64,000 bases of DNA from an uncultured Candidatus Binatia bacterium. Lineage in GTDB: Bacteria; Desulfobacterota; Binatia; UBA9968; JAJDTQ01. This document shows positions 1-64,000 of the stretch, one piece after another. Where the stretch lies: the NCBI GenBank assembly GCA_965213675.1, contig OZ243916.1, positions 1,888,001 to 1,952,000 on the forward strand, in the 5' to 3' direction. Within the stretch, counting starts at the first letter, position 1. Each line of letters starts with the position of its first letter. The notes below the pieces were generated by a model, which made no database searches, had not been told where the DNA came from, and saw only the letters and a list, made by a program, of their open reading frames with translations. The translations under genes and the position numbers were made by a program.

Positions 1-1
1 T

Positions 2-1732
2 GTCCGCCAGCACGAAGTCGATGCTCCCCAGAATCGCCAGCAGATCGGGCACCATGACGCCGCGGCTCATGAGCGGGACCATCTGCATGTGGGCGAAGGA
101 CGGCGTGCGGATGCGCACCCGGTACGGGATCGTGCCGCCGTCGCTCACCAGGCGGTAGCCGTTGTTGCCCTTGGTCGCCTCGATGCCCACGAAGGATTCG
201 CCGGCCGGGATCACCGGGCCCCAGCTCACGCTGAGGAAGTGATTGATGAGCGTCTCGATGTCGTGCATCGTGCGCTCCTTGCGCGGCGGCGTGGCCAGGG
301 GATGATCCGACTTGTAGTGCCCGGCGGGCATGTTCTTGAGACACTGATCGATGATGCGCAGGCTCTGGCGCATCTCCTCGATGCGCACCAGCGCGCGGTC
401 ATAGCAGTCGCCCTTCCAGGCAACGGGAACGTCGAAGTCGAACTGGTCGTAGCCCGAGTAGGGCCGTTTCTTGCGGAAGTCCCACTCGAAGCCGCAGGCG
501 CGGAGACCCGGGCCGGTGACGCCCCAGTCGATGGCTTCCGCCGCCGAATACGCGCCAATGCCCTGGGTGCGCGCCTTGAAGATGCGGTTCTGCATCACGA
601 GCCTGTCGTATTCCGCAAGCCGGTCCGGCATGTAGTCGACGAAGTCCCTCACCATGGCCTGCCAGCCCTTGGGCAGGTCGTGGGCGACGCCGCCGATGCG
701 GAACCAGCTCGGGTGCATGCGCCCGCCGCACACCGCCTGTACGATGTCGAAGATGCGCTCGCGGTCGTTGAACATGTAGAAGACCGCGGAAAGAGAACCC
801 ACGTCCTGGGCGAAGGTGCCGTACCACACCAAGTGACTGGCAATGCGGAACAGCTCGCACATCATCACGCGAATCACCTGGGCGCGATGCGGCACGTCGA
901 TGCCGGCCAACTGCTCCACCGACAGCACGTACGCGAGGTTGTTCATCACCCCGCCAAGGTAATCGATGCGATCGGTGTAGGGGATGAACGAATGCCACGA
1001 CTGGCGCTCGCCCATCTTCTCCGCGCCACGGTGATGAAAGCCGATCTCCGGCAAGCAGTCGACGATCTCCTCGCCGTCGAGCTGCAGGACGATGCGGATG
1101 ACCCCGTGAGTGCCGGGATGCTGCGGACCGACGTTCAGAAACATGAAGTCCGAGCCCTCGCGGGTGCGCTTCATGCCCCAGTCCTCGGGGCGGAAACGCA
1201 GCGCCTCCTGTTCCCGGTCCTGACGCTCGTCGGAAAGCTGGAATGGCCCCATTTCGGTGGCCCGGGCCGGGTGCTCCTTGCGCAGCGGATGGCCCTGCCA
1301 AGTGAGCGGCATGAGGATACGGCGCAACGCCGGGTGTCCGTCGAAGCGCACGCCGAACATGTCCCAGACCTCGCGCTCGTACCAGTTGGCCGAGGGCCAC
1401 AGGCCGGTGGCCGTGGGCAACGCGGCGTCACCGTCCGGCAGCGGCACCTTGATGCACAGATCCTCGTTACGGTCGTAGGAGAGGAGATGGTAAAGGACCG
1501 TGAAGTCGCTCTCGGGCTGGCCGTCGCGGTGTTTGCGGAAGCGTTCGTCGATGGCCGTAAGGTCGTACAACGTGCCGAAGGGACGCGGCACCTCGGTCTT
1601 GAGAAACTTCAGGAATGCCGGGAGGTTGTCCCGCGACGTCCACAGGGTGGGCAGACCGGAAGCGGTCTCCTGCACCGTGAAGGCTTCGGCGCCGAAACGG
1701 TCTTCGAGCTCGGCGACCGCGGCGTCACTCAT
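2..1732 (-). CDS. nuoCD: NADH-quinone oxidoreductase fused subunit C/D (3' end runs off the window)
   Basis: Manual translation from ATG 1732: [14 protein letters not shown]...[11 protein letters not shown]...[11 protein letters not shown]...GFHHRGAEK...RIRTPSF; follows nuoA and nuoB; absent from the ORF track because the stop is outside the window. Confidence 0.95.
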
Positions 1733-1846
1733 CGTCCGGACCCGCTCGCCTTTCCCCGCCAGGCAGGCGTCGCGCCGATCATTCGGTCATTCCTGCTGGA
1801 AGTCGAATACACCGTGTTCATCGGCCTCAATGCGATACCGGAAGAC

Positions 1847-2479
1847 TCAGACTTCGTTCGGCGTACGCAGGCTGGTGGCTCGAACCCGGTCGGGCCGCTT
1901 CACGTCGCGCATGGCGGGCAGTTCCGCCTTCTCCACACCCTGGGGGCCCACCATCCAGCTCAGGGGCCGGCGCTCGTTGCCCACGGCCTTCTGCAAGAGC
2001 GTCAGCGCCTCCAGAAACGCCCACGGCGCGGGCGGGCACCCCGGCACGTACACGTCCACGGGAAGGATCTTGTCCACTCCCTGGACCACGCTGTAGATGT
2101 CGTACATGCCGCCGGAGTTGGCGCAGGCGCCCATGGAGATCACCCAGCGGGGCTCCATCATCTGCTCGTAGAGTCGCCGCACCACCGGCGCCATCTTGAT
2201 GAAGGGGGTGCCGGCGATCACGATGACGTCGGCCTCCCGGGGCGTACCGCGAATGACCTCGGCGCCGAAGCGGGCCACGTCGAACTTGCTGGTGAGGCTC
2301 GTGGCCATTTCCACGAAGCAGCAGGAGAGCCCGAAGTGGAAGGGCCACATCGAATTCTTGCGCCCCCAGCGCACCAGGTCGTCCAGGCGCGCCATCACCA
2401 GGAGCCGCTGCATGGCGTCGTCGAAGGCGCCCTTCCCCGGTTCCTGCGCGGCCTGGGGTTTGGACAGCGACCACTTCAT
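1847..2479 (-). CDS. nuoB: NADH-quinone oxidoreductase subunit B
   Basis: [20 protein letters not shown] and VPGCPP Fe-S N2 motifs. Confidence 0.97.
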
Positions 2480-2886
2480 GAAATACCGATCCTTTCCCGA
2501 CCGGCCCTGGCCCGTCTCAGACGGAGGGGCTCCCAGTCGAGCGCGCCCATGCGGTACTCATAGATCAGCCCCACCACCAGCACCGCCACGAATATCACCA
2601 TGCCGACATAGCCCGACCAACCCACCTCTTCGTGAGCCACGGCGTAAGCGAAGATGAAAACCGCTTCCAGGTCGAAGATCACGAAGAGCATCGCGACGAT
2701 GTAGAACTTCACGGAAAGGCGCACACGCGCCGAGCCGGTGGAGAGGATGCCGGACTCGTAGGGCTGCCCGGTGGCGCGATCCGAGTGCCGCTCGCCGAGG
2801 ACGAACGACAGCCCGATCATGCTTCCCGCCACAACGAGAGCCATCAGAAAGTAAAGGCCCAGCGGCCAGAGTGTCTCGCTACCCAT
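2476..2886 (-). CDS. nuoA: NADH-quinone oxidoreductase subunit A
   Basis: [22 protein letters not shown] and GALDW motifs; overlaps nuoB start; start taken at MGSETLW. Confidence 0.95.
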
Positions 2887-2940
2887 GAAGCATCGCCGCG
2901 TACAATGTCGTCCGGAAAGCCATGCCGAGGCTGGAAGCAG

Positions 2941-2970
2941 AGCGTAGTATATGGGCGGAGGGGATGTCAA
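2941..2970 (-). promoter_or_regulatory. Putative sigma70 promoter of nuo operon
   Basis: TTGACA-N18-TACGCT on minus strand. Confidence 0.55.
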
Positions 2971-3049
2971 CTAACGCACCCGTGCACCCCGGCATATTCC
3001 AGTGCACCCAAGCATGTTCGAGGGTCATCTCCATCCGTCTCCATCCCTT

Positions 3050-3166
3050 CGTCATTCCCGCACCCCTCTTCCGTCATTTCCGCGAAAGCGGGAATCCAGG
3101 GGCGGGGTTCATCGGTCTGGCTGCCCCACCACCGCCCCCGGATTCCCGCTTTCGCGGGAATGACGG
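3050..3166. repeat. Paired palindromic REP elements (GTCATTCCCGCGAAAGCGGGAATCCA family)
   Basis: gtcatttccgcgaaagcgggaatcca ... ggattcccgctttcgcgggaatgac in inverted orientation; related copies at about 7851, 22796, 29934 and 58711. Confidence 0.9.
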
Positions 3167-3636
3167 AATCGCGTTCGCGCCAGGCGGGCGTGCTCGCACG
3201 CCAATGCGAGATGCGATTCGGAGAAGACCGACTCGTGGTCGTAGTCCGCCAAATGCCGCTGCTCTTGCATCTGATTGAACAACCGCAGACTCTCAACCAG
3301 ATCGTCGTCCTTCGCTGCGACGTCGAATAGTGGACCGAGCTTCTCGGAGCGCCTCGCCAGCGAGGCATCGGGGGCGCGGTGCAGGGCAAAGGACCGGTCG
3401 ATTACGTGGTTGGCAAGCTGCGAGATCTCACCATGTGACCAGGAACGACGAATTTCGTTCTGAATCTCCTGGGGACATGATGCGACCCAATGACGCGCAG
3501 CATGTCCGGTGACCTCATGGAAGACCGCGTAGTAAGCCGCGCTGATGCCGCGCCTGAGATCTGCATCGGTCGGAAGGCCGCTGGCGGTGTCCGCCAAGCG
3601 CTCTGCATGATCGAGAAGCCCGCCGGGATCAATCAT
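3109..3636 (-). CDS. HEPN-like domain protein; C-terminus runs into the REP element
   Basis: RRGISAAYYAVFH and QRHLADYD motifs typical of UPF0332/HEPN-type proteins; last residues (RHSRESGNPG) are REP-derived. Confidence 0.7.
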   Translation of the reverse strand: MIDPGGLLDHAERLADTASGLPTDADLRRGISAAYYAVFHEVTGHAARHWVASCPQEIQNEIRRSWSHGEISQLANHVIDRSFALHRAPDASLARRSEKLGPLFDVAAKDDDLVESLRLFNQMQEQRHLADYDHESVFSESHLALACEHARLARTRFRHSRESGNPGAVVGQPDR

Positions 3637-3982
3637 CGGACGATGGCTTGGGTCGCAGGGCGATGGTGACCACCCATACACCCCAAGCATCGACCCTCGT
3701 ACCGACGAGTCGCCCGCGCAGGTCGGCGATGACTTGGTTCACCGCTTCACGAGGGTAGTCTCGCATACGGAGTTTCTCGTCAAGATCAAGCACCACAGAG
3801 AAAATGAAGATCAAGCGATCCTCGCTGCCGTACCGGGTCGTCCATTCCGCGTCGTACGCGAGGGAGTCTGCCGGCAAACCATCGACAAACTCTGTCCTGA
3901 CTCTCTCGGCGTCTTCTCTTGCCGCCTGCAGCGCAGCCTCGATTTCAACCGCACCTCGGTCTTCCCGTGAAGCGTATGCCAT
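3629..3982 (-). CDS. Hypothetical protein, probable cognate partner (antitoxin) of the HEPN-like gene
   Basis: Overlaps HEPN gene start; acidic ~117 aa protein; start uncertain (ORF open to 4132). Confidence 0.5.
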   Translation of the reverse strand: MAYASREDRGAVEIEAALQAAREDAERVRTEFVDGLPADSLAYDAEWTTRYGSEDRLIFIFSVVLDLDEKLRMRDYPREAVNQVIADLRGRLVGTRVDAWGVWVVTIALRPKPSSDD

Positions 3983-4139
3983 CGGGTGATTGATGGTGTT
4001 CAGTGTATGGGACCAACCATCCTTGTCAATCTCGTCTCGGTTGAGGAGTCCGGCTTCATGGCCGTCCAAGTCGCCGGGTCTTGGCATGGCGAAGTCGAAC
4101 AGGTTCCCAGGACTGCCTTTTTGACCATCCAAGTGGATT

Positions 4140-4335
4140 TCTTGCGGAAGACGAACGCGTCGAAATCAACCGCTGTCGCCGGACCGGATTGCTCGCCTTC
4201 GATGAGAGCTTCCCGCAGAGCTTCAACCTTGGCTTCGTGCGCCTCCAATAGCCGCAGCCCGGCGCACACCACATCACTGGCGGAGTTGTAACGACCGGAC
4301 TCAACACGCTCGTTGATGAAACCCATGAAGTGGTC
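4140..4335 (-). pseudogene. ParD-family (CC2985-like RHH) antitoxin relic
   Basis: DHFMGFINERVESGRYNSASDVVCAGLRLLE...LREALIEGEQSG...FDAF; in-frame TAA immediately upstream removes the N-terminus; no ParE follows. Confidence 0.75.
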
Positions 4336-4357
4336 TTACCCGGGTATCCGGGACGTT

Positions 4358-4945
4358 CTAACAGTCTTCAGTGTCTTGCGCCCAAAGTCGCTCAACCGTC
4401 CTGCGATGCCGCGCGAGCGAGATGGCGAACGCCTCAATGGTCTTGCCGAGGCCGGTATCGTCCGCGATGAACAGGTTGACCCGCGGCAGTCGAAGCGCCT
4501 TGCGGAGCGGCTCCATCTGGTAGGCGTCGATCTTGATGCCGGCCCGGAACCGCGACTGGAAGAGATTCGGGTCGGTGGCGGTGACGCAGTTCCAGCGCAG
4601 CGTGTGGAGGAACGCGCTGAAGTGGCGGGGCGCGTCGAACCCGTTGGCGCCGATGGCGTTCCACGCCTCCACTTCAAGGATGCGCCGGTCGATCTCGAAT
4701 TCCCAGTAGACCTCCAGGGTCTGCCCTTGGGCGTCGTCGTCTGCGCAGGCAAGGCTGACGCGGCCCGATTCCGACTCCACCGCCTCCACCAGCCAGCGGC
4801 GTGAACGCACTTCGACGAGTTCCCCGACGTCGGGGAAACGTTCGGGTAATAGTCGGGCGGCGTCTTCCAAGGGCGTTCTCTCAAGCGGTGCGGGCAAGTC
4901 TGTAGTTGCTTTATCATATTCGCTGAAGTTGCGAGAATTGGCCAA
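4358..4945 (-). pseudogene. drmD: N-terminal fragment of DISARM SNF2-like helicase DrmD
   Basis: GELVEVRSRRWLV...DDAQGQTLEVYWE...GFDAP...RWNCVTATD...FRAGIKIDAYQMEPLRKALRLPRVNLFIADDTGLGKTIEA; similarity ends at helicase motif I and the ORF stops about 23 codons later. Confidence 0.8.
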
Positions 4946-4954
4946 ACTTGCCGA

Positions 4955-4993
4955 TTATTATGTTGTCAAACATAATGTTCTTCTACATAATAA
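4955..4993. promoter_or_regulatory. AT-rich 15-bp tandem repeat within a 9-bp inverted repeat upstream of ATPase gene
   Basis: atgttgtcaaacata / atgttcttctacata; ttattatgt(4955-4963)...acataataa(4985-4993). Confidence 0.65.
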
Positions 4994-4997
4994 GGAA

Positions 4998-6383
4998 ATG
5001 CAGTTCCTCGATCGCAGCCGCGAGATGGAGCGGTTGGACAATGTGCTGACACGGACTGGAGCCTTCGCCGTCATCTGGGGACGCCGCAGGATCGGCAAGT
5101 CGCGCCTTCTCATTGAATGGTCGCGGCGCCACCGGGGCCTGTACACGGTCGCGGATCAGTCCGTCCCGCCGGTGCAGCGGCGCTACCTGGCGGAAGCAGT
5201 CGCTGAACGATTCCCCGGCTTTGCAGACGTCGAGTACCCGGACTGGCGCTCGTTTCTGACGCGGCTTTCCGCCGACGCCGACCGCGCCGGCTGGCAAGGT
5301 CCGTGGGTGCTGGACGAGCTTCCCTACCTCGTCGAAGCGGACCCCACTCTAACCGGGGTCTTGCAGAACTGGCTGGACCGCCCGGAGCGGCGGTTGCGCC
5401 TGGTCGTGTGCGGATCGAGTCAGCGCATGATGCACAGCTTGATACTCGATGCTGCCGCTCCGCTCTACGGCCGGGCTGCCGAAGCCTTTGGCGTCCGCCC
5501 CCTGCCGGCGGGGCATCTCGCCGAGGCTTTCCCCTTCGACAAGCATCACGACCTGGTGACCGTCTATGCGCTGTGGGGAGGCATACCTCGTTACTGGGAG
5601 CTTGCCGAACCTTTCGGAAACGACATCGAAGCCGCGGTGGACACTCTCGTTCTCGACGCCGCGGGCCCCCTGCATGCAGAACCTGATCGGCTGTTGCGGG
5701 AGGAGACCCCTCCAGCTACGGCGTTGCGCCCCTTGCTGGACGTCATCGGCAACGGGGCGCACCGGGTCACCGAGATCGCGGGCCGTCTTGGCAAGCCCGC
5801 CTCCAGCCTGTCGAGACCGCTGGCATCGCTCACGGAGATGGGGCTGGTGCGCCGCGAAACGCCGTTCGGAACCGACCCGAAGTCCGGCAAACGGAGTCTC
5901 TACCGGATAGACGATCCCTTTCTGCGCCTGTGGTTTCGGGTGGTCGCACCCCATCGAGCGGCGCTGGCCGCTACGCCCCCGGAGACGCGGCTCGCATACT
6001 GGCGGCGGCACCGGCGCGGCCTTGAGGCTCTTGCCTGGGAGGAATTGTGCCGCCGGGCGGTGCCCCTCCTTCACCGTTCCGACACGACCCTGGGCCGGCT
6101 GGGTCCGTGGGAGCCCGCGCAACGATACTGGCGGGGCAATGCGCCGGAACTCGACATCGTCGCGCGTTCGGTTGACGGGAAACGATTGCTGGTGGGCGAG
6201 GCCAAGTCGACGACGCGCCCGGTTACGGCCTCCGCCGCCGCGCGCGTTCACTCGGGCGACCTGGCCGGCACTGAAGGCGCCGATGTTTGCCAAGCGCTGT
6301 TCGTTCCGGAGAGCGTGGCTGCGGACGCCCGGACCGGCATTCACATCGTCGATGCGCGAACAGTCATGAGCGTGCTGACATAG
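4998..6383 (+). CDS. Archaeal-type ATPase (ATPase_2) with wHTH, DUF234-like region and C-terminal PD-(D/E)xK-like domain
   Basis: FLDRSRE, Walker A GRRRIGKS, Walker B VLDELPY, GGIPRY, HTH TEIAGRLG, YRIDDPFLRLWFR, ELDIVA...GEAK. Confidence 0.88.
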   Translation: MQFLDRSREMERLDNVLTRTGAFAVIWGRRRIGKSRLLIEWSRRHRGLYTVADQSVPPVQRRYLAEAVAERFPGFADVEYPDWRSFLTRLSADADRAGWQGPWVLDELPYLVEADPTLTGVLQNWLDRPERRLRLVVCGSSQRMMHSLILDAAAPLYGRAAEAFGVRPLPAGHLAEAFPFDKHHDLVTVYALWGGIPRYWELAEPFGNDIEAAVDTLVLDAAGPLHAEPDRLLREETPPATALRPLLDVIGNGAHRVTEIAGRLGKPASSLSRPLASLTEMGLVRRETPFGTDPKSGKRSLYRIDDPFLRLWFRVVAPHRAALAATPPETRLAYWRRHRRGLEALAWEELCRRAVPLLHRSDTTLGRLGPWEPAQRYWRGNAPELDIVARSVDGKRLLVGEAKSTTRPVTASAAARVHSGDLAGTEGADVCQALFVPESVAADARTGIHIVDARTVMSVLT

Positions 6384-6511
6384 GCAACGAGCACAACGTC
6401 GTCTGGCCCTCCGGGGCAAAGTGGAGTATACGGTGAAGGGGCGTACGGGAGACGGGCTGGAGGCCACCCGATCAGCGGAACAGCACGTCCCACGCCGAGG
6501 GAGGAATTCGA

Positions 6512-6760
6512 ATGGGCTTGGCATACGATGATCTGATCGAGCCGGTGATCGTCCGGCAGGAATCCAAGAGCCGCTTCTACTGCATGTGCGGGCGGACCCG
6601 GAACTTTCCGTTCTGCGACGGGTCGCACAAGGTGACGTCCATCACGCCCCGGGAAATCACGGTGGACGAGCCCCGGACCATGGCCATTTGCGCGTGCTGG
6701 CGGTCGAAGACGCGGCCGTACTGCGACGGCACCCACGGCAAGCTGGTGGCGCCGAAATAG
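6512..6760 (+). CDS. CDGSH iron-sulfur protein with two CDGSH domains
   Basis: CMCGRTRNFPFCDGSH and CACWRSKTRPYCDGTH; GGAGG RBS. Confidence 0.93.
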   Translation: MGLAYDDLIEPVIVRQESKSRFYCMCGRTRNFPFCDGSHKVTSITPREITVDEPRTMAICACWRSKTRPYCDGTHGKLVAPK

Positions 6761-6796
6761 CGGCTATTCGACTCGAGACAGAGGGAGGACACGCGC

Positions 6797-7183
6797 ATGT
6801 ACGAAGTGAAAAACCCCATCACGGAGGCCAAGGCCAACCCGGACATCCGCCATCTTTCGTTGTGGCGCACGGACCTGACCTATTTCTGGACCATCAACTG
6901 CGAAGCGAACATGCAGGACGACATGCACTACCACGAGAACGACGACCATGTCTTCATGGTCCTCGAGGGCCAGTGCACGGTGCGGACGCCGGAGGACGAG
7001 TTCGTCCTGAACCCCCACGACACCATCCTGCTGAGGTCGGGCCAACCGTACCAACTCTGCAACACGGGTGGGGACCGTCTGCTGCTGTTCGGCGCGGGCA
7101 ACTCCCAGGTGGACGGCAAGCCGCGCACGCGGGTGCCGCGGCGGCCCAGCCACATTCCGGTGAAGCAGCCCATCATCGCGTAG
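6797..7183 (+). CDS. Cupin domain protein
   Basis: HYHENDDHVFMVLEG cupin motif; GGAGG RBS. Confidence 0.85.
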   Translation: MYEVKNPITEAKANPDIRHLSLWRTDLTYFWTINCEANMQDDMHYHENDDHVFMVLEGQCTVRTPEDEFVLNPHDTILLRSGQPYQLCNTGGDRLLLFGAGNSQVDGKPRTRVPRRPSHIPVKQPIIA

Positions 7184-7232
7184 AAGTCTTTTCCGCGCCC
7201 ACGTGGAAGCGCAAACTTCGAAGGAGGAAGAC

Positions 7233-7796
7233 ATGTTGCGACTACTGTCCTACGGTCCTTGACCGTATGCCCACAGGACAAGGCTTGTCCTGGCAGAGAA
7301 AGACATCCCTTACGAACTGGTCGAGTGCGACCTGAGGAACAAGTCGGAAGAGCTGGTCACCCTGAACCCCTACGGCAAGGTGCCGGTGCTGGTGGACGGG
7401 GACGCGGTGATCTACGAATCCGCGGTCGTCAACGAGTACCTGGACGAGAAGTTTCCCGACGTGCCGTTGATGCCGAAGGATCTGGCCAAGCGCGCCGAGG
7501 TACGCATCTGGATCGACTTCTGCAACACCCGGCTTCAGACCGCGGCCGGCAACATCCGCCACGACCACGAGGTGGAGAAGAACAAGAAGCGGCTGCGGCA
7601 GCACCTGGAGACGCTGGAAGAGCGCATGGCCGGGCGCGACTACATCGTCGACGACTACTCGCTGGCGGACATCACGTATGTGCCGTTCTTCACCCGGCAG
7701 GACGCCTACCGGACGTCCATCACCGAGGACCTGCCCAACGTGAGACGCTGGTGCAACACGCTGCTGGAGCGGCCGAAGGTGAAGTCCACTCCGTAA
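7233..7796 (+). CDS. Glutathione S-transferase family protein, probable selenoprotein (UGA at codon 10 read as Sec)
   Basis: AAGGAGG RBS, ATG 7233, MLRLLSYGP-TGA-PYAHRTRLVLAEKDIPYE...NPYGKVPVL...IYESAVVNEYLDE...YSLADI; in frame with ORF 7380..7796; SECIS-like hairpin follows. Confidence 0.88.
7268..7295 (+). promoter_or_regulatory. Bacterial SECIS-like hairpin
   Basis: caggacaa-GGC-ttgtcctg 8-bp stem plus lower tgc/gca pairing; G-initiated loop starts 19 nt after UGA (7260-7262). Confidence 0.8.
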
Positions 7797-7822
7797 GAGC
7801 GCTGACATCGGTCACGACGTCG

Positions 7823-8782
7823 ATGAAGGGCTCCCCCACACTACCCCGCCTGGATTCCCGCCTTCGCGGGAACGACGGTGGGGTGCGGGTGAATGACGGT
7901 GGTGTGCGCGGGGTACACGGAGCGGGGCCAGGGAATGACCCTTTTGAGGACGCCGAACTGGCGCGAAAGGTGGCCGAACTTCAGGCGCTGCTGAGAGAGA
8001 TGGGACAGGCCGTGGTCTGCTTCTCGGGCGGGGTCGACTCCGGCTACCTGCTCGCCGAGGCCGTGGATGCTCTCGGCGACAACGCTCTGGCGCTCACCGC
8101 AGTCTCTCCCAGCCTCGCGCCCGAGGAGGGGGCCGACGCCCGCGGCTTGGCCGAGAGCATCGGCGCCCGCCACCTGCTCATCGACACCTACGAACTGGAC
8201 GACCCGCGCTACGCCGCCAACCCCGTCAACCGCTGCTATTTCTGCAAGACCGAGCTTTACGGCAAGGCCATCGACGAGGCCGCGACCTTGGGCATGCCGC
8301 ACGTGCTGGACGGCTTCAACCTGGATGACCGCGGCGACCACCGCCCCGGCCGGAAGGCCGCGCGCGAGCGGGGCGTGCGCTCGCCCCTGGACGAGTTGGG
8401 TTTCACCAAGGCCGACATCCGCGAGGCCGCCCGGCGCATGGGGCTCCCGGTATGGGACAAGCCCGCACTGGCGTGCCTGTCCAGCCGTTTTCCCTACGGC
8501 ACCGCCATCACCCCGGAAAAGCTCACCCAGGTGAACCGCTGCGAGCGCGTGCTGCGCGAACTGGGTTTCCGGGTGTACCGGGTGCGCTACCATGACGCGC
8601 TGGCGCGCATCGAGGTGGCGCCGGACGAGTTCGACAAGCTGCTGCTGCCGGACGTGCGAGAAGGGATCGTCCAGCGTTTCAAGGACGCCGGGTTCACCTA
8701 CGTCAGCATCGACCTTCAGGGCTACCGCACGGGTTCCCTCAACGAGACCGTCCACAACAAGAGCGACAACCACAGCGTGTAG
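7823..8782 (+). CDS. larE: LarE-family ATP-dependent sulfur transferase (start uncertain; alternative GTG 7889)
   Basis: PP-loop FSGGVDS, NRCYFCK, DHRPG, WDKPALACLSSRFPYG, DLQGYRTGSLN. Confidence 0.9.
   Translation: MKGSPTLPRLDSRLRGNDGGVRVNDGGVRGVHGAGPGNDPFEDAELARKVAELQALLREMGQAVVCFSGGVDSGYLLAEAVDALGDNALALTAVSPSLAPEEGADARGLAESIGARHLLIDTYELDDPRYAANPVNRCYFCKTELYGKAIDEAATLGMPHVLDGFNLDDRGDHRPGRKAARERGVRSPLDELGFTKADIREAARRMGLPVWDKPALACLSSRFPYGTAITPEKLTQVNRCERVLRELGFRVYRVRYHDALARIEVAPDEFDKLLLPDVREGIVQRFKDAGFTYVSIDLQGYRTGSLNETVHNKSDNHSV
7851..7899. repeat. REP palindrome (ATTCCC...GGGAA family)
   Basis: tggattcccgccttcgcgggaacgacgg followed by degenerate gaatgacgg. Confidence 0.8.
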
Positions 8783-8805
8783 GGGCCGCCGCCGGTCGCC
8801 CCTAC
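8779..8805. repeat. GTAG-type REP palindrome
   Basis: gtaggggccgccgccggtcgcccctac; relatives at about 32522, 40365, 44723 and 52658. Confidence 0.8.
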
Positions 8806-8929
8806 ACGGATAGTCTCCTGACAACGACCAACCACAGGGGCGTACGCCGAACAGAGGCGACCGCCGACGAAGCTTGTATCGTCACGTCCGGTGTCACGTC
8901 CGGTTGCAGACCGAGCCGGTGAGCTCGCG

Positions 8930-9739
8930 TCAGCGCGCCTCAAGTACCGCCGCGAGGAACTGCTGGGTGCGCTCGTTGCGCGGGTTTTCGAAAATCTCGC
9001 CGGGGGTCCCCTGCTCGGCGATCTTGCCCTCGTACAGGAAGCAGACCCGGTCGGAGATCTCGCGGGCGAAGCCCATCTGGTGGGTCACCATGAGCATGGT
9101 GAGACTATGCTCGCTGTTGAGTTGGCGGATGACGTTCAACACCTCGCCGATGACCTCGGGGTCCAGGGCGGAGGTGACTTCGTCCAGCAGCATGACCTTG
9201 GGACGCATGGCCAAGGCCCGGGCGATGGCCACGCGCTGTTGCTGGCCGCCGGAAAGGCGCGACGGGTGCTGGTCCTTCTTGTCCTCCAACCCCACCATGC
9301 CCAGCAATTCCACCGCCCTCGCTTCCGCCTCGTCCCGGCTGAGCCCCAGCACCTGGACCGGCGCCTCCATGCAGTTCGCCAGCGCGGTCATGTGCGGGAA
9401 CAGATTGAAATGCTGAAAAACCATGCCGATGTTCATGCGCTGCTTGCGCAGGTGCGCCGTGTTGGCCTTCACCAGAACGCCGTCCCGCTCCATATGCGTC
9501 AGCGGCTGGCCTTCCACGTAGATGACGCCGTCGTCGATTTCCTCCAGGGTCATGAGCATGCGCAACACGCTGGTCTTGCCCGCGCCGGAAGGCCCGATGA
9601 TGCACACCATCTCGTTGGCGGCGACGTCGAGGTCCAAGGCATCCAGAACGGTGAGGGACCCATACCGTTTCGTGACCTTGCTGAAGCGCACCATGGGGCC
9701 GCCGGCGCCGAGGCTCGTGGGATGGACGGAATCAGTCAC
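8930..9739 (-). CDS. ehuA: Ectoine/hydroxyectoine-type polar amino acid ABC transporter ATP-binding protein
   Basis: GPSGAGKT, LSGGQQQRVAIAR, LLDEVTSALDPE; GTG start with GGAGG RBS. Confidence 0.85.
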   Translation of the reverse strand: MTDSVHPTSLGAGGPMVRFSKVTKRYGSLTVLDALDLDVAANEMVCIIGPSGAGKTSVLRMLMTLEEIDDGVIYVEGQPLTHMERDGVLVKANTAHLRKQRMNIGMVFQHFNLFPHMTALANCMEAPVQVLGLSRDEAEARAVELLGMVGLEDKKDQHPSRLSGGQQQRVAIARALAMRPKVMLLDEVTSALDPEVIGEVLNVIRQLNSEHSLTMLMVTHQMGFAREISDRVCFLYEGKIAEQGTPGEIFENPRNERTQQFLAAVLEAR

Positions 9740-9946
9740 GGGACCCTCCAGGGACAATCGCGGGAACCGGCAACAGCCGGCAATGGGCTGACAACGCGGA
9801 CCGGCCCGAGGGGATCCTGTGCGGCTGCCGTGGGTCCGGACGCAGACGGCCGGCAGCAGCCGATGACGCGGGGCCGCCCGAAACGCGCCCCTTCCGTGCC
9901 GGTTCGCGAGGCGCCGGCGCCCGGCTGCCCCTGCTCGGAATGCGCT

Positions 9947-10618
9947 TCATCGACTCATCCCCAGCGCGCGCCCCACCCAGGCCTCGAACGCGCGAAGTCC
10001 GGCCGCCGCGGGCAACGAGATCGCCAGAAAGATCACCCCGACCATGGTGTAGGGTTCCAGGAAACGATAGGTCTCCGAGCCGATGGCGTTGGCGGCCTGC
10101 AAGAGTTCGGTGACGGCGATGACCGACAGCATGGGGGTGTCCTTGAATATCCCCACGAGATAGTTGCCCATGCCGGGCAGGGCGGCCGGTAGCGCCTGCG
10201 GGATGATGATCCGGAAATAGGTTCGCGTCGTGCTCAGATGGAGCGCGTGGCACGCCTCCCACTGCCCCTTGGGCACGGCGTCGAGCCCGCCCCGGTAGAC
10301 TTCCGACAGGTAGGCGGCGTAGTGGAGCCCGATGGCGATCATGCCCGAAGTCCACGGCGACAACCGAACGCCGAACTGCGGACCGACATAGAACACGAAG
10401 AAGATCTGCAACACCAGTGGGGTCGAGCGGATGAACTCCACGGCCTCGCGCACGACCCGGGTCAAGGCGCGCCACGGCGTGCGTTGCGCCAGGCAGAACA
10501 CCAGCCCCAGCACCAAGGCGATGCCGTAGCCGATGCCCGCGGCCATCAACGTGTTGAGCGTCGCCCACAGGAGCTGCGGCAGAATCTCGAACGTGAAGTC
10601 CCAGCGCCAGTCGAACAT
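9947..10618 (-). CDS. ehuD: Ectoine/hydroxyectoine ABC transporter permease
   Basis: N-terminal WRWDFTFEILP, EFIRSTPL, FKDTPMLSVI, YRFLEPYT. Confidence 0.85.
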   Translation of the reverse strand: MFDWRWDFTFEILPQLLWATLNTLMAAGIGYGIALVLGLVFCLAQRTPWRALTRVVREAVEFIRSTPLVLQIFFVFYVGPQFGVRLSPWTSGMIAIGLHYAAYLSEVYRGGLDAVPKGQWEACHALHLSTTRTYFRIIIPQALPAALPGMGNYLVGIFKDTPMLSVIAVTELLQAANAIGSETYRFLEPYTMVGVIFLAISLPAAAGLRAFEAWVGRALGMSR

Positions 10619-10629
10619 CCCCGCCTCGA

Positions 10630-11295
10630 TCAGGCCCGGCCCATCTTGCGCGCCATCATGCCCTCCAGCCAGCGCATGGAAGGCGAGATCAAGAGCCGCG
10701 CCATGACGTAGTAGATCACCAGCGCAGTGCCGAAAGCCTCGGCCGACAGAAACGTGTAACCGTTGATCTGCTTGGCCTGAAACATCAGGTCGGTCACCGA
10801 AATCAGGGCCACCAGCGCGGTGGCCTTGAGGAGCTCGATCAGGAGGTTGCCCCAGGGCGGGAGCATGATCAGGAAGGCCTGGGGCAGGATAATGCGTTGC
10901 ATCCGCGTCCAGGGCGACAGGTTGAGCGCCAGCGCGGCCTCATATTGACCCCGGGGCACGGCCTGGATGGCGCCCCGCACCACCTCCGCCCCATAGGCGC
11001 CCAGGTTCATCCCCACCGCCACGAAACCCGCGACGAACTTCTCAAGGGTGAGCCCGAACAGGGGCAACACGAAGAATATCCAGTAGAGCTGGATGAGGAG
11101 CGAGGTGCCGCGGAAGACCTCGATGTAGCATGTGGCCGTGCCGCGCACCGCGGCGTTGGGCGAAAGCCGCATCAGCCCCATCACCAATGCGATGACCACC
11201 GCCAGCGCCGCCGCCAGCACGGTCTGCTGCGCCGTCACCACGACACCTTCGGCCAAGCGCCAACCGTGTGTCGCGAGGAAGTCGAAGTAGGACAT
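10630..11295 (-). CDS. ehuC: Ectoine/hydroxyectoine ABC transporter permease
   Basis: EVFRGTSLLIQLYWIFFVLP, GAYGAEVVRGA, PPWGNLLIELLKAT. Confidence 0.85.
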   Translation of the reverse strand: MSYFDFLATHGWRLAEGVVVTAQQTVLAAALAVVIALVMGLMRLSPNAAVRGTATCYIEVFRGTSLLIQLYWIFFVLPLFGLTLEKFVAGFVAVGMNLGAYGAEVVRGAIQAVPRGQYEAALALNLSPWTRMQRIILPQAFLIMLPPWGNLLIELLKATALVALISVTDLMFQAKQINGYTFLSAEAFGTALVIYYVMARLLISPSMRWLEGMMARKMGRA

Positions 11296-11500
11296 CGGGT
11301 TCCCCGCCCGCGCGAGCAGGAGCGGTCACGCGTCCGGATCAACAGCGGTCGCGGTCACGCACGGTCGCACACCGGGTTCAAGCAGCGGGGACCGGGCCCG
11401 GGCCGCTCCGCCCATCGCGGCCCGGCGGCCGGTGCGTGTTTGAACCGCGTGGGCCGCCGGGCTGCTGCCGCCTGACCCCGTGGGCGGGGCCGCGGCGGGC

Positions 11501-12382
11501 TCAGCGGTTGGCGCAGGCGAATGCCGTGCTGCCGTCACCGGGAAGCTGCGCCTTGGTGTAGCTGTACTCCTTGACCGCGGCCATCATCTTGTCCGAGCCC
11601 AGGTGCTTGGCCAAGGCTTCGTTGAACGCCTTCAGGAAGGCCGTGTCCGACTTGCGGAAGCCGATGCCGACCCAGTTGTAGGTCCACTCCGGCTGTTTCG
11701 AAGGATCGCTGACATCCACCGCGCCGCCACTCTTCTTCACCAGCGCGTTCGCCGTGAAAAACGTCACGCCGCCGGCGTCCGCGCGTCCGGCCCGGACCGC
11801 CGCCAGGATCTCCGTGGGACCCGGCACCTGCATGACCTGGGCGGTGGGCACGCCCTCCTTCTTCGCCGCCTCCACGATATTGTAGCCGGCGCCGGTCACC
11901 AGGACGGCGTTCTGCTTCTTGATGTCCTGGTAGTTGTGCAGGTTCTTGGGATTGCCCTTGGCAACGATGAACGCGTCACCGAAGATCCCGATGGGATCCG
12001 AGAAGTTGATGTTCTGACAACGGCTCTTGAGAATGTACATGCCGCCGGTAATGACATCGAACCGGTTGGCCTTGAGACCGGGAATCAGTCCGCCCCAATC
12101 CGTGACCACGGGTTGGATCTTGGTGATCCCCATCTCGTTGAGCACGCCGATGGCAATGGCGTTCACGAAGCCCTTGGGCACGTTATTGTCTCCCGGATAG
12201 GCCCAGGGAATCTCGTTGGCGAAACCGATCCGGACGGTCTCCCCGGCCTTGGCCTTTTCCAGAAGGGATGCGGCGCCGGCACTGCCAAGCAACAGGCTGA
12301 CACCCGTCACCGCTACTCCAAGGACCACGATTGCCTTCGAAACGAACCGTCCTGCAAACCGCCCTGTCGTTCGAATGCGCAT
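11501..12382 (-). CDS. ehuB: Ectoine/hydroxyectoine ABC transporter substrate-binding protein
   Basis: Signal peptide; RIGFANEIPWAY, WGGLIPGLKANRFD, GMYI...RC. Confidence 0.85.
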   Translation of the reverse strand: MRIRTTGRFAGRFVSKAIVVLGVAVTGVSLLLGSAGAASLLEKAKAGETVRIGFANEIPWAYPGDNNVPKGFVNAIAIGVLNEMGITKIQPVVTDWGGLIPGLKANRFDVITGGMYILKSRCQNINFSDPIGIFGDAFIVAKGNPKNLHNYQDIKKQNAVLVTGAGYNIVEAAKKEGVPTAQVMQVPGPTEILAAVRAGRADAGGVTFFTANALVKKSGGAVDVSDPSKQPEWTYNWVGIGFRKSDTAFLKAFNEALAKHLGSDKMMAAVKEYSYTKAQLPGDGSTAFACANR

Positions 12383-12730
12383 CCTTCCGTTCTCCTTTCC
12401 AGCTGGCCGCGTCCCTGCCAGCCTCACCGCATCGAGGATCCCCGTTCGAGGATCCGTGCACCCGGCGCCGAAGCACCGCCAATGGCTGGCAACCTAACAA
12501 GCCGTTGCGAGGCGTGCAAATTGGGTCGGTTCGAAAGCGGATGACCGTGGTTCGGCGCGAAATCCATCTGGATAGCCATCCAATCGGTGGGTCTGTGAAG
12601 CAGGTGCGGCACACGAGGAGTGCCAGGCTTCGCTGGACCGCCTCGCCAGTGTTGACACTCCCATGGCGTGTTGTTACGGGTAGCCGGTTCTGTCCGACCG
12701 AAGACCCCAAACACTTCAAGGAGGTTACCG

Positions 12731-13768
12731 ATGTCTCGCATGATCAAGTCACTGGCCGTGGTGCTGGCGCTCGTACTGGGATCTGCCGCGGCAGGAGCGG
12801 AGGAATTCTACAAGGGCAAGAACCTGCGCATGCTGGTGGGGTTCACCCCCGGGGGCGGCTATGACACCTATACCCGCTACATTGCCCGCCACATCGGCCA
12901 GTATATCCCAGGCAACCCCACGCCGATTGTGCAGAATCTGCCCGGGGCCGGAAGCCTGATCACGGCCAACTTCGTCTTCAGAAAGGCCAAGCCCGACGGA
13001 GCGACCCTCGGCGTCTGGAGCCCCGCACTGATCTTCGCCCACGCCATGGGCGACAAAAAGGTGCAGATCGAGCCCAAGGAGTTCGAGTACATCGGCACAC
13101 CCACGTCGGACTCGGTCACGTGCGGCCTGATGGCGCGGTCGGGGCTCAAGACCCTGGATGACGTCGTCAAGTCAGGGAGAGAGGTCACCATGGGCGGCAC
13201 GCGCGCGCCCGGCAACACCACCGACCCGTTTCTGTTCCTGAACCGGCAACTGGGCACCAAGTTCAAGAGCATTCCGGGCTACGGCGGCACTTCCAAGATA
13301 CGCCTCGCCATGGAGTCCGGCGAAGTGGACGGCGCGTGCTGGACGTGGGAGTCCATGAGGGTCACCGCGCGGGGCATGCTGGACGCCACCGGCGACAACA
13401 AGTTCGTTCCCTTCATCATCACCAAGCGTCATCAGGACCCTGAGGTGAAGGACGTCCCGCTGTTCTCCGACGTGCTCAAGGGCCAGCATGCGAAGGCCTT
13501 CAAGGCGTGGGACCGGCAGAACACCATCACCCGCGTCTACACGCTGCCACCGGGCACGCCCAAGGAACGGGTCGCGATCCTGCAGAAGGCCTTCCAAGCG
13601 GTGATGGAGAACCCCGAATTCCTCAAGGAGACCCGAAAGGCGCGCCTCAACATCGCCTATGTGTCGCCCACGGCCATCCGAGAGGCCCTGACCGGGCTGA
13701 ACAACATGCCTCCGGACATCAAGGAGTACCTGCAAATCCTGACCGGCTTCAAGAAGCCGCAGTCCTGA
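12731..13768 (+). CDS. TctC/Bug-like tripartite tricarboxylate transporter substrate-binding protein
   Basis: Signal peptide; VGFTPGGGYD, QNLPGAGS, AKPDG, GYGGTS...AMESGEVDG. Confidence 0.9.
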   Translation: MSRMIKSLAVVLALVLGSAAAGAEEFYKGKNLRMLVGFTPGGGYDTYTRYIARHIGQYIPGNPTPIVQNLPGAGSLITANFVFRKAKPDGATLGVWSPALIFAHAMGDKKVQIEPKEFEYIGTPTSDSVTCGLMARSGLKTLDDVVKSGREVTMGGTRAPGNTTDPFLFLNRQLGTKFKSIPGYGGTSKIRLAMESGEVDGACWTWESMRVTARGMLDATGDNKFVPFIITKRHQDPEVKDVPLFSDVLKGQHAKAFKAWDRQNTITRVYTLPPGTPKERVAILQKAFQAVMENPEFLKETRKARLNIAYVSPTAIREALTGLNNMPPDIKEYLQILTGFKKPQS

Positions 13769-13791
13769 GCGAACGCAGGGCGGCGCCGGCC

Positions 13792-14247
13792 TCAGTCCGG
13801 CGCCATGCCCTTCTTTGCAAGTTCCGCAGCGGCCGATGACGTCTTCTTCAATGCGCCGAGGCCCATGCCACTGAGCACGTGGGGCGCCTTGGAGAACTGA
13901 ATCTCATTATAGGGCACCACCTCAATGCGGTTGCCCCACGGGTCGCGGAAGTTGAGGCGCTGGTCCAGGGGCGGCACCCCGAGGCGGTCGAGGGCGGCGC
14001 GCACCGGCTCGCGGTCGTCCACGACAAAGCCGAAGTGGCGTTTCCCGTCCGCCTCCTGGGTCTTTCCCAGGCTCAACTGGATGAACTGGTCGCCCAGGTC
14101 GATGAAGGCGTTGCGGTCGCTCCGGCCGCGCAGGCTGAAGTCGAAGATGGCGCCGTAGAACTCCAGCGCCTCGTCCAGATCCCCTACCTCCAGCACCACG
14201 TGGTTGATGCCCATGGCCCGGGCTCTCCTGGGCGTGCCTTCGCTCAT
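13792..14247 (-). CDS. VOC/glyoxalase family protein
   Basis: GINHVVLEV, HFGFVV, FRDPWGNRIE. Confidence 0.9.
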   Translation of the reverse strand: MSEGTPRRARAMGINHVVLEVGDLDEALEFYGAIFDFSLRGRSDRNAFIDLGDQFIQLSLGKTQEADGKRHFGFVVDDREPVRAALDRLGVPPLDQRLNFRDPWGNRIEVVPYNEIQFSKAPHVLSGMGLGALKKTSSAAAELAKKGMAPD

Positions 14248-14392
14248 GACGGCTCCTTTCGCATTTGACGGGTCTGGCCCGCGCCGGCGCACCGGCGGCG
14301 TCACCGGTAGGACACATGCGTCATGGTGGAGGACACGGCGCGCGACATCGTTGCGGCACGCGCCGCGCCGGCCATGCGGTCACACGCGCGGG

Positions 14393-15448
14393 TCACATCT
14401 GCGCCGTGACGCCGTTGCGCGCGCACTCGTCCTGGTACATTTGCCGCAACGCCCGGTCCTCGTCCTCGAACTCGATCTGCTCGACGCCACGCTCCTCGCC
14501 CTGGACCGCGGTGGAGGCGTGCAGCGCCACGAACCGACAGGGCTCCGGGCCGGTGTTGTAGTGCTGGTGCCAGCTCCCGGCCGGCGGCGACATCACCGTG
14601 CCTTCCTGCCAGTCGAAGCGCTGGGGCTTCTCGCCCTCCTGCCACATGAGCGAGTAGCCGGTGGAGTCGAGCATGTAGATGTGAGCGCCGGGGCCGTGGC
14701 GGTGCGCCTTCTTGTAGGTTCCCACCGGGAACTGGGAGACATGCGCGAGCATGGTGCTGCCGGCCATGTGGATGTACATGTTGCGGTTGCCCTTGCCGCG
14801 CTTCTCCCGCGGGACCAGCTTGATGTCGCGGATATTGCTGATGAAATTGTTCTCCAGGATGCCGCCGTAGTAGTCGGTGTTGTACCTTCCTTCACGACTG
14901 AAGAAGTCCTCCTGGGCCGGATCGAAGCGGTCCCTGAAGACATGGTCGGTGTTGAAGATGAAATCCGGGTCCCGGTAGAGCTCGAACACCACCGGGGCGC
15001 TCGTAAGGGCGAAGTAGCGCGCCGATTCCTGTCCGCTGGCGTTGAAGTGCTGGTGCCAGGCATTGAGCGGAATGGCGAAGAGACTACCGGTCTCCCACTC
15101 GAAGGCGCGCTTGCGCGCCTCGTCGTACCATACCGTGGTGGCGCCGCGCCCCTGGGTGATGAGCACGATCTCCTCGAAGAGGTGCCGTTGGGGCTCGAGG
15201 CTCGATCCCGGCGCGATCTCGCACACGTAGCCGTCGGCCACGCGCTGGTCGGAGAACGACAGGTAAGCGCCCTTGCCGCCCCGGCGCAGCCACGCGCCCA
15301 GTTCCATGCGGCGCACGTCCTGGACATGGGAGCCGCTCACCACGGGCAACCCCTCGGACTCGATCCAGCGGTCATACGCACCGAACCGGTCGCTCATGAA
15401 CTGCACGTAGGGATGGACCTCGAACTCCTTGACCGCCCTGGTCGCCAT
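14393..15448 (-). CDS. Bicupin protein (gentisate dioxygenase-like superfamily)
   Basis: QRHLFEE...PLNAWHQHFN and KAHRHGPG...WHQHYN. Confidence 0.85.
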   Translation of the reverse strand: MATRAVKEFEVHPYVQFMSDRFGAYDRWIESEGLPVVSGSHVQDVRRMELGAWLRRGGKGAYLSFSDQRVADGYVCEIAPGSSLEPQRHLFEEIVLITQGRGATTVWYDEARKRAFEWETGSLFAIPLNAWHQHFNASGQESARYFALTSAPVVFELYRDPDFIFNTDHVFRDRFDPAQEDFFSREGRYNTDYYGGILENNFISNIRDIKLVPREKRGKGNRNMYIHMAGSTMLAHVSQFPVGTYKKAHRHGPGAHIYMLDSTGYSLMWQEGEKPQRFDWQEGTVMSPPAGSWHQHYNTGPEPCRFVALHASTAVQGEERGVEQIEFEDEDRALRQMYQDECARNGVTAQM

Positions 15449-15610
15449 GATGCCCTCCTTGCCCGGGAACCCTCGTGTCCTTGTCGAACGCGTCCCCTTC
15501 GTACCCCTTTTCGTACCCCTTCGTTCGCGCACAGGCTATAGCGTTCGGCAACGGAATGCGAGTCCGGGCCGCGTTCGTGAGCGCGCCTGATTCTCTGCTA
15601 AGGTGGTGGC

Positions 15611-17665
15611 ATGGAACGCTTCCTCAATCCACCCACGGCCAAGATTTCTCCCAAAAGGCTCGAGCATCACGGTCACGTGCGCATCGATGACTATTACTGG
15701 CTGAGGGAACGCGAGAACCCCGACACGGTGGCCTACCTGGAAGCGGAAAACGCCCACACCGCGGCGGCCATGGCCCACGTTCAGGAGCTCGAGGAGGCGC
15801 TGTTCGAAGAGATCAAGGGGCGCATCAAGCAGACGGACATGTCGGTGCCCTACCGGCGGGACGACTACTATTACTACACCCGTTTCCAGGAGGGCCAGGA
15901 GTATCCGCTGTATGCGCGCAAGCGCGAGTCCCTGGACAATCCGGAAGAGATGATGCTCGACGTGAATGTCCTCGCCGAGGGCCACGAGTTCTACTCGGTG
16001 GGGAGGATCGCGGTGAGCTTCGGCCAGGGTCTGCTGGCGTACACCGAGGACACCCAGGGGCGGCGCATCTACACCGTCCGATTCAAGGATCTCGCCACCG
16101 GCGCGACCCTTTCCGACGTCATTCCCGAGGTGACCAGCAACATCACCTGGGCAAACGACGACCGAACCCTGTTCTACGCCAAGCAGGACCCCGAGACCCT
16201 GCGCTCCTGCCGCATCTACCGCCACGCGCTGGGAACCGACCCGGATGACGACGTGCTCGTTTACGAAGAAACCGACGACACCTTCTCGGCCCACGTGTTC
16301 AAGACCAAGTCCAAGCGCTACCTGATGATCGTATCCGCGCAGACCCTGAGCAACGAGTACCGCTACCTCGACGCCAGCGACCCCACCGGCGCGTTCACCG
16401 TATTCCTGCCGCGGGAGCGGGGACACGAACACGCCGTGGACCATTTCGAGGACCGCTTCTTCATCCACACCAATCACGAAGCCCGCAATTTCCGGCTCGT
16501 GTCCACGCCCTTGGACCACACCGGCAAGGACCATTGGAAGGAAGTCATTCCGCACCGGCCCGACGTGTTGCTGGAGGGCTTCGAGGTGTTCCAGGACCAC
16601 TTGGTGCTGGAGGAACGCCACGACGGGCTCATGCGCATCCGCATCATCCCGTGGGACGGCTCGGAGGAGCACTACCTGGAGTTCGGCGAGCCCGCCTATG
16701 CCGCGGGCACAAGCGTCAACCCGGAGTTCGACACCACGGTACTGCGCTACGGCTACACCTCCATGACTACGCCCAGTTCCATCTACGACTACGACATGGT
16801 GACGCGGGAGAAGACCCTGCTCAAGCAAGAGGAGGTCCTGGGCGGTTTCGACAGCGGGCAATACCGCACCGAGCGGCTTCACGCCGCCGCCGCGGACGGC
16901 GCCCGGGTGCCCATTTCGCTGGTGTACCGGAAGGGGACGGCGCGCGACGGCCGCGCGCCGCTGCTGCTCTACGGCTACGGCTCCTACGGCCACAGCATGG
17001 ACGCCGGCTTCGGCTCGGCGCGCCTGAGCCTGCTCGACCGTGGCTTCGTCTTCGCCATCGCGCACATCCGCGGCGGCGAAGAGATGGGGCGGGCGTGGTA
17101 CGAGGACGGCAGGCTGCTCCGGAAGAAGAACACCTTCACGGACTTCGTCGCGTGCGCCGAGCATCTGATCGCGGAGGGCTATACCTCGCGGGAGCGGCTG
17201 TTCGCCATGGGTGGAAGCGCCGGCGGCCTGCTGATGGGGGCGGTGGTGAACCTGCGGCCGGACCTGTTCCAGGGCGTGGTGGCGCAGGTGCCGTTCGTGG
17301 ATGTGGTCACCACCATGCTGGACCCCGACATTCCTCTCACCACCGGCGAGTACGACGAGTGGGGCAACCCCAACGACAAGGAATTCTACAACTACATACT
17401 GTCGTACTCACCCTACGACAACGTCGCGGCCCGGGACTACCCCCACATGCTCGTGACCACCGGACTGCACGACTCTCAGGTGCAGTACTGGGAGCCTGCC
17501 AAATGGGTGGCCAAGCTGCGCGCGGTCAAGACCGACCCCAACCGCCTGTTGCTCAAAACCAACATGGAAGCCGGGCACGGCGGTGCGTCCGGGCGCTTCA
17601 AGCGCTATCGCGAGATCGCCCTGGAATACGCATTTCTGCTGGACTTGGCGGGAATCCGCGAATAA
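15611..17665 (+). CDS. ptrB: Oligopeptidase B (S9A family)
   Basis: DDYYWLR, GGSAGG catalytic Ser, HDSQVQYWEPAKW, AGHGG; TGn-TAAGGT 6 nt before ATG suggests a leaderless transcript. Confidence 0.95.
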   Translation: MERFLNPPTAKISPKRLEHHGHVRIDDYYWLRERENPDTVAYLEAENAHTAAAMAHVQELEEALFEEIKGRIKQTDMSVPYRRDDYYYYTRFQEGQEYPLYARKRESLDNPEEMMLDVNVLAEGHEFYSVGRIAVSFGQGLLAYTEDTQGRRIYTVRFKDLATGATLSDVIPEVTSNITWANDDRTLFYAKQDPETLRSCRIYRHALGTDPDDDVLVYEETDDTFSAHVFKTKSKRYLMIVSAQTLSNEYRYLDASDPTGAFTVFLPRERGHEHAVDHFEDRFFIHTNHEARNFRLVSTPLDHTGKDHWKEVIPHRPDVLLEGFEVFQDHLVLEERHDGLMRIRIIPWDGSEEHYLEFGEPAYAAGTSVNPEFDTTVLRYGYTSMTTPSSIYDYDMVTREKTLLKQEEVLGGFDSGQYRTERLHAAAADGARVPISLVYRKGTARDGRAPLLLYGYGSYGHSMDAGFGSARLSLLDRGFVFAIAHIRGGEEMGRAWYEDGRLLRKKNTFTDFVACAEHLIAEGYTSRERLFAMGGSAGGLLMGAVVNLRPDLFQGVVAQVPFVDVVTTMLDPDIPLTTGEYDEWGNPNDKEFYNYILSYSPYDNVAARDYPHMLVTTGLHDSQVQYWEPAKWVAKLRAVKTDPNRLLLKTNMEAGHGGASGRFKRYREIALEYAFLLDLAGIRE

Positions 17666-17789
17666 GGGTTGGCGCGCGCGCTCGTCCTGTCCAGGCAGCG
17701 GACAGATACCGTCCGCTGCCGTCACGTCGCCCTGTTCGTCATCCTGCGCCCACCGGACCCGCGCCCGCCACGGAGAGAATCCTTCCGGG

Positions 17790-18737
17790 CTACTTGTCCT
17801 CGTCGTCCTCGTCCATGGACATGGCGCGCAGGTGCTTGTCGATGGTGGTGTAGCCCTTCCACTGATCCACCAGCCAGTAGCGGATGCCGAACTCGAAGCG
17901 GAGCTCACGGGTCTCGCCATCGCTGGGGTTGAAGTGCTGGTGGTGCATCATGCCGGGCGGCACGTGCACGGCGTCGCCCTGCTCCCAGTTGTACTGCTTG
18001 CCGCCGATCTCCGAGTAGCCCGCCCCTTTGAGCGCGTAGAGGTATGCCTCGGGGTGCGCGTGGCTGTGGCTCTTGGAGCGCGGCAACTCAACGAAGATGG
18101 AACTGATGGCCGCGGCCGTGGCCTTGAAACCATTGCGGCTGCCGCTGCGGCCCATGAGGAAGTAGGTGGCGCCGTGCTTGGACTCGGCCGAAAGCTCGTG
18201 CTGGTCCTGGTGCATGGAGATACGCCGGCCGTCTTCCGGCCAGTCCTGCGACTCTTCCGGTCCGATGGCGGTCAGCGCCTCCGGATCGTTGGCGCCGCAG
18301 TCCTCGAACTGATCCATGCGGCCCATGTACATCGAGGCCTCCAGGTGCCAGGCCAGCCCGGAGATGTAGCCCACCGGCACGTCGCCGGTGTTGAACAACT
18401 GGTGCTCGGACCGATAGGGCACGTGCAGGACCGTGCCCGGCCCGAAGTCGTAGCGCTTGCCGTCCAGCACCATGAAGCCCGTGCCGCTTTCCACGTAGAT
18501 GGCTTCCTCGCCGTGGCTGTGACGCCCGGTGTGCCAACCCACGGGAATCTCCGCCCGCATCATCATGCTCCCGCCGGTGGGAAAGCCTCGCTCGGGCGCG
18601 ATCATCAACGCCGCCCTGGCGTCCTGTCGCGTCTGGACCCAATCCAGTTCGGTGTGGCGCGCCACCCGCGGCGCGTTTTCGACAAACTGCTCGTTCCGAT
18701 CCGTGGTGTTCAGCCATTCGCTGTAAAAGTCGCTCAT
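17790..18737 (-). CDS. Bicupin protein
   Basis: HSHGEE...EHQLFN and HAHPEA...HHQHFN; GGAGG RBS. Confidence 0.85.
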   Translation of the reverse strand: MSDFYSEWLNTTDRNEQFVENAPRVARHTELDWVQTRQDARAALMIAPERGFPTGGSMMMRAEIPVGWHTGRHSHGEEAIYVESGTGFMVLDGKRYDFGPGTVLHVPYRSEHQLFNTGDVPVGYISGLAWHLEASMYMGRMDQFEDCGANDPEALTAIGPEESQDWPEDGRRISMHQDQHELSAESKHGATYFLMGRSGSRNGFKATAAAISSIFVELPRSKSHSHAHPEAYLYALKGAGYSEIGGKQYNWEQGDAVHVPPGMMHHQHFNPSDGETRELRFEFGIRYWLVDQWKGYTTIDKHLRAMSMDEDDEDK

Positions 18738-18797
18738 GAATTCCTCCCTGGGCCACGCTGGGCTGACGGCCCGCGCAAAGCCATGTTTCAGCATTTC

Positions 18798-18861
18798 CTG
18801 GTGTCGTATCCCGTAAACATACCGGCAAATTATCGCAGTAATTTGCGGGACACGACACTAG
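18798..18861. mobile_element. MITE family 1, internally deleted copy
   Basis: ctgg-tgtcgtatcccgtaaa...tttgcgggacacgaca-ctag; same ends as copies at 22896 and 42981. Confidence 0.8.
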
Positions 18862-19024
18862 GGGCCTGTCGGGTTTATCAAGAATCTGCTGCGAGGCAGG
18901 GGAATGGGTCCATTGCCGGTTGGATTTTCGTCCAATATTACCAATCTTGTCCTCAAATCCGCCCGAAACTGGCCTCCATCCCTCTGCCTCTCGCTACGAT
19001 TCGACAAACCCGACAGGCTCCTAG
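18858..19024. mobile_element. MITE family 2 flanked by CTAG direct repeats
   Basis: ctag-gggcctgtcgggtttatcaa...tcgacaaacccgacaggctc-ctag; ~20-bp imperfect TIR (17/20). Confidence 0.85.
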
Positions 19025-19368
19025 ACTCAGACACTTAGACAAAATCCCGGCACGCCACAAGAACGCACAGCGCGGGAATGACAGAAGGGGGCATCCGGGA
19101 CTGACGCAAAGGACACCGGACTTCCGCATGCACCTGCAAGAACGCACCCGCGGAATGATCCGGGTTTCAGCGCCGGAGCCATCCTGGAGGGGCGGCCGTG
19201 TCGCAAACACCAGACCGTTGACGCGGCGCGTTGACATGGCGGAGGATACCAAATACGTCTGTATCAATCGGTCGTCCTGTTTCAAACGGCCTGCGTCGGG
19301 CCTCATGCCGGGGAGCGCATCCCTGGCCACGGCGGAGGTCAAAGCGGGCGTAAGGGTGTGCCGACGCC

Positions 19369-20403
19369 ATGGACAACTCCGGGACTATTTCTTCACCAAT
19401 TGAGGACAATCGCCTCACCGATGCGGGCGGACCGTCAAGGCAGTACGCGTATCGCGAGGCGTTGCGTCCTTGGCTGCTGGGGCGGGTCGCCATCATGATG
19501 ACCGTCTATCTCGGGGCTTACCTGACCCTCTGTCCCGTGGGGGCCCGTGAGGCCCCTTGGGTCCAGCGCTTGGCGTTTACCGGCTTCGGCGCCGCGCTGT
19601 GCGTGTTCATGTGCCACGCCGAGTACGTGGTGACACTCTATCTCACGCGCAGGCGATCCCCGCTGCACGTGGCGCTGGCGGTCGCTGGAGCCGCCCTCCT
19701 GACCACCCCAGCCTCCACCGCCATCATCTATGGCGTGGACACGGTTTCGTTCAGGCAGCTTTCCGAATTCCACCTGACCACGGTTTACGCTTCCGTGTTG
19801 TTCTCGACCCTGTTGTGCAGCGCCATGGTCCACTGCCTGTTGACCCGACGCCTCAAGCGTGTGCCCGTGAAGCCCAACGGCCTGGAGCAAATCGAGACGG
19901 CGACTGCGGAGGCCGCGGGAGATTCGGAAGCCGCGGCAGAGGCGAAGGTCCAGGAAACGGCGGCGGGATCGTTGGATGACTCCCCGGCCCGCGGCGCCCT
20001 CGAAACCGAACGGACTAAGCCCCAACCCGCACCGGCGCACTCCGCCACCGCCCCTGCCGGCGCCGCATCGGCCCTGGCTGATCGCTTGCCCGCCGAGATC
20101 GGCCAGGACGTCATCCACCTCACGATGAACGACCACTACGTGACCGTCGTCACCACCTCGGGTCGCTGCGAGCTTCTCATGCGTTTCACGGACGCCGTCG
20201 AAGAGCTCGGGAGCCGGGGCATGCGCGTGCATCGTTCGCACTGGATCGCCTTTGACCACGTGGAGGGCTGGGGCAAACGCGATCAGCGCCCCGTCCTGCG
20301 CCTCACCGGCGGCCACACGATCCCGGTAAGCCGAAGCTACCTCGCCCAAGCCCGCGCCGCGGTGGCCGCACACCAGATCTCGAGTGCGGACGACAAGTGC
20401 TAG
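19369..20403 (+). CDS. Membrane-anchored LytTR-family transcriptional regulator
   Basis: About four N-terminal hydrophobic helices, Ala-rich linker, C-terminal LytTR (DHYVTV...GMRVHRSHWIA...IPVSRSY). Confidence 0.85.
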   Translation: MDNSGTISSPIEDNRLTDAGGPSRQYAYREALRPWLLGRVAIMMTVYLGAYLTLCPVGAREAPWVQRLAFTGFGAALCVFMCHAEYVVTLYLTRRRSPLHVALAVAGAALLTTPASTAIIYGVDTVSFRQLSEFHLTTVYASVLFSTLLCSAMVHCLLTRRLKRVPVKPNGLEQIETATAEAAGDSEAAAEAKVQETAAGSLDDSPARGALETERTKPQPAPAHSATAPAGAASALADRLPAEIGQDVIHLTMNDHYVTVVTTSGRCELLMRFTDAVEELGSRGMRVHRSHWIAFDHVEGWGKRDQRPVLRLTGGHTIPVSRSYLAQARAAVAAHQISSADDKC

Positions 20404-20680
20404 TGTGGTGTCTGCGCCACGTGGGCGAACGCCGGTCGGCCCTGCCAGTTTCTGTTGGTGCTTGGCGCAGCGGTTTCTGTTCGTGCTTGACCGTGACGCC
20501 AGCCCGGCTCCGCGCGCTTGACAGACTTCGTTACCGCCGACTATCTATATCAGGCTGTATCAAGCCTTGAACGACGCTCGGGAAACCCCGCGACTCGACG
20601 GATCATGGAACGGTCCCGCGGTGCCGCCCCGGCTGCTGCCAAGTCATCTTACCATCAGTGACCGCAAGGAGGTTTTGCGC

Positions 20681-21670
20681 ATGGCGACCCAATTGAAGTT
20701 CGGACTGCTGTTGCCCCATTTCGGAGATCAAGGATCTGTGGAGAAGTGCATCGAGGGATCGAAACTGGCCGAGTCGCTGGGTTTCGACTCCGTCTGGGTC
20801 CGCGACCACCTGGTCTTCGAGCCCCACGGCATGGAGGGCACGGACAACACGCACATCGAGTGCGTCGCCATCCTGTCGGCGATCTCGTCGGTGTGCAAGA
20901 AACTCACCCTGGGCACGGGCACGATGATCTCGCACAGACATCCGATTCACCTGGCCCAGTGCATGGCGGCCCTGAGCGTCCTGTCTGAAGGCAAGGTCAT
21001 CATGGGCATCGGCGCGGGTACGTTCCAGCACGAATTTGCCGCGGCCGGGCTGAAGAACACTCGGGAGGACCGTTTCAACCTCGCCAAGGTCAACTCCAAC
21101 CTCGTGCGGCGCCTGTGGAGCGGTGAGACGGTCGACTATGAGGACGACTACTTCTCCTTCAAGGATGTCCAACTCAAGCCCACGCCCTTGGCGCCCATTC
21201 CCATCTGGTATGGCGGCGGTACCCCGGCATCGTGCCGGCGCGCGGTGGACTACTGCGACGGCTGGATGCCCGGACGCATCCCGCTGCGCACTTTCCACAA
21301 GTGCATCAAGTACCTGCACGACCTGTGCGACAAGGCCGGCAAGCCCATGGTCACCACCGGCGCCATCCCCATCACCAGCATCGCCAGGGACAAGGACACC
21401 GCCGTGAGCAAGGTCAACGCGCCAGGTCTCATCAACGAGGGCAACAAGAAGCCGACCTGGGTGAAGCCCGAGTCCGGCACCTTCTCGAAGCTCGAAGACA
21501 TCGAGGGACTCTTGCTGGCGGGCACACCGGAAGACATCGTCCGGGACACCCAGCGCTACGAAGAGGGCGGCCTCAACCACATCGTCTATGACCTCCGGTT
21601 CCGTTACGCGGACTGGTACGAGCAAATCGAACTGCTGGGCAAAGAAGTCCTGCCGGCGGTGCGCGCCTAG
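20681..21670 (+). CDS. LLM-class flavin-dependent oxidoreductase
   Basis: AESLGFDSVWVRDH, PIPIWYGG, DGWMP; AAGGAGG RBS. Confidence 0.92.
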   Translation: MATQLKFGLLLPHFGDQGSVEKCIEGSKLAESLGFDSVWVRDHLVFEPHGMEGTDNTHIECVAILSAISSVCKKLTLGTGTMISHRHPIHLAQCMAALSVLSEGKVIMGIGAGTFQHEFAAAGLKNTREDRFNLAKVNSNLVRRLWSGETVDYEDDYFSFKDVQLKPTPLAPIPIWYGGGTPASCRRAVDYCDGWMPGRIPLRTFHKCIKYLHDLCDKAGKPMVTTGAIPITSIARDKDTAVSKVNAPGLINEGNKKPTWVKPESGTFSKLEDIEGLLLAGTPEDIVRDTQRYEEGGLNHIVYDLRFRYADWYEQIELLGKEVLPAVRA

Positions 21671-21763
21671 GAGCCTGCGGCGCGGGCGGGTTGGAACACC
21701 GCCCACGCAAGCGCCACCCTGCGCAATAGGGTGGCCGGAGGCCGGGCAACAACACCGGCGGCA

Positions 21764-21824
21764 AGTGTCGTGTCCCGTAGATTCCTGCGCAACTTGTCGC
21801 GGGAACTCGCAGCACGCGACACGG
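21764..21824. mobile_element. Degenerate short MITE family 1 copy
   Basis: agtgtcgtgtcccgtagattcctgcg...cacgcgacac. Confidence 0.65.
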
Positions 21825-21856
21825 TCTTCTTGGGACTGGTTTTGGGGGAGAGCCAC

Positions 21857-22771
21857 ATGCGAACAGAGGACATCACTTTCTTCAGCGAAGGCTACAAGGT
21901 CCACGGCACCATCTACCTGCCGGACGACGATCAGGGACAGCCCTGGCCGGGCATCGTCCAAGGCCCCGGGTTCCTGGGCCTCAAGGACGCCAAGCACTAC
22001 ATCCTGATGTTCGAGCGGTTGTGCGCGGCGGGTTACGCGTGCCTGTGCTTCGACTATCGTGGCTGGGGGCAGAGCGAAGGTCCGCAGAAGGGCTGGGTCA
22101 TGCCCACCTGGCAAGCGGAGGACATCCGCAATGCCATTACCTACATGGAGACCCGCGACGACGTGGACTCCGACCGCATCGCCACCTACGGTTCGGGCGG
22201 CACCGGCGGCGGCAACGCCGTTCTGGTGGGCGCCACCGACAGCCGGGTCAAATGCGTGGTCTGCTACCTCGGCGTGTGCAGCGGCCGCGACTGGCTTCAT
22301 TCCATGCGCCGGGAATACGAGTGGATCGACTACCTCAAGCGCATCGAGGAGGATCGCCGGGTGCGGGTGCGCAACGGCGCCGGCGAACTGGTGGCGGCGC
22401 GCGAGGAGATCATGGTCCAGACCCCGGAGCGCAAGACCACCAACATCAAGAAGGAAGTCGCGTCCAAGATTCCCAACCAGATGCCGCTCCAGTGCGCCGA
22501 TGCCATCCTGGACTACTGCCCGGAGGACGTCGTGCACAAGATCTCGCCGCGGGGCGTGCTGTTCATCGCCGTGGAGAACGACGCCACCACGCCCGAAGAA
22601 CATTCCATCCGCATGTACGAGAAAGCGGGCGAGCCCAAAAAGCTCGTCATGCTGAAAAAGACTACCCACTACGGCGTCTACAACGACTATTTCGACCAGA
22701 TCGCCGGCGAGGTGGTGGACTGGTACAACCGCCACTTGAAATACGACCGCATCGGCATTACCGAGCCCTAG
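21857..22771 (+). CDS. Alpha/beta-fold hydrolase with atypical nucleophile elbow
   Basis: FDYRGWGQSEG, VDSDRIATYGSGGTGGG, ENDATTP, THY. Confidence 0.85.
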   Translation: MRTEDITFFSEGYKVHGTIYLPDDDQGQPWPGIVQGPGFLGLKDAKHYILMFERLCAAGYACLCFDYRGWGQSEGPQKGWVMPTWQAEDIRNAITYMETRDDVDSDRIATYGSGGTGGGNAVLVGATDSRVKCVVCYLGVCSGRDWLHSMRREYEWIDYLKRIEEDRRVRVRNGAGELVAAREEIMVQTPERKTTNIKKEVASKIPNQMPLQCADAILDYCPEDVVHKISPRGVLFIAVENDATTPEEHSIRMYEKAGEPKKLVMLKKTTHYGVYNDYFDQIAGEVVDWYNRHLKYDRIGITEP

Positions 22772-22795
22772 CGTCGCGGGCATGGAAGAGCGTTC

Positions 22796-22843
22796 CATTC
22801 CCGCGAAAGCTTGCCCTCGACCCCGATCGGGGGCGGGAATCCA
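22796..22843. repeat. Composite REP palindrome with 24-bp internal insert
   Basis: cattcccgcgaaagc[ttgccctcgaccccgatcgggggc]gggaatcca; near-identical inverted copy at 58711-58761. Confidence 0.85.
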
Positions 22844-22895
22844 GGCGGGGTGGGGCAGAGAATCACACCCGCTTGAGCGTGAATGACGGAGGCGG

Positions 22896-23061
22896 CCAGT
22901 GTCGCGTCCCGCAAATACCTGCGATAAGTTGCGCAGGATTTTTTGCTGTCGGCAAGGCGCGATGACGAGCAGTGGCGGACACCACGCGAGGAAGAGCAAC
23001 GCAGCCGACGGCAACAAAAGACCAGCAAATTATCGCAGGTATTTGCGGGACGCGACACTAG
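22896..23061. mobile_element. MITE family 1, full-length copy
   Basis: Perfect 28-bp TIR tgtcgcgtcccgcaaatacctgcgataa; ccag/ctag flanks; interior shared with the 42981 copy. Confidence 0.9.
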
Positions 23062-23100
23062 GGAACAGCATCACGGTCACGTTGGTTTGAGGAGCTAACC

Positions 23101-24123
23101 ATGGGTAAATTCGAATTCGGCATCCGGGTGCCCAACTCGGGGCCGCTCTCCAGCAAGGAGAACATCGTCAAGGCCGCGCAGAACTCGGAGGAGTTGGGCT
23201 TCGACACCATCTGGCTCCACGACCACGTGGTGTGGAGCTCGGAGATGCACCGGCACCACATCTCGTCCGGGGCCGCAGAGGCCCTCACGGACGCCCAGGA
23301 GGCCAACTTCTTCGAATGCATGACCACCATGTCCTACTTGGCGGCCAAGACGAAGAACATCCAGATCGGCGTGGCCTGTCTGGTAATGCCCCTGCGCAAC
23401 CCCATCTACGCGGCCAAGCAGTGCGCCACCCTGGACCACCTGTGCGACGGGAGGCTCCTGGTGGGCGTCGGCTTGGGTTCCAAGGCCACCCGCGACTCCA
23501 GCGAGTTCGATGTGTTCGAGGTGCCCATCAAGGGGCGGGGCAACCGCACCGACGAGTACATCGAAGCCATGAAGGCGATCTGGACCCAACCCATGGCCTC
23601 GTACGAGGGCAAGTACCTCAAGTTCGAGAACGCCGAGATCCATCCCAAGCCGCTCCAGAAGCCGTTTCCGCCGGTGTGGGTGGGCGGCTGGATGGATCAG
23701 GCCGCGGTGCGGGCCGGGCGCTACGGTGAGGGCTGGATCCCTGGATGGTTGTCGCCCAAAGAGATGGCGCGAGGCTGCGACATTCTCAACAAGGCGGCCG
23801 AGGACGCCGGCCGGGACCCTGCGGGGATCAAGATCGCGGTGGAGAAACTGGCCTGCATCGCGCGCACCCGGGACGAGGCCATGACCTTGGCCCTGCCCAC
23901 CATCCGCGAAAGCTCCCACACCTACGAGCGCGATGTGGACAACATTCAGTTCGCCCTGGACCGGCACATCATCGGTTCGGTGGACGATGTGCGCCGGCGT
24001 ATCGACGAGTTCATCGAGGCCGGCGTGCAGCACTTCGAGTTGAAGCTCATCTACCCGGACATGGATACCATGTACAAGGAAATGCTGCTCTGGTCCGAGG
24101 AGATCATCCCGCATTATGTCTAG
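23101..24123 (+). CDS. LLM-class flavin-dependent oxidoreductase
   Basis: EELGFDTIWLHDH, TLDHLCDGRL, PKPLQKPFPPVWVGG. Confidence 0.92.
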   Translation: MGKFEFGIRVPNSGPLSSKENIVKAAQNSEELGFDTIWLHDHVVWSSEMHRHHISSGAAEALTDAQEANFFECMTTMSYLAAKTKNIQIGVACLVMPLRNPIYAAKQCATLDHLCDGRLLVGVGLGSKATRDSSEFDVFEVPIKGRGNRTDEYIEAMKAIWTQPMASYEGKYLKFENAEIHPKPLQKPFPPVWVGGWMDQAAVRAGRYGEGWIPGWLSPKEMARGCDILNKAAEDAGRDPAGIKIAVEKLACIARTRDEAMTLALPTIRESSHTYERDVDNIQFALDRHIIGSVDDVRRRIDEFIEAGVQHFELKLIYPDMDTMYKEMLLWSEEIIPHYV

Positions 24124-24616
24124 GAACAGATCCGCCCTGGTGGAGTTGCGGTTCGAACTCAACGGCAAGGACGTGGCCGTGGAGTGCGAGCCGCAGCAGA
24201 CCCTTTCGGAGGTGTTGCGGAACCGCCTGAATCTCACCGGCGCCAAGATCTCGTGCGAGGTGCAGGTGTGCGGCGCCTGCACGGTGCTGGTGGACGGCCT
24301 GCCGGTGAGCTCCTGCACCTACCTGGCTTACGAGGCCCAAGGGCGTGCCGTCACCACCATCGAGGGGCTCGAGGACCGTGACCGCACGCTGCATCCCATC
24401 CAGCAGTGCTTCATCGACGAGTTCGCGTTCCAATGCGGCTTTTGCACGCCGGGCATGATCCTGTCCGCCAAGGCGCTGCTGGACGACAACCCCGATCCCA
24501 CCGACGACGAGATCATTCACCACATGGACGGCAACCTCTGCCGCTGCACCGGATACGTGCCCATCGTGAAGGCCATCCGCAAGGCGGCGGCGGTGATGAA
24601 GGAGGCGCGCGGATGA
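24116..24616 (+). CDS. XDH-family [2Fe-2S] small subunit (CoxS/CutS-like)
   Basis: CEVQVCGACTV, QCGFCTPG, NLCRCTGY. Confidence 0.95.
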   Translation: MSRNRSALVELRFELNGKDVAVECEPQQTLSEVLRNRLNLTGAKISCEVQVCGACTVLVDGLPVSSCTYLAYEAQGRAVTTIEGLEDRDRTLHPIQQCFIDEFAFQCGFCTPGMILSAKALLDDNPDPTDDEIIHHMDGNLCRCTGYVPIVKAIRKAAAVMKEARG

Positions 24617-26913
24617 GCGAGGACAATAGCCGCGACTTCAAAGTGGTCAACCACTCGGTGCCGCGCCGGGACGGCCGCGCCAAGGTATCGGGCCGGGCGC
24701 TCTACGTGAGCGACGTCAAACTCGCGGGCATGGCCTACGCCAAGGTGCTGCGGAGCCCCTACGCCCACGCGACCATCGTCTCCATGGACACATCCCGGGC
24801 CGAGGCCCATCCCGGCGTGTACAACGTGCTGCGGGGCGACGATTTGGAGGGGCTGAATCCCTATTTCGGACACGCCGTCAAGGACCACCCCCTGGTGGCC
24901 ATCGACAAGGTGCGCTACGCGGGCGAACCCGTAGCCGCGGTCATCGCCGAAGACGAACTCACCGCCTACGAGGCGCTGGAATTGATCCACGTCGAGTACG
25001 AGGAGTTGCCGGCGGTGATGGAGCCCCAGGAATCGCTGGCGCCGGAGGCGCCGCTGCTCCACCAGCGCCAGTTCGAAGCCGGGGCGCTGCGCGGGTTCGA
25101 AGGAGAGGTCACCGCGGGCCGGGGCAGCAACCTGTGCCAGGAACACCACATCAAGTGGGGGGACGTGGACGAGGCGTTCGCCACGGCCGCGGCCGTGGCG
25201 GAGGGCGAGTACTACTTTCCCATGGCCTATGCCTACGCCATGGAGCCCTACGTGGCCATCGCCGAGGTGGGCGACGACAGCGTCACCATATACTCCTCGG
25301 CACAGCACCCCTTCATGGTGCGCCACGATCTGAAGACCATCTTCGACATGCCGGTGAGCCAGATCCGCCTGATCGTGCCGTTCGTGGGCGGCGGCTACGG
25401 CAGCAAATCCTATACGAAGATCGAGCCGCTGGTTTCGGCGTGCGCATGGAAAGCGCGCCGCCCGGTGAAGCTCCAGCTCAGCGTGGAAGAGGCCATGCTC
25501 ACCACCCGGGGCGACGACGCCCTCACCTGGATGCGCACCGCGGTGGACGCCGACGGCAAGATCATCGCGCGCCAAGCCAAGATCTACATGAACACCGGCG
25601 CCTACGCCGAGAACAGCCCTCTGGTGTGCGAAAAGTCGTCCAACCGCTGCGTCGGACCCTACGCCATCCCCAACGTCCAGATCGACAACCACATGGTCTA
25701 CACCAACACGGTGCCGGCCAGCTCCTTCCGGGGCTTCGGCTGCGCCCAGGTGACCATGGCCGGCGAGTCCCAGATCGACGAACTCGCGGCCAAGATCGGT
25801 ATGGACCCCTACGAGTTCCGCATGCACAACGCGGCGCGGCCCAAGCAGGAGTTCTTTCCCGGCATGCGCCCCTTCGACGGCACCCTGACCGAGGACCTCA
25901 AGATCGTCGCCGACAACATCGGCTGGAAGGAACCGCTGCCGAGCGGCCACGGGCGCAGCATCGGCTGCTCTGCCAGCGACGCCGGCGCCTACCCCCTCAC
26001 ATCCACGGCCGTGCGCGTGCACGCCGACGGCTCGGCTTCGCTGATGATCGGCAGCACGGAGCTTGGCCAGGGAAGCCACACGGTTCTGCCGCAGATTGCC
26101 GCTGAGGAATTGGGCATTCCCTTCGACCTGGTGCGGGTGGTGTCCTCCGATACCGCCATCACTCCCTACGACCGTTCCACCGGAGCCAGCCGCACCACCA
26201 CCCTCATGGGCCGGGCGGTGCAGGAGGCCAGCCAGGAGGCCATCGAGCAGATGGTGCGCATGGCCGCGGATGTGCTGGGCGTCCAGGAATCGGAAATCCA
26301 GACCGTTCGCGGCGGCGTCACCTGCGGCGAGGCGCGCCTCACCTGGTCCGAGGTGCTCACGCGCTACTACCGCCTGCCCGACGGGGAGGTCATCGGCCGC
26401 GCCTACATCCGCAAGGACAAGGATTTCGCGCAGTTGCCGGTTTTCTGGGAAGCCGCCTCCACGGGCATCGAGGTGTCCGTGGACGAGGAGACCGGCAAGG
26501 TGACCATGGAGAAGCTCGGCACTTGCGGCGACGTGGGCCTGGCCATCAACCCGGCCCTGGCCGAGGGCCAGGACATCGGCGCCGCCACCACCGGCATGGG
26601 CATCGGCATGTTCGAGGAGCTCGAGTTCGACCGCAACCAGCTCCTCAACGGCAACCTGCTGGAGTACCGCCTGCCGCGGTTCTCCGACATGCCGCGAACC
26701 GTGAAGCTGGAACTGGTGCAGAACCGCGACGGGGTGGGACCCTACGGCGCCAAGGGCGGTGGCGAAGCGTCGCTCAACTCGCTGCCCGCCAACATCGCCA
26801 ACGCCGTCTACAACGCCACCGGCGCGCGCATTCGCCGGGCGCCGCTCACGCCGGAGAAGGTCTGGCGCGCGATCCGCGAAACGCGCGCCAGCCGTGGAGA
26901 CAACCAGAAATGA
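24613..26913 (+). CDS. XDH-family molybdopterin-binding large subunit
   Basis: VGGGYGSK, SSFRGFG, ELGQG, GASRTT, GAKGGGE. Confidence 0.95.
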   Translation: MSEDNSRDFKVVNHSVPRRDGRAKVSGRALYVSDVKLAGMAYAKVLRSPYAHATIVSMDTSRAEAHPGVYNVLRGDDLEGLNPYFGHAVKDHPLVAIDKVRYAGEPVAAVIAEDELTAYEALELIHVEYEELPAVMEPQESLAPEAPLLHQRQFEAGALRGFEGEVTAGRGSNLCQEHHIKWGDVDEAFATAAAVAEGEYYFPMAYAYAMEPYVAIAEVGDDSVTIYSSAQHPFMVRHDLKTIFDMPVSQIRLIVPFVGGGYGSKSYTKIEPLVSACAWKARRPVKLQLSVEEAMLTTRGDDALTWMRTAVDADGKIIARQAKIYMNTGAYAENSPLVCEKSSNRCVGPYAIPNVQIDNHMVYTNTVPASSFRGFGCAQVTMAGESQIDELAAKIGMDPYEFRMHNAARPKQEFFPGMRPFDGTLTEDLKIVADNIGWKEPLPSGHGRSIGCSASDAGAYPLTSTAVRVHADGSASLMIGSTELGQGSHTVLPQIAAEELGIPFDLVRVVSSDTAITPYDRSTGASRTTTLMGRAVQEASQEAIEQMVRMAADVLGVQESEIQTVRGGVTCGEARLTWSEVLTRYYRLPDGEVIGRAYIRKDKDFAQLPVFWEAASTGIEVSVDEETGKVTMEKLGTCGDVGLAINPALAEGQDIGAATTGMGIGMFEELEFDRNQLLNGNLLEYRLPRFSDMPRTVKLELVQNRDGVGPYGAKGGGEASLNSLPANIANAVYNATGARIRRAPLTPEKVWRAIRETRASRGDNQK

Positions 26914-27025
26914 TGCCGGCCGCGCCTGAACGAACCGCGCGCGGTCAACGCAGTTTCGTGCCGCCCGTCCCTGGACACCCGACACGGGATGGTCTCCGTC
27001 ACGCGACCCGTGGAGAGTACCCGTC

Positions 27026-27895
27026 ATGATGCCGCTCAGACGTTTCAACATCCACCGGCCCGCCGACCTGGGCGAGGCCGCGGCCATGCTCGACCACTAC
27101 GGCGACGCCGGCGCCCTGTACGCCGGCGGCACCGAACTGCTGCTGGCCATGCGCCACGACCTGCTGCGCTATGAGCACCTGATCGACATCAAGGCCGTGG
27201 CCGGCCTGGACCGCATCGAGCGCCGGGACGGACATATCCACATCGGCGCCGGCGCCACCCACCGGACCATCGAGCGCTCCACCGTGATCCAGGAATCGCT
27301 GCCCGTGATGGCCGGGATGGCCGCCAACGTCGCCAACGTGCGCGTGCGCGCCAGCGGCACCCTGGGCGGCAACCTCGCTTTCGCCGAACCCCACTCCGAT
27401 CCCGCAACCCTGCTGCTGGCCCTGAATGCCACCGTGCGGGCACAAGGCAAGGGCGGGGAACGCACCGTCGCGATGAACGAGCTTCTGTCCGGCGCCTACG
27501 AAAACTCCCTGGCCCAGGACGAGGTCCTGACCGGCGTGGACGTGCCGCTGCCCGCTCCCACACAGCGCGCCGCCTACCTCAAGTTCCAGGTCCACGAGCG
27601 CCCGCTCCTGGGCTTGGCCCTGGTGCTCGACCTGAACGACGATGGCCGCGAAATTCGCGCCGCCCGCTGCGCCGTCGGCTGCGTGAGCCCCACCCCCTGC
27701 CGCTCCACCGCCGCCGATGACCTCATCGCCGGCGCCACCGAGTCGGCGGAACAGCGGCTACTCGCAGCCGCCGAAGCCCTCGCCGACGAAGCCACCCTGA
27801 CCGACGACCGCGAAGGCAGCGCCGAGTACAAGCGCCACCTCATCAGCGTACTGCTGCGCCGCGCCGCCAAGCAGTGCCTCGACGGCACTCACTAA
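27026..27895 (+). CDS. XDH-family FAD-binding medium subunit (CoxM/CutM-like)
   Basis: YAGGTELL, VRASGTLGGN, GSAEYKRHL. Confidence 0.93.
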   Translation: MMPLRRFNIHRPADLGEAAAMLDHYGDAGALYAGGTELLLAMRHDLLRYEHLIDIKAVAGLDRIERRDGHIHIGAGATHRTIERSTVIQESLPVMAGMAANVANVRVRASGTLGGNLAFAEPHSDPATLLLALNATVRAQGKGGERTVAMNELLSGAYENSLAQDEVLTGVDVPLPAPTQRAAYLKFQVHERPLLGLALVLDLNDDGREIRAARCAVGCVSPTPCRSTAADDLIAGATESAEQRLLAAAEALADEATLTDDREGSAEYKRHLISVLLRRAAKQCLDGTH

Positions 27896-27940
27896 ACGCT
27901 CCACGGGCAGAACCTGGAGTCCGTCAGGCTTGATGAGGCG

Positions 27941-28005
27941 ATGCAAATCCGTTTTCTCGACCCTGCCAAGACGAACTGCTGGAGTCGGCTCAATTCTGGG
28001 AGAGT
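27941..28005 (+). pseudogene. Frameshifted N-terminal relic of a ParE/RelE toxin
   Basis: MQIRFLDPA, then after a frameshift DELLESAQFWES. Confidence 0.45.
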
Positions 28006-28092
28006 CCATACCCTGTCAAACATAGTGGCCCGATTGGCAACGAATCCATGCAACCCTGGATCAAGTCCGGGGTGAGGTTCCATTTTCCGGCC

Positions 28093-28800
28093 ATGCGTTT
28101 TCCTTCTCCCTTGATCTCCGGCGTCCTCGTCGAGCGCTACAAGCGGTTCCTCGCTGATGTTCGTCTTGAGGACGGCACGGTGGTGACAGCGCACTGCACG
28201 AACACGGGCAGCATGATGGGCTGCAACGCGCCGGGCAGCAGGGTCTACCTGTCGGATCAGAGCGGCAGGGGCCGGAAACTGAACTACACCTGGGAGATCA
28301 TCCGGGTGGGCCGGACGCTGGTGGGGATCAACACGCTGGCGGCCAACCGGCTGGCGCGGGAAGGCATTGAGACAGGACGAATCGATGAGTTGCGGGGGTA
28401 TGAGAAGCTTCGTCCCGAGTTCGCCACGCGACCCGGCACGCGCCTCGACTTTCTGCTCGAAGGGCATCCGCAACGGCCGAGCGAAAGGTGCTTCGTCGAG
28501 GTGAAGAATGTCACCCTGGCGGTGGATCGGGTCGCCGCGTTTCCGGATGCCGTGAGCCTGCGTGGCGCCAAACACCTTCAAGAACTCATGCGACTGCGGC
28601 AGGACGGCCACCGCGCCGTGCTGTTGTTCGTGATTCAGCGCGGAGACTGTCGCGCAATCCGCCCCGCGGACGAAATCGATTCCGAGTACGGCCGCGTGCT
28701 GCGCCAATCCGTGAGGACCGGCGTCGAGGTGCTCACCTACCTGGCCAAGGTCACCGAGCGTGCCATTGCTCTCGGCAAGGCCGTGCCCTTGCAGCTCTGA
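28093..28800 (+). CDS. sfsA: DNA/RNA nuclease SfsA
   Basis: RYKRFLADV, AHCTNTGSM, FVEVKNVT, FPDAVSLRGAKHL. Confidence 0.95.
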   Translation: MRFPSPLISGVLVERYKRFLADVRLEDGTVVTAHCTNTGSMMGCNAPGSRVYLSDQSGRGRKLNYTWEIIRVGRTLVGINTLAANRLAREGIETGRIDELRGYEKLRPEFATRPGTRLDFLLEGHPQRPSERCFVEVKNVTLAVDRVAAFPDAVSLRGAKHLQELMRLRQDGHRAVLLFVIQRGDCRAIRPADEIDSEYGRVLRQSVRTGVEVLTYLAKVTERAIALGKAVPLQL

Positions 28801-28960
28801 AACAGGCCGTCCGGCATCGTGATCCGGTTTCTGGCGGTGGCGGGTAACGCCACTTCCAACCCTACCGCCGACAACCTGCGGCCCAAGGCGAGCAGGTCGT
28901 GCCCTGCAAAAGCGCACACGGTCGTGCCCCATTTTCTCGGTGCGCTACGCCCACCGGTGC

Positions 28961-29839
28961 TCAAAGGCTCTTGATGAACCCCGTCACGGCCTGGTTGAAC
29001 TGCTCGGGCTGTTCCCGGTAACAGAAGTGTCCGGCCTTGTTGATGACGTGGAGTTGCGCGTTCTCGGTGCTGTTGGCGACGTAATCGAAGAGCGTCAAAC
29101 CCCGCTGATACCGGGCCGTGGGGTCGTTGTAGCCCCAAACCACCAGGGTCGGGGTCGTAAGCCGCCCTTCCATCATCCACGCGAGGCACTCCTCCTTGTC
29201 GAGGACTAGATTCGGCATGAAGAGCTTGTCCTTCAGGCCCTCGCCGCTCATCTTGCGCACGGAGTCCTGGTACTTGGGCAGGCTGGCGATCTCCACGGCG
29301 GCGTCGATCCAACCGCCGGTGATGTGCGACGTGCCGTGGGAATAGTGTTCCACCACCCAGCGCTGGCTCTCGCGGCTGAGGTAGGGTTTGGGGCGCCCGG
29401 CCATCACCAGTTCGGTGAGCGACGGACCCGGCGACAGGGTGCCGCTGTCCACGATGATGCAGGACTTGACGATCCCGGGGTGCAGCAGCGTGAGCCGCGC
29501 CACCAGGTATCCGCCACGGGAATGGCCGCAGAGGTGAACGTCCTGGAGGTCCATGGTCTTGAGGAACCCGTGGGCGTGCTCGACTACCGCCGCGGGGGTA
29601 TAGCCATCGTCGGTCTTGGGGTTGCCGGTGTGTCCCTGGCCGAGCTTGTCGACAGCGATCACCCGAAACGACTCGGCCAAGGCGTCGAAGTTGAGTTCCC
29701 AGTCCAGCGCACTGTCGCAGGCATCGGTGGTGCCGAAGTGACTGCCGTGCCACAGCACCAACGGCTCACCCGTGCCCTGTTCGAAGTAGCGTGTGCGCAC
29801 CCCGTCCACGTCGATGAACCTGGCCTCGGTCATTGGCAT
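28961..29839 (-). CDS. Alpha/beta hydrolase (meta-cleavage-product hydrolase-like)
   Basis: DKLGQG, GHSRGG, WGYNDP, AGHFCYRE. Confidence 0.88.
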   Translation of the reverse strand: MPMTEARFIDVDGVRTRYFEQGTGEPLVLWHGSHFGTTDACDSALDWELNFDALAESFRVIAVDKLGQGHTGNPKTDDGYTPAAVVEHAHGFLKTMDLQDVHLCGHSRGGYLVARLTLLHPGIVKSCIIVDSGTLSPGPSLTELVMAGRPKPYLSRESQRWVVEHYSHGTSHITGGWIDAAVEIASLPKYQDSVRKMSGEGLKDKLFMPNLVLDKEECLAWMMEGRLTTPTLVVWGYNDPTARYQRGLTLFDYVANSTENAQLHVINKAGHFCYREQPEQFNQAVTGFIKSL

Positions 29840-29933
29840 GATGGCGCCTCCTGGAGATTGCCTGAAACCGTTTCAATACCTTGCATGCATTCCGCCCGGC
29901 ACTGCCCTTGCGCCATTCCCCGCCGCACCTGGT

Positions 29934-30020
29934 TTCCCGCGTTCGCGGGAATGACGATTCGGGGGGCCGTTGCTTCTCTCGGATGGTGTTTCGACACAGC
30001 CTGTCTCGCGGGAATGACGG
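29934..30020. repeat. Degenerate REP palindromes (GGGAATGAC family)
   Basis: ttcccgcgttcgcgggaatgacg and tctcgcgggaatgacgg. Confidence 0.7.
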
Positions 30021-30035
30021 TTCCGAGCATTGACG

Positions 30036-31226
30036 TCAGCGCTGCAGCGCCATGAACAGGAATACCTTGACGGCCTCGATGACACTCTTGAGCGGAACCA
30101 GGTCGTTGTCCGTGTGCTGGAAGCGGACGGCGCGGGAGCCGTAGTTGACAGTCTCGATGCCGCGGACATTGAGCAGGCCGGTGTCGTTCGCCGCGGTGGA
30201 AAAGCTGTATTCCGGCTCCCGTCCCAACATGGTCCGGATGGCGCCGGCCAAGGCCACCACCACGCCGGCATCCTTGCTCACCTCGCACGGGTACATGAAT
30301 TCTTCCTTTTCCAGCGAGATCTCGTAGGGCTCGATGTCGCCGATGGCATCCGCGACTTGCTGTACGGCGCGGTCGGCGTCGTCGCCGGGCAGCAGCCGCC
30401 GGTCCATGCGAATGCGGCACTCGCCGGGAATGGTATGCGTCGATTTCGGGAAGCTCTCGATATCCGTGGGGGTGAGCGACACCCGGCCCAATTCCGGGTG
30501 GCTCTTGTCCTCGGGATGGGGCATCAACGGCGCGAGCTTCTCAAGCACCTTGACGGCGCCGTCCACGGCGTTGATGCCGTCCCACGGGCGGCTGCTGTGA
30601 GCTTGCCGGCCGCGCACCACGATGCGCACGTCAATGCGCCCCTTGTTGCCCAACTGGATCTCCGGCGGTCCGTCGATGAGGCCCCAGCGCGCATCGATGG
30701 CGCCGCTGGACAGCACGTAATCGAGGGACTCGTGCTTGCCGCTTTCCCCCGCGGTGCTGGTGACGAAGTAGAGATCGCCGGGCAACTCCCAGCCGCTGCG
30801 GGCGATGAGCTTCACCGCGCTCAGCATGGCCGCCAAACTGCCCTTCTGCTCGCACGCGCCGCGACCCCAGCCGCACGGCCCTTCGAGCCCGTAGGGCGCG
30901 CCGTCTACCATTTCCCCGGAATACGGATTCGGCATGGTGCTGGGAGCGGCGTTCATCGCATAGGAGACGAGCACCAGCCCGGAGGCCGAGCCTGAGCCGG
31001 GCAAGCGGGCGATGAGGTTGCCCATGTCGTCGATGGTGGTGTCGACCCCCTCCGCCGCGAGTTCCGGGCGCACCACGTCCCGGATCAACGCGAGCACCTG
31101 CGGCTCCCGCTCCAGCAACTCGGTTTGCGGGCTTGGAGTCTGTAGCAGCGTGACCAGCAGGCGCCGGACCTCGTCTAGGTCGAGCCCTTCCTCGATGCGT
31201 TGTCTGGCTTCGTTGGGGTCCATCAT
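30036..31226 (-). CDS. M20/ArgE-DapE-family amidohydrolase-like protein with non-canonical metal ligands
   Basis: DDMGNLIA, WGRGACEQKG, GRQAHSSRPWDGINAV, dimerisation domain, FQHTDND. Confidence 0.85.
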   Translation of the reverse strand: MMDPNEARQRIEEGLDLDEVRRLLVTLLQTPSPQTELLEREPQVLALIRDVVRPELAAEGVDTTIDDMGNLIARLPGSGSASGLVLVSYAMNAAPSTMPNPYSGEMVDGAPYGLEGPCGWGRGACEQKGSLAAMLSAVKLIARSGWELPGDLYFVTSTAGESGKHESLDYVLSSGAIDARWGLIDGPPEIQLGNKGRIDVRIVVRGRQAHSSRPWDGINAVDGAVKVLEKLAPLMPHPEDKSHPELGRVSLTPTDIESFPKSTHTIPGECRIRMDRRLLPGDDADRAVQQVADAIGDIEPYEISLEKEEFMYPCEVSKDAGVVVALAGAIRTMLGREPEYSFSTAANDTGLLNVRGIETVNYGSRAVRFQHTDNDLVPLKSVIEAVKVFLFMALQR

Positions 31227-31242
31227 GTGTGTTCCGGAACGG

Positions 31243-31333
31243 GCATCCTTCGACTTCGCTTCGCTCAGGACGAACGGTTGCGGGATTCCTTCCCGTTCGT
31301 CCTGCGCATAGCGGAGCGAAATTGAAGGACGCC
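31243..31333. repeat. Palindromic REP-like element (CTCAGGACGAACGG family)
   Basis: ccttcgacttcgcttcgctcaggacgaacgg ... ccgttcgtcctgcgcatagcggagcgaaattgaagg inverted pair. Confidence 0.75.
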
Positions 31334-31363
31334 GTGTTCAAAAGCGCAATCGATCGGAGCTCC

Positions 31364-32341
31364 CTACATCTCCACCTCGGTGCCCACGCCCCGCTCGACA
31401 GCGCGCCGGTGGACAAGGCTCGCCGCGGCCACGTCCTGGACCGCGATGCCCACCGATTTGTACATCGTGATCTCATCCTCACTCGTGCGGCCGGGCTTGG
31501 CGCCGGCGAGCACCTCGCCGATCTCGCCGCGCACGTGATTCGGCGCGATGGCGCCTTCCTTGATCGCCAGCAGGATGTCGCCGCACTCGGTATTGATGGC
31601 GTCCACGGAGTCCACGAACACCGTGGACATTTGAACCGTGTCGCCGCCCATCTCCCGGGCCCCGGGCCGGTGCGAACCGACGGCGTTGATGTGGGCGCCG
31701 GGCTTGAGCCAGCCGGCGTTCAGGATGGGCTCGGCCGAGTCGGTCACCGCGGTGAGGATGTCCGCCCCGCGCACCACCGCCTCGGCGGATTCCTGCGGCT
31801 CGATGGGGAGGCCCAACTCGTCCTGCAATTCTTCCTTCACGTAGATGGCATTGACGCGGGACGGGCTCCAGATGAGGACCCGTTCGATGGAACGCACCCG
31901 GCTCAGCGCCCGGATGTGGGTGCGCGCCTGGGTGCCGGCGCCGAGGATCCCCAGCACCGGCGTGTCCACGCGCGCCAGCGCCTTCGTGGCCATGGCGGAA
32001 GCGCAGGCCGTACGAATGGCGGTGATGTAAACGCCATCCATCAACACTTCGATGTTGCCGGTCTCGGCGCTGTAAAGCGAGATGCTGGCCAGGATCGGCG
32101 GCAGTCCCTGTTTCGGGTTGTCGCGGAAGTAGGAGATGATCTTGATCCCCAGCGCCCTCGCCTCGCTCATGTACGCCGGCATGCTCGTGATGCGTCCCTG
32201 AATCTCGGGCAACGGCACCACCAAGCGCACGGGCATCACCACCCGGCCCGCCGAGAACTGAACGTGCGCCTGTTCCAGCGCGCCGATCAACTCGTCAAGG
32301 TCGAGCAACTCCTCTACCTGCTTCTTCGAAATCACCAGCAT
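31364..32341 (-). CDS. Ornithine cyclodeaminase/mu-crystallin family protein
   Basis: TAIRTAC, ILGAGTQA, HINAVGS, YKSVGIAVQD. Confidence 0.93.
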   Translation of the reverse strand: MLVISKKQVEELLDLDELIGALEQAHVQFSAGRVVMPVRLVVPLPEIQGRITSMPAYMSEARALGIKIISYFRDNPKQGLPPILASISLYSAETGNIEVLMDGVYITAIRTACASAMATKALARVDTPVLGILGAGTQARTHIRALSRVRSIERVLIWSPSRVNAIYVKEELQDELGLPIEPQESAEAVVRGADILTAVTDSAEPILNAGWLKPGAHINAVGSHRPGAREMGGDTVQMSTVFVDSVDAINTECGDILLAIKEGAIAPNHVRGEIGEVLAGAKPGRTSEDEITMYKSVGIAVQDVAAASLVHRRAVERGVGTEVEM

Positions 32342-32438
32342 GATGTTGTCCTGTGTCAACGATGCCCGCGTCAACGACAGGGTGATCCCACGCTGACCGA
32401 GCGTCCGCGTCGAGGGCCGGATGGGGTTCGTTCCTGTA

Positions 32439-32576
32439 CCAGGAGCTTGCGCCGCAATTTTGCGCCGCAATTACCGGGACCGAACGACTGTGACCGAATG
32501 ATTGTGACTGAACGATCTCCCGTAGCGGCGACCGGCCGGTCGCCGCTACCCTGGATCGGATCCGACAGGCTCCTGG
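32439..32576. repeat. Composite element with MITE-2-like ends, 13-bp and 14-bp tandem repeats and a nested GTAG REP
   Basis: ccaggagcttg...caggctcctgg; ttgcgccgcaatt x2; gac(c/t)gaa(c/t)ga x3 at a 14-bp period; gtagcggcgaccggccggtcgccgctac. Confidence 0.7.
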
Positions 32577-32735
32577 AAATGGACATAACCGGCCGTGCCG
32601 TCGAATGCAACAATGCGCCGATGTCGTCCAGTGCCGGGGGAGATCGAGAGACTCCCGGAAAGACGGCGAGCGTTTCCCTTGTGCCGCCGCTGGTGTATTC
32701 TGACGCCGTGCCCAGTCCGACCTCGAGGAGACGAC

Positions 32736-33764
32736 ATGAAACAGGAACGGATCACCGATTCCATCGACCAGCTCAACCGGGACATGGCCGGGAAGAGTCT
32801 CGAAGGCCATTGGAGCCTGGGATTGGAGGACCTGCCGCCCTACCCCGTCACTCAGGTGCAGCCATACCTTTGGCGCTGGGAGGACGTGCACGAAAGCATG
32901 ATTCGGGCCGGGGACGTGGTGAACCTGGACGACGCGGAGCGCCGCACCATCAGGCTCCTCAACCCGGGCATCCCCGGCGGCCATGGGACCACCCACACCA
33001 TTCACTTTTCGTTCCAGTACGTGAAACACGGCGAGTACGCACGCACGCACCGTCACACCGCCGCAGCCTTCCGCTTCGTGCTGCAAGGCCGGGACGCCTA
33101 CACCACGGTCAACGGCCAGAAGTGCGTGATGGAAGAAGGCGACCTGATCCTGACGCCCCAACTCACGTGGCATGACCACGTCAACGACTCCGGCGCGCCC
33201 ATCATCTGGCTCGATGGACTCGACATTCCGCTCACGCAGGCGCTGCACCAACTCTATTTCGAGCCCTACCATCAGGAACAACAGAGCGCCGAGGCCACCA
33301 GCGAGGAAACCGCGGGTTTCTACGGCCACGCGCGCCCCGCCATGAAGCCGCCACGGCAGTTCTTCCATTACAAGTGGGCCGACACCGCCCGCAGCCTCGA
33401 ACGGCTCCGGCACAACAAGGCCGGCCGGGACCCCTACGACGGCTACCTGCTGGAGTTCCTGAACCCCGTCACCGGCGGCCCCACCATGCCCACGGTCCAG
33501 TGCGCCGTTCAACTCCTGGAACCCGGTCATGAAACCCTGCCCCACCGCCATACGAGCACCGTGATCTACCACGCCTACCGCGGCCAGGGCACGACCATCA
33601 TTGGCGGCCAGGTCTTCGAATGGCGCCAAGGCGATTCCTTCGTCGTGCCGTTATGGAACCAGCACGCCCACGCCAACACGTCCGCCGACAGCGACGCCAT
33701 CCTGCTGTCCATGAGCGACGCCCCGGTGGTGAAGGCCCTGGACTTGTACCAGGAGGCGAACTGA
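32736..33764 (+). CDS. Gentisate 1,2-dioxygenase-like cupin
   Basis: AERRTIRLLNPG, HRHTAAAFRF, TWHDH, WLDGLDIP, NPVTGGPTMPT, HRHTS. Confidence 0.9.
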   Translation: MKQERITDSIDQLNRDMAGKSLEGHWSLGLEDLPPYPVTQVQPYLWRWEDVHESMIRAGDVVNLDDAERRTIRLLNPGIPGGHGTTHTIHFSFQYVKHGEYARTHRHTAAAFRFVLQGRDAYTTVNGQKCVMEEGDLILTPQLTWHDHVNDSGAPIIWLDGLDIPLTQALHQLYFEPYHQEQQSAEATSEETAGFYGHARPAMKPPRQFFHYKWADTARSLERLRHNKAGRDPYDGYLLEFLNPVTGGPTMPTVQCAVQLLEPGHETLPHRHTSTVIYHAYRGQGTTIIGGQVFEWRQGDSFVVPLWNQHAHANTSADSDAILLSMSDAPVVKALDLYQEAN

Positions 33765-33858
33765 AACGTCCGGGGGCCGCTCTTTCATCGAAACGTACGC
33801 GACGGAGCGGCTCCCAGATCTGCCGGACTTCCGCCCAATCCCTCGCAGGATGTGCACC

Positions 33859-33961
33859 GAATCATCGGTTTATAATACGCCAAATCCCCGGTTGTAATTC
33901 CGCCAAACCACCGGTTGATAATACGCCAAATCACCGGTTATACTTCCGCTGAATCACCGGT
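33859..33961 (+). repeat. 4.5 tandem copies of a 23-bp iteron-like unit
   Basis: gaatcatcggtttataatacgcc / aaatccccggttgtaattccgcc / aaaccaccggttgataatacgcc / aaatcaccggttatacttccgct / gaatcaccggt. Confidence 0.9.
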
Positions 33962-34026
33962 CACGCGACTCGCGGCAGACACGGGCAAGGTGTTCCCGTG
34001 AACCGTCCACTGGCCGGGCTCGAACC

Positions 34027-35283
34027 ATGGCCTACATCCCGCGTATCGTTGACGCCGAACTGGCGGAACTGTTGAACGCCACCGGGGCCGTCCTGGTGGA
34101 GGGTCCCAAGGCTTCAGGCAAGACCGCCACCGCCATGCAGGCGTCGCAGAGCCAGGTATTGCTGGACATCGACATCAACGCGCGGCGCATGGCCGGCGCC
34201 GACCCCACGGCCCTCCTGGATGGCGCGGCGCCGCGACTGATCGATGAATGGCAACTGGAACCCGCCATCTGGAACCATGTCCGCAGGGAAGTGGACCGGC
34301 GCGCCGCACCCGGCCAGTTCATCCTCACGGGCTCCGCCGTTCCCGCCGACGACATCACCCGCCACACCGGCGCCGGCCGCTTCACCCGGCTGCGCATGCG
34401 CCCGCTGTCGTTGTACGAGATGGGACGTTCCACCGGGAACATCTCGCTTGAAGCTCTTATGGGCGGCAATCCGCAACGAGCGCCCCAAACCGGTTTGCCG
34501 GTCCGAGGCGTCGCCGAGTTGCTGTGCGCCGGGGGCTGGCCGGGCAACATCGGCAAGACGCTGCCGCAGACGATGCGCGCAAACCGCGGCTACCTCGACG
34601 AAGTCCGGCGCACCGACATATCGAGAGTCACCGGCAAGGCCCGCGACCCCGACAAGGTCGGCCGTCTTCTGCGTTCGCTCGCGCGCAACGTCGCCACGCC
34701 CGTGGCCATGTCGAGGCTGGCCGCGGACGTGGGCGACGACGGCCGGCCCCTGCGCGCCGACACGGTCGCCGAGTATCTCGACGCCCTCCACCGGCTCATG
34801 ATCCTGGAGAACCTACCGGCGTGGTCACCGCGCCTTCGCTCGCGCACGACGCTCCGGGGCACGCCGATCAGACACTTTGTGGATCCGTCTCTGGCCGTCG
34901 CGGCCTTGCGGGCCACGCCAGCGCGTCTGATGGCCGACCTTGAGTTTCTCGGTCTCCTTTTCGAGTCCATGGTCATCCGCGACCTCCGCGTATACGCGCA
35001 GGCGGTGGACGCACGGGTGTCCCACTACCGGGAGAAGGAAGGTCTGGAGGTGGACGCGGTGGTGGAGACGGCGGACGGACGGTGGGCGGCGTTCGAGGTC
35101 AAGCTGGGCGAACGATGGGTCGAAGACGGCGCCAGGAACCTCCGCAAACTCGCCCAGCGCATGGAGCACAGCGACCATGACAGGCCGTCGGCGCTCGCGG
35201 TCATCGTACCGAACGGATACGGGTACGCGGGTTACGACGGCCACGATGTAGGGGTGATCCCCATCGGCGCACTCGGGCCGTGA
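34027..35283 (+). CDS. AAA_14 ATPase with DUF4143 (wHTH plus PD-(D/E)xK-like C-terminus)
   Basis: YIPRIVD, GPKASGKT, LIDEWQ, FILTGS, GGWP, HFVDPSLA, EVDAVVE...FEVK. Confidence 0.92.
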   Translation: MAYIPRIVDAELAELLNATGAVLVEGPKASGKTATAMQASQSQVLLDIDINARRMAGADPTALLDGAAPRLIDEWQLEPAIWNHVRREVDRRAAPGQFILTGSAVPADDITRHTGAGRFTRLRMRPLSLYEMGRSTGNISLEALMGGNPQRAPQTGLPVRGVAELLCAGGWPGNIGKTLPQTMRANRGYLDEVRRTDISRVTGKARDPDKVGRLLRSLARNVATPVAMSRLAADVGDDGRPLRADTVAEYLDALHRLMILENLPAWSPRLRSRTTLRGTPIRHFVDPSLAVAALRATPARLMADLEFLGLLFESMVIRDLRVYAQAVDARVSHYREKEGLEVDAVVETADGRWAAFEVKLGERWVEDGARNLRKLAQRMEHSDHDRPSALAVIVPNGYGYAGYDGHDVGVIPIGALGP

Positions 35284-35340
35284 GCCGCCCGCGCGGTCTC
35301 GAAGCCTTGGCGCTTGGCTCAGCGCCGGATTGAAACGAAT

Positions 35341-35370
35341 TTGACGATACACACATGTTCCCGCTATGTT
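35341..35370 (+). promoter_or_regulatory. Putative sigma70 promoter
   Basis: TTGACG-N18-TATGTT upstream of the ABC binding-protein gene. Confidence 0.5.
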
Positions 35371-35398
35371 CGCGGAACTCTGAAAAGGGGGCATTCGA

Positions 35399-36571
35399 AT
35401 GCGCAAGACAATCAGAATGATCGTAACGTCGCTCACTGCGGCGCTCTTGATCGGCATACCGGCCACGCTGGCGGCCCAGGTAAAGATCGGCATGATCACC
35501 ACGCTGTCCGGCGGCGGAAGCGCCCTCGGCGTGGACGTACGCGACGGTTTCAAGCTGGCCGTGGACCAAGGAGGCGGCAAGCTCGGCGGCACGGCGGTGG
35601 AGCTGCTGGTGGAGGACGACGCGCGCAAGTCGGGCAAGGCGCTGCAGGTGGCCAACCGCTTCATGAAGCGCGACAAGGTCGACGTCATGACCGGTATCAT
35701 CTGGTCCAACCTCGCCATCGCGGTGGTGCCCAAGGTGGTGGAGGCCGGAATCTTCTACATCAGCCCCAACGCCGGGCCGTCGCTTCTGGCGGGCGAGAAA
35801 TGCCATCCCAACTACTTCAACGTGGCATGGCAGAACGATAACCTGCACGAGGCCATGGGCCAATACGTGGCACGGAAAGGCTTCAAGAACGCCTACATCC
35901 TGGCGCCCAACTACCCCGCGGGTAAGGACGCCCTGCGCGGCTTCAAGCGCTTCTACAAGGGCAAGCTGGCCGGCGAGGTCTACACCAAGCTGGGTCAGAC
36001 GGACTACGCCGCGGAGATTGCGGCGTTGCGTGCGGCCAACCCGGACGCGGTGTTCTTCTTCCTGCCCGGCGGCATGGGCATCAGCTTCATCAAGCAATAC
36101 CATCAGGCGGGGCTGACCGGGAAGACTCCGCTGTTCGGTCCGGCGTTCTCCTTCGATCAGACCATCCTCGGGGCGGTGGGCGACGCCGCGCTGGGCGTGA
36201 TCAACTCGTCCCAGTGGAACAAGGATATCGACAACGCCGCCAACAGGGCCTTCGTGGCCGGTTTCCAAAAAGCCCACAACCGGCTCCCGTCGCTGTACGC
36301 CAGCCAGGGCTATGACGCGGCGCAACTGATCGGCGCGGCGCTCGAGAGCACCGGCGGCAAGGTCGACGACAAGGACGCCTTTCGCGCGGCCCTGCGCACG
36401 GCCGACTTTCAGTCGGTGCGCGGAAATTTCCGGTTCGGGCCCAATCACCATCCGGTGCAGGACATCCACGTCCGCGAGGTGGTGCGCGAAGGGGGGGTGC
36501 TGACCAACAAGACCGTCGGCAAGGCTTTCTCGGACCACGCGGACGCCTACGCCGGCCAGTGCAAGATGTAG
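35399..36571 (+). CDS. Branched-chain-type (aromatic acid) ABC transporter substrate-binding protein
   Basis: Signal peptide; KIGMITTLSG, SPNAGPS, APNYPAG, YASQGYDAA. Confidence 0.9.
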   Translation: MRKTIRMIVTSLTAALLIGIPATLAAQVKIGMITTLSGGGSALGVDVRDGFKLAVDQGGGKLGGTAVELLVEDDARKSGKALQVANRFMKRDKVDVMTGIIWSNLAIAVVPKVVEAGIFYISPNAGPSLLAGEKCHPNYFNVAWQNDNLHEAMGQYVARKGFKNAYILAPNYPAGKDALRGFKRFYKGKLAGEVYTKLGQTDYAAEIAALRAANPDAVFFFLPGGMGISFIKQYHQAGLTGKTPLFGPAFSFDQTILGAVGDAALGVINSSQWNKDIDNAANRAFVAGFQKAHNRLPSLYASQGYDAAQLIGAALESTGGKVDDKDAFRAALRTADFQSVRGNFRFGPNHHPVQDIHVREVVREGGVLTNKTVGKAFSDHADAYAGQCKM

Positions 36572-36722
36572 CGGCCCGCCATCGGCCCGGTGTCCCAGCT
36601 CCGACTGCCAGCCGGGACACCGGCAGTCCATACACCGCCCCCGCCTGTGGTTCCGGGCTTGAATCGGAACTTTCCGGGTCAAGCCCGGAATCCCGGCGGG
36701 AGGCCAGCCAGTCTCGCGACCC

Positions 36723-37652
36723 ATGCCCATCCTTCTCGTCCTCGAGCAGGTGCTGAACGGCCTCCAGTTCGGGGTCATGCTCTTCCTCATGGCCTCCGGG
36801 CTGACCCTGGTGTTCGGCATCATGGGGATGATCAACCTGGCCCACGGTTCGCTATACATGGTTGGCGCGTACGTGTGCGCCACCGTGTACCAACTCACCG
36901 GGTCCTTTCTGCTGGCCCTGATGGTCACGTTGTGCGCCTCGGCGGCGGTGGGCATGGCGGTGGAGCGGGTGGCGCTGCGTACACTCTACAGACGCGACCA
37001 CCTGGACCAAGTCCTCGCCACCTTTGGACTGATCCTCTTCTTCAACGAGTTGACCAAGATCATCTGGGGCCCGCGCGCGCTGTTTCTTGACGTTCCCGCG
37101 GCACTCTCGGGGTCGGTGCAGATCATTCCCGGCGTGGACTACCCACTGTACCGGCTGGCCATCATCGTCGTGGGGGGACTGGTGGCCTTCTCGCTGTACT
37201 GGCTCATCGTGCGCACGCGCATGGGCATGATGATCCGCGCCAGCGCCAGCAACCAGGAGATCATTGGCGCGCTGGGCGTCAACGTGCCCCTCCTGTACAC
37301 GCTGGTGTTCGGGCTCGGCGCGCTCCTGGCCGGACTCGCCGGGGCCATGGCCGGCCCGGTATGGGCCGTGGAGGTCGGCATGGGCGAGAACATCCTCATC
37401 CTGACCTTCGTCGTGATTGTCATCGGCGGCATCGGCTCCGTGCGCGGCGCGCTCGTCGGTTCCATTCTGGTGGGGTTCATCGACATCATGGGCCGGGCCT
37501 TCCTGCCGGCCTCCCTGCGGCTCGTTTTCGATCCCGCCACCGCCAACGGCGTCGGCGCGTCCCTGTCCTCCATGTCCATCTACATCTTCATGGCCGCCAT
37601 CCTGGTATGGCGGCCCCGCGGCCTGCTGCCGGTGTATGGCGGTTACCGGTGA
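36723..37652 (+). CDS. LivH-like ABC permease
   Basis: QVLNGL, GLTLVFG...NLAHG, IGGIGS. Confidence 0.9.
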   Translation: MPILLVLEQVLNGLQFGVMLFLMASGLTLVFGIMGMINLAHGSLYMVGAYVCATVYQLTGSFLLALMVTLCASAAVGMAVERVALRTLYRRDHLDQVLATFGLILFFNELTKIIWGPRALFLDVPAALSGSVQIIPGVDYPLYRLAIIVVGGLVAFSLYWLIVRTRMGMMIRASASNQEIIGALGVNVPLLYTLVFGLGALLAGLAGAMAGPVWAVEVGMGENILILTFVVIVIGGIGSVRGALVGSILVGFIDIMGRAFLPASLRLVFDPATANGVGASLSSMSIYIFMAAILVWRPRGLLPVYGGYR

Positions 37653-37773
37653 TGCGCGGCGCGCACATCGCTTCAGGACTCCCTTCACTTGGGAAGCCAA
37701 GCCAAGGATGCCCGCGGTTCGGCGGCCACCGCGAAGACTTCCGAACCCCGGCTTGGGAGCGCCGGCCTTTCTC

Positions 37774-38823
37774 ATGCAGGATTCACTCGAAACGGCCACG
37801 CATTCCCGTTCGGTAGCCGCGGGTGGAACTGGCGGCTACCGGCGTTGGACGAAAGCCGCGCTCGCCAGCCTCATCGCCGCCGCGCTGCTCGTACTGCCGC
37901 CCGTGGCGGAGTCGCTGGACGAGTCCTTCCTCATCGGATTGGTGACCCGCATCCTGATCTTTGCCCTGGCGGCGGCAAGCCTGGACCTTATCCTGGGTTT
38001 CGGCGGCATGGTCAGCTTCGGCCACTCCGCCTACTTCGGCGCCGGCGCCTACGTGGTCGCCATCCTGTCCTTCCATGGAACCGGCGGCGCGGGCCCGGCG
38101 TGGCCATTTACCCTCCCGTGGTTCGAGAACACCCTGGTGGTCTGGCCGTTGGCTACAGCGACCGCCGCGCTGCTGGCCCTTTTCATCGGCGCCGTCAGTC
38201 TGCGCACCAGCGGAATGTACTTCATCATGATCACGTTGGCGTTCGCGCAGATGCTCTACTACTTTTTCGTGTCGTTGGAGGTCTACGGCGGCGACGACGG
38301 ACTGAGCATCGCCCAGCGGAACCGACTTCCGGGCCTCGCTCTGGAAAACGAGCCCGCGTTCTACTACGTGTGCCTGCTCATCCTGGCCGCCTTCCTGTTC
38401 CTGGGCCGGCGGCTGGTGCGCTCCCGTTTCGGCATGGTGCTGCAAGGGTGCAAGGAGAACGAGGAGCGGATGTATGCCCTCGGCTTCCCCGTCTACCGCT
38501 ACAAGCTCACGGCCTTCGTCCTGGCCGGCGCCGCGGCGGGTCTCGCAGGCGCGCTCATGGCCAACTACATGGGGTTCGTGGACCCCGCGCTGATGCACTG
38601 GACCGTCTCGGGCGAGATCATGGTGATGGTCATCCTCGGCGGCATGGGCACGTTGGCCGGACCGGTCATCGGCGCCGCGGCGCTGCTCCTCATGGAGGAG
38701 GTGCTGTCGGCGTACATGGAACATTGGATGATCATTTTGGGGCCGGTGCTGGTCCTGGTGGTGCTTTTCGCCCGCCGCGGCATCTGGGGCTGGTTCGAGG
38801 AAGAGAAAAACGGCCATGACTGA
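37774..38823 (+). CDS. LivM-like ABC permease (start uncertain)
   Basis: GMVSFGH, YFIMITLAFAQM, GGDDG, LGGMGT. Confidence 0.88.
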   Translation: MQDSLETATHSRSVAAGGTGGYRRWTKAALASLIAAALLVLPPVAESLDESFLIGLVTRILIFALAAASLDLILGFGGMVSFGHSAYFGAGAYVVAILSFHGTGGAGPAWPFTLPWFENTLVVWPLATATAALLALFIGAVSLRTSGMYFIMITLAFAQMLYYFFVSLEVYGGDDGLSIAQRNRLPGLALENEPAFYYVCLLILAAFLFLGRRLVRSRFGMVLQGCKENEERMYALGFPVYRYKLTAFVLAGAAAGLAGALMANYMGFVDPALMHWTVSGEIMVMVILGGMGTLAGPVIGAAALLLMEEVLSAYMEHWMIILGPVLVLVVLFARRGIWGWFEEEKNGHD

Positions 38824-39565
38824 ACCGCTGCTCTCCGCCCGCGCCCTCACCAAGACCTACGGGGCCATCAAGGCCACGGACTCCCTGTCCCTGGACGTGG
38901 TCCACGGCGAGATCCACGCGCTCATCGGCCCAAACGGGGCGGGCAAGACCACGGCCATCAAGCAGCTTTCCGGGGAGGTGGCGCCGGACCAGGGCGCCAT
39001 CCGCCTCGACGGACGCGACATTACCCGAAGGTCCATGCACGAGCGCGCGCGGCTGGGACTGGCGCGGTCGTTCCAGATCACGTCGGTATTCGGCGGATTC
39101 ACTGCCGAAGACAATGTCGCCATGGCGGTGCAGGCCCACGACGGCCACTCCTTCCGCTTCTGGCGTCCTGCGCGGTCGGACCCGTCATTGCGGGCTCCCG
39201 CCCGCCACGCCCTGGAGCAGGTGGGCCTGGACCCACGCGGCGGGATCCTCGCGCGCAACCTCGCTCACGGCGAGCAGCGGCAACTGGAGATCGCCATGGC
39301 GCTGGCCACCCGCCCCACGCTGCTCCTGCTGGACGAACCCATGGCCGGAATGGGTCCGGACGAAGCCCGGCGCATGGTGGAGCTGCTGAGCGAACTCAAG
39401 GGACACGTGGCCATGCTGTTGGTGGAGCACGACATGGACGCGGTGTTCACCCTGGCGGATCGTGTCACCGTGCTGGTAAGCGGATGCGAAGTAGCCACCG
39501 GCTCTCCGAACGCCATCCGCGCCAACCGGGTAGTGCGGGAGGCGTACCTGGGGGAGGACGCCTAG
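38816..39565 (+). CDS. LivG-like ABC ATP-binding protein
   Basis: GPNGAGKT, LLDEPMAG, VEHDMD, EAYLG. Confidence 0.92.
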   Translation: MTEPLLSARALTKTYGAIKATDSLSLDVVHGEIHALIGPNGAGKTTAIKQLSGEVAPDQGAIRLDGRDITRRSMHERARLGLARSFQITSVFGGFTAEDNVAMAVQAHDGHSFRFWRPARSDPSLRAPARHALEQVGLDPRGGILARNLAHGEQRQLEIAMALATRPTLLLLDEPMAGMGPDEARRMVELLSELKGHVAMLLVEHDMDAVFTLADRVTVLVSGCEVATGSPNAIRANRVVREAYLGEDA

Positions 39566-39606
39566 GACCTTGCGCCAGGAGCACGCGCGATTCCAGGAAT
39601 AACCCG

Positions 39607-40320
39607 ATGCTGGAACTCGAAGGCATCCAGACATTCTACGGCGCGAGCCAGATCCTGTTCGACGTGAGCCTGCGGGTGGACGCCGGCGAGATAGTAACCC
39701 TGATGGGCCGCAACGGCATGGGCAAGACCACCACCGTGCGCTCCATCATGGGACTGACGCCGCCGCGGGCAGGAAGGATCCGTTTTCAGGACGTCGAAAT
39801 CCAGAACAAGCCGAGCTACATGGCGGCCCGGGCCGGCATCGGTCTGGTGCCAGAGGGGCGGCAGGTCTTCCCCAACCTGACCGTGCGCGAGAACCTGGTG
39901 GTGGCGGGCGGATACGGCGCCGCTTCCCAAGGTCCCGGCGCGGACCCCTGGACCGTGGAACGCATCTACGAGATGTTCCCCGCGCTGGAGGCGCGCGGGA
40001 ACCTGTACGGCCGCGCCTTGTCGGGCGGCGAGCAGCAGATGCTCGCCATCGGCCGCGCGCTCATGACCAACGCGCGTTTGATCCTTCTGGACGAGGCCAC
40101 CGAGGGGCTGGCCCCGCTCGTTTGCGCCGACATCTGGCGCTGCCTGGACCGGCTCAAGGCCGTGGGGCAGGCCATCCTCCTCATCGACAGCAACCACGGA
40201 GCCCTGATGCGAATCGCGGACCGCCACTACATCATGGAAAAGGGGCGGATCGTCTGGACCGGCGGCTCCGCCGAACTGGCCAGCGCCGAGGACGTGCGGC
40301 ACCGCTATCTCGGGGTGTAG
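39607..40320 (+). CDS. LivF-like ABC ATP-binding protein
   Basis: GRNGMGKT, VPEGRQVF, LSGGEQQMLAIGR. Confidence 0.92.
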   Translation: MLELEGIQTFYGASQILFDVSLRVDAGEIVTLMGRNGMGKTTTVRSIMGLTPPRAGRIRFQDVEIQNKPSYMAARAGIGLVPEGRQVFPNLTVRENLVVAGGYGAASQGPGADPWTVERIYEMFPALEARGNLYGRALSGGEQQMLAIGRALMTNARLILLDEATEGLAPLVCADIWRCLDRLKAVGQAILLIDSNHGALMRIADRHYIMEKGRIVWTGGSAELASAEDVRHRYLGV

Positions 40321-40364
40321 GGCAACCAACCCCAGCCCAGGAGCTTGCGCCACAGGACGTTCCC

Positions 40365-40388
40365 GTAGGGGCGACCGGCGGTCGCCCC
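40365..40388. repeat. GTAG-type REP
   Basis: gtaggggcgaccggcggtcgcccc. Confidence 0.8.
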
Positions 40389-40470
40389 CGGTTTGCGGTC
40401 ATAGGGCGCGGCCTGCTTGCGCTGGCCGCCCGGGGCCGAAACGAGGGTTGCCGTGGGCTGGGAATCTCCC

Positions 40471-40499
40471 TTGTCACCCCGATGCCGTTATAGTAGTTT
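40471..40499 (+). promoter_or_regulatory. Putative sigma70 promoter for a leaderless transcript
   Basis: TTGTCA-N17-TAGTTT ending 7 nt before ATG 40507; no RBS. Confidence 0.5.
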
Positions 40500-40506
40500 C
40501 GGGCCA

Positions 40507-41283
40507 ATGGAACCCTACATCCGCTCCACCGGCATCACGCTGACCTTCACGCCCAAGAACCGCAATCCGGTGACGGCACTCAAGGATTTCCACATCGAGC
40601 TGAGCAGCGGCGAGTTCGTCTCCATCGTAGGGCCGTCGGGCTGCGGCAAGAGCACGTTCCTGAACGTGCTCCTGGGGCTGCTCAAGCCCGACGCCGGCGA
40701 AATGGAGATCGGCGGCAAGAAGATTACCGGGCCGGGGGTGGAGCGGGCGATGGTCTTTCAGGAGTTCGGCCTGCTGCCGTGGCGCACGGTCATGGCCAAC
40801 GTGGAGTTGGGACCGGAACTCAAGGGAGAATCGGTGGCCTCGCGCCGGCCGCGCGCCCAGGAACTCATCAACCTAGTGGGCCTCACGGGATTCGAAGGAC
40901 ACTTTCCGCACGAGCTGTCGGGCGGCATGAAACAGCGGGTGGGGCTTGCCCGGGCGCTGGCCACGGATCCCGAAGTGCTGCTCATGGACGAGCCCTTCGC
41001 CGCGCTGGACGCGCAGACCCGGGACCTCATGCAGGCGGAGTTGCTGCAGATCTGGGACAAGCACAAGAAGACCGTGCTGTTCGTCACCCACAGCATCGAG
41101 GAAGCGGCCTACCTCTCGGACCGCGTCATCGTGATGACCGCGCGGCCGGGCCGGACCAAACGGATCATCAAGATCCACCTGCCGCGGCCGCGGGACTACG
41201 AGATGCGCCTGACACCCGAGTTCAACGACATCAAGCTCGACATCTGGAACACCCTCAAGGACGAGCTGAACCCGAGGGAGTAG
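40507..41283 (+). CDS. NitT/TauT-family ABC ATP-binding protein
   Basis: GPSGCGKST, LLPWRT, LSGGMKQR, DEPFAALD, FVTHSIEEA. Confidence 0.93.
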   Translation: MEPYIRSTGITLTFTPKNRNPVTALKDFHIELSSGEFVSIVGPSGCGKSTFLNVLLGLLKPDAGEMEIGGKKITGPGVERAMVFQEFGLLPWRTVMANVELGPELKGESVASRRPRAQELINLVGLTGFEGHFPHELSGGMKQRVGLARALATDPEVLLMDEPFAALDAQTRDLMQAELLQIWDKHKKTVLFVTHSIEEAAYLSDRVIVMTARPGRTKRIIKIHLPRPRDYEMRLTPEFNDIKLDIWNTLKDELNPRE

Positions 41284-41284
41284 C

Positions 41285-42070
41285 ATGGGGATCAAGGGAC
41301 TTTCGGAAGGCACCGTGCGCTTCCTGTTGGGGGCGGGGGCGGTGGCGGGCTTCTTCCTTGTGTGGGAGTTCCTGCTCACCTACGTCTTCGTCTTCAACCC
41401 ATTCTTCATCACCAAGCCGTCGCTGATGTGGGCGGCCACGGGCGACCTGATCCTGAGCGGCGAGTTGTGGAAGGACCTTTACGTCAGTGGCAGGCCCTTC
41501 GTGTACGGATTCGCCGGCGCGGTGGTGGTCGGCATTCCGCTGGGGGTGGTGATGGGATGGCGCCGCCGCGTGGCGTTCGCGCTGGACCCGTTCCTCACCG
41601 CCATGTACGCGAGCCCGCTGGTGGCGCTGGCGCCGCTGCTCATCGTGATGTTCGGCGTGGGTGTCAAGGGCAAGGCCATCCTGATCTTCCTGCTGGCGGT
41701 GTTCCCCTTCATCTTCAACGCCTTCGCTGGCGTCCGCTCCGTGGACACGCTGCTCATCAACGTGGTCCGGTCCCTGGGCGGCAAGGAGCGCGATCTCTAT
41801 CTCAAGGTCATCCTGCCGAGCACCCTCCCCTACATCGTGGCGGGCGCGCGCATCGCCATCGGCCGGGGCATCGTCGGCATCATCGTAGGCGAGTTCTACG
41901 CCGCCTCCGAAGGCATCGGCCACGCGCTCATCTGGTACGGCGACATGTACCAGCTGGCGCAGATGTTCGTATGCATCCTCGTGCTGATGATCATTGCCGT
42001 GATCTTCACCCAAGGCCTGCGCAGGGCCGAACTCGCCATCGCGCCCTGGCGCACCCGGGAGAACCGATGA
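41285..42070 (+). CDS. NitT/TauT-family ABC permease
   Basis: Hydrophobic; RSLGG...KVILPSTLPYI...GEF. Confidence 0.9.
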   Translation: MGIKGLSEGTVRFLLGAGAVAGFFLVWEFLLTYVFVFNPFFITKPSLMWAATGDLILSGELWKDLYVSGRPFVYGFAGAVVVGIPLGVVMGWRRRVAFALDPFLTAMYASPLVALAPLLIVMFGVGVKGKAILIFLLAVFPFIFNAFAGVRSVDTLLINVVRSLGGKERDLYLKVILPSTLPYIVAGARIAIGRGIVGIIVGEFYAASEGIGHALIWYGDMYQLAQMFVCILVLMIIAVIFTQGLRRAELAIAPWRTRENR

Positions 42071-42867
42071 ACCGCTTGCTGTCGCAGTACCGGGAGAAAG
42101 AAGAACCCATTCTGGGATGGGGCTTCATCGTGCTGTTCCTGCTGGCGTGGGAGATCCTGCCCTCGGTGGTGACGCTGCCCAAGGGACTGGCGCTGTTCTT
42201 CACCACCCCGTACCACATCGCCCTCAAGCTGTTCGAGATGACCACCTCCGGGCAGGTGGCGTTCCACTTCTACGTCAGCGCCACCGAGTTCATCGTCGGA
42301 CTCGGGCTCTCCATCGTCGTTGCGCTGCCGATGGGACTGGTCATGGGACGTTTCAACACGCTCAACGCCATGTTCGACCCCTTCGTCTCCGCCTTCAACG
42401 CCACCCCGCGCCTGGTCTTCCTGCCGCTGATCGTGCTGTGGTTCGGCTTCGGCATCTGGTCCACGGTGGTCATCGTCTTCATCGGCGCGCTGTTCCCGCT
42501 CCTCATCAACACCTACGAAGGCGTCAAGAACGTCGACCGCGTGCTCGTCAACGTCGTCCGCTCCTTCGGCGCCAACGAGTGGCAGCTCATGAAGATCGTG
42601 GTGCTGCCCAACTCCATGCCCTACATCATCGCCGGCCTCCGGCTGGCCATCGGCCGCGCCATCCTGGGCGTCGTGGTGGGAGAGTTCTTCGGCTCCGACC
42701 AAGGCGTCGGCTTCCTCATGGCCGAGGCCGCCGGCAACTACATCGTCGACGTCGTCTTCGCCGGCCTCATCCTGTTCATGAGCATCTCCCTTGTGATGAC
42801 CATGGCCGTCAAGAAGCTCGAAGAGCGGCTGAGCAAGTGGCGGCCGGAGCAGGTGAAGACGTTCTGA
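42067..42867 (+). CDS. NitT/TauT-family ABC permease
   Basis: ATGA overlap with upstream permease; RSFGA...VVLPNSMPYI...VGEFF. Confidence 0.9.
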   Translation: MNRLLSQYREKEEPILGWGFIVLFLLAWEILPSVVTLPKGLALFFTTPYHIALKLFEMTTSGQVAFHFYVSATEFIVGLGLSIVVALPMGLVMGRFNTLNAMFDPFVSAFNATPRLVFLPLIVLWFGFGIWSTVVIVFIGALFPLLINTYEGVKNVDRVLVNVVRSFGANEWQLMKIVVLPNSMPYIIAGLRLAIGRAILGVVVGEFFGSDQGVGFLMAEAAGNYIVDVVFAGLILFMSISLVMTMAVKKLEERLSKWRPEQVKTF

Positions 42868-42980
42868 GGGCTGGCGGTTCCGCCAGCAGAAACTTTCCGC
42901 GTTGGTGACACCCCCGGCCCATGGAACGTCCGTGACAGGATCGAGCTTGCCGCGCCGGGTGTGATCCATGGCGTTCCGAA

Positions 42981-43144
42981 CCAGTGTCGGGTCCCGTAAA
43001 TTACTGCGACAAGTTGCGCAGAAATTTTTATTGTCGGCAAGGCGCGATGACGAGCAGTGGCGGTTACCACGCGAGGAAGAGCCACGCAGCCGGAGGCGAA
43101 AAGAACCGCAAATTATCGCAGGAATTTACGGGACACGACACCAG
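42981..43144. mobile_element. MITE family 1, full-length copy
   Basis: ccag-tgtcgggtcccgtaaattactgcg...cgcaggaatttacgggacacgaca-ccag; interior homologous to 22896-23061. Confidence 0.9.
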
Positions 43145-43159
43145 GTTCCAATGACACAA

Positions 43160-43528
43160 CTAAATGAACTTCTCCGGTGATACCTTGAACAGCGTTGCCA
43201 GCTTCCGAGCCGTCTTCAGGCTGATCGACCTCACCGCCCGTTCCATGTTTGAGACGTGCTGGCGGGGAACGTCGCCCAGCAACCTGCCCAACTGCGCCTG
43301 CGTCAACCCGTGGTTTTCCCTGTAGATTCTCAGATTTTCGCCTGGAGTCATTCGGGACTTGACTTCTCGGTACCAGTCGGTATCGAACACATCTACATAC
43401 TCATCGTCGTGCTCTTCCGAGACAACAACTTGATCGCCAAACTCTGCTTCCAAAGCGGACATCAGCCGATCCGGGATATTTCCCTTGATGCTGATCTCAA
43501 TATGGGGCGTTTTCACGACTGCCAGCAT
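43160..43528 (-). CDS. HigA-like XRE HTH antitoxin
   Basis: LRIYRENHGLTQAQLGRLLG...VSNME...ISLKTARKLA; downstream of and overlapping the toxin gene. Confidence 0.85.
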   Translation of the reverse strand: MLAVVKTPHIEISIKGNIPDRLMSALEAEFGDQVVVSEEHDDEYVDVFDTDWYREVKSRMTPGENLRIYRENHGLTQAQLGRLLGDVPRQHVSNMERAVRSISLKTARKLATLFKVSPEKFI

Positions 43529-43763
43529 AGTAGACCTCAATCGTCTCGGAAGCACGATTGTGACAGTACCAGCAAGCCACCCAACCGCGGTAAAGGTGGC
43601 AGTGATATGTGTCCCTTCCCAGTTTGCTGAAGTTCGGCCAATCTCCTCTGGTCGGTCCCTTGTCCCGCAAATCCTCCACAAGATTAGCGAACCGTCGTTG
43701 AACAGGTTCAGGCAGCCTTCCAATGTGCCTCAAGACCTTCCGCTTGATGACGACGTCATACAT
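43497..43763 (-). CDS. RelE/HigB-like toxin
   Basis: 88 aa; YDVVIK...RLPEPVQ...WPNFSKL...YHCHL...IEVYYAGSRENAPY; toxin-first pair with HTH gene. Confidence 0.8.
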   Translation of the reverse strand: MYDVVIKRKVLRHIGRLPEPVQRRFANLVEDLRDKGPTRGDWPNFSKLGRDTYHCHLYRGWVACWYCHNRASETIEVYYAGSRENAPY

Positions 43764-43769
43764 GCATAA

Positions 43770-43788
43770 GTAACCTGTTTTTAGTTAC
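43770..43788. promoter_or_regulatory. Putative TA operator palindrome
   Basis: GTAAC-N9-GTTAC just upstream of toxin start. Confidence 0.45.
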
Positions 43789-43875
43789 ACTTCAAAGGCT
43801 CGGCGCTCTCACCCCGCGGCCTTGAAAACGTTGTCGTTCAGCCGCGCGACGACATCCTCGAGACCCTGTTTCCAA

Positions 43876-43951
43876 CTCCCCACGGGCAAGACCTCGCCTT
43901 CCTGGGGTGACCGAAGAGTTCCGATTCCACCAGTTCGGAGGGTATGGCGGC
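43876..43951 (-). pseudogene. Relic of sigma54-dependent activator AAA domain
   Basis: AAIPSELVESELFGH immediately after the SDR stop, then QEGEVLPVGS in a shifted frame. Confidence 0.6.
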
Positions 43952-44692
43952 TCAGTTCATCACCACGCCGCCGTTGACGTTCAGCGTGTAGCCGGTGATG
44001 TAGGTGTTCTGGGGGCTGACGAGGAAGTAGAAACCTTCGGCGATGTCCTCGGGCTGGCCGGTGCGGCCCATGGGGATGAGCGGTTTCCAGGCGTCGCGGG
44101 AGCCGGGGGCGGCCTTGGCGAGGACGCGCGGGGTATCGGTGGGGCCGGGGGCGACGGCGTTGACGAGGACGCCGTAGGGGGCGAGTTCCTGGGCCAGGGA
44201 TTTGGTGAAGCCGAGGACGCCGGCCTTGGCGGCCGAGTAGGGGGTGCGCAGGGCGCAGCCGGTGAGGCCGTAGTTGGATGCGGTGTTGACGATGCGGCCG
44301 CGCCGTTGCTCCATCATGCCGGGGGCCACCTCACGGCAGAAGAGGAACGTGCCCTTGAGGTTCACGTCCAGCACTTCGCGCCATTCGGCCCAGGACAGGT
44401 CCTCCACGGCTTTGGTGTGGATGGTGCCGCCGGCGAGGTTGCAGAGGATGTCGATGGGTCCGAGATCCTCGCGCACCCGCGTCACCACTTCCTGGATCTC
44501 CGCGGCTCGGGTTACATCGACGCCGTAGGCGCGCGCACGCGCGCCCGCGGCGGCCAGCTCGTCCACGACCCCTGCCGCGCTCTCGCGGTCGGCGTCGGCA
44601 ATGGCCACGGCGATGCCTTCACGGGCGAACCGCAATGCGACGCAACGGCCAATGCCGTTGGCGCCGCCGGTGATGATGGCTACTTCGCTCAA
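43952..44692 (-). CDS. SDR-family oxidoreductase
   Basis: TGGANGIG, YSAAK, NAVAPG; TTG start with AAAGGA RBS. Confidence 0.92.
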   Translation of the reverse strand: MSEVAIITGGANGIGRCVALRFAREGIAVAIADADRESAAGVVDELAAAGARARAYGVDVTRAAEIQEVVTRVREDLGPIDILCNLAGGTIHTKAVEDLSWAEWREVLDVNLKGTFLFCREVAPGMMEQRRGRIVNTASNYGLTGCALRTPYSAAKAGVLGFTKSLAQELAPYGVLVNAVAPGPTDTPRVLAKAAPGSRDAWKPLIPMGRTGQPEDIAEGFYFLVSPQNTYITGYTLNVNGGVVMN

Positions 44693-44794
44693 TTTCGGGT
44701 TCCTTTGCCTGAGGTGGACGCCGCAGGGGCGGCCGCCGGTCGCCCTTGGTCGATCGATTCCGAAGTGACGTTGCAGCAAACGTGCTGCTGCCAG

Positions 44795-46186
44795 TCATCT
44801 GGCCTGAAGGAAATCCTCCAGGCGCACCTGACCGGCGCCCATGGGCTGCAGGCGTTCGAACTCGAAGCGCCGCGCCGGGTCGCACTCGGGCGGCTTGGTG
44901 GCGTCGATCATCACCTTGCCGCCCACCCGGTGCCAGCCGGGCGCGCCGGGCTTGCCCACCTCCTGGCACGAGGGGTCCATGGCGTGGACCTTGGCGCCCG
45001 GGATGGTGATGATGTCCTCGGCCGGGTTGACGCGCGTGGAGATGGCCCACAGCACGTCGGCGTAGTTGAAGATGTCCACATCCTCGTCCACGGCGATGGC
45101 CACCTTGGGGTGCTGGTACTCGCTGGACAGGGCGGCCATGAGCACGTTGCGCGCTTCGCCGTAGTAGCGGGCGTTCATCTGCACGACGATGCCGAAGATG
45201 CCCGGCAGCGCCAGCACGTTCTTTACTTGGGCGCCACCGCCCACGCCGCGGATGCGCCGCAGGATCTGCGCGGACATGGGCACCTTGTGGTACACGCAGC
45301 CTTCCACCTCAGCGCCGTTCTGAATGTTCTTGAAGATGGCGTCGCCGCGCATGGTGACGGCATTGACCTGGAACACCGGGTTCTGTCCCGCGCCGGCCAG
45401 GTAGTAGTCCTGGAATTCGCTGAAGGGTCCTTCCTCCTCGCGCACGTGGGGCAGAATCTCCCCTTCCAGCACCACCTCGGCCTGGGCCGGTACCTCCATG
45501 TCGAGGGTCTCGCACTTCACCATTTCCACTTCTTCCTGGAGAAGCGCCGAGGCGATGGTGAGTTCGTCCCGCCCGTAGTCCGTGGAGGTGGCGGCGGCGA
45601 AGTAGTACATGGGATGGTGGCCGATCATGAACGCCACGGGCATGCCCTCGCCCCTGGTTTCGTGTTTCTGGTAGTTGGTCCAGCCGTGGCGCGGGTAGAG
45701 CAGGATGCCCGTCTTGCGCGGGCCCTTCATCTGCAGGCGGTGGAAGCTCAGGTTGCGGTTGCCGGTGTCCGGGTCCTTGGAGATCATGAGCCCGGCGGAG
45801 ATGAAGGGGCCGCCGTCGCGGATGCCGCACTGGTGGATCGGCAGCTTCGTGATGTCCACCGCGTCGCCCTTGAGGATGCGTTCCTTGACTGGTCCCGACG
45901 GCACCAACCGGGTGGCGCCGGGCTCCTGGGTGCGCCGGACGAACTCGGGCACCATGTCATTGCGGTCGCAGCCGAAGGCCAATGGGGCGAGGCGCACGTC
46001 CCCTGGCGCCTGGCCGAGACAGCGCCAGCCCGGATACCCCGCGAGATTCTCGAACAGCAGCGCGCGTTCGCGCGACTGCCACAGAAGCGCGCCCATCTGG
46101 GTGCGCGGATCCACCGGTTTGGAGATGGTGTCGAGCACACCGGCGCCGCGCAACTGGTCGATCCAGGTGCGAATGTCTTTTTTCAT
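44795..46186 (-). CDS. UbiD-family (prFMN-dependent) decarboxylase
   Basis: DGGPFI, NLSFHR, EEGPFSEF, VDEDVDI, MDPS, IDATKP. Confidence 0.93.
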   Translation of the reverse strand: MKKDIRTWIDQLRGAGVLDTISKPVDPRTQMGALLWQSRERALLFENLAGYPGWRCLGQAPGDVRLAPLAFGCDRNDMVPEFVRRTQEPGATRLVPSGPVKERILKGDAVDITKLPIHQCGIRDGGPFISAGLMISKDPDTGNRNLSFHRLQMKGPRKTGILLYPRHGWTNYQKHETRGEGMPVAFMIGHHPMYYFAAATSTDYGRDELTIASALLQEEVEMVKCETLDMEVPAQAEVVLEGEILPHVREEEGPFSEFQDYYLAGAGQNPVFQVNAVTMRGDAIFKNIQNGAEVEGCVYHKVPMSAQILRRIRGVGGGAQVKNVLALPGIFGIVVQMNARYYGEARNVLMAALSSEYQHPKVAIAVDEDVDIFNYADVLWAISTRVNPAEDIITIPGAKVHAMDPSCQEVGKPGAPGWHRVGGKVMIDATKPPECDPARRFEFERLQPMGAGQVRLEDFLQAR

Positions 46187-46266
46187 GAACTGTCCGGTGT
46201 CGTGTCCGTTGAAGAGTCATGCCGCCCGGCGCGTGGAGCGCGCCGGACGGCAATCGAACTGGCACA

Positions 46267-47367
46267 CTATTTCTTGCGAGCCAACAGCGCGGGAATGTAC
46301 TCGTTCTTGAGGTAGTCCCATCCCGGCGAGGGCTTGAGCAGGTCGTTGGTGATCTTGTCCGCGTCCGGACCCTTGATGTAGTCCAGCTTGAGCCCGAAGA
46401 TCTTCTCCCACTCCTTCACATAGGCAGGATCGGAGTACATCTTGTCGAAGGCGGCCCGGATGATCGCCACGCGATCCGCGGGTGTCCCTGGCGGCACCAC
46501 CAGCGTACGGTTCAGAGTCCGCAGAGTGGGACCGGTCAGCTTGTACGCTTCCCATGCCGGGCCCGAGGGCGCCTCGCCCTTCACGTTCTTGTAGACCTCC
46601 TCGAAGGTCTGGATGTCGGTACCCGGAGAGCGGATGACCTTCCCGTCGGGAGTCAATACGCCACCTTGCCAGATGACGACGGCGACCCCGTCCTTGATGG
46701 ACGAGTAATACCGGCCGCCGCTGCCGAGCACGTGATGGAGCCCGGTGCCGCCGACGTAGGAAACTTCTCCGGACAGGAACGCAAGCGCCATCTGGGCGGT
46801 TCCGGGATAACCCACCGCGAACTTGTAGCCCTTGATGCCCAGCAGATCGAGCCCGATTGCGTCGTTCAGAAAGGACGACCCGGTCAGGGAACGCCCGGAA
46901 ACCGCGATCTTCGAAGGATCGATCTTGGTCAGCTCGACCCCGGTCTTGACCTTGAGAAAGTCACGGACGATGGCGGCGGAAGCGCCGCTGGTAGAATAGA
47001 TCGCCGGCATCTTCGTCAGGTCGAAGTTGGGCTTGGGCTCCCTCAGAACCGAACTGCTCAGGTGCGTCGTGCCCATGATGGACCAGGTGAGCCCGTCCTT
47101 CTTGGCCTTGTGGTGCACGTAGGCGCCGTGGATCAGACCGGAGGCGCCGGGCATGTTGATCTTCACCACCTTCGTAGGCATGCCTGGAAGATACTTGCCG
47201 ATCCGGCGGGCGATGAGCCGGCCCTCGGTGTCGTGGCCGCCGCCAGGGGAATAGCCGGAAAGGATCTGGATTCTCTTGCCCTCAGTGAAGGCCTGCGCGG
47301 AGCCATGGACAAGAGTCCCCAGCACCGCACAGGTCACGAATAACAACGACAATCTGCGTAGGGTCAT
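46267..47367 (-). CDS. TctC/Bug-like substrate-binding protein
   Basis: Signal peptide; GYSPGGGHD, NMPGASG, GYPGT. Confidence 0.85.
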   Translation of the reverse strand: MTLRRLSLLFVTCAVLGTLVHGSAQAFTEGKRIQILSGYSPGGGHDTEGRLIARRIGKYLPGMPTKVVKINMPGASGLIHGAYVHHKAKKDGLTWSIMGTTHLSSSVLREPKPNFDLTKMPAIYSTSGASAAIVRDFLKVKTGVELTKIDPSKIAVSGRSLTGSSFLNDAIGLDLLGIKGYKFAVGYPGTAQMALAFLSGEVSYVGGTGLHHVLGSGGRYYSSIKDGVAVVIWQGGVLTPDGKVIRSPGTDIQTFEEVYKNVKGEAPSGPAWEAYKLTGPTLRTLNRTLVVPPGTPADRVAIIRAAFDKMYSDPAYVKEWEKIFGLKLDYIKGPDADKITNDLLKPSPGWDYLKNEYIPALLARKK

Positions 47368-47418
47368 GGATTTCTCCCTTCTTGCTCGGGATGCGTCGCC
47401 CCTCCCCTCAACCAACAC

Positions 47419-48504
47419 CTACTTGGCGGCGACGAACTTGCGGAGATGGTCCTGCCACTCGGCAGGCGCCATGGTTTCGTCGCGGATCCTGCTCGCATCC
47501 TCAGGCGTCACGAGCACGGGCCCAAGCTCCTGGCCGAAGACCCGCTCCCAGTCCTTGACGAACCCCGGGTCCTTGGACATCTTGCCGACCGCCTCGCGCA
47601 ACTCCTGGACCCTGGATGCGGCAATGCCCGGAGGCAGCACCAGGGTACGGGTCAGATTCGAGATGCCGAGACCGATGGCGCGCCACGCTTCCCAATCCGG
47701 GCCCGAGGGCTCCTTCTTGTGGTGCGCCTTGTACACCTCATACAGCGTGGGGACATCCCCCTTTACCGTAGCGGACCGTGCGATGGTGCCATCGCCCTTG
47801 AGGATACCGCTCTGGTACATGGGGAATACGAGTTTGCGTTGATGCAGATCCACAAAGGCGCCGCCGCCCACCAGGTGCGCGTCGCTGGCCACGAAGTAGC
47901 TCGCCTCACCCCGTTCCATGGCGGCCCTGATGGGTGAGGTTCCCCCGTACGCGCACACCGCCGTGTACTCATCGACTCCCAGAAGGCGCAGGGCCAACTG
48001 GCCGCGCAGGCATGAGGAACCCTGCTTGGAGCGGCCCGCCACCACTATCTTCGAGCGGTCGACCTTGGTCAACAGATCGTTGGCGTTTCTGGCTCCGAGA
48101 AACTCCCGCGTCAAATGAACCTGGATGCCAGCTACGGACCAGATGATCGGCATCTTCAAGAGATCGTACTTGACCATCTCGGGCGGCGCGAGCACGGCCT
48201 GGAGTCCGTGGCTGCTGCCGAAAAGGCCGATTGTGGTGCCGTCGGGCTTGGCCCGGTTGTACACATAGGAGGACATGATCATGCCGCCGGCCCCGGGCAT
48301 GTTCTGGACGATGATCTTGGGGTTTCCATCCAGGTACTTCCCCAAGTACCGCGCCATGACCCGTGCCTCGATGTCGTGACCGCCCCCGGGCGGATAACCG
48401 ATGAGGATGTTAATCGTCTTGGCCTGCGCCGTGGTCGCCAACAACCCGGCGAAGAGCAACAAAAAGAACAAGGTGGACCAACTCGCCGCTTTCGATCTCG
48501 TCAT
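47419..48504 (-). CDS. TctC/Bug-like substrate-binding protein
   Basis: Signal peptide; GYPPGGGHD, QNMPGAGG, AKPDG, AMERGE. Confidence 0.88.
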   Translation of the reverse strand: MTRSKAASWSTLFFLLLFAGLLATTAQAKTINILIGYPPGGGHDIEARVMARYLGKYLDGNPKIIVQNMPGAGGMIMSSYVYNRAKPDGTTIGLFGSSHGLQAVLAPPEMVKYDLLKMPIIWSVAGIQVHLTREFLGARNANDLLTKVDRSKIVVAGRSKQGSSCLRGQLALRLLGVDEYTAVCAYGGTSPIRAAMERGEASYFVASDAHLVGGGAFVDLHQRKLVFPMYQSGILKGDGTIARSATVKGDVPTLYEVYKAHHKKEPSGPDWEAWRAIGLGISNLTRTLVLPPGIAASRVQELREAVGKMSKDPGFVKDWERVFGQELGPVLVTPEDASRIRDETMAPAEWQDHLRKFVAAK

Positions 48505-48589
48505 AATTCGTTCACCTCTCGACTCATGGAGCCATTCATTCGGGCACGCCCGCCCGCCGCATTCCGCGTTGCGTGGAAACCCGGCAACA

Positions 48590-48637
48590 AACGCAAACGG
48601 GCTGAGGACTCCCGTACAACCGAGTTCCTCAGCCCGT
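48590..48637 (-). terminator. Putative intrinsic terminator
   Basis: acgggctgagga...tcctcagcccgt hairpin followed by ttgcgtttgtt on minus strand. Confidence 0.55.
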
Positions 48638-48724
48638 CTGTCCTTGACGGCCGTCCCTGCCGGAACCGACCTGCATCAGGAGTGTCCCGGCGCGAAAACC
48701 GGGGGCGCTCCGTCCGCACCAAAC

Positions 48725-49126
48725 CTATTTCTTCTTTGGAGCTGGAATCGTCAGCTTCGCGCTGGCCAGGGTTTTCCCGTCACCGTCCACCAGCATGACC
48801 TCGTGATCGCCCGGCTTCAGCAGGCGCTTGATGGTCCGGCCCCGGATGCCCCAAGTCGTGGCGACCATGCCCTTGTCGTCGGCCTTCTCAACGGCGGGCT
48901 TTACCAGAAAGCTCACATCCGAAAGGACGCCGCCCATCATCGTCCGGATCCCCACCTCTTGGCCCGCCTTCAAGCCTTCAGCGGAGATCTTGACCTGCAG
49001 CCGGCCCTTCTTCGTATCGCCCACGTCCACCATCAGCTTGGGGCCCATTGCCATGGCGACGGTGGACAACAGGAACAACGCTCCCAAGACCGTGGCCAAA
49101 CCAACTAACCTTTTCTTCGCAACCAT
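48725..49126 (-). CDS. Hypothetical exported basic protein
   Basis: Signal peptide (MVAKKR, hydrophobic core, AMA), GGAGG RBS, beta-strand-rich mature part. Confidence 0.75.
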   Translation of the reverse strand: MVAKKRLVGLATVLGALFLLSTVAMAMGPKLMVDVGDTKKGRLQVKISAEGLKAGQEVGIRTMMGGVLSDVSFLVKPAVEKADDKGMVATTWGIRGRTIKRLLKPGDHEVMLVDGDGKTLASAKLTIPAPKKK

Positions 49127-49172
49127 ATGCTACCTCCCTTTGGTTATTTCTTCCGCTGATCCAGACGGCCTG

Positions 49173-49202
49173 TTTATACGTAAACCGCGCGGCAAATGTC
49201 AA
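49173..49202 (-). promoter_or_regulatory. Putative sigma70 promoter
   Basis: TTGACA-N18-TATAAA. Confidence 0.6.
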
Positions 49203-49235
49203 GAGTCCCCGCAACCGAACTTTGACGGTCCTCTA

Positions 49236-49775
49236 TCATATCGGCACCAGGCTCGACAAGTGACGCTCCACCAGTCCGAGGATGAACGCCTGCGGGCCGT
49301 CGATCAAGCCCGGCGGCCAGGGGATGTGCAGCACCATCTCGAACACCCCGACCATGAACGCCATCATCACCACCATGTAGCTGACCGCCACCTTCCAGGA
49401 CTCGCCCGCCTGCAGCCTCAGGTAGAGGAGCAGGAAGAGCGGCACGCTCAGGATGAAGCCGATGATCCAGATGCAGGCATAGAGGCCGAAGATCCACGCG
49501 AAGATGTTCACCGCGCGCTTGATCACCACCGCCACCGGCACGCTGCGGTCCACCGGCAGGTCCATCACCCCGGCGAGATCCTCGTCCTCATTCCTGTTGC
49601 GGAAGAGGTCCAGGCCCAGTTGCAGGAAACACAGGATCATGGTGGGGATGCCGATGCTCCAGGGGAACAGCCGCGCCTGAAACTGCCACTGCTTGGCGGT
49701 CAACACCAGCCCCACCATCAGAGTGAGGATGAAGACGGTGAACAGCGCCCCGGGATTGACCAGCTTAAACTTCAT
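49236..49775 (-). CDS. tctB: TctB-family small membrane subunit
   Basis: 4-5 TM segments, ARLFP, C-terminal LHIPWPPG; overlaps tctA. Confidence 0.85.
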   Translation of the reverse strand: MKFKLVNPGALFTVFILTLMVGLVLTAKQWQFQARLFPWSIGIPTMILCFLQLGLDLFRNRNEDEDLAGVMDLPVDRSVPVAVVIKRAVNIFAWIFGLYACIWIIGFILSVPLFLLLYLRLQAGESWKVAVSYMVVMMAFMVGVFEMVLHIPWPPGLIDGPQAFILGLVERHLSSLVPI

Positions 49776-51297
49776 CGGTGTCCCCGCTTCTCTCGTGATC
49801 CACCTGCGTGTCCCGTTTCTGCTGCAGCTCGCGTTGCTTGCGGGCGTTGCGCACGCCGTAATACAGGCTGACGGCAATGAGCACCGCCACGATCAACACG
49901 ATGGGGCGGCCCATCCACGCGGCGCCGTAACGGCTGACGGAAATGAAGAGGTAGTTCTCGATGATGCCGCTCAGGACAAGCCCGAGGATCAGCGGCGGCC
50001 GCGGCCAGCCGAACCGTTTCATGAGCCAGCCCAGCAGCGAGAAGAACAGGAGCGACCACAGATCGCCGTAGTGCCGCGTGGCCTGAAACGACGCCAGGAA
50101 GACGATCACCACCACCAGCGGGGTCAGCAGGTTGATGCGCACCATGGCGATCTTTGCCAGGGTGTTGGTCAACAGCATGCACAGCACCGTGCCGAAGATG
50201 TTGGCGACGGCCAGACTCCAGATCATCGTGTAGGTGACCGCCAGGTCCTTGGTGAGCATGGCCGAGCCGGGGGTCAGTCCCTGGATGGTCATGGCGCCGA
50301 GCAGCAGCGCCATGGACGCGCTGCCGGGCACGCCGAAGGCGATGGTGGGGATCAGCGCCCCGCCCTCCTTGGCGTTGTTGGCGGCCTCCGGCGCCAGCAC
50401 GCCACGCACGTCGCCGGTGCCGAAGGTCTCGTTGGCGCCCTTTTCCGTCTGGATGGCGTGGCCGTAGGCGAACCAGTCCACCACCGACGCGCCCAGCCCG
50501 GGAATGGCCCCCACGAACACTCCCACCACACCGCAGCGCACCACCAGGAACCAGTTGCGGAACGTGTCACGGATTCCCGACATGACCCCGACGAGCCGTT
50601 CCTTGGGCACGTCGGCAATGCGTGTCCCGCGAATGGTGAGGTCGACGATCTCGGGGATGGCGAAGATTCCCAGAGCCACCGGGACCAGCGGCACGCCGTC
50701 CCACAGATAGAGCTGGCCGAAGACCCAGCGCAGCACGCCGGTCTGCGGGTCCATTCCCACCATGCCCACGCACAGGCCCAGGGCGCCGGCGATGAGCCCC
50801 TTCACGGGGGCGTTGCCGCTGAGCACCGCCACCATGGAGATGCCCAGGAAACCCAGCATGAAGAACTCCGGGGAACCGAACGCGAGCACGATGGGGCGCA
50901 GCACCGGGATGGACAGCGCCAGCACCAGCGAGCCGAAGACGCCGCCGATGAGCGACGCCATGTAAGCGGCGCCGAAGGCGCGCCCGGCTTCGCCCTTCTT
51001 GGCCATGGGATGGCCGTCGAGGATGGTGGCCTGGGACGCGGAGGTGCCGGGAACGCCGAAGAGAACCGAGGGGATGGTGTCCGAGGTGCTCGTCACCGAG
51101 ATCAGGCCGATCATGATGGCGAACGCCTCGAAGGAGTCCATGTCGAACGTGAAGGGCAGCAGGATGGCAAGGCCTACGAGACCGCCGAGGCCGGGGATCG
51201 CCCCCAGGGCCAGCCCCATGAACACCCCGACGAACAGATACCCCAACCGGGTCGGAACCAGGAGGTTCTCAAATGCCACGGTGGCGGCTTCCCACAT
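49765..51297 (-). CDS. tctA: TctA-family tripartite tricarboxylate transporter permease
   Basis: GAIPGLG, GVPGT...DGHPMAKKGE, APEAANNA, FGVPGS. Confidence 0.93.
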   Translation of the reverse strand: MWEAATVAFENLLVPTRLGYLFVGVFMGLALGAIPGLGGLVGLAILLPFTFDMDSFEAFAIMIGLISVTSTSDTIPSVLFGVPGTSASQATILDGHPMAKKGEAGRAFGAAYMASLIGGVFGSLVLALSIPVLRPIVLAFGSPEFFMLGFLGISMVAVLSGNAPVKGLIAGALGLCVGMVGMDPQTGVLRWVFGQLYLWDGVPLVPVALGIFAIPEIVDLTIRGTRIADVPKERLVGVMSGIRDTFRNWFLVVRCGVVGVFVGAIPGLGASVVDWFAYGHAIQTEKGANETFGTGDVRGVLAPEAANNAKEGGALIPTIAFGVPGSASMALLLGAMTIQGLTPGSAMLTKDLAVTYTMIWSLAVANIFGTVLCMLLTNTLAKIAMVRINLLTPLVVVIVFLASFQATRHYGDLWSLLFFSLLGWLMKRFGWPRPPLILGLVLSGIIENYLFISVSRYGAAWMGRPIVLIVAVLIAVSLYYGVRNARKQRELQQKRDTQVDHERSGDTDEV

Positions 51298-51331
51298 AGG
51301 AACTCCCTTCTGCCCCTACGAAATCCACAGG

Positions 51332-51360
51332 GGTATATCCATGTCCGGGAGGGCTGTCAA
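51332..51360 (-). promoter_or_regulatory. Putative sigma70 promoter of tctAB
   Basis: TTGACA-N17-TATACC. Confidence 0.6.
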
Positions 51361-51719
51361 GGCTGTGGCGTCCGACGACGGAATGGATGACGGGACAAAC
51401 CCACCCTGCCGATTCGTACAGAACCCGGAGGCTCGGACGGCGCCCTTCCGGCGAAGCGAGGCCTCGAAGGGATAAAACGAACCCCATCCGGCCTCGATGC
51501 CGATGCCCGGCCAGCGTGAAATCGTCCTGGAGTGGATCGTCGCGCCCGTTGCGGGATCACGGGAAACCGACTAATCTCCCGTAGCTGCAACTCGACGGTC
51601 TCACGACACGGCGCCGCTTGTCAACAGGTCGAAGCCCGGGGGGCGCACCGTGCCGGCGAGCCCGCGGATTCGGAAACGTGTGTCCACACTGAAAACCACA
51701 CCCTGAAAGGATCGTTACC

Positions 51720-52628
51720 ATGGGAAACATCGGCATGTGCTTTGTCAACCCGGCTCCGCAGATCGACCCCGGCTTCGTCACCGCCATGGCGCGGAAATGC
51801 GATGAGGGCGGCCTGCATTCGTTCTGGACCATCGACCGCATTGCCTACGACAATCTGGAAGCCCTGACCGTGCTCGCCGCCGCCGCGGGGGCTACCCAGC
51901 GCGTCCGGCTGGGAACCTCGGTGCTGCTGTCGGCGCTGCGCCATCCCGCGCTCCTGGCCAAGACCGTGGCCACCCTCGATTTCCTGTCCAACGGCCGCGT
52001 GACCCTGGGCATCGGCTTCGGCAGCCGCGAGAACGACTTCACCTCGGTGGAGGTGCCGTGGGAGCACCGCGGCAGCCGGGCGGAGGAATCCCTCAAACTC
52101 ATGAAACGCCTGTGGACCGAGGAAGCGGTGGAGCACCATGGCCGCTACTTCGACCTCCACAGCACACGCTTCGGTCCGAAGACGGTTCAGTCACCGCACC
52201 CGCCCATCTGGATGGGGGGCGGCGCCGAGTCCGTTCTGAAACGCGTGGGCCGGCACGCCGACGGCTACATCTGCGGCAGCAGCGCGGTGCACAACTTCGA
52301 CGCGGTGTGGGAGAAGATCAGCGGCCACGCCCGCGCCGCCGGCCGGAGCCCCGACGACATCGAGAAGGCCGGCCTTACCTTCATCGCTCTCGACGACGAC
52401 AAGAGCAAGGCGGTGGAGGCGTGCAGCAACTACCTGATCCGCTACTACGGCAGCGTGCGCATGGACGTGGAGAAGTACATGCTGGTGGGCAGCGCCAACG
52501 CGTGCGCCGACGGCATCAACCGCATCTTCGCCCGCGGCTTGCAGACCCTCATCATCGGCCTCGCCATCTCCGACCTGAAGCAACTGGATACGTTCGTCGA
52601 GAAGGTGATGCCGCAGGTGGAAGGCTAG
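51720..52628 (+). CDS. LLM-class flavin-dependent oxidoreductase
   Basis: RVRLGTSVL, LAKTVATLDFLSNGR, PHPPIWMGG. Confidence 0.92.
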   Translation: MGNIGMCFVNPAPQIDPGFVTAMARKCDEGGLHSFWTIDRIAYDNLEALTVLAAAAGATQRVRLGTSVLLSALRHPALLAKTVATLDFLSNGRVTLGIGFGSRENDFTSVEVPWEHRGSRAEESLKLMKRLWTEEAVEHHGRYFDLHSTRFGPKTVQSPHPPIWMGGGAESVLKRVGRHADGYICGSSAVHNFDAVWEKISGHARAAGRSPDDIEKAGLTFIALDDDKSKAVEACSNYLIRYYGSVRMDVEKYMLVGSANACADGINRIFARGLQTLIIGLAISDLKQLDTFVEKVMPQVEG

Positions 52629-52657
52629 CCGCCTCGGACACTCAGCCGCCTCGGACG

Positions 52658-52682
52658 GGGGCGACCGGCCGGTCGCCCCTAC
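52658..52682. repeat. GTAG-type REP
   Basis: ggggcgaccggccggtcgcccctac between convergent genes. Confidence 0.8.
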
Positions 52683-52718
52683 GGGACCCTGCCTGGACGG
52701 AATGAAGCAACCACGACG

Positions 52719-53339
52719 TCACAGCGGCGCCGGTGTCTCGAAATCACTGATGTAGGGGAGCTTGCCGGCGGTCTGCGCGACCTCGTCCAGGTTGTTGAGC
52801 AACAGCGTGGTCGAGTCCCATGTCCCCGTGGTGAGGGCGTTGCGATGGCCGTCGCTGATGTCCAGGTCGATGTCGCTGCCATCGGGCATGCGCACCTTGC
52901 GGGCTTCCAGATCCACCGTGAGTTCCGCCGTGGGGTCGCTCTCCACCAGCGCCATGAGCTTGCCGGCGTCCTCGGACGACACCATCACCGTGGGCATGCC
53001 CAGCAACACGCTGCTGCCGGCGAATATCGGGCCGAAGGATTCGCCGATGATGACGCGGATGCCCCAGCGGTACAGCGCCTGGGGCGCGTGCTCGCGCGAC
53101 GACCCGCAGCCGAAGTTGCGGTTCACCACCAGGACCTCGGCGCCCTGGAAGCGCGCCTCGTTGAATGGGTGGTCGACCGTTCCGCCGCCGGCGTCGTAGC
53201 GCTCGTCGAAGAACGGGTACTCGCCCATCCTGTTGAAGGTAATTTCCTTGAGGTAGCGGGCCGGGACGATGCGGTCGGTGTCGATGTCGTGGCCCCGCAC
53301 CACCACGGCTCTGCCGCTTACCTGCTTGATCTCGTTCAT
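52719..53339 (-). CDS. leuD: 3-isopropylmalate dehydratase small subunit
   Basis: DIDTDRIVPARYL, NFGCGSSREHAP. Confidence 0.96.
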   Translation of the reverse strand: MNEIKQVSGRAVVVRGHDIDTDRIVPARYLKEITFNRMGEYPFFDERYDAGGGTVDHPFNEARFQGAEVLVVNRNFGCGSSREHAPQALYRWGIRVIIGESFGPIFAGSSVLLGMPTVMVSSEDAGKLMALVESDPTAELTVDLEARKVRMPDGSDIDLDISDGHRNALTTGTWDSTTLLLNNLDEVAQTAGKLPYISDFETPAPL

Positions 53340-53358
53340 GACAACCTCGGTCCGTTGA

Positions 53359-54756
53359 TCAGTTGTAGTGGCGTACGTCCACGACCTTGCCGTTCAGGGC
53401 GGCGGCGGCCACCATGGCGGGACTCATCAGCAGGGTGCGCCCTTCCGGGCTCCCCTGGCGGCCGATGAAGTTGCGGTTGGACGAGGAGGCGCACACCTCC
53501 CGGCCGTTGAGCTTGTCCGGGTTCATGGCCAGGCACATGGAGCATCCGGCCTCGCGCCACTGAAAGCCCGCTTCGGTGAACACACGGTCGAGACCCGCGG
53601 CCTCGGCCTGCTTCTTGACGTCCACGGAGCCGGGCACCACCAGCGCCTTGACCCCGTCGGCCACGCGCCCTCCCTTGGCGACCCGCGCCGCGGCCATCAG
53701 GTCCGAGAGCCGCGAATTGGTGCATGAACCGATGAACGCCACGTCGATGGGAGTTCCGAGAATCGGCGCGCCCGGCTCCCAGCCCATGTGCGCGTACGCC
53801 CTCTCCACGCTCTTGGGGTCGGTCAACTCCTCCGGGCGCGGCAGGTTCTCCAGCACCCCCACCGCCTGGCCGGGATTGATGCCCCAGGTGACCGTAGGCT
53901 CGATGGCGGAGCCGTCGATGTCCACGACATCGTCATAGGTTGCGTCGGGATCCGACGCCATGGAGCGCCAGTAGGCCACCGCGCGGTTGAAGGCCTCGCC
54001 CTTGGGCGCGAACGGCCGACCGGCGACGTAGTCGCAAGTGGTCTGATCGGGATTGACGTAACCCACGAGCGCGCCGCCCTCGATGCTCATGTTGCACACG
54101 GTCATGCGCTCTTCCATATTCATCCGGTCGAGCACCTCCCCACCGTATTCGTAGGCGTAGCCCTTGCCGCCGCCGACCCCGAGTTGCCGGATGATGGTGA
54201 GGATCACGTCCTTGGCATGAACGCCCACCGGGAGCTGGCCGTTGACGTTGATGCGCCGCACCTTGAGCCGGTCCATGGCCAGTGTCTGCGTGGCGAGCAC
54301 GTCCCGCACCTGGCTGGTGCCGATGCCGAACGCCAAAGTGCCGAAAGCCCCGTGGGTGCTCGTATGGCTGTCGCCGCACGCCAGCGTCATCCCCGGCTGG
54401 GTCAAACCCAACTGCGGGCCGATGACATGGACGATGCCCTGACGGTCGCTGTCCAGGCCGTAGAACTCGATGCCGAAATCCCGGACGTTCCTTTCCAGCG
54501 CGGCGGTCATGGCCTCGGCCTGCTCGTCGGCAAACGGCCGCACCTGCATGTCCGTCGGAACGACATGATCGACGGTGGAAAAGGTGCGCTCGGGATAGGC
54601 GATGGGAAGCCCGCGCTCCCGCAACATGTCGAAAGCCTGCGGGGTGGTGACCTCGTGGACCAGATGCAGACCGATGAAGAGCTGCGTCTGTCCGGTCGGA
54701 AGCGTGGTCACCGCATGGGACTCCCAGACCTTGTCATAGAGTGTGCGTTCGGACAT
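53359..54756 (-). CDS. leuC: 3-isopropylmalate dehydratase large subunit
   Basis: [46 protein letters not shown]. Confidence 0.97.
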
Positions 54757-54782
54757 GGCTGCATGTTCTCCTTTGGCGGCAA

Positions 54783-54811
54783 TTTATAGCCAGCGACCCG
54801 GGCGAATTCAA
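54783..54811 (-). promoter_or_regulatory. Putative sigma70 promoter of leuCD
   Basis: TTGAAT-N17-TATAAA. Confidence 0.6.
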
Positions 54812-54882
54812 GCAAGGGACCTTGCCGCCATCCCACGGCGATGGTCCCGAAGACCAACCCGGTCGCAAGGGGTGCGGGTGCG

Positions 54883-56850
54883 TTACACCCGGCCAGGCGC
54901 CAAGGCCCGCAGGCCCCACGCGGCGGCCAACAGGACCACGCCTGCCACCTTCAGCCACCAGATCAGCGGCAACAGGAAACACACGGCCGCGGCCAGGAAC
55001 ACCGCCTTGCGCCACGGTTCCACGCTCCCCGCCAGGTAGTCGACCCCCTGAATGGCGACGGCGAGCGCCGCGTAGCCCAACAGGTAGCTGACTGCGGCCG
55101 CGGTGATTTCCAGTGCCGTGCCGTGCAGCAGCAGTTCCGGAACATAGACGAAACTGAACGGGATCAGCATCAGGGTCGTGCCGAACTTCAAGGCCGCGAA
55201 ACCGGTCTTCATCGGATCCGCACCCGCGATGGCCGCACCCGCGAAGGCAGAGACGCAGACCGGTGGCGTGATATTGGACAGGCACGCCGCGTAGAACACC
55301 ACCAGATGGGCCGGCACCTCGGGCACGCCGAGTTGCACCAGGGCTGGGGCCGCGACCACGGCAAGGATGATGTAGGAGCCCGTCGTGCTGCTGCCCATGC
55401 CGATGATCACGGATATGACCGTAACCAGGGCCACCGTCAAAAGAAGATTGCCGCCCGCGAATTCCACCAGCACGGCGGAAAACTTGAGCCCCAGACCAGC
55501 CAGGATAATACCGCCGATGATCACACCCAGGCTGCCGATGGCCGCGCCCGCGGACGTGTTGGAATGGGCCCCGGAGACCATGCCCCGGAAAATATCGCGC
55601 GGCTTCATTGCCGTATCCTTGCGCAGCCACGACAGGCCCATCGTCGAGATAATGCCCCAGAACGCCCCCAGGTCCGGGGAAAACCCTTTAAACAGCAGCG
55701 TCACCACCACCACCAGGGGAATGAAGAAATGCCAGCCCCGGCGCACCACCTCCCGGATCCTCGGCACTTCATCCGCCGGCATTCCCTTGATGCCCGTGCG
55801 GACCGCCTCCAGATCGACCATCAGCAGGACAAAGAAAAAGAACAGGACCGCCGGAATCACGTTCATGACCGCAATTTCGAGGTAGCCGGTCTGAGTCAGG
55901 GTCGCCAGAATGAACACACCCGCACCCATGATGGGCGGCATGATCTGACCGCCGGTGGATGCAATGGCCTCGATGGCCCCCGCGTGGTGGGGTCTGAAAC
56001 CGATCTTTTTCATCATCGGGATAGTGAACGCGCCGGACGCCACTACGTTGGCCACCGATGAGCCCGAAATGGAACCGAACAACGCCGAACTGACCGTGGC
56101 GATCTTGGCGGGGCCGCCGCGCCACTTGCCCGTAAGCGCCGTGGCCAGATCCATGAAAAAGGTCCCGGCGCCGCTGCGCTCCAGGAATGCGCCGAAGATC
56201 ATGAACGGAAAAACGAACGTGGCGAAGGTCGCCGTGACGACCCCGAACATGGCCTCCTGGGTGGAGAACGTGAATTCGACGATGCGATCCACCGGCAGGC
56301 CGGAATGGCTGAGTTTCCCGGGGAGGTGGGGCCCGTAGTAGAGCTGCAGAAGAAAGATCAGGGCGATGATCGGAATGGCAGGTCCCAGCACGCGCCGGCT
56401 GGTTTCCAGCACCACCACGATGGCGGCGATCCCCATGATGAAGTCCCACCGGCTGGGATCGCTCACGCGGAACATCGCGTAAGGCACGTACTGGTCCATC
56501 CAATAGCCGATGGACGCCACCGCCATGATTATCAGGACGCCATCGATGACGCTGGGCCGGTGCCCCGGCGCGCGCGCATGGGCCGGGAAGCGGATGAATA
56601 CGAGCACCGCCGTGAACAGGAGATAGAGCCCGCGGTTGGTCTCTGTCGAGACCAGGCCGAACCCCGACGTATACAGATACCAAAGGGAAAACAGGGCCGC
56701 GATCAAGTCGTAGGCAATGGCAAACGGCCCGGAAACCGTGCGGTGCCTACCCTGGATCGGGGCAAACCAAGACTCCCGGGCTGCCACCCTGTTTGTTCTC
56801 CTCCGCCTGATCGGGCTTGGTATGAAGAAGGAGCGGGCAGCCGCGGTCAT
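54883..56850 (-). CDS. TRAP transporter fused 4TM/12TM permease
   Basis: GGPAK, SISGSSVANV, ASTGGQIMPPIMG, NITPPVC. Confidence 0.93.
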   Translation of the reverse strand: MTAAARSFFIPSPIRRRRTNRVAARESWFAPIQGRHRTVSGPFAIAYDLIAALFSLWYLYTSGFGLVSTETNRGLYLLFTAVLVFIRFPAHARAPGHRPSVIDGVLIIMAVASIGYWMDQYVPYAMFRVSDPSRWDFIMGIAAIVVVLETSRRVLGPAIPIIALIFLLQLYYGPHLPGKLSHSGLPVDRIVEFTFSTQEAMFGVVTATFATFVFPFMIFGAFLERSGAGTFFMDLATALTGKWRGGPAKIATVSSALFGSISGSSVANVVASGAFTIPMMKKIGFRPHHAGAIEAIASTGGQIMPPIMGAGVFILATLTQTGYLEIAVMNVIPAVLFFFFVLLMVDLEAVRTGIKGMPADEVPRIREVVRRGWHFFIPLVVVVTLLFKGFSPDLGAFWGIISTMGLSWLRKDTAMKPRDIFRGMVSGAHSNTSAGAAIGSLGVIIGGIILAGLGLKFSAVLVEFAGGNLLLTVALVTVISVIIGMGSSTTGSYIILAVVAAPALVQLGVPEVPAHLVVFYAACLSNITPPVCVSAFAGAAIAGADPMKTGFAALKFGTTLMLIPFSFVYVPELLLHGTALEITAAAVSYLLGYAALAVAIQGVDYLAGSVEPWRKAVFLAAAVCFLLPLIWWLKVAGVVLLAAAWGLRALAPGRV

Positions 56851-56883
56851 CCCACGCGGCCGCCCGCCGGTATTGCCGGAAGG

Positions 56884-57840
56884 TTATTTGTCAAGCCCCT
56901 GGGACTTGTAGTAGGCCATGGCGCCGGGGTGCATGGGCACGCCCAAGGCCTCGAAGTTCTTGATGTCGGGCTCCATCTGCTTCCACGCCTTGTGGCCGGC
57001 GGCGAGCCGCTCGCGGATGTCGGCTTGATAGACCAGGTTCAATATGTCCTCGACGGCTTTCGCAGGAACCCGCTCGTGGGCCACCCAATAGACCGTCAGG
57101 AAGGGAAGGTCGAGCGCGGGGACGCCCTTGTAGGTGGTCGCCGGCATGGTGGACGGAACATAGAAGGGATACGTGGAAGTAATGGCCTTCATTTCCGACG
57201 CCGTGTAAGGCAACACCACCGCGCCTTTGGTCTCCGCCAATTCCTTTACCGCCGCAGCGGGCGCCGACGACTGGCAGAGCGCGTCGATCTGCCCATTGGC
57301 AAGCGCCCGACCTGCGTCCGCGAAGGTCATCATGCTGGGCTTCAGGCTGCTGAGAATGCCTGTCGCCCGCGCGATGTTGGAGCAGTTGAACACCGTCCCC
57401 GAGCCCGGCGGGCCGAGGGCCACTTTCTTGCCCTTCAAATCGGCGACGCTCTCGATCCCCGAACCTGGAAGGGTGACAAAGTAGGTCGGACCCTTGTAGG
57501 CCTTGGCGATGCCCCGGAACATCGTACCCTTGGCCCCGTCCTTGAACGGACCTTCGGGCTTCTGCGACATGAAAACGTGCGCACCATAGACGATGCCCAT
57601 GTCGAGTTCACCCTTGATGACGCGTTTGGCGTTCTCCGTGGAGCCGCCGGTGGTCACCTGAGTAATGTTGTATTGCGGCAACTTTTCCGAGATGATGGTG
57701 CCCGCAGCGCCGACCATGTAGTACATCACACCGCCCGGATTCGACCCGCCCCATGCGATGTTCTGCTTGCTTTGGGCGGCGGCAGGTGCTGCCCCGGCCA
57801 AAAGCAATGCGCCAACCCACAGTATTGCCAGTGCCTTCAT
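56884..57840 (-). CDS. TAXI-family TRAP solute-binding protein
   Basis: GGVMY, TGGSTEN, GPPGSG, VPMHPGAMAYY; GGAGG RBS. Confidence 0.93.
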   Translation of the reverse strand: MKALAILWVGALLLAGAAPAAAQSKQNIAWGGSNPGGVMYYMVGAAGTIISEKLPQYNITQVTTGGSTENAKRVIKGELDMGIVYGAHVFMSQKPEGPFKDGAKGTMFRGIAKAYKGPTYFVTLPGSGIESVADLKGKKVALGPPGSGTVFNCSNIARATGILSSLKPSMMTFADAGRALANGQIDALCQSSAPAAAVKELAETKGAVVLPYTASEMKAITSTYPFYVPSTMPATTYKGVPALDLPFLTVYWVAHERVPAKAVEDILNLVYQADIRERLAAGHKAWKQMEPDIKNFEALGVPMHPGAMAYYKSQGLDK

Positions 57841-57913
57841 GTGCGTACCTCCTGTTCTCCGGTCAGGTGGCCCTTTGGCCACAGTCGATCCATTCACGAT
57901 TGCAGTTGCTTAC

Positions 57914-58684
57914 TCATACCCAGCCGGCATTGCAAGGCGTCCCGCGGGGTTGGACGTAGCACACTTCCACCAGAAACAGTCCACGCGCCGGAGCGGTGGC
58001 GCCGGCCCGTCCGCGGTCGCGGCTCCGGAGCAACGCCGCGACACTGCCCGCCTCCCTCTCGCCGAGCCCCACCTCCACCAGCGTGCCGGCGATATTGCGC
58101 ACCATATGGCGCAGAAAGCCCGTGGCCTCGATACGGTAGACCCAATGATCCTCCCACTGGAACAAGGCGTTGCGGTAGACGCGCCGCACCGGCGTGACCG
58201 CGCCGCAGCCGGCGGCCCGGAACGCTGAGAAGTCGTGCTCCCCTTCCAGCGCGGGCAGCGCCGCGCGCATGGCATCCGTATCCAGGGGCCGTGTCACGTG
58301 CCACGCGTAGCGGTCATGGAACACCGACCGCCAGGGTTGGTTCCACAGCCGGTACTCGTAGACGCGCCGGCGCGCGTCCCGGCGGGCATCGAAGGAGGGG
58401 GCCGCTTTCGCAACCTCCTTCACCGCGATGTCGTCCGGGGTGAGGGCGTCGAGGCTTCGCCGAAGCCGCCACAGGTCCCTGTCGTCGGGGCAGGAGAAGT
58501 TCGCAACCTGGCCCAGCGCGTGCACGCCGGCATCGGTGCGTCCGGAACCATGAACGCGCACCGGCTCCTTGAGCAGCACTGCCAGCGCATCCTCCAGGAC
58601 GCCCTGGATCGTCGGCCCCTCGGGCTGAAGCTGCCACCCCCGGTAACGGGTGCCGTCGTATTGGAGGGTCAGTCGGACGTTCAT
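57914..58684 (-). CDS. truA: tRNA pseudouridine(38-40) synthase
   Basis: YDGTRYRGWQ, GRTDAGVHA, HDFSAF, FLRHMVR, TAPARGL. Confidence 0.96.
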   Translation of the reverse strand: MNVRLTLQYDGTRYRGWQLQPEGPTIQGVLEDALAVLLKEPVRVHGSGRTDAGVHALGQVANFSCPDDRDLWRLRRSLDALTPDDIAVKEVAKAAPSFDARRDARRRVYEYRLWNQPWRSVFHDRYAWHVTRPLDTDAMRAALPALEGEHDFSAFRAAGCGAVTPVRRVYRNALFQWEDHWVYRIEATGFLRHMVRNIAGTLVEVGLGEREAGSVAALLRSRDRGRAGATAPARGLFLVEVCYVQPRGTPCNAGWV

Positions 58685-58710
58685 GGAGCAGACGACCACC
58701 CACCGACCCC

Positions 58711-58761
58711 TGGACTCCCGCCCCCGATCAGGGTCGAGGGCAAGCTTTCGCGGGAATGACG
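58711..58761. repeat. Composite REP palindrome with 24-bp insert
   Basis: Reverse complement of the element at 22796-22843 with 2 differences. Confidence 0.85.
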
Positions 58762-58871
58762 AATTCGGGGGTCCTTGTCATTCCGTATCCGCGGGACGAT
58801 CTTGCACGATCGGTTCCGCGGAAGTGACGTACTTCAAAGGTATCCGCCTCATGCGCATCGAGACGGCGCGG

Positions 58872-59906
58872 TCAGTGATAGTCGCGGATCAGGATCTCGG
58901 CGATCTGCACGGCGTTGAGGGCGGCGCCCTTGCGCAGGTTGTCGGCAACGACCCAGAGATTGATGCCGTTGTCCACGGAGTCGTCTTCGCGAATGCGCCC
59001 CACGCAGGTGGCGTCCTTGCCAGCCGCCTCCGTGGCCAGCGGGTATTCGTTGGCTTGGGGGTCGTCCTGAAGCAGCACCCCGGGCGCCTCGCGGAGGAGC
59101 GCGCGCACGTCGCTGGCGGTCAGTTTCGTGCGGGTCTCGACGTTGATGGATTCGGAGTGGCTGCAGAAGACGGGCACGCGCACCGCGGTGGCGCTGATGC
59201 GGATATCCGGGTCGTCCAGGATCTTGCGCGTCTCCTGGATCATCTTCAACTCTTCCCGGGTATGGCCGCCCGGAACGAACGTATCGATGTGCGGAATGCA
59301 GTTGAACGCGATCTGATGCGGGAACGTCTCACACTCCACGTCGTTGCTGTTGAACAACGCCGCGGTCTGCTTCCCGAGTTCTTCCATGGCCTGGCGTCCG
59401 GCGCCCGACACCGACTGGTAAGTGGACACGACGATGCGGCTGATGCCGGCCGCGTCGTACAGCGGCTTCAGCGCCACCACCATCTGGATGGTGGAGCAGT
59501 TGGGGTTGGCGATGATGCCGCGCTGGACGTGCTCGCCGATCCTTTCGGGGTTGACCTCGGGCACCACCAGCGGGATGTCCTCCTCCATGCGGAAGCAACT
59601 GGTGTTGTCGATGACCACGGCGCCGCCGTCCACCGCCGCCGGCGCGTAGCGCGCGCTCACGGACCCACCGGCGGAAAACAGCGCGATGTCGATGTCCTCG
59701 AAGGAGTCGTCGTCCAGAACCTCCACCGGCACCTGGCGCCCGCGAAACCCGAGGCGTTGACCCGCGGAACGCTCGGATGCCAGCAGGCGCAGCGTCTCCA
59801 CCGGGAACTGCCGCTCCTCGAGGATCTTGCGCAGTTCCTCGCCCACCGCGCCGGTGGCCCCCACCACCGCCACGTTGTAAGCATCCTTGTCCTTGAAAGC
59901 GCCCAT
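58872..59906 (-). CDS. asd: Aspartate-semialdehyde dehydrogenase
   Basis: GATGAVG, ANPNCST, YQSVSGAG, DNLRKGAALNAVQIAE. Confidence 0.97.
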   Translation of the reverse strand: MGAFKDKDAYNVAVVGATGAVGEELRKILEERQFPVETLRLLASERSAGQRLGFRGRQVPVEVLDDDSFEDIDIALFSAGGSVSARYAPAAVDGGAVVIDNTSCFRMEEDIPLVVPEVNPERIGEHVQRGIIANPNCSTIQMVVALKPLYDAAGISRIVVSTYQSVSGAGRQAMEELGKQTAALFNSNDVECETFPHQIAFNCIPHIDTFVPGGHTREELKMIQETRKILDDPDIRISATAVRVPVFCSHSESINVETRTKLTASDVRALLREAPGVLLQDDPQANEYPLATEAAGKDATCVGRIREDDSVDNGINLWVVADNLRKGAALNAVQIAEILIRDYH

Positions 59907-59924
59907 GTCTCTCCCGCGCCCGGT

Positions 59925-61019
59925 TCACACCGTCCGGCTCGCCGCGATCTCCTGGCGCACGCGCGCGCCCATCTCCCGGCAGCCCACCACCGCGGCCTCG
60001 CCCTCGGCGATGTCGAGCGTGCGGCAACCGGTATCCAGCACCCGCTCCACCGCCTGCTCGATGCAGTCGGCGGCGGCGCCCTGATCGAAGGAATGGCGCA
60101 GCATCAGCGCCACGGTCAGGATGGTGGCCAGCGGGTTGGCCTTGTCCTGGCCGGCGATGTCCGGGGCGCTGCCGTGCACCGGCTCGTACATGCCCACCTT
60201 GCCGCCGAGGCTCGCCGACGGCAGCATGCCGATGGAACCGGTGAGCATGGCGGCCTCGTCGCTCAGGATGTCGCCGAACATGTTCGTGGTGACGATGACG
60301 TCGAACTGCCTGGGATCGCGGATGAGCTGCATGGCGCAGTTGTCCACGAGTACGTGCTCAAGCTCCACGTCGCCGTAGCCTTCCTCGTCGCGCACCCGGG
60401 TCACCACCTTGCGCCACAGTTCCGTGGACTCCAGCACGTTGGCCTTGTCCACCGAGGTCACCCGGCAACGGCGCCGGCGGGCCGCGTCGAAGGCCACCCG
60501 CGCGATGCGCTCGATCTCGGGCGTGGTGTAGACCAGGGTGTTGACGCCACGTTCGGTGCCGTCGGGCTCCTGGGTGACGCCCTTGGGCTGGCCGAAATAG
60601 ATGCCGCCGGTCAGTTCCCGCACCACCACGAGGTCCGTGCCTTCCACCACCTCGGGCTTGAGCGTCGAGGCCCGCGCCAGCGGCGCGAACAGCTTCACCG
60701 GCCGCAGGTTGGCGAACAGCCCCAGCTCCCGGCGCAACGCCAGGAGCGCCCGCTCCGGCCGGATGGCGTAGTCGAGGCCGTCCCACTTGGGTCCGCCCAT
60801 GGCGCCCAGCACCACGGCGTCGGCTGCCTGGGCCAAGGCCAGCACCTCGTCGGTGAGAGGCTTGCCGTGGGCGTCGATGGACGCGCCGCCCACCAGACCC
60901 TCCTCCACCTCCACGGTGAAACCGAACAGGTCGCCGGCCTGGCGCAGCACGGCCATGGCCTCGGCGACCACTTCCGGACCGATGCCGTCGCCCGGAAGCA
61001 CCGTTACCTTGTGACTCAT
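59925..61019 (-). CDS. leuB: 3-isopropylmalate dehydrogenase
   Basis: [39 protein letters not shown]. Confidence 0.97.
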
Positions 61020-62572
61020 GGACCCCCCTTGACCTTGGCCTGGCGATGCCGCTTGCGGTATTCGAGCCGGTTCAGCGCATTCACGTACGCCAGCGCGCTC
61101 GCCATGATGATATCCGTGTGGGAACCTTTGCCGGAGATGTGGATGTCCTTCTCCTGGAGCATGCACGACACCTCGCCCTGGGCGTCCGTGCCGCCGGTGA
61201 CGCTGGCCACCGCGTAGCGCTGCAGCTGGGCGCGGCTCCCGGAGAGCTTGGCGATGGCTTTATAGCACGCATCCACCACCCCGTCACCCGTGTCGTGGGC
61301 CATCTTCTCCTCGCCGTCCACGCGCATGCGCACGGTGGCCGACGGCACCGCGGAAGAGCTGGACGCGATGTTCAGGTACATGAGCTCGTAGCGGTCCGGC
61401 TGGCTGGGAATGCGCAGCACCTCGTCCGCCACCAGCGCCTCGATATCCTCGTCGAAGACCTGCTTCTTCTTGTCCGCCAACGCCTTGAAGCGCTCGAAGG
61501 CACGGTTCACATCGTCCTTGTCGAGGGAGAACCCGAGCTGCTGCAGCCTTTCGCCGAAGGCGTGGCGCCCGGAATGCTTGCCCATCACCAGCCGGTTGCC
61601 GGTAATGCCCACGGTCTCGGGCTTCATGATCTCGTAGGTGAGCTTCTGCTTGAGCACGCCGTCCTGATGGATGCCGGCCTCGTGGGCAAAGGCGTTGTCC
61701 CCCACGATGGGCTTGTTGAGCGGCACCGTGATGCCGGTGACCTGGGAGAGCAGGCGCGAGGTCGGGTAGATCTGCTCCGTTTGGATGCGCGTGTCCAGGC
61801 CGAACACCGGCTGACGCGTCTTGAGCGCCATCACCACCTCTTCCAGCGATGTGTTGCCGGCGCGCTCGCCGATGCCGTTCACCGTGCATTCCACCTGCCG
61901 CGCGCCGTTGGCCACCGCGGCCAGGGAATTGGCCACGGCCAGGCCCAGGTCGTTGTGGCAGTGGGCGCTCCAGGTGACCGTTTCCGCGCCTTCGGTGTGC
62001 TCGATGAGGTAGCGCACCAGCTCGCCGAATTCCGACGGGATCGCGTAACCTGTGGTGTCGGGGATGTTGAGGGTCTTCGCTCCCGCGCGAATGGCCTCGC
62101 CGAAGACCTCCACCAGGAACTCCCGGTCGCTGCGCGAGGCATCCTCGGCCGAGAACTCGACGTAATCGAGGTAGCGGCGGGCGTGGGCCACCGCCGTGCC
62201 CACGGACTCCATCACCTCGTCGCGGGACATGCGCAGCTTGTGCTTCATGTGGATGTCCGAGGTGGCGATGAAGGTATGGAGGCCGGGCCTGTGCGCCCCG
62301 TCCACCGCCTTGGCCGCCTTGCGAATGTCGCCGAGCTGCGCCCGCGCCAGACTCAGCACGATGGGCCGCTCCACCGCCTTGCACACCTGTACCACCGACT
62401 CGAAGTCCCCGGGCGACGACGCCGCGAATCCCGCCTCGATGACGTCGACTCCCAGCTTGTCGAGTTGACGCGCGATGAGGACCTTCTCCTCGATGTTCAT
62501 GCTCGCCCCGGGAGACTGCTCGCCGTCCCTCAACGTGGTATCGAAAATGTTTACAATGTTGCTGGCGCCCAT
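61016..62572 (-). CDS. leuA: 2-isopropylmalate synthase
   Basis: [33 protein letters not shown]; C-terminal regulatory domain. Confidence 0.97.
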
Positions 62573-62588
62573 GGTCTTCCTCCTCAAC

Positions 62589-62618
62589 AAAAAAAACTCC
62601 CGCGAAGGGCGGGAGTTT
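62589..62618 (-). terminator. Intrinsic terminator/attenuator hairpin upstream of leuA
   Basis: Minus strand aaactcccg-cccttcg-cgggag-tttttttt directly before the leuA RBS. Confidence 0.88.
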
Positions 62619-62647
62619 CGGTGGTGCAAGCTGGGATTTGCTCAGGC

Positions 62648-63496
62648 TCAGGCTTGTACGGGTGCCTGCGCCTCCCTCCGTCGCGTCCGCACGGCGAGTA
62701 ACCATAGTAACGGGCCCGATAAGGTGTACAGCAACAACGCTGAGAAGAGCATGATCTGCCACATCGCAATGGTGAGTATAACGATTGCCATGGCGGAAAG
62801 CAATAACCAAATGGTGCTGCGCTTCTTGAAGTGGTGCTGCTTCAGACTCAGGTAGCGGAAGTTGCTGACCATCAGGGCCGCGAGCAAGCAAGTGACCCCG
62901 GTGAAGACCACGGGCCGGCTGGCCAGGCCGTCGAGCCCCAGCATCAGGAAGATGAACAGGGTGGCGGCGATCATGGCGGCCGCCGCCGGAATCGGCAGGC
63001 CCGTGAAGTAGCTCTTCTCCGCGGTCAGGGTCTGCACGTTGAAGCGCGCCAGCCGCAACGCCCCGCACACGGCGAAAAGTGCCGGTCCCAAGCCGCCCCA
63101 GGGACCCCAGGGCTCCAGGGCGAACACATACACCAGCACGGCGGGAGCCACGCCGAAGGAAACCACGTCCGCCAGCGAATCGAACTCGACGCCGAACTGG
63201 CTGGTGGTGTGGGTGAGGCGCGCCACCGCGCCATCGATCCCGTCCAGCAAATGCGCCGCCAGGATCCACAAGGCCGCCTGAGGGTACTCCCCCCGGATAG
63301 CGAAAAAGATGGCAAACACGCCGCAGACGAGGTTGCCCGCGGTGATCAGGCTTGGCAACAGGAACATCCCCTGCCGCAGCCGGGTGGACGGCCCGCGGCG
63401 TTTCAGACGGCGGCGGCGCACTTTTCCGCGTGGGATCAGCCGAACCCTCCGCGGCGGCGTTTCGGCATTCTCGGCGGTGTATTCGGAACTCTTCAT
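62648..63496 (-). CDS. pssA: CDP-diacylglycerol--serine O-phosphatidyltransferase
   Basis: LPSLIT, DGIDGAVAR...FGVEFDSLADVVSFGVAP, LRLARFN, FTGLPIP. Confidence 0.95.
   Translation of the reverse strand: MKSSEYTAENAETPPRRVRLIPRGKVRRRRLKRRGPSTRLRQGMFLLPSLITAGNLVCGVFAIFFAIRGEYPQAALWILAAHLLDGIDGAVARLTHTTSQFGVEFDSLADVVSFGVAPAVLVYVFALEPWGPWGGLGPALFAVCGALRLARFNVQTLTAEKSYFTGLPIPAAAAMIAATLFIFLMLGLDGLASRPVVFTGVTCLLAALMVSNFRYLSLKQHHFKKRSTIWLLLSAMAIVILTIAMWQIMLFSALLLYTLSGPLLWLLAVRTRRREAQAPVQA
62775..62803 (-). promoter_or_regulatory. Putative sigma70 promoter inside pssA, driving the leu leader
   Basis: TTGCTT(62803-62798)-N17-TATACT(62780-62775). Confidence 0.65.
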
Positions 63497-63500
63497 ACGG

Positions 63501-63998
63501 TCAGAGCCGCGCCACGATGGTCTCGCCCCCGCGAACGCGCTCGCCCGGCCGCACCGCCACCGCGGCGTCCGCGGGCAGGTGCAGATCCACGCGTGAGCCG
63601 AACATGATCATGCCAAAACGCTCGCCCCGCTTCAACGTATCGCCGCGCCCCACGTCGCAAACGATGCGGCGCGCGAGAAAGCCGGCGATCTGCACCACAC
63701 GGACGGTCCTGCCCGAGGCGTCCGTGAGCGCCACCGCGTTGCGCTCGTTCTCCTCCGATGCCTTGCCTTTGTAGGCGGCCAGGAAACGGCCTGCCTGGTG
63801 GCGGACGTCCGCTACCCGCGCGTCCAGGGGCGCGCGATTGATGTGCACGTCCAGAGGTGAAAGGAAGATGCTGACCCTGGGGCCGCCGGGATGCGTGCCG
63901 TCGTCCTCGACTTCCACCACCTTGCCATCGGCGGGAGATACCACGAGGCCATCGCCGGCGGGGGTCACCCGCGCGGGGTCGCGAAAGAACCCCGCCAG
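63501..63998 (-). CDS. psd: Phosphatidylserine decarboxylase proenzyme (5' end outside window)
   Basis: FFRDP, SPADG, SIFLSPLDVHINRAP, QIAG...RRI, FGSRVD cleavage motif. Confidence 0.93.
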   Translation of the reverse strand: MAGFFRDPARVTPAGDGLVVSPADGKVVEVEDDGTHPGGPRVSIFLSPLDVHINRAPLDARVADVRHQAGRFLAAYKGKASEENERNAVALTDASGRTVRVVQIAGFLARRIVCDVGRGDTLKRGERFGMIMFGSRVDLHLPADAAVAVRPGERVRGGETIVARL

Positions 63999-64000
63999 CG

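What the first reader, a model, noticed from the sequence alone, without database searches (positions are those of the whole stretch)
62575..62803. Leucine attenuator whose leader peptide is the C-terminus of the housekeeping gene pssA
Seen in sequence (minus strand): (a) a sigma70-like promoter TTGCTT-N17-TATACT lies inside pssA at 62803-62775. (b) An in-frame ATG at 62764, 10 nt after the -10 box (a second at 62752), opens the last 38 codons MWQIMLFSALLLYTLSGPLLWLLAVRTRRREAQAPVQA, which include 9 Leu. (c) These Leu use TTG TTG CTG, TTA and the cluster TTA CTA TGG TTA CTC (62710-62696), whereas Leu elsewhere in the window is overwhelmingly CTG/CTC by eye. (d) About 12 nt past the cluster, GCGACGGAGGGAG (62684-62672) is complementary to CTCCCGCCCTTCGC, the 5' arm and loop of a U8 terminator (62618-62589) just before the leuA RBS. 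(e) An AGGCGCAGGC/GCCTGAGCCT hairpin spans the stop codon. Established: this is the geometry of ribosome-stalling attenuators such as enteric leuL, which normally use a dedicated short leader ORF. Inference: the last TM helix of PssA doubles as the Leu sensor, read either from the psd-pssA mRNA or as a nested near-leaderless peptide, and couples leuA-leuB-asd read-through to Leu-tRNA charging. I do not know of a description of this arrangement.
Basis: partly seen in the sequence, partly recalled or inferred. Interest (0 to 1): 0.88.

Follow-up and report, generated by a model that had tools for sequence, protein, structure and literature searches.

The report
Leucine attenuator built into pssA's end
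The last codons of a membrane-lipid enzyme gene (pssA) appear to double as the leucine-sensing leader of a transcription attenuator that controls the leucine-synthesis genes just downstream, a job normally done by a separate tiny gene.

Summary
The gene order is ilvBNC-psd-pssA-[terminator]-leuA-leuB-asd. A clean intrinsic terminator ends 3 nt before the leuA Shine-Dalgarno sequence, so leuA must be read through it.

TTA plus CTA make up 1.4% of Leu codons genome-wide, yet four of them lie within 16 codons of the pssA tail. Only 2 of 3322 ORFs reach that density.

The arrangement is kept in 59 of 59 junctions from the same order of uncultured 'Candidatus Binatia'. All 28 same-genus genomes carry 3-5 rare Leu codons. 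Their positions shift, and neighbouring non-Leu codons stay GC-rich.

The Arg-rich tail codons copy the terminator's 3' arm and pair with its 5' arm, with covariation. A covarying hairpin spans the stop codon. The Leu codons overlap segments complementary to the antiterminator strand.

Twelve sister families have a separate Leu-rich leader ORF at the same place, mostly with leaderless geometry.

Verdict: a ribosome-mediated Leu attenuator with an embedded leader, a new variant of a known kind. The evidence is comparative only, with no RNA or experimental data. The internal promoter and nested start are plausible but unproven.

The parts
62648..63496 (-). pssA (CDP-diacylglycerol--serine O-phosphatidyltransferase), 282 codons; its last ~55 codons carry the regulatory elements
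   Evidence: ORF. NCBIfam TIGR00473 scores 138.9 bits against a cut-off of 107; archaetidylserine-synthase models align out to residues 259-263.
62775..62803 (-). Promoter-like element inside pssA: TTGCTT (62803-62798), 17-nt spacer, TATACT (62780-62775)
   Evidence: Both hexamers are invariant in 28 of 28 same-genus genomes although they use rare codons (CTT 0.07, ATA 0.04; GCA 0.05 in 26 of 28). Synonymous diversity here is 0.17-0.19 against a gene mean of 0.30. The consensus scan did not call it. Function is inferred.
62762..62764 (-). In-frame ATG (Met245), 10 nt after the -10 hexamer; candidate near-leaderless start of a nested 38-codon ORF. A second ATG lies at 62752-62750.
   Evidence: The ATG is invariant in 28 of 28 genus members. 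The second start is GTG in 25, ATG in 2 and GTC in 1. In sister families, 16 of 22 separate leaders with a called promoter have their ATG 6-10 nt after the -10. Inferred.
62696..62737 (-). Leu sensor codons in the last TM helix (ALLLYTLSGPLLWLL): TTG TTG CTG, TTA, TTA CTA TGG TTA CTC
   Evidence: Every one of 28 genus members has 3-5 TTA/CTA codons here. Position 259 is CTA in 20 and TTA in 8.
62689..62702 (-). Region 1 (anti-antiterminator strand): overlaps the last Leu codons (TTA CTC GCC GTG C) and pairs with region 2
   Evidence: The local hairpin is -12.2 kcal/mol. It appears in the RNAalifold consensus of 28 genus sequences. Pair 73-103 in that alignment reads CG 20, UA 5, UG 3.
62672..62684 (-). 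Region 2 / strand A (GCGACGGAGGGAG, in the Arg-Arg-Arg-Glu codons): the 5' strand of the antiterminator, a near-copy of the terminator's 3' arm
   Evidence: CGA in 26 of 28, CGG in 28 of 28 and AGG in 28 of 28, despite codon usage of 0.05, 0.32 and 0.06. It pairs with the terminator 5' arm in 85.5% of cells across 59 sequences, against 35-54% when the partner is slid.
62644..62673 (-). Hairpin spanning the pssA stop codon (TGA 62650-62648)
   Evidence: -15.5 kcal/mol. The genus keeps CAGGC/GCCUG. In the other two families the equivalent helix has changes on both sides in 9 of 10 pairs.
62625..62633 (-). Conserved intergenic motif CAGCTTGCA; role unknown
   Evidence: Seen by eye in most of the 28 genus sequences; not counted. 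Only a 4-bp local hairpin is predicted.
62589..62619 (-). Intrinsic terminator (regions 3 and 4): stem AAACTCCCGC/GCGGGAGTTT, loop CCTTC, T8 run 62596-62589
   Evidence: -17.7 kcal/mol. 96.5% of cells paired across 59 sequences and 100% across 31. The flanking pair covaries: AU 14, GU 9, GC 8. The motif occurs once in the genome.
61016..62585 (-). leuA with its SD (GAGGAGG 62585-62579; ATG 62572), the first regulated gene; leuB and asd follow
   Evidence: 2-isopropylmalate synthase, 765 bits.

Best explanation
This is a ribosome-mediated (leader-peptide type) transcription attenuator for leuA-leuB-asd. Its 'leader peptide' is the C-terminal transmembrane helix and basic tail of the housekeeping enzyme PssA.

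Proposed mechanism (inferred):
- RNA polymerase arrives from the ilvBNC-psd-pssA transcript. In this genus it probably also starts at a promoter inside pssA.
- When Leu-tRNA, especially the isoacceptors reading UUA and CUA, is scarce, the ribosome translating the pssA tail stalls on the rare Leu codons at 62710-62696.
- The stalled ribosome covers region 1 (62702-62689). Region 2 (62684-62672) is then free to pair with the 5' arm and loop of the terminator, helped by the hairpin that spans the stop codon.
- The terminator cannot form, and transcription continues into leuA.
- When Leu is plentiful, the ribosome runs on to the stop codon. Region 1 re-pairs with region 2 behind it, the terminator (62619-62589) forms, and transcription stops 17 nt before the leuA start codon.

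Shown here: the sequence elements, their rarity, their conservation and their covariation. Inferred: the order of folding, the stall itself and the dependence on leucine.
For: 1. Geometry. The terminator's T-run ends 3 nt before the leuA SD, so no promoter fits between them. The terminator motif is unique in the genome. The genes are pssA, leuA, leuB and asd, with ilvBNC directly upstream of psd.

2. Regulatory codons.
- TTA is 0.3% and CTA 1.1% of Leu codons genome-wide.
- The pssA tail is one of 2 ORFs out of 3322 with 4 of them in 16 codons.
- In 30 loci, the last 45 codons of pssA hold TTA 81 and CTA 51 of 320 Leu codons. The rest of those loci hold TTA 9 and CTA 22 of 2047.
- In 29 loci of the other two families, TTA is 56 of 178 Leu codons in the tail zone against 10 of 536 elsewhere.
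- The bias is specific to Leu. In codons 250-267 of 28 genomes, 111 of 235 Leu codons end in A, against 7 of 253 non-Leu codons.
- Positions shift among TTA, CTA and CTG, but each genome keeps 3-5 rare codons.

3. Conservation. 59 of 59 junctions in the order show pssA, then the terminator, then leuA.

4. RNA.
- Strand A against the terminator 5' arm: 85.5% of cells paired across 59 sequences, against 35-54% when slid. Pair 69-154 reads GC 32, AU 17, GU 10, with none unpaired. There are 20 double-change cells, matched by 0 of 500 shuffles. In the 31-sequence set, 90.7% are paired.
- The stop-spanning helix has 9 of 10 pairs with changes on both sides.
- Region 1 against strand A: 85.7% paired, and it appears in the RNAalifold consensus.
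- Synonymous diversity drops to 0.16 over strand A, against a gene mean of 0.30.
- The leader folds at -72.4 kcal/mol, z = -3.08.

5. Evolutionary context.
- Of 34 junctions from other families of the class that still have leuA next to pssA, 29 (12 families) carry a separate Leu-rich leader ORF plus a terminator. One of these (L137) is weak.
- The other 5 (2 families) have the embedded type.
- The Y-x-[LIV]-SGP, hydrophobic, RRRR ending of PssA is general in the phylum. This order replaced the hydrophobic residues with Leu.

6. Precedent. Rare Leu codons are described as the paradigm feature of the enteric leu leader (PMC1183508, passages read).
Against: - There is no transcript or experimental evidence. 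No RNA run holds the locus and the lineage is uncultured, known only from MAG records.
- A simple equilibrium model does not reproduce the switch. In this genome the terminator's 5' core shows a pairing probability of only 0.04-0.15 when a ribosome is placed on the Leu cluster. In the other families a ribosome at the stop codon does not block the antiterminator. The model therefore needs kinetic (order-of-folding) assumptions.
- In the genus the A:5'-arm pairing is weak: 3 plus 4-5 bp around an A/G mismatch, -12.8 to -16 kcal/mol as a duplex. An alternative strand (GCCGUGCGGAAG) scores about the same.
- The terminator stem proper shows no covariation; only the pair flanking it covaries. Much of the antiterminator covariation is between clades, so independent events are few. 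Outside the genus, 5 sequences have C at column 154 and all 5 have G at column 69 (from the rows).
- The identity of region 1 is ambiguous in the other families. Two mutually exclusive candidates both score above the controls, and the RNAalifold tool chose a third.
- Two f83 genomes (L123, L124) have only 3 Leu codons in the zone and no clear A strand.
- Rfam has no matching family.
Confidence: 0.8

Rival explanations
1. The hairpin plus T-run is simply the terminator of the ilvBNC-psd-pssA operon. leuA is expressed by constitutive leakage or from the internal promoter. The rare Leu codons serve PssA itself, for example by slowing translation while the last TM helix inserts into the membrane.
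For: A terminator-like hairpin between pssA and leuA also occurs in some genomes of other classes of the phylum, with no Leu enrichment (L083, L085, L087). The rare codons lie in a TM helix. There is no expression evidence.
Against: - The terminator abuts the leuA SD, so no promoter fits after it.
- The rare-codon bias is restricted to Leu: 111 of 235 Leu codons end in A, against 7 of 253 non-Leu codons.
- This reading does not explain the frozen rare Arg codons that mimic the terminator's 3' arm or their covariation with the 5' arm.
- Sister families have a canonical Leu leader at the same spot.
Confidence: 0.07
2. It is a coupling-sensitive attenuator of the rph-pyrE kind. Read-through depends on how closely any ribosome follows RNA polymerase to the end of pssA, so it reports general translation or nucleotide status rather than leucine specifically.
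For: It shares with rph-pyrE a full-length upstream gene that ends shortly before an attenuator (PMC2784333, passages read). Some embedded-type genomes have few Leu codons (L123, L124).
Against: - The pssA stop lies 30 nt or more before the terminator's 5' arm, too far for a terminating ribosome to occlude the hairpin.
- The regulated genes are leuA and leuB, and the codon bias is Leu-specific and conserved.
- Sister lineages use Leu-rich leaders.
Confidence: 0.08
3. The conserved strands (A, the stop hairpin and the CAGCTTGCA motif) form a protein- or ligand-binding antiterminator, with translation playing no part.
For: The conserved intergenic motif is unexplained. The ribosome-position model did not reproduce switching at equilibrium.
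Against: - No Rfam family matched, T-box and riboswitches included.
- The intergenic sequence is not conserved between families, whereas the coding-region elements are.
- The Leu-codon bias would be left unexplained.
Confidence: 0.05

Closest known systems
Enteric leu operon attenuator (leuL leader peptide; Rfam Leu_leader, accession recalled)
   Same: Ribosome stalling at clustered, rare Leu codons is proposed to select between an antiterminator and an intrinsic terminator just upstream of leuA. The alternative pairings follow the 1:2, 2:3 and 3:4 scheme. Use of rare Leu codons is the described hallmark (PMC1183508, passages read; Carter, Bartkus and Calvo 1986 was seen only in that paper's reference list).
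   Different: There is no dedicated short leader ORF. The sensing codons are the last TM helix of a 282-residue enzyme, and the antiterminator strand lies in its Arg-rich tail. The Leu codons are interspersed (LLLYTLSGPLLWLL), not a run of four. There is no sequence or structure match to any Rfam family at E up to 10. An extra hairpin spans the stop codon.
Separate Leu-rich leaders in sister families of the same class (seen here; no description found in searches)
   Same: They occupy the same genomic position, between pssA and leuA. They have Leu-rich ORFs, a terminator close to leuA and a promoter at or inside the end of pssA. The distance from the -10 to the ATG is 6-10 nt in 16 of 22 loci with a called promoter, as at 62775/62764.
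   Different: There the leader is its own 24-40-codon ORF in a 140-330-nt spacer, behind a strong TTGACA -35. The terminator sequences are different. Here the spacer is 70-119 nt and the leader is in frame with pssA and part of it.
E. coli rph-pyrE attenuator
   Same: A full-length, functional upstream gene takes the place of a leader peptide. Where its translation ends relative to the attenuator hairpin sets expression of the downstream biosynthetic gene (PMC2784333, passages read).
   Different: By my recollection, pyrE senses UTP through RNA polymerase speed and ribosome coupling, with no regulatory codons. Here the proposed signal is charged Leu-tRNA, read at rare codons, with a separate antiterminator strand.
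Leaderless leader peptides (Deinococcus deserti)
   Same: Leader peptides of attenuators translated from a 5'-terminal AUG are documented there (PMC4007540, abstract and passages read). That matches the geometry proposed for the nested start at 62764 and seen in the sister leaders.
   Different: Those are free-standing small ORFs, not nested in frame inside another gene.

Membership tests
Ribosome-mediated (leader-peptide) transcription attenuators of amino-acid operons | Intrinsic terminator immediately upstream of the regulated biosynthetic gene, with no room for a promoter after it | tested here: met
   The stem has 11 pairs followed by T8. The T-run ends at 62589, the SD is at 62585-62579 and the ATG at 62572. 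This is kept in 59 of 59 junctions; one of them (L053) has an insertion after the terminator.
Ribosome-mediated (leader-peptide) transcription attenuators of amino-acid operons | A translated ORF upstream of the terminator, enriched in codons for the amino acid made by the operon | tested here: met
   There are 9 Leu in the last 38 codons, 4 of them TTA/CTA. This is one of 2 such ORFs among 3322, and the bias is Leu-specific and conserved. Translation itself is assumed because the codons belong to pssA. The other two frames hold no Leu-rich ORF.
Ribosome-mediated (leader-peptide) transcription attenuators of amino-acid operons | An antiterminator pairing that excludes the terminator | tested here: met
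   Strand A against the 5' arm: 85.5% of cells paired across 59 sequences, against 35-54% when slid, with covariation at 69-154 and 68-155. 90.7% are paired in the 31-sequence set. In this genome it adds -6.9 kcal/mol.
Ribosome-mediated (leader-peptide) transcription attenuators of amino-acid operons | An anti-antiterminator (1:2) pairing that overlaps the regulatory codons, so that a stalled ribosome frees strand 2 | tested here: inconclusive
   In the genus there is a local hairpin between the LLAV codons and strand A: -12.2 kcal/mol, present in the consensus. In the other families two alternative candidates score 85.7% and 76.7% paired, and the tool's RNAalifold chose a third. The equilibrium ribosome scan did not settle it.
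Ribosome-mediated (leader-peptide) transcription attenuators of amino-acid operons | A dedicated short leader ORF with no other function | tested here: not met
   The sensing codons are codons 254-267 of pssA, and the family homology of PssA extends to residues 259-263. This is the point of difference, so I file the element as a variant that works like the family.
Ribosome-mediated (leader-peptide) transcription attenuators of amino-acid operons | Read-through rises when the cognate charged tRNA is limiting | not testable with these tools
   No RNA holder is listed and the lineage is uncultured.
Rfam Leu_leader, T-box and other curated cis-regulatory RNA families | A match to the family covariance model | tested here: not met
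   cmscan of 61500-64000 at E up to 10 gave only weak, terminator-driven hits (Hrs13 at 20.3 bits against a gathering score of 52; rnk_pseudo at 18.2 against 55).
rph-pyrE-type coupling attenuator | The upstream gene's stop codon lies close enough to the attenuator hairpin for the terminating ribosome to interfere with it directly | tested here: not met
   The stop is at 62650-62648 and the terminator 5' arm begins at 62618, with 29 nt between them. The spacing is similar or larger in relatives.

The most novel reading that the evidence does not exclude
In this genus the last ~55 codons of pssA encode five things at once:
- PssA's final TM helix and basic tail
- a sigma70-type promoter
- a leaderless nested ORF that releases a free 38-residue copy of that helix
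- the Leu sensor
- three RNA strands of the switch

leuA-leuB-asd would then receive two leucine-gated inputs: read-through of the ilvBNC-psd-pssA transcript, sensed by ribosomes finishing PssA, and its own leaderless transcript.

On this reading a housekeeping gene captured the role of an ancestral free-standing leaderless Leu leader, which is still present in 12 sister families. As a side effect, leucine starvation would throttle completion of PssA, linking branched-chain amino-acid supply to phospholipid synthesis.
Probability: 0.4. Interest if true: 0.85.

Novelty: new variant of a known kind. Interest (0 to 1): 0.72.

Why it matters
Leader-peptide attenuation is a textbook mechanism, but its sensor is always described as a dedicated mini-ORF. 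This locus appears to break that rule in three ways.

- An essential membrane enzyme's C-terminus seems to have been re-coded to do the sensing. Hydrophobic residues became Leu, the Leu codons became rare, and Arg codons were fixed to copy a terminator arm. That would be an extreme case of overlapping protein, RNA-structure and probably promoter codes.
- The same bacterial class holds both the ordinary leader and the embedded form. That gives a natural series for studying how a regulatory ORF is gained, lost or absorbed.
[quoted passage not shown] Similar cases may therefore be hidden in other genomes.

Tried and rejected
- RNA evidence. The look-up of sequencing runs listed no RNA holder: 4 DNA-type holders from one study and one unrelated guess. 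Read laying was not used, because contigs cannot show RNA ends.
- Rfam. The search found no family.
- Promoter scan. The consensus scan found 0 sites in 58000-64000. The internal promoter therefore rests on conservation only.
- Ribosome-position model. This equilibrium model did not reproduce the switch. In L001 and L026 the pairing of the terminator's 5' core was low or flat. In L060, L029 and L070 a ribosome at the stop codon left the antiterminator intact. I keep the kinetic model but count this result against it.
- Attenuator upstream of ilvB. I looked for one and found instead a small DUF465-like ORF (family name recalled, not searched) with a TTGACA-N17-TAGTTT promoter.
- Other Leu-leader candidates in the genome. 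A scan gave only pssA itself and C-termini of other ORFs. The one I checked (C1:3845820) is the end of a longer ORF, not a leader.
- Long-range helix. In the minimum-energy fold of this genome, the nested start region pairs with the conserved intergenic motif. The genus consensus keeps only 5 weak pairs of this helix, so I did not adopt it.
- Fusion origin. I considered that an old leader ORF had fused to pssA, and rejected it. The YxLSGP, hydrophobic, RRRR ending is ordinary PssA sequence across the phylum.
- Literature. Searches found no description of a pssA-embedded or gene-embedded amino-acid leader. The library lacks most subscription journals, and supplements are closed, so this is not proof of absence.
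- Not run: protein-structure, complex-prediction and Atlas tools, and the large protein searches, because the proteins are well-known families.
Full report
**What is there.** On the minus strand the window ends with psd (63998..63501, cut by the window edge). Then come pssA (63496..62648), a 75-nt spacer, leuA (62572..61016), leuB, asd and truA. NCBIfam confirms pssA, leuA, leuB, asd and psd above or near their curated cut-offs. In the genome, ilvB, ilvN and ilvC lie directly upstream of psd. pssA therefore sits inside a branched-chain amino-acid cluster. The genome is 4.53 Mb with 65.3% GC. Its relatives are metagenome-assembled genomes titled 'Candidatus Binatia bacterium', so the lineage is uncultured.

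**Checking the observation.**
- TTGCTT (62803-62798), a 17-nt spacer, and TATACT (62780-62775)
- in-frame ATGs at 62764 and 62752
- Leu codons TTG TTG CTG, TTA, and TTA CTA TGG TTA CTC (62710-62696)
- GCGACGGAGGGAG (62684-62672)
- a hairpin AGGCGCAGGC/GCCTGAGCCT across the stop codon
- a terminator with an 11-pair stem and T8 (62619-62589), also found by the scan

The T-run ends 3 nt before the leuA SD. No promoter can lie between terminator and gene, so leuA transcription must pass through the terminator. The promoter scan did not call the internal promoter, which matches 8 of 12 positions.

**Are the Leu codons unusual?** Yes.
- In 2662 high-GC3 ORFs, TTA is 0.3% and CTA 1.1% of 113,134 Leu codons.
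- Together they are 1771 of 1,254,546 codons. Only 2 of 3322 ORFs hold four of them in any 16-codon window, and the pssA tail is one.
- The genome has single tRNA-Leu genes with anticodons UAA and UAG.

**Conservation.**
- A search of 61 related genomes found pssA in 59. In all 59 junctions that I extracted, leuA follows pssA behind the same kind of terminator. The set comprises 28 from the genus, 5 from a second family and 26 from a third.
- The spacers are 70-78 nt in the genus and 76-119 nt elsewhere. One locus (L053) has a 370-nt spacer caused by an insertion after the terminator.
- In the 30 loci, the last 45 codons of pssA hold TTA 81 and CTA 51 of 320 Leu codons. The rest of those loci hold TTA 9 and CTA 22 of 2047.
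- In the 29 loci of the other two families, which have lower GC, TTA is 56 of 178 Leu codons in the tail zone and 10 of 536 elsewhere.

**Codon-level or base-level selection?** In codons 250-267 of the 28 genus genomes, 111 of 235 Leu codons end in A, but only 7 of 253 non-Leu codons do. The AT-richness therefore belongs to the Leu codons and not to the region. Each genome has 3-5 rare Leu codons in this zone, and their positions move. For example, position 259 is CTA in 20 genomes and TTA in 8, and position 263 is CTG 11, TTA 10, CTA 4. Synonymous diversity in this zone is normal, at 0.29-0.33. That is what selection for rarity, and not for a fixed sequence, would predict.

**RNA elements.** Synonymous diversity in pssA averages 0.30 but drops in two places. 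It is 0.16 over codons 265-279 and 0.17-0.19 over codons 225-247.

The first dip covers CGA CGG AGG GAR. These codons are fixed in 26-28 of 28 genomes although CGA and AGG are rare, at 0.05 and 0.06. I call this strand A. It is a near-copy of the terminator's 3' arm and is complementary to its 5' arm.
- On the 59-sequence alignment A1, the nine proposed A:5'-arm pairs form in 85.5% of cells, against 35-54% when the partner is slid.
- Pair 69-154 reads GC 32, AU 17, GU 10, and is never unpaired.
- Twenty cells changed on both sides, which no shuffle out of 500 matched.
- In the 31 sequences of the other two families, 90.7% of cells pair.

Examples seen in the rows:
- CTCCCGT pairs with ACGGGAG.
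- CTCCCGC pairs with GCGGGAG (L054, L072).
- ...GTTGG pairs with CAACGGG (L051, L061).

In another order, CTCCCGCTGG pairs with CCAGCGGG (L121, L122). These changes are largely between clades, so the number of independent events is small.

Other structural results:
- The terminator itself pairs in 96.5-100% of cells. Its stem is invariant, and only the flanking pair covaries: AU 14, GU 9, GC 8.
- A second helix spans the pssA stop codon. In the two other families, 9 of its 10 pairs show changes on both sides. The genus has CAGGC/GCCUG at the equivalent place.

**The missing piece: region 1.** RNAalifold run in Python gives, for the full-length alignment, a pairing between the Leu-codon segments and strand A.
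- In the genus, CUG CUC GCC GUG C pairs with GCGACGGAGGGAAG.
- In the other families, CUC CUG/UUG UAU ACU pairs with GGAGACGGGAG.

With the terminator's 3' arm removed, the other families' consensus switches to A:5'-arm plus the stop hairpin. The genus consensus instead pairs an upstream CGGCG with the arm. Counting gives 85.7% paired for region 1:A and 76.7% for an alternative, the PLL codons against the 5' strand of the stop hairpin. The tool's own RNAalifold run chose a third, shorter variant.

An anti-antiterminator overlapping the Leu codons is therefore likely, but its exact form is not settled.

In this genome the local energies are:
- 1:2 hairpin, -12.2 kcal/mol
- stop hairpin, -15.5 kcal/mol
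- terminator, -17.7 kcal/mol
- the antiterminator adds -6.9 kcal/mol

The 180-nt leader folds at -72.4 kcal/mol, z = -3.08.

In the other genomes the register is the 5' arm alone.

**How it most likely works (inferred).** This is a classical 1:2 / 2:3 / 3:4 switch read by the ribosome that is finishing PssA.
- A stall on the rare Leu codons covers region 1. Strand A then captures the terminator's 5' arm as it emerges, and transcription continues into leuA-leuB-asd.
- Without a stall, the ribosome moves to the stop codon and melts the stop hairpin. Region 1 re-pairs with A behind it, and the terminator forms.

A simple equilibrium model with a masked ribosome footprint did not reproduce this. 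In the other families the antiterminator stays favoured with the ribosome at the stop. In this genome the 5'-arm core is little paired at any ribosome position. The model therefore depends on the order of folding, as in other attenuators. This is its weakest point.

**Evolutionary context.** This is the strongest independent support.
- Across a sample of the class (115 of 121 genomes with pssA) I fetched 38 further junctions and added 4. Eight lacked leuA in the fetched stretch: the four f81 loci, the two f86 loci, one f82 locus and one locus cut by a contig end.
- Of the other 34, 29 (12 families) have a 140-330-nt spacer with its own Leu-rich ORF and a terminator. Examples are MSILSLGLLLGLLGLLLALLLTTPPGESERSA and MSRAFLLLDAALLGELLLTSPSVADVVV. 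One of the 29 (L137) is weak. The remaining 5 (families f83 and f80) have the embedded type.
- Outside the class, 28 of the 40 sampled junctions could be evaluated. In 14 of these leuA was found downstream of pssA, and in 8 of those the two genes overlap or are at most 14 nt apart, with no attenuator.
- The PssA ending Y-x-[LIV]-S-G-P, hydrophobic residues, then RRRR is general. This order reads LLYTLSGPLLWLL where others have, for example, LIYAISGPIMAII. The tail is therefore genuine PssA that was re-coded toward Leu, not a fused leader.

**Which ribosome?** Translation of full-length pssA is the only route available in all lineages. The internal promoter-like element is degenerate in some genera (for example L056, L058, L076). 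The internal ATG is missing in L061, L068, L069 and in f83.

In the window's genus the case for a second route is reasonable.
- TTGCTT-N17-TATACT is invariant in 28 of 28 genomes although it requires rare codons.
- ATG 62764 is invariant and lies 10 nt after the -10.
- In sister families with separate leaders, a TTGACA-type promoter stands at or inside the end of pssA. The leader ATG lies 6-10 nt after the -10 in 16 of 22 loci where the script called a promoter. Six more lie at 18-37 nt, and 7 loci were not evaluable.
- Leaderless leader peptides are documented in Deinococcus deserti (PMC4007540, passages read).

I put this route at about 0.45.

**Comparison with what is known.** It works like the enteric leu attenuator, including the use of rare Leu codons (PMC1183508, passages read). 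It fails that family's defining feature of a dedicated leader ORF, and it matches no Rfam model. It resembles rph-pyrE in using a full-length upstream gene (PMC2784333, passages read). However, its stop codon is too far from the hairpin for direct occlusion, and the signal is codon-specific. Six literature searches found no description of such an arrangement, within the limits of that library. [quoted passage not shown]

**Verdict.**
- It is a new variant of a known kind.
- Leucine dependence, the transcript ends and the stall itself remain untested.

Noticed in passing
window 62625-62633 (minus strand): The intergenic motif CAGCTTGCA, usually followed by TGATCC or TCACCG, is conserved by eye in most of the 28 genus sequences. 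It is not conserved in the other families. Only a 4-bp local hairpin is predicted, and its role is unexplained.
   Followed up: partly
G000:C1:1955585-1956010 (outside the window, upstream of ilvB, minus strand): ilvB is preceded not by a leader/attenuator but by a 74-codon ORF (MEEREEQMIASVLDKDPELRKYYEEHL...). By recollection it resembles DUF465; no family search was run. A TTGACA-N17-TAGTTT promoter-like site lies before it.
   Followed up: no
L053 (G043:C5:2063-2963): One relative has a 370-nt pssA-leuA spacer. About 280 nt are inserted between the conserved terminator and the leuA SD, so leuA there may have acquired a different promoter.
   Followed up: no
L081, L086, L091, L100, L107 (other classes of the phylum): pssA and leuA overlap or are separated by at most 5 nt (ATGA-type junctions), which implies translational coupling without an attenuator. 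L083, L085 and L087 have a hairpin plus T-run between the two genes but no Leu enrichment in the pssA tail.
   Followed up: partly
L077-L080, L125-L153 (sister families of the class): The separate leu leaders share an ending of the form LLL-[S/T/R]-x-P-[P/S]. Most sit 6-10 nt after a -10 hexamer behind a near-perfect TTGACA, which suggests leaderless leader peptides are the rule in this class. In several (L079, L080, L127, L133) the -35 lies inside the last codons of pssA.
   Followed up: partly
G000:C1:2601189-2603732 (plus strand, outside the window): This is the only other ORF in the genome with four TTA/CTA codons in a 16-codon window (ALPAAHGVRAVLLLHL). It may be a wrong-frame ORF and was not examined.
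   Followed up: no
L123, L124 (family f83): These are embedded-type junctions with the same CTCCCGCTGG...CGCGGGAG terminator. They have only 3 Leu codons in the zone and no clear A strand, so the switch may be decaying or differently wired.
   Followed up: no
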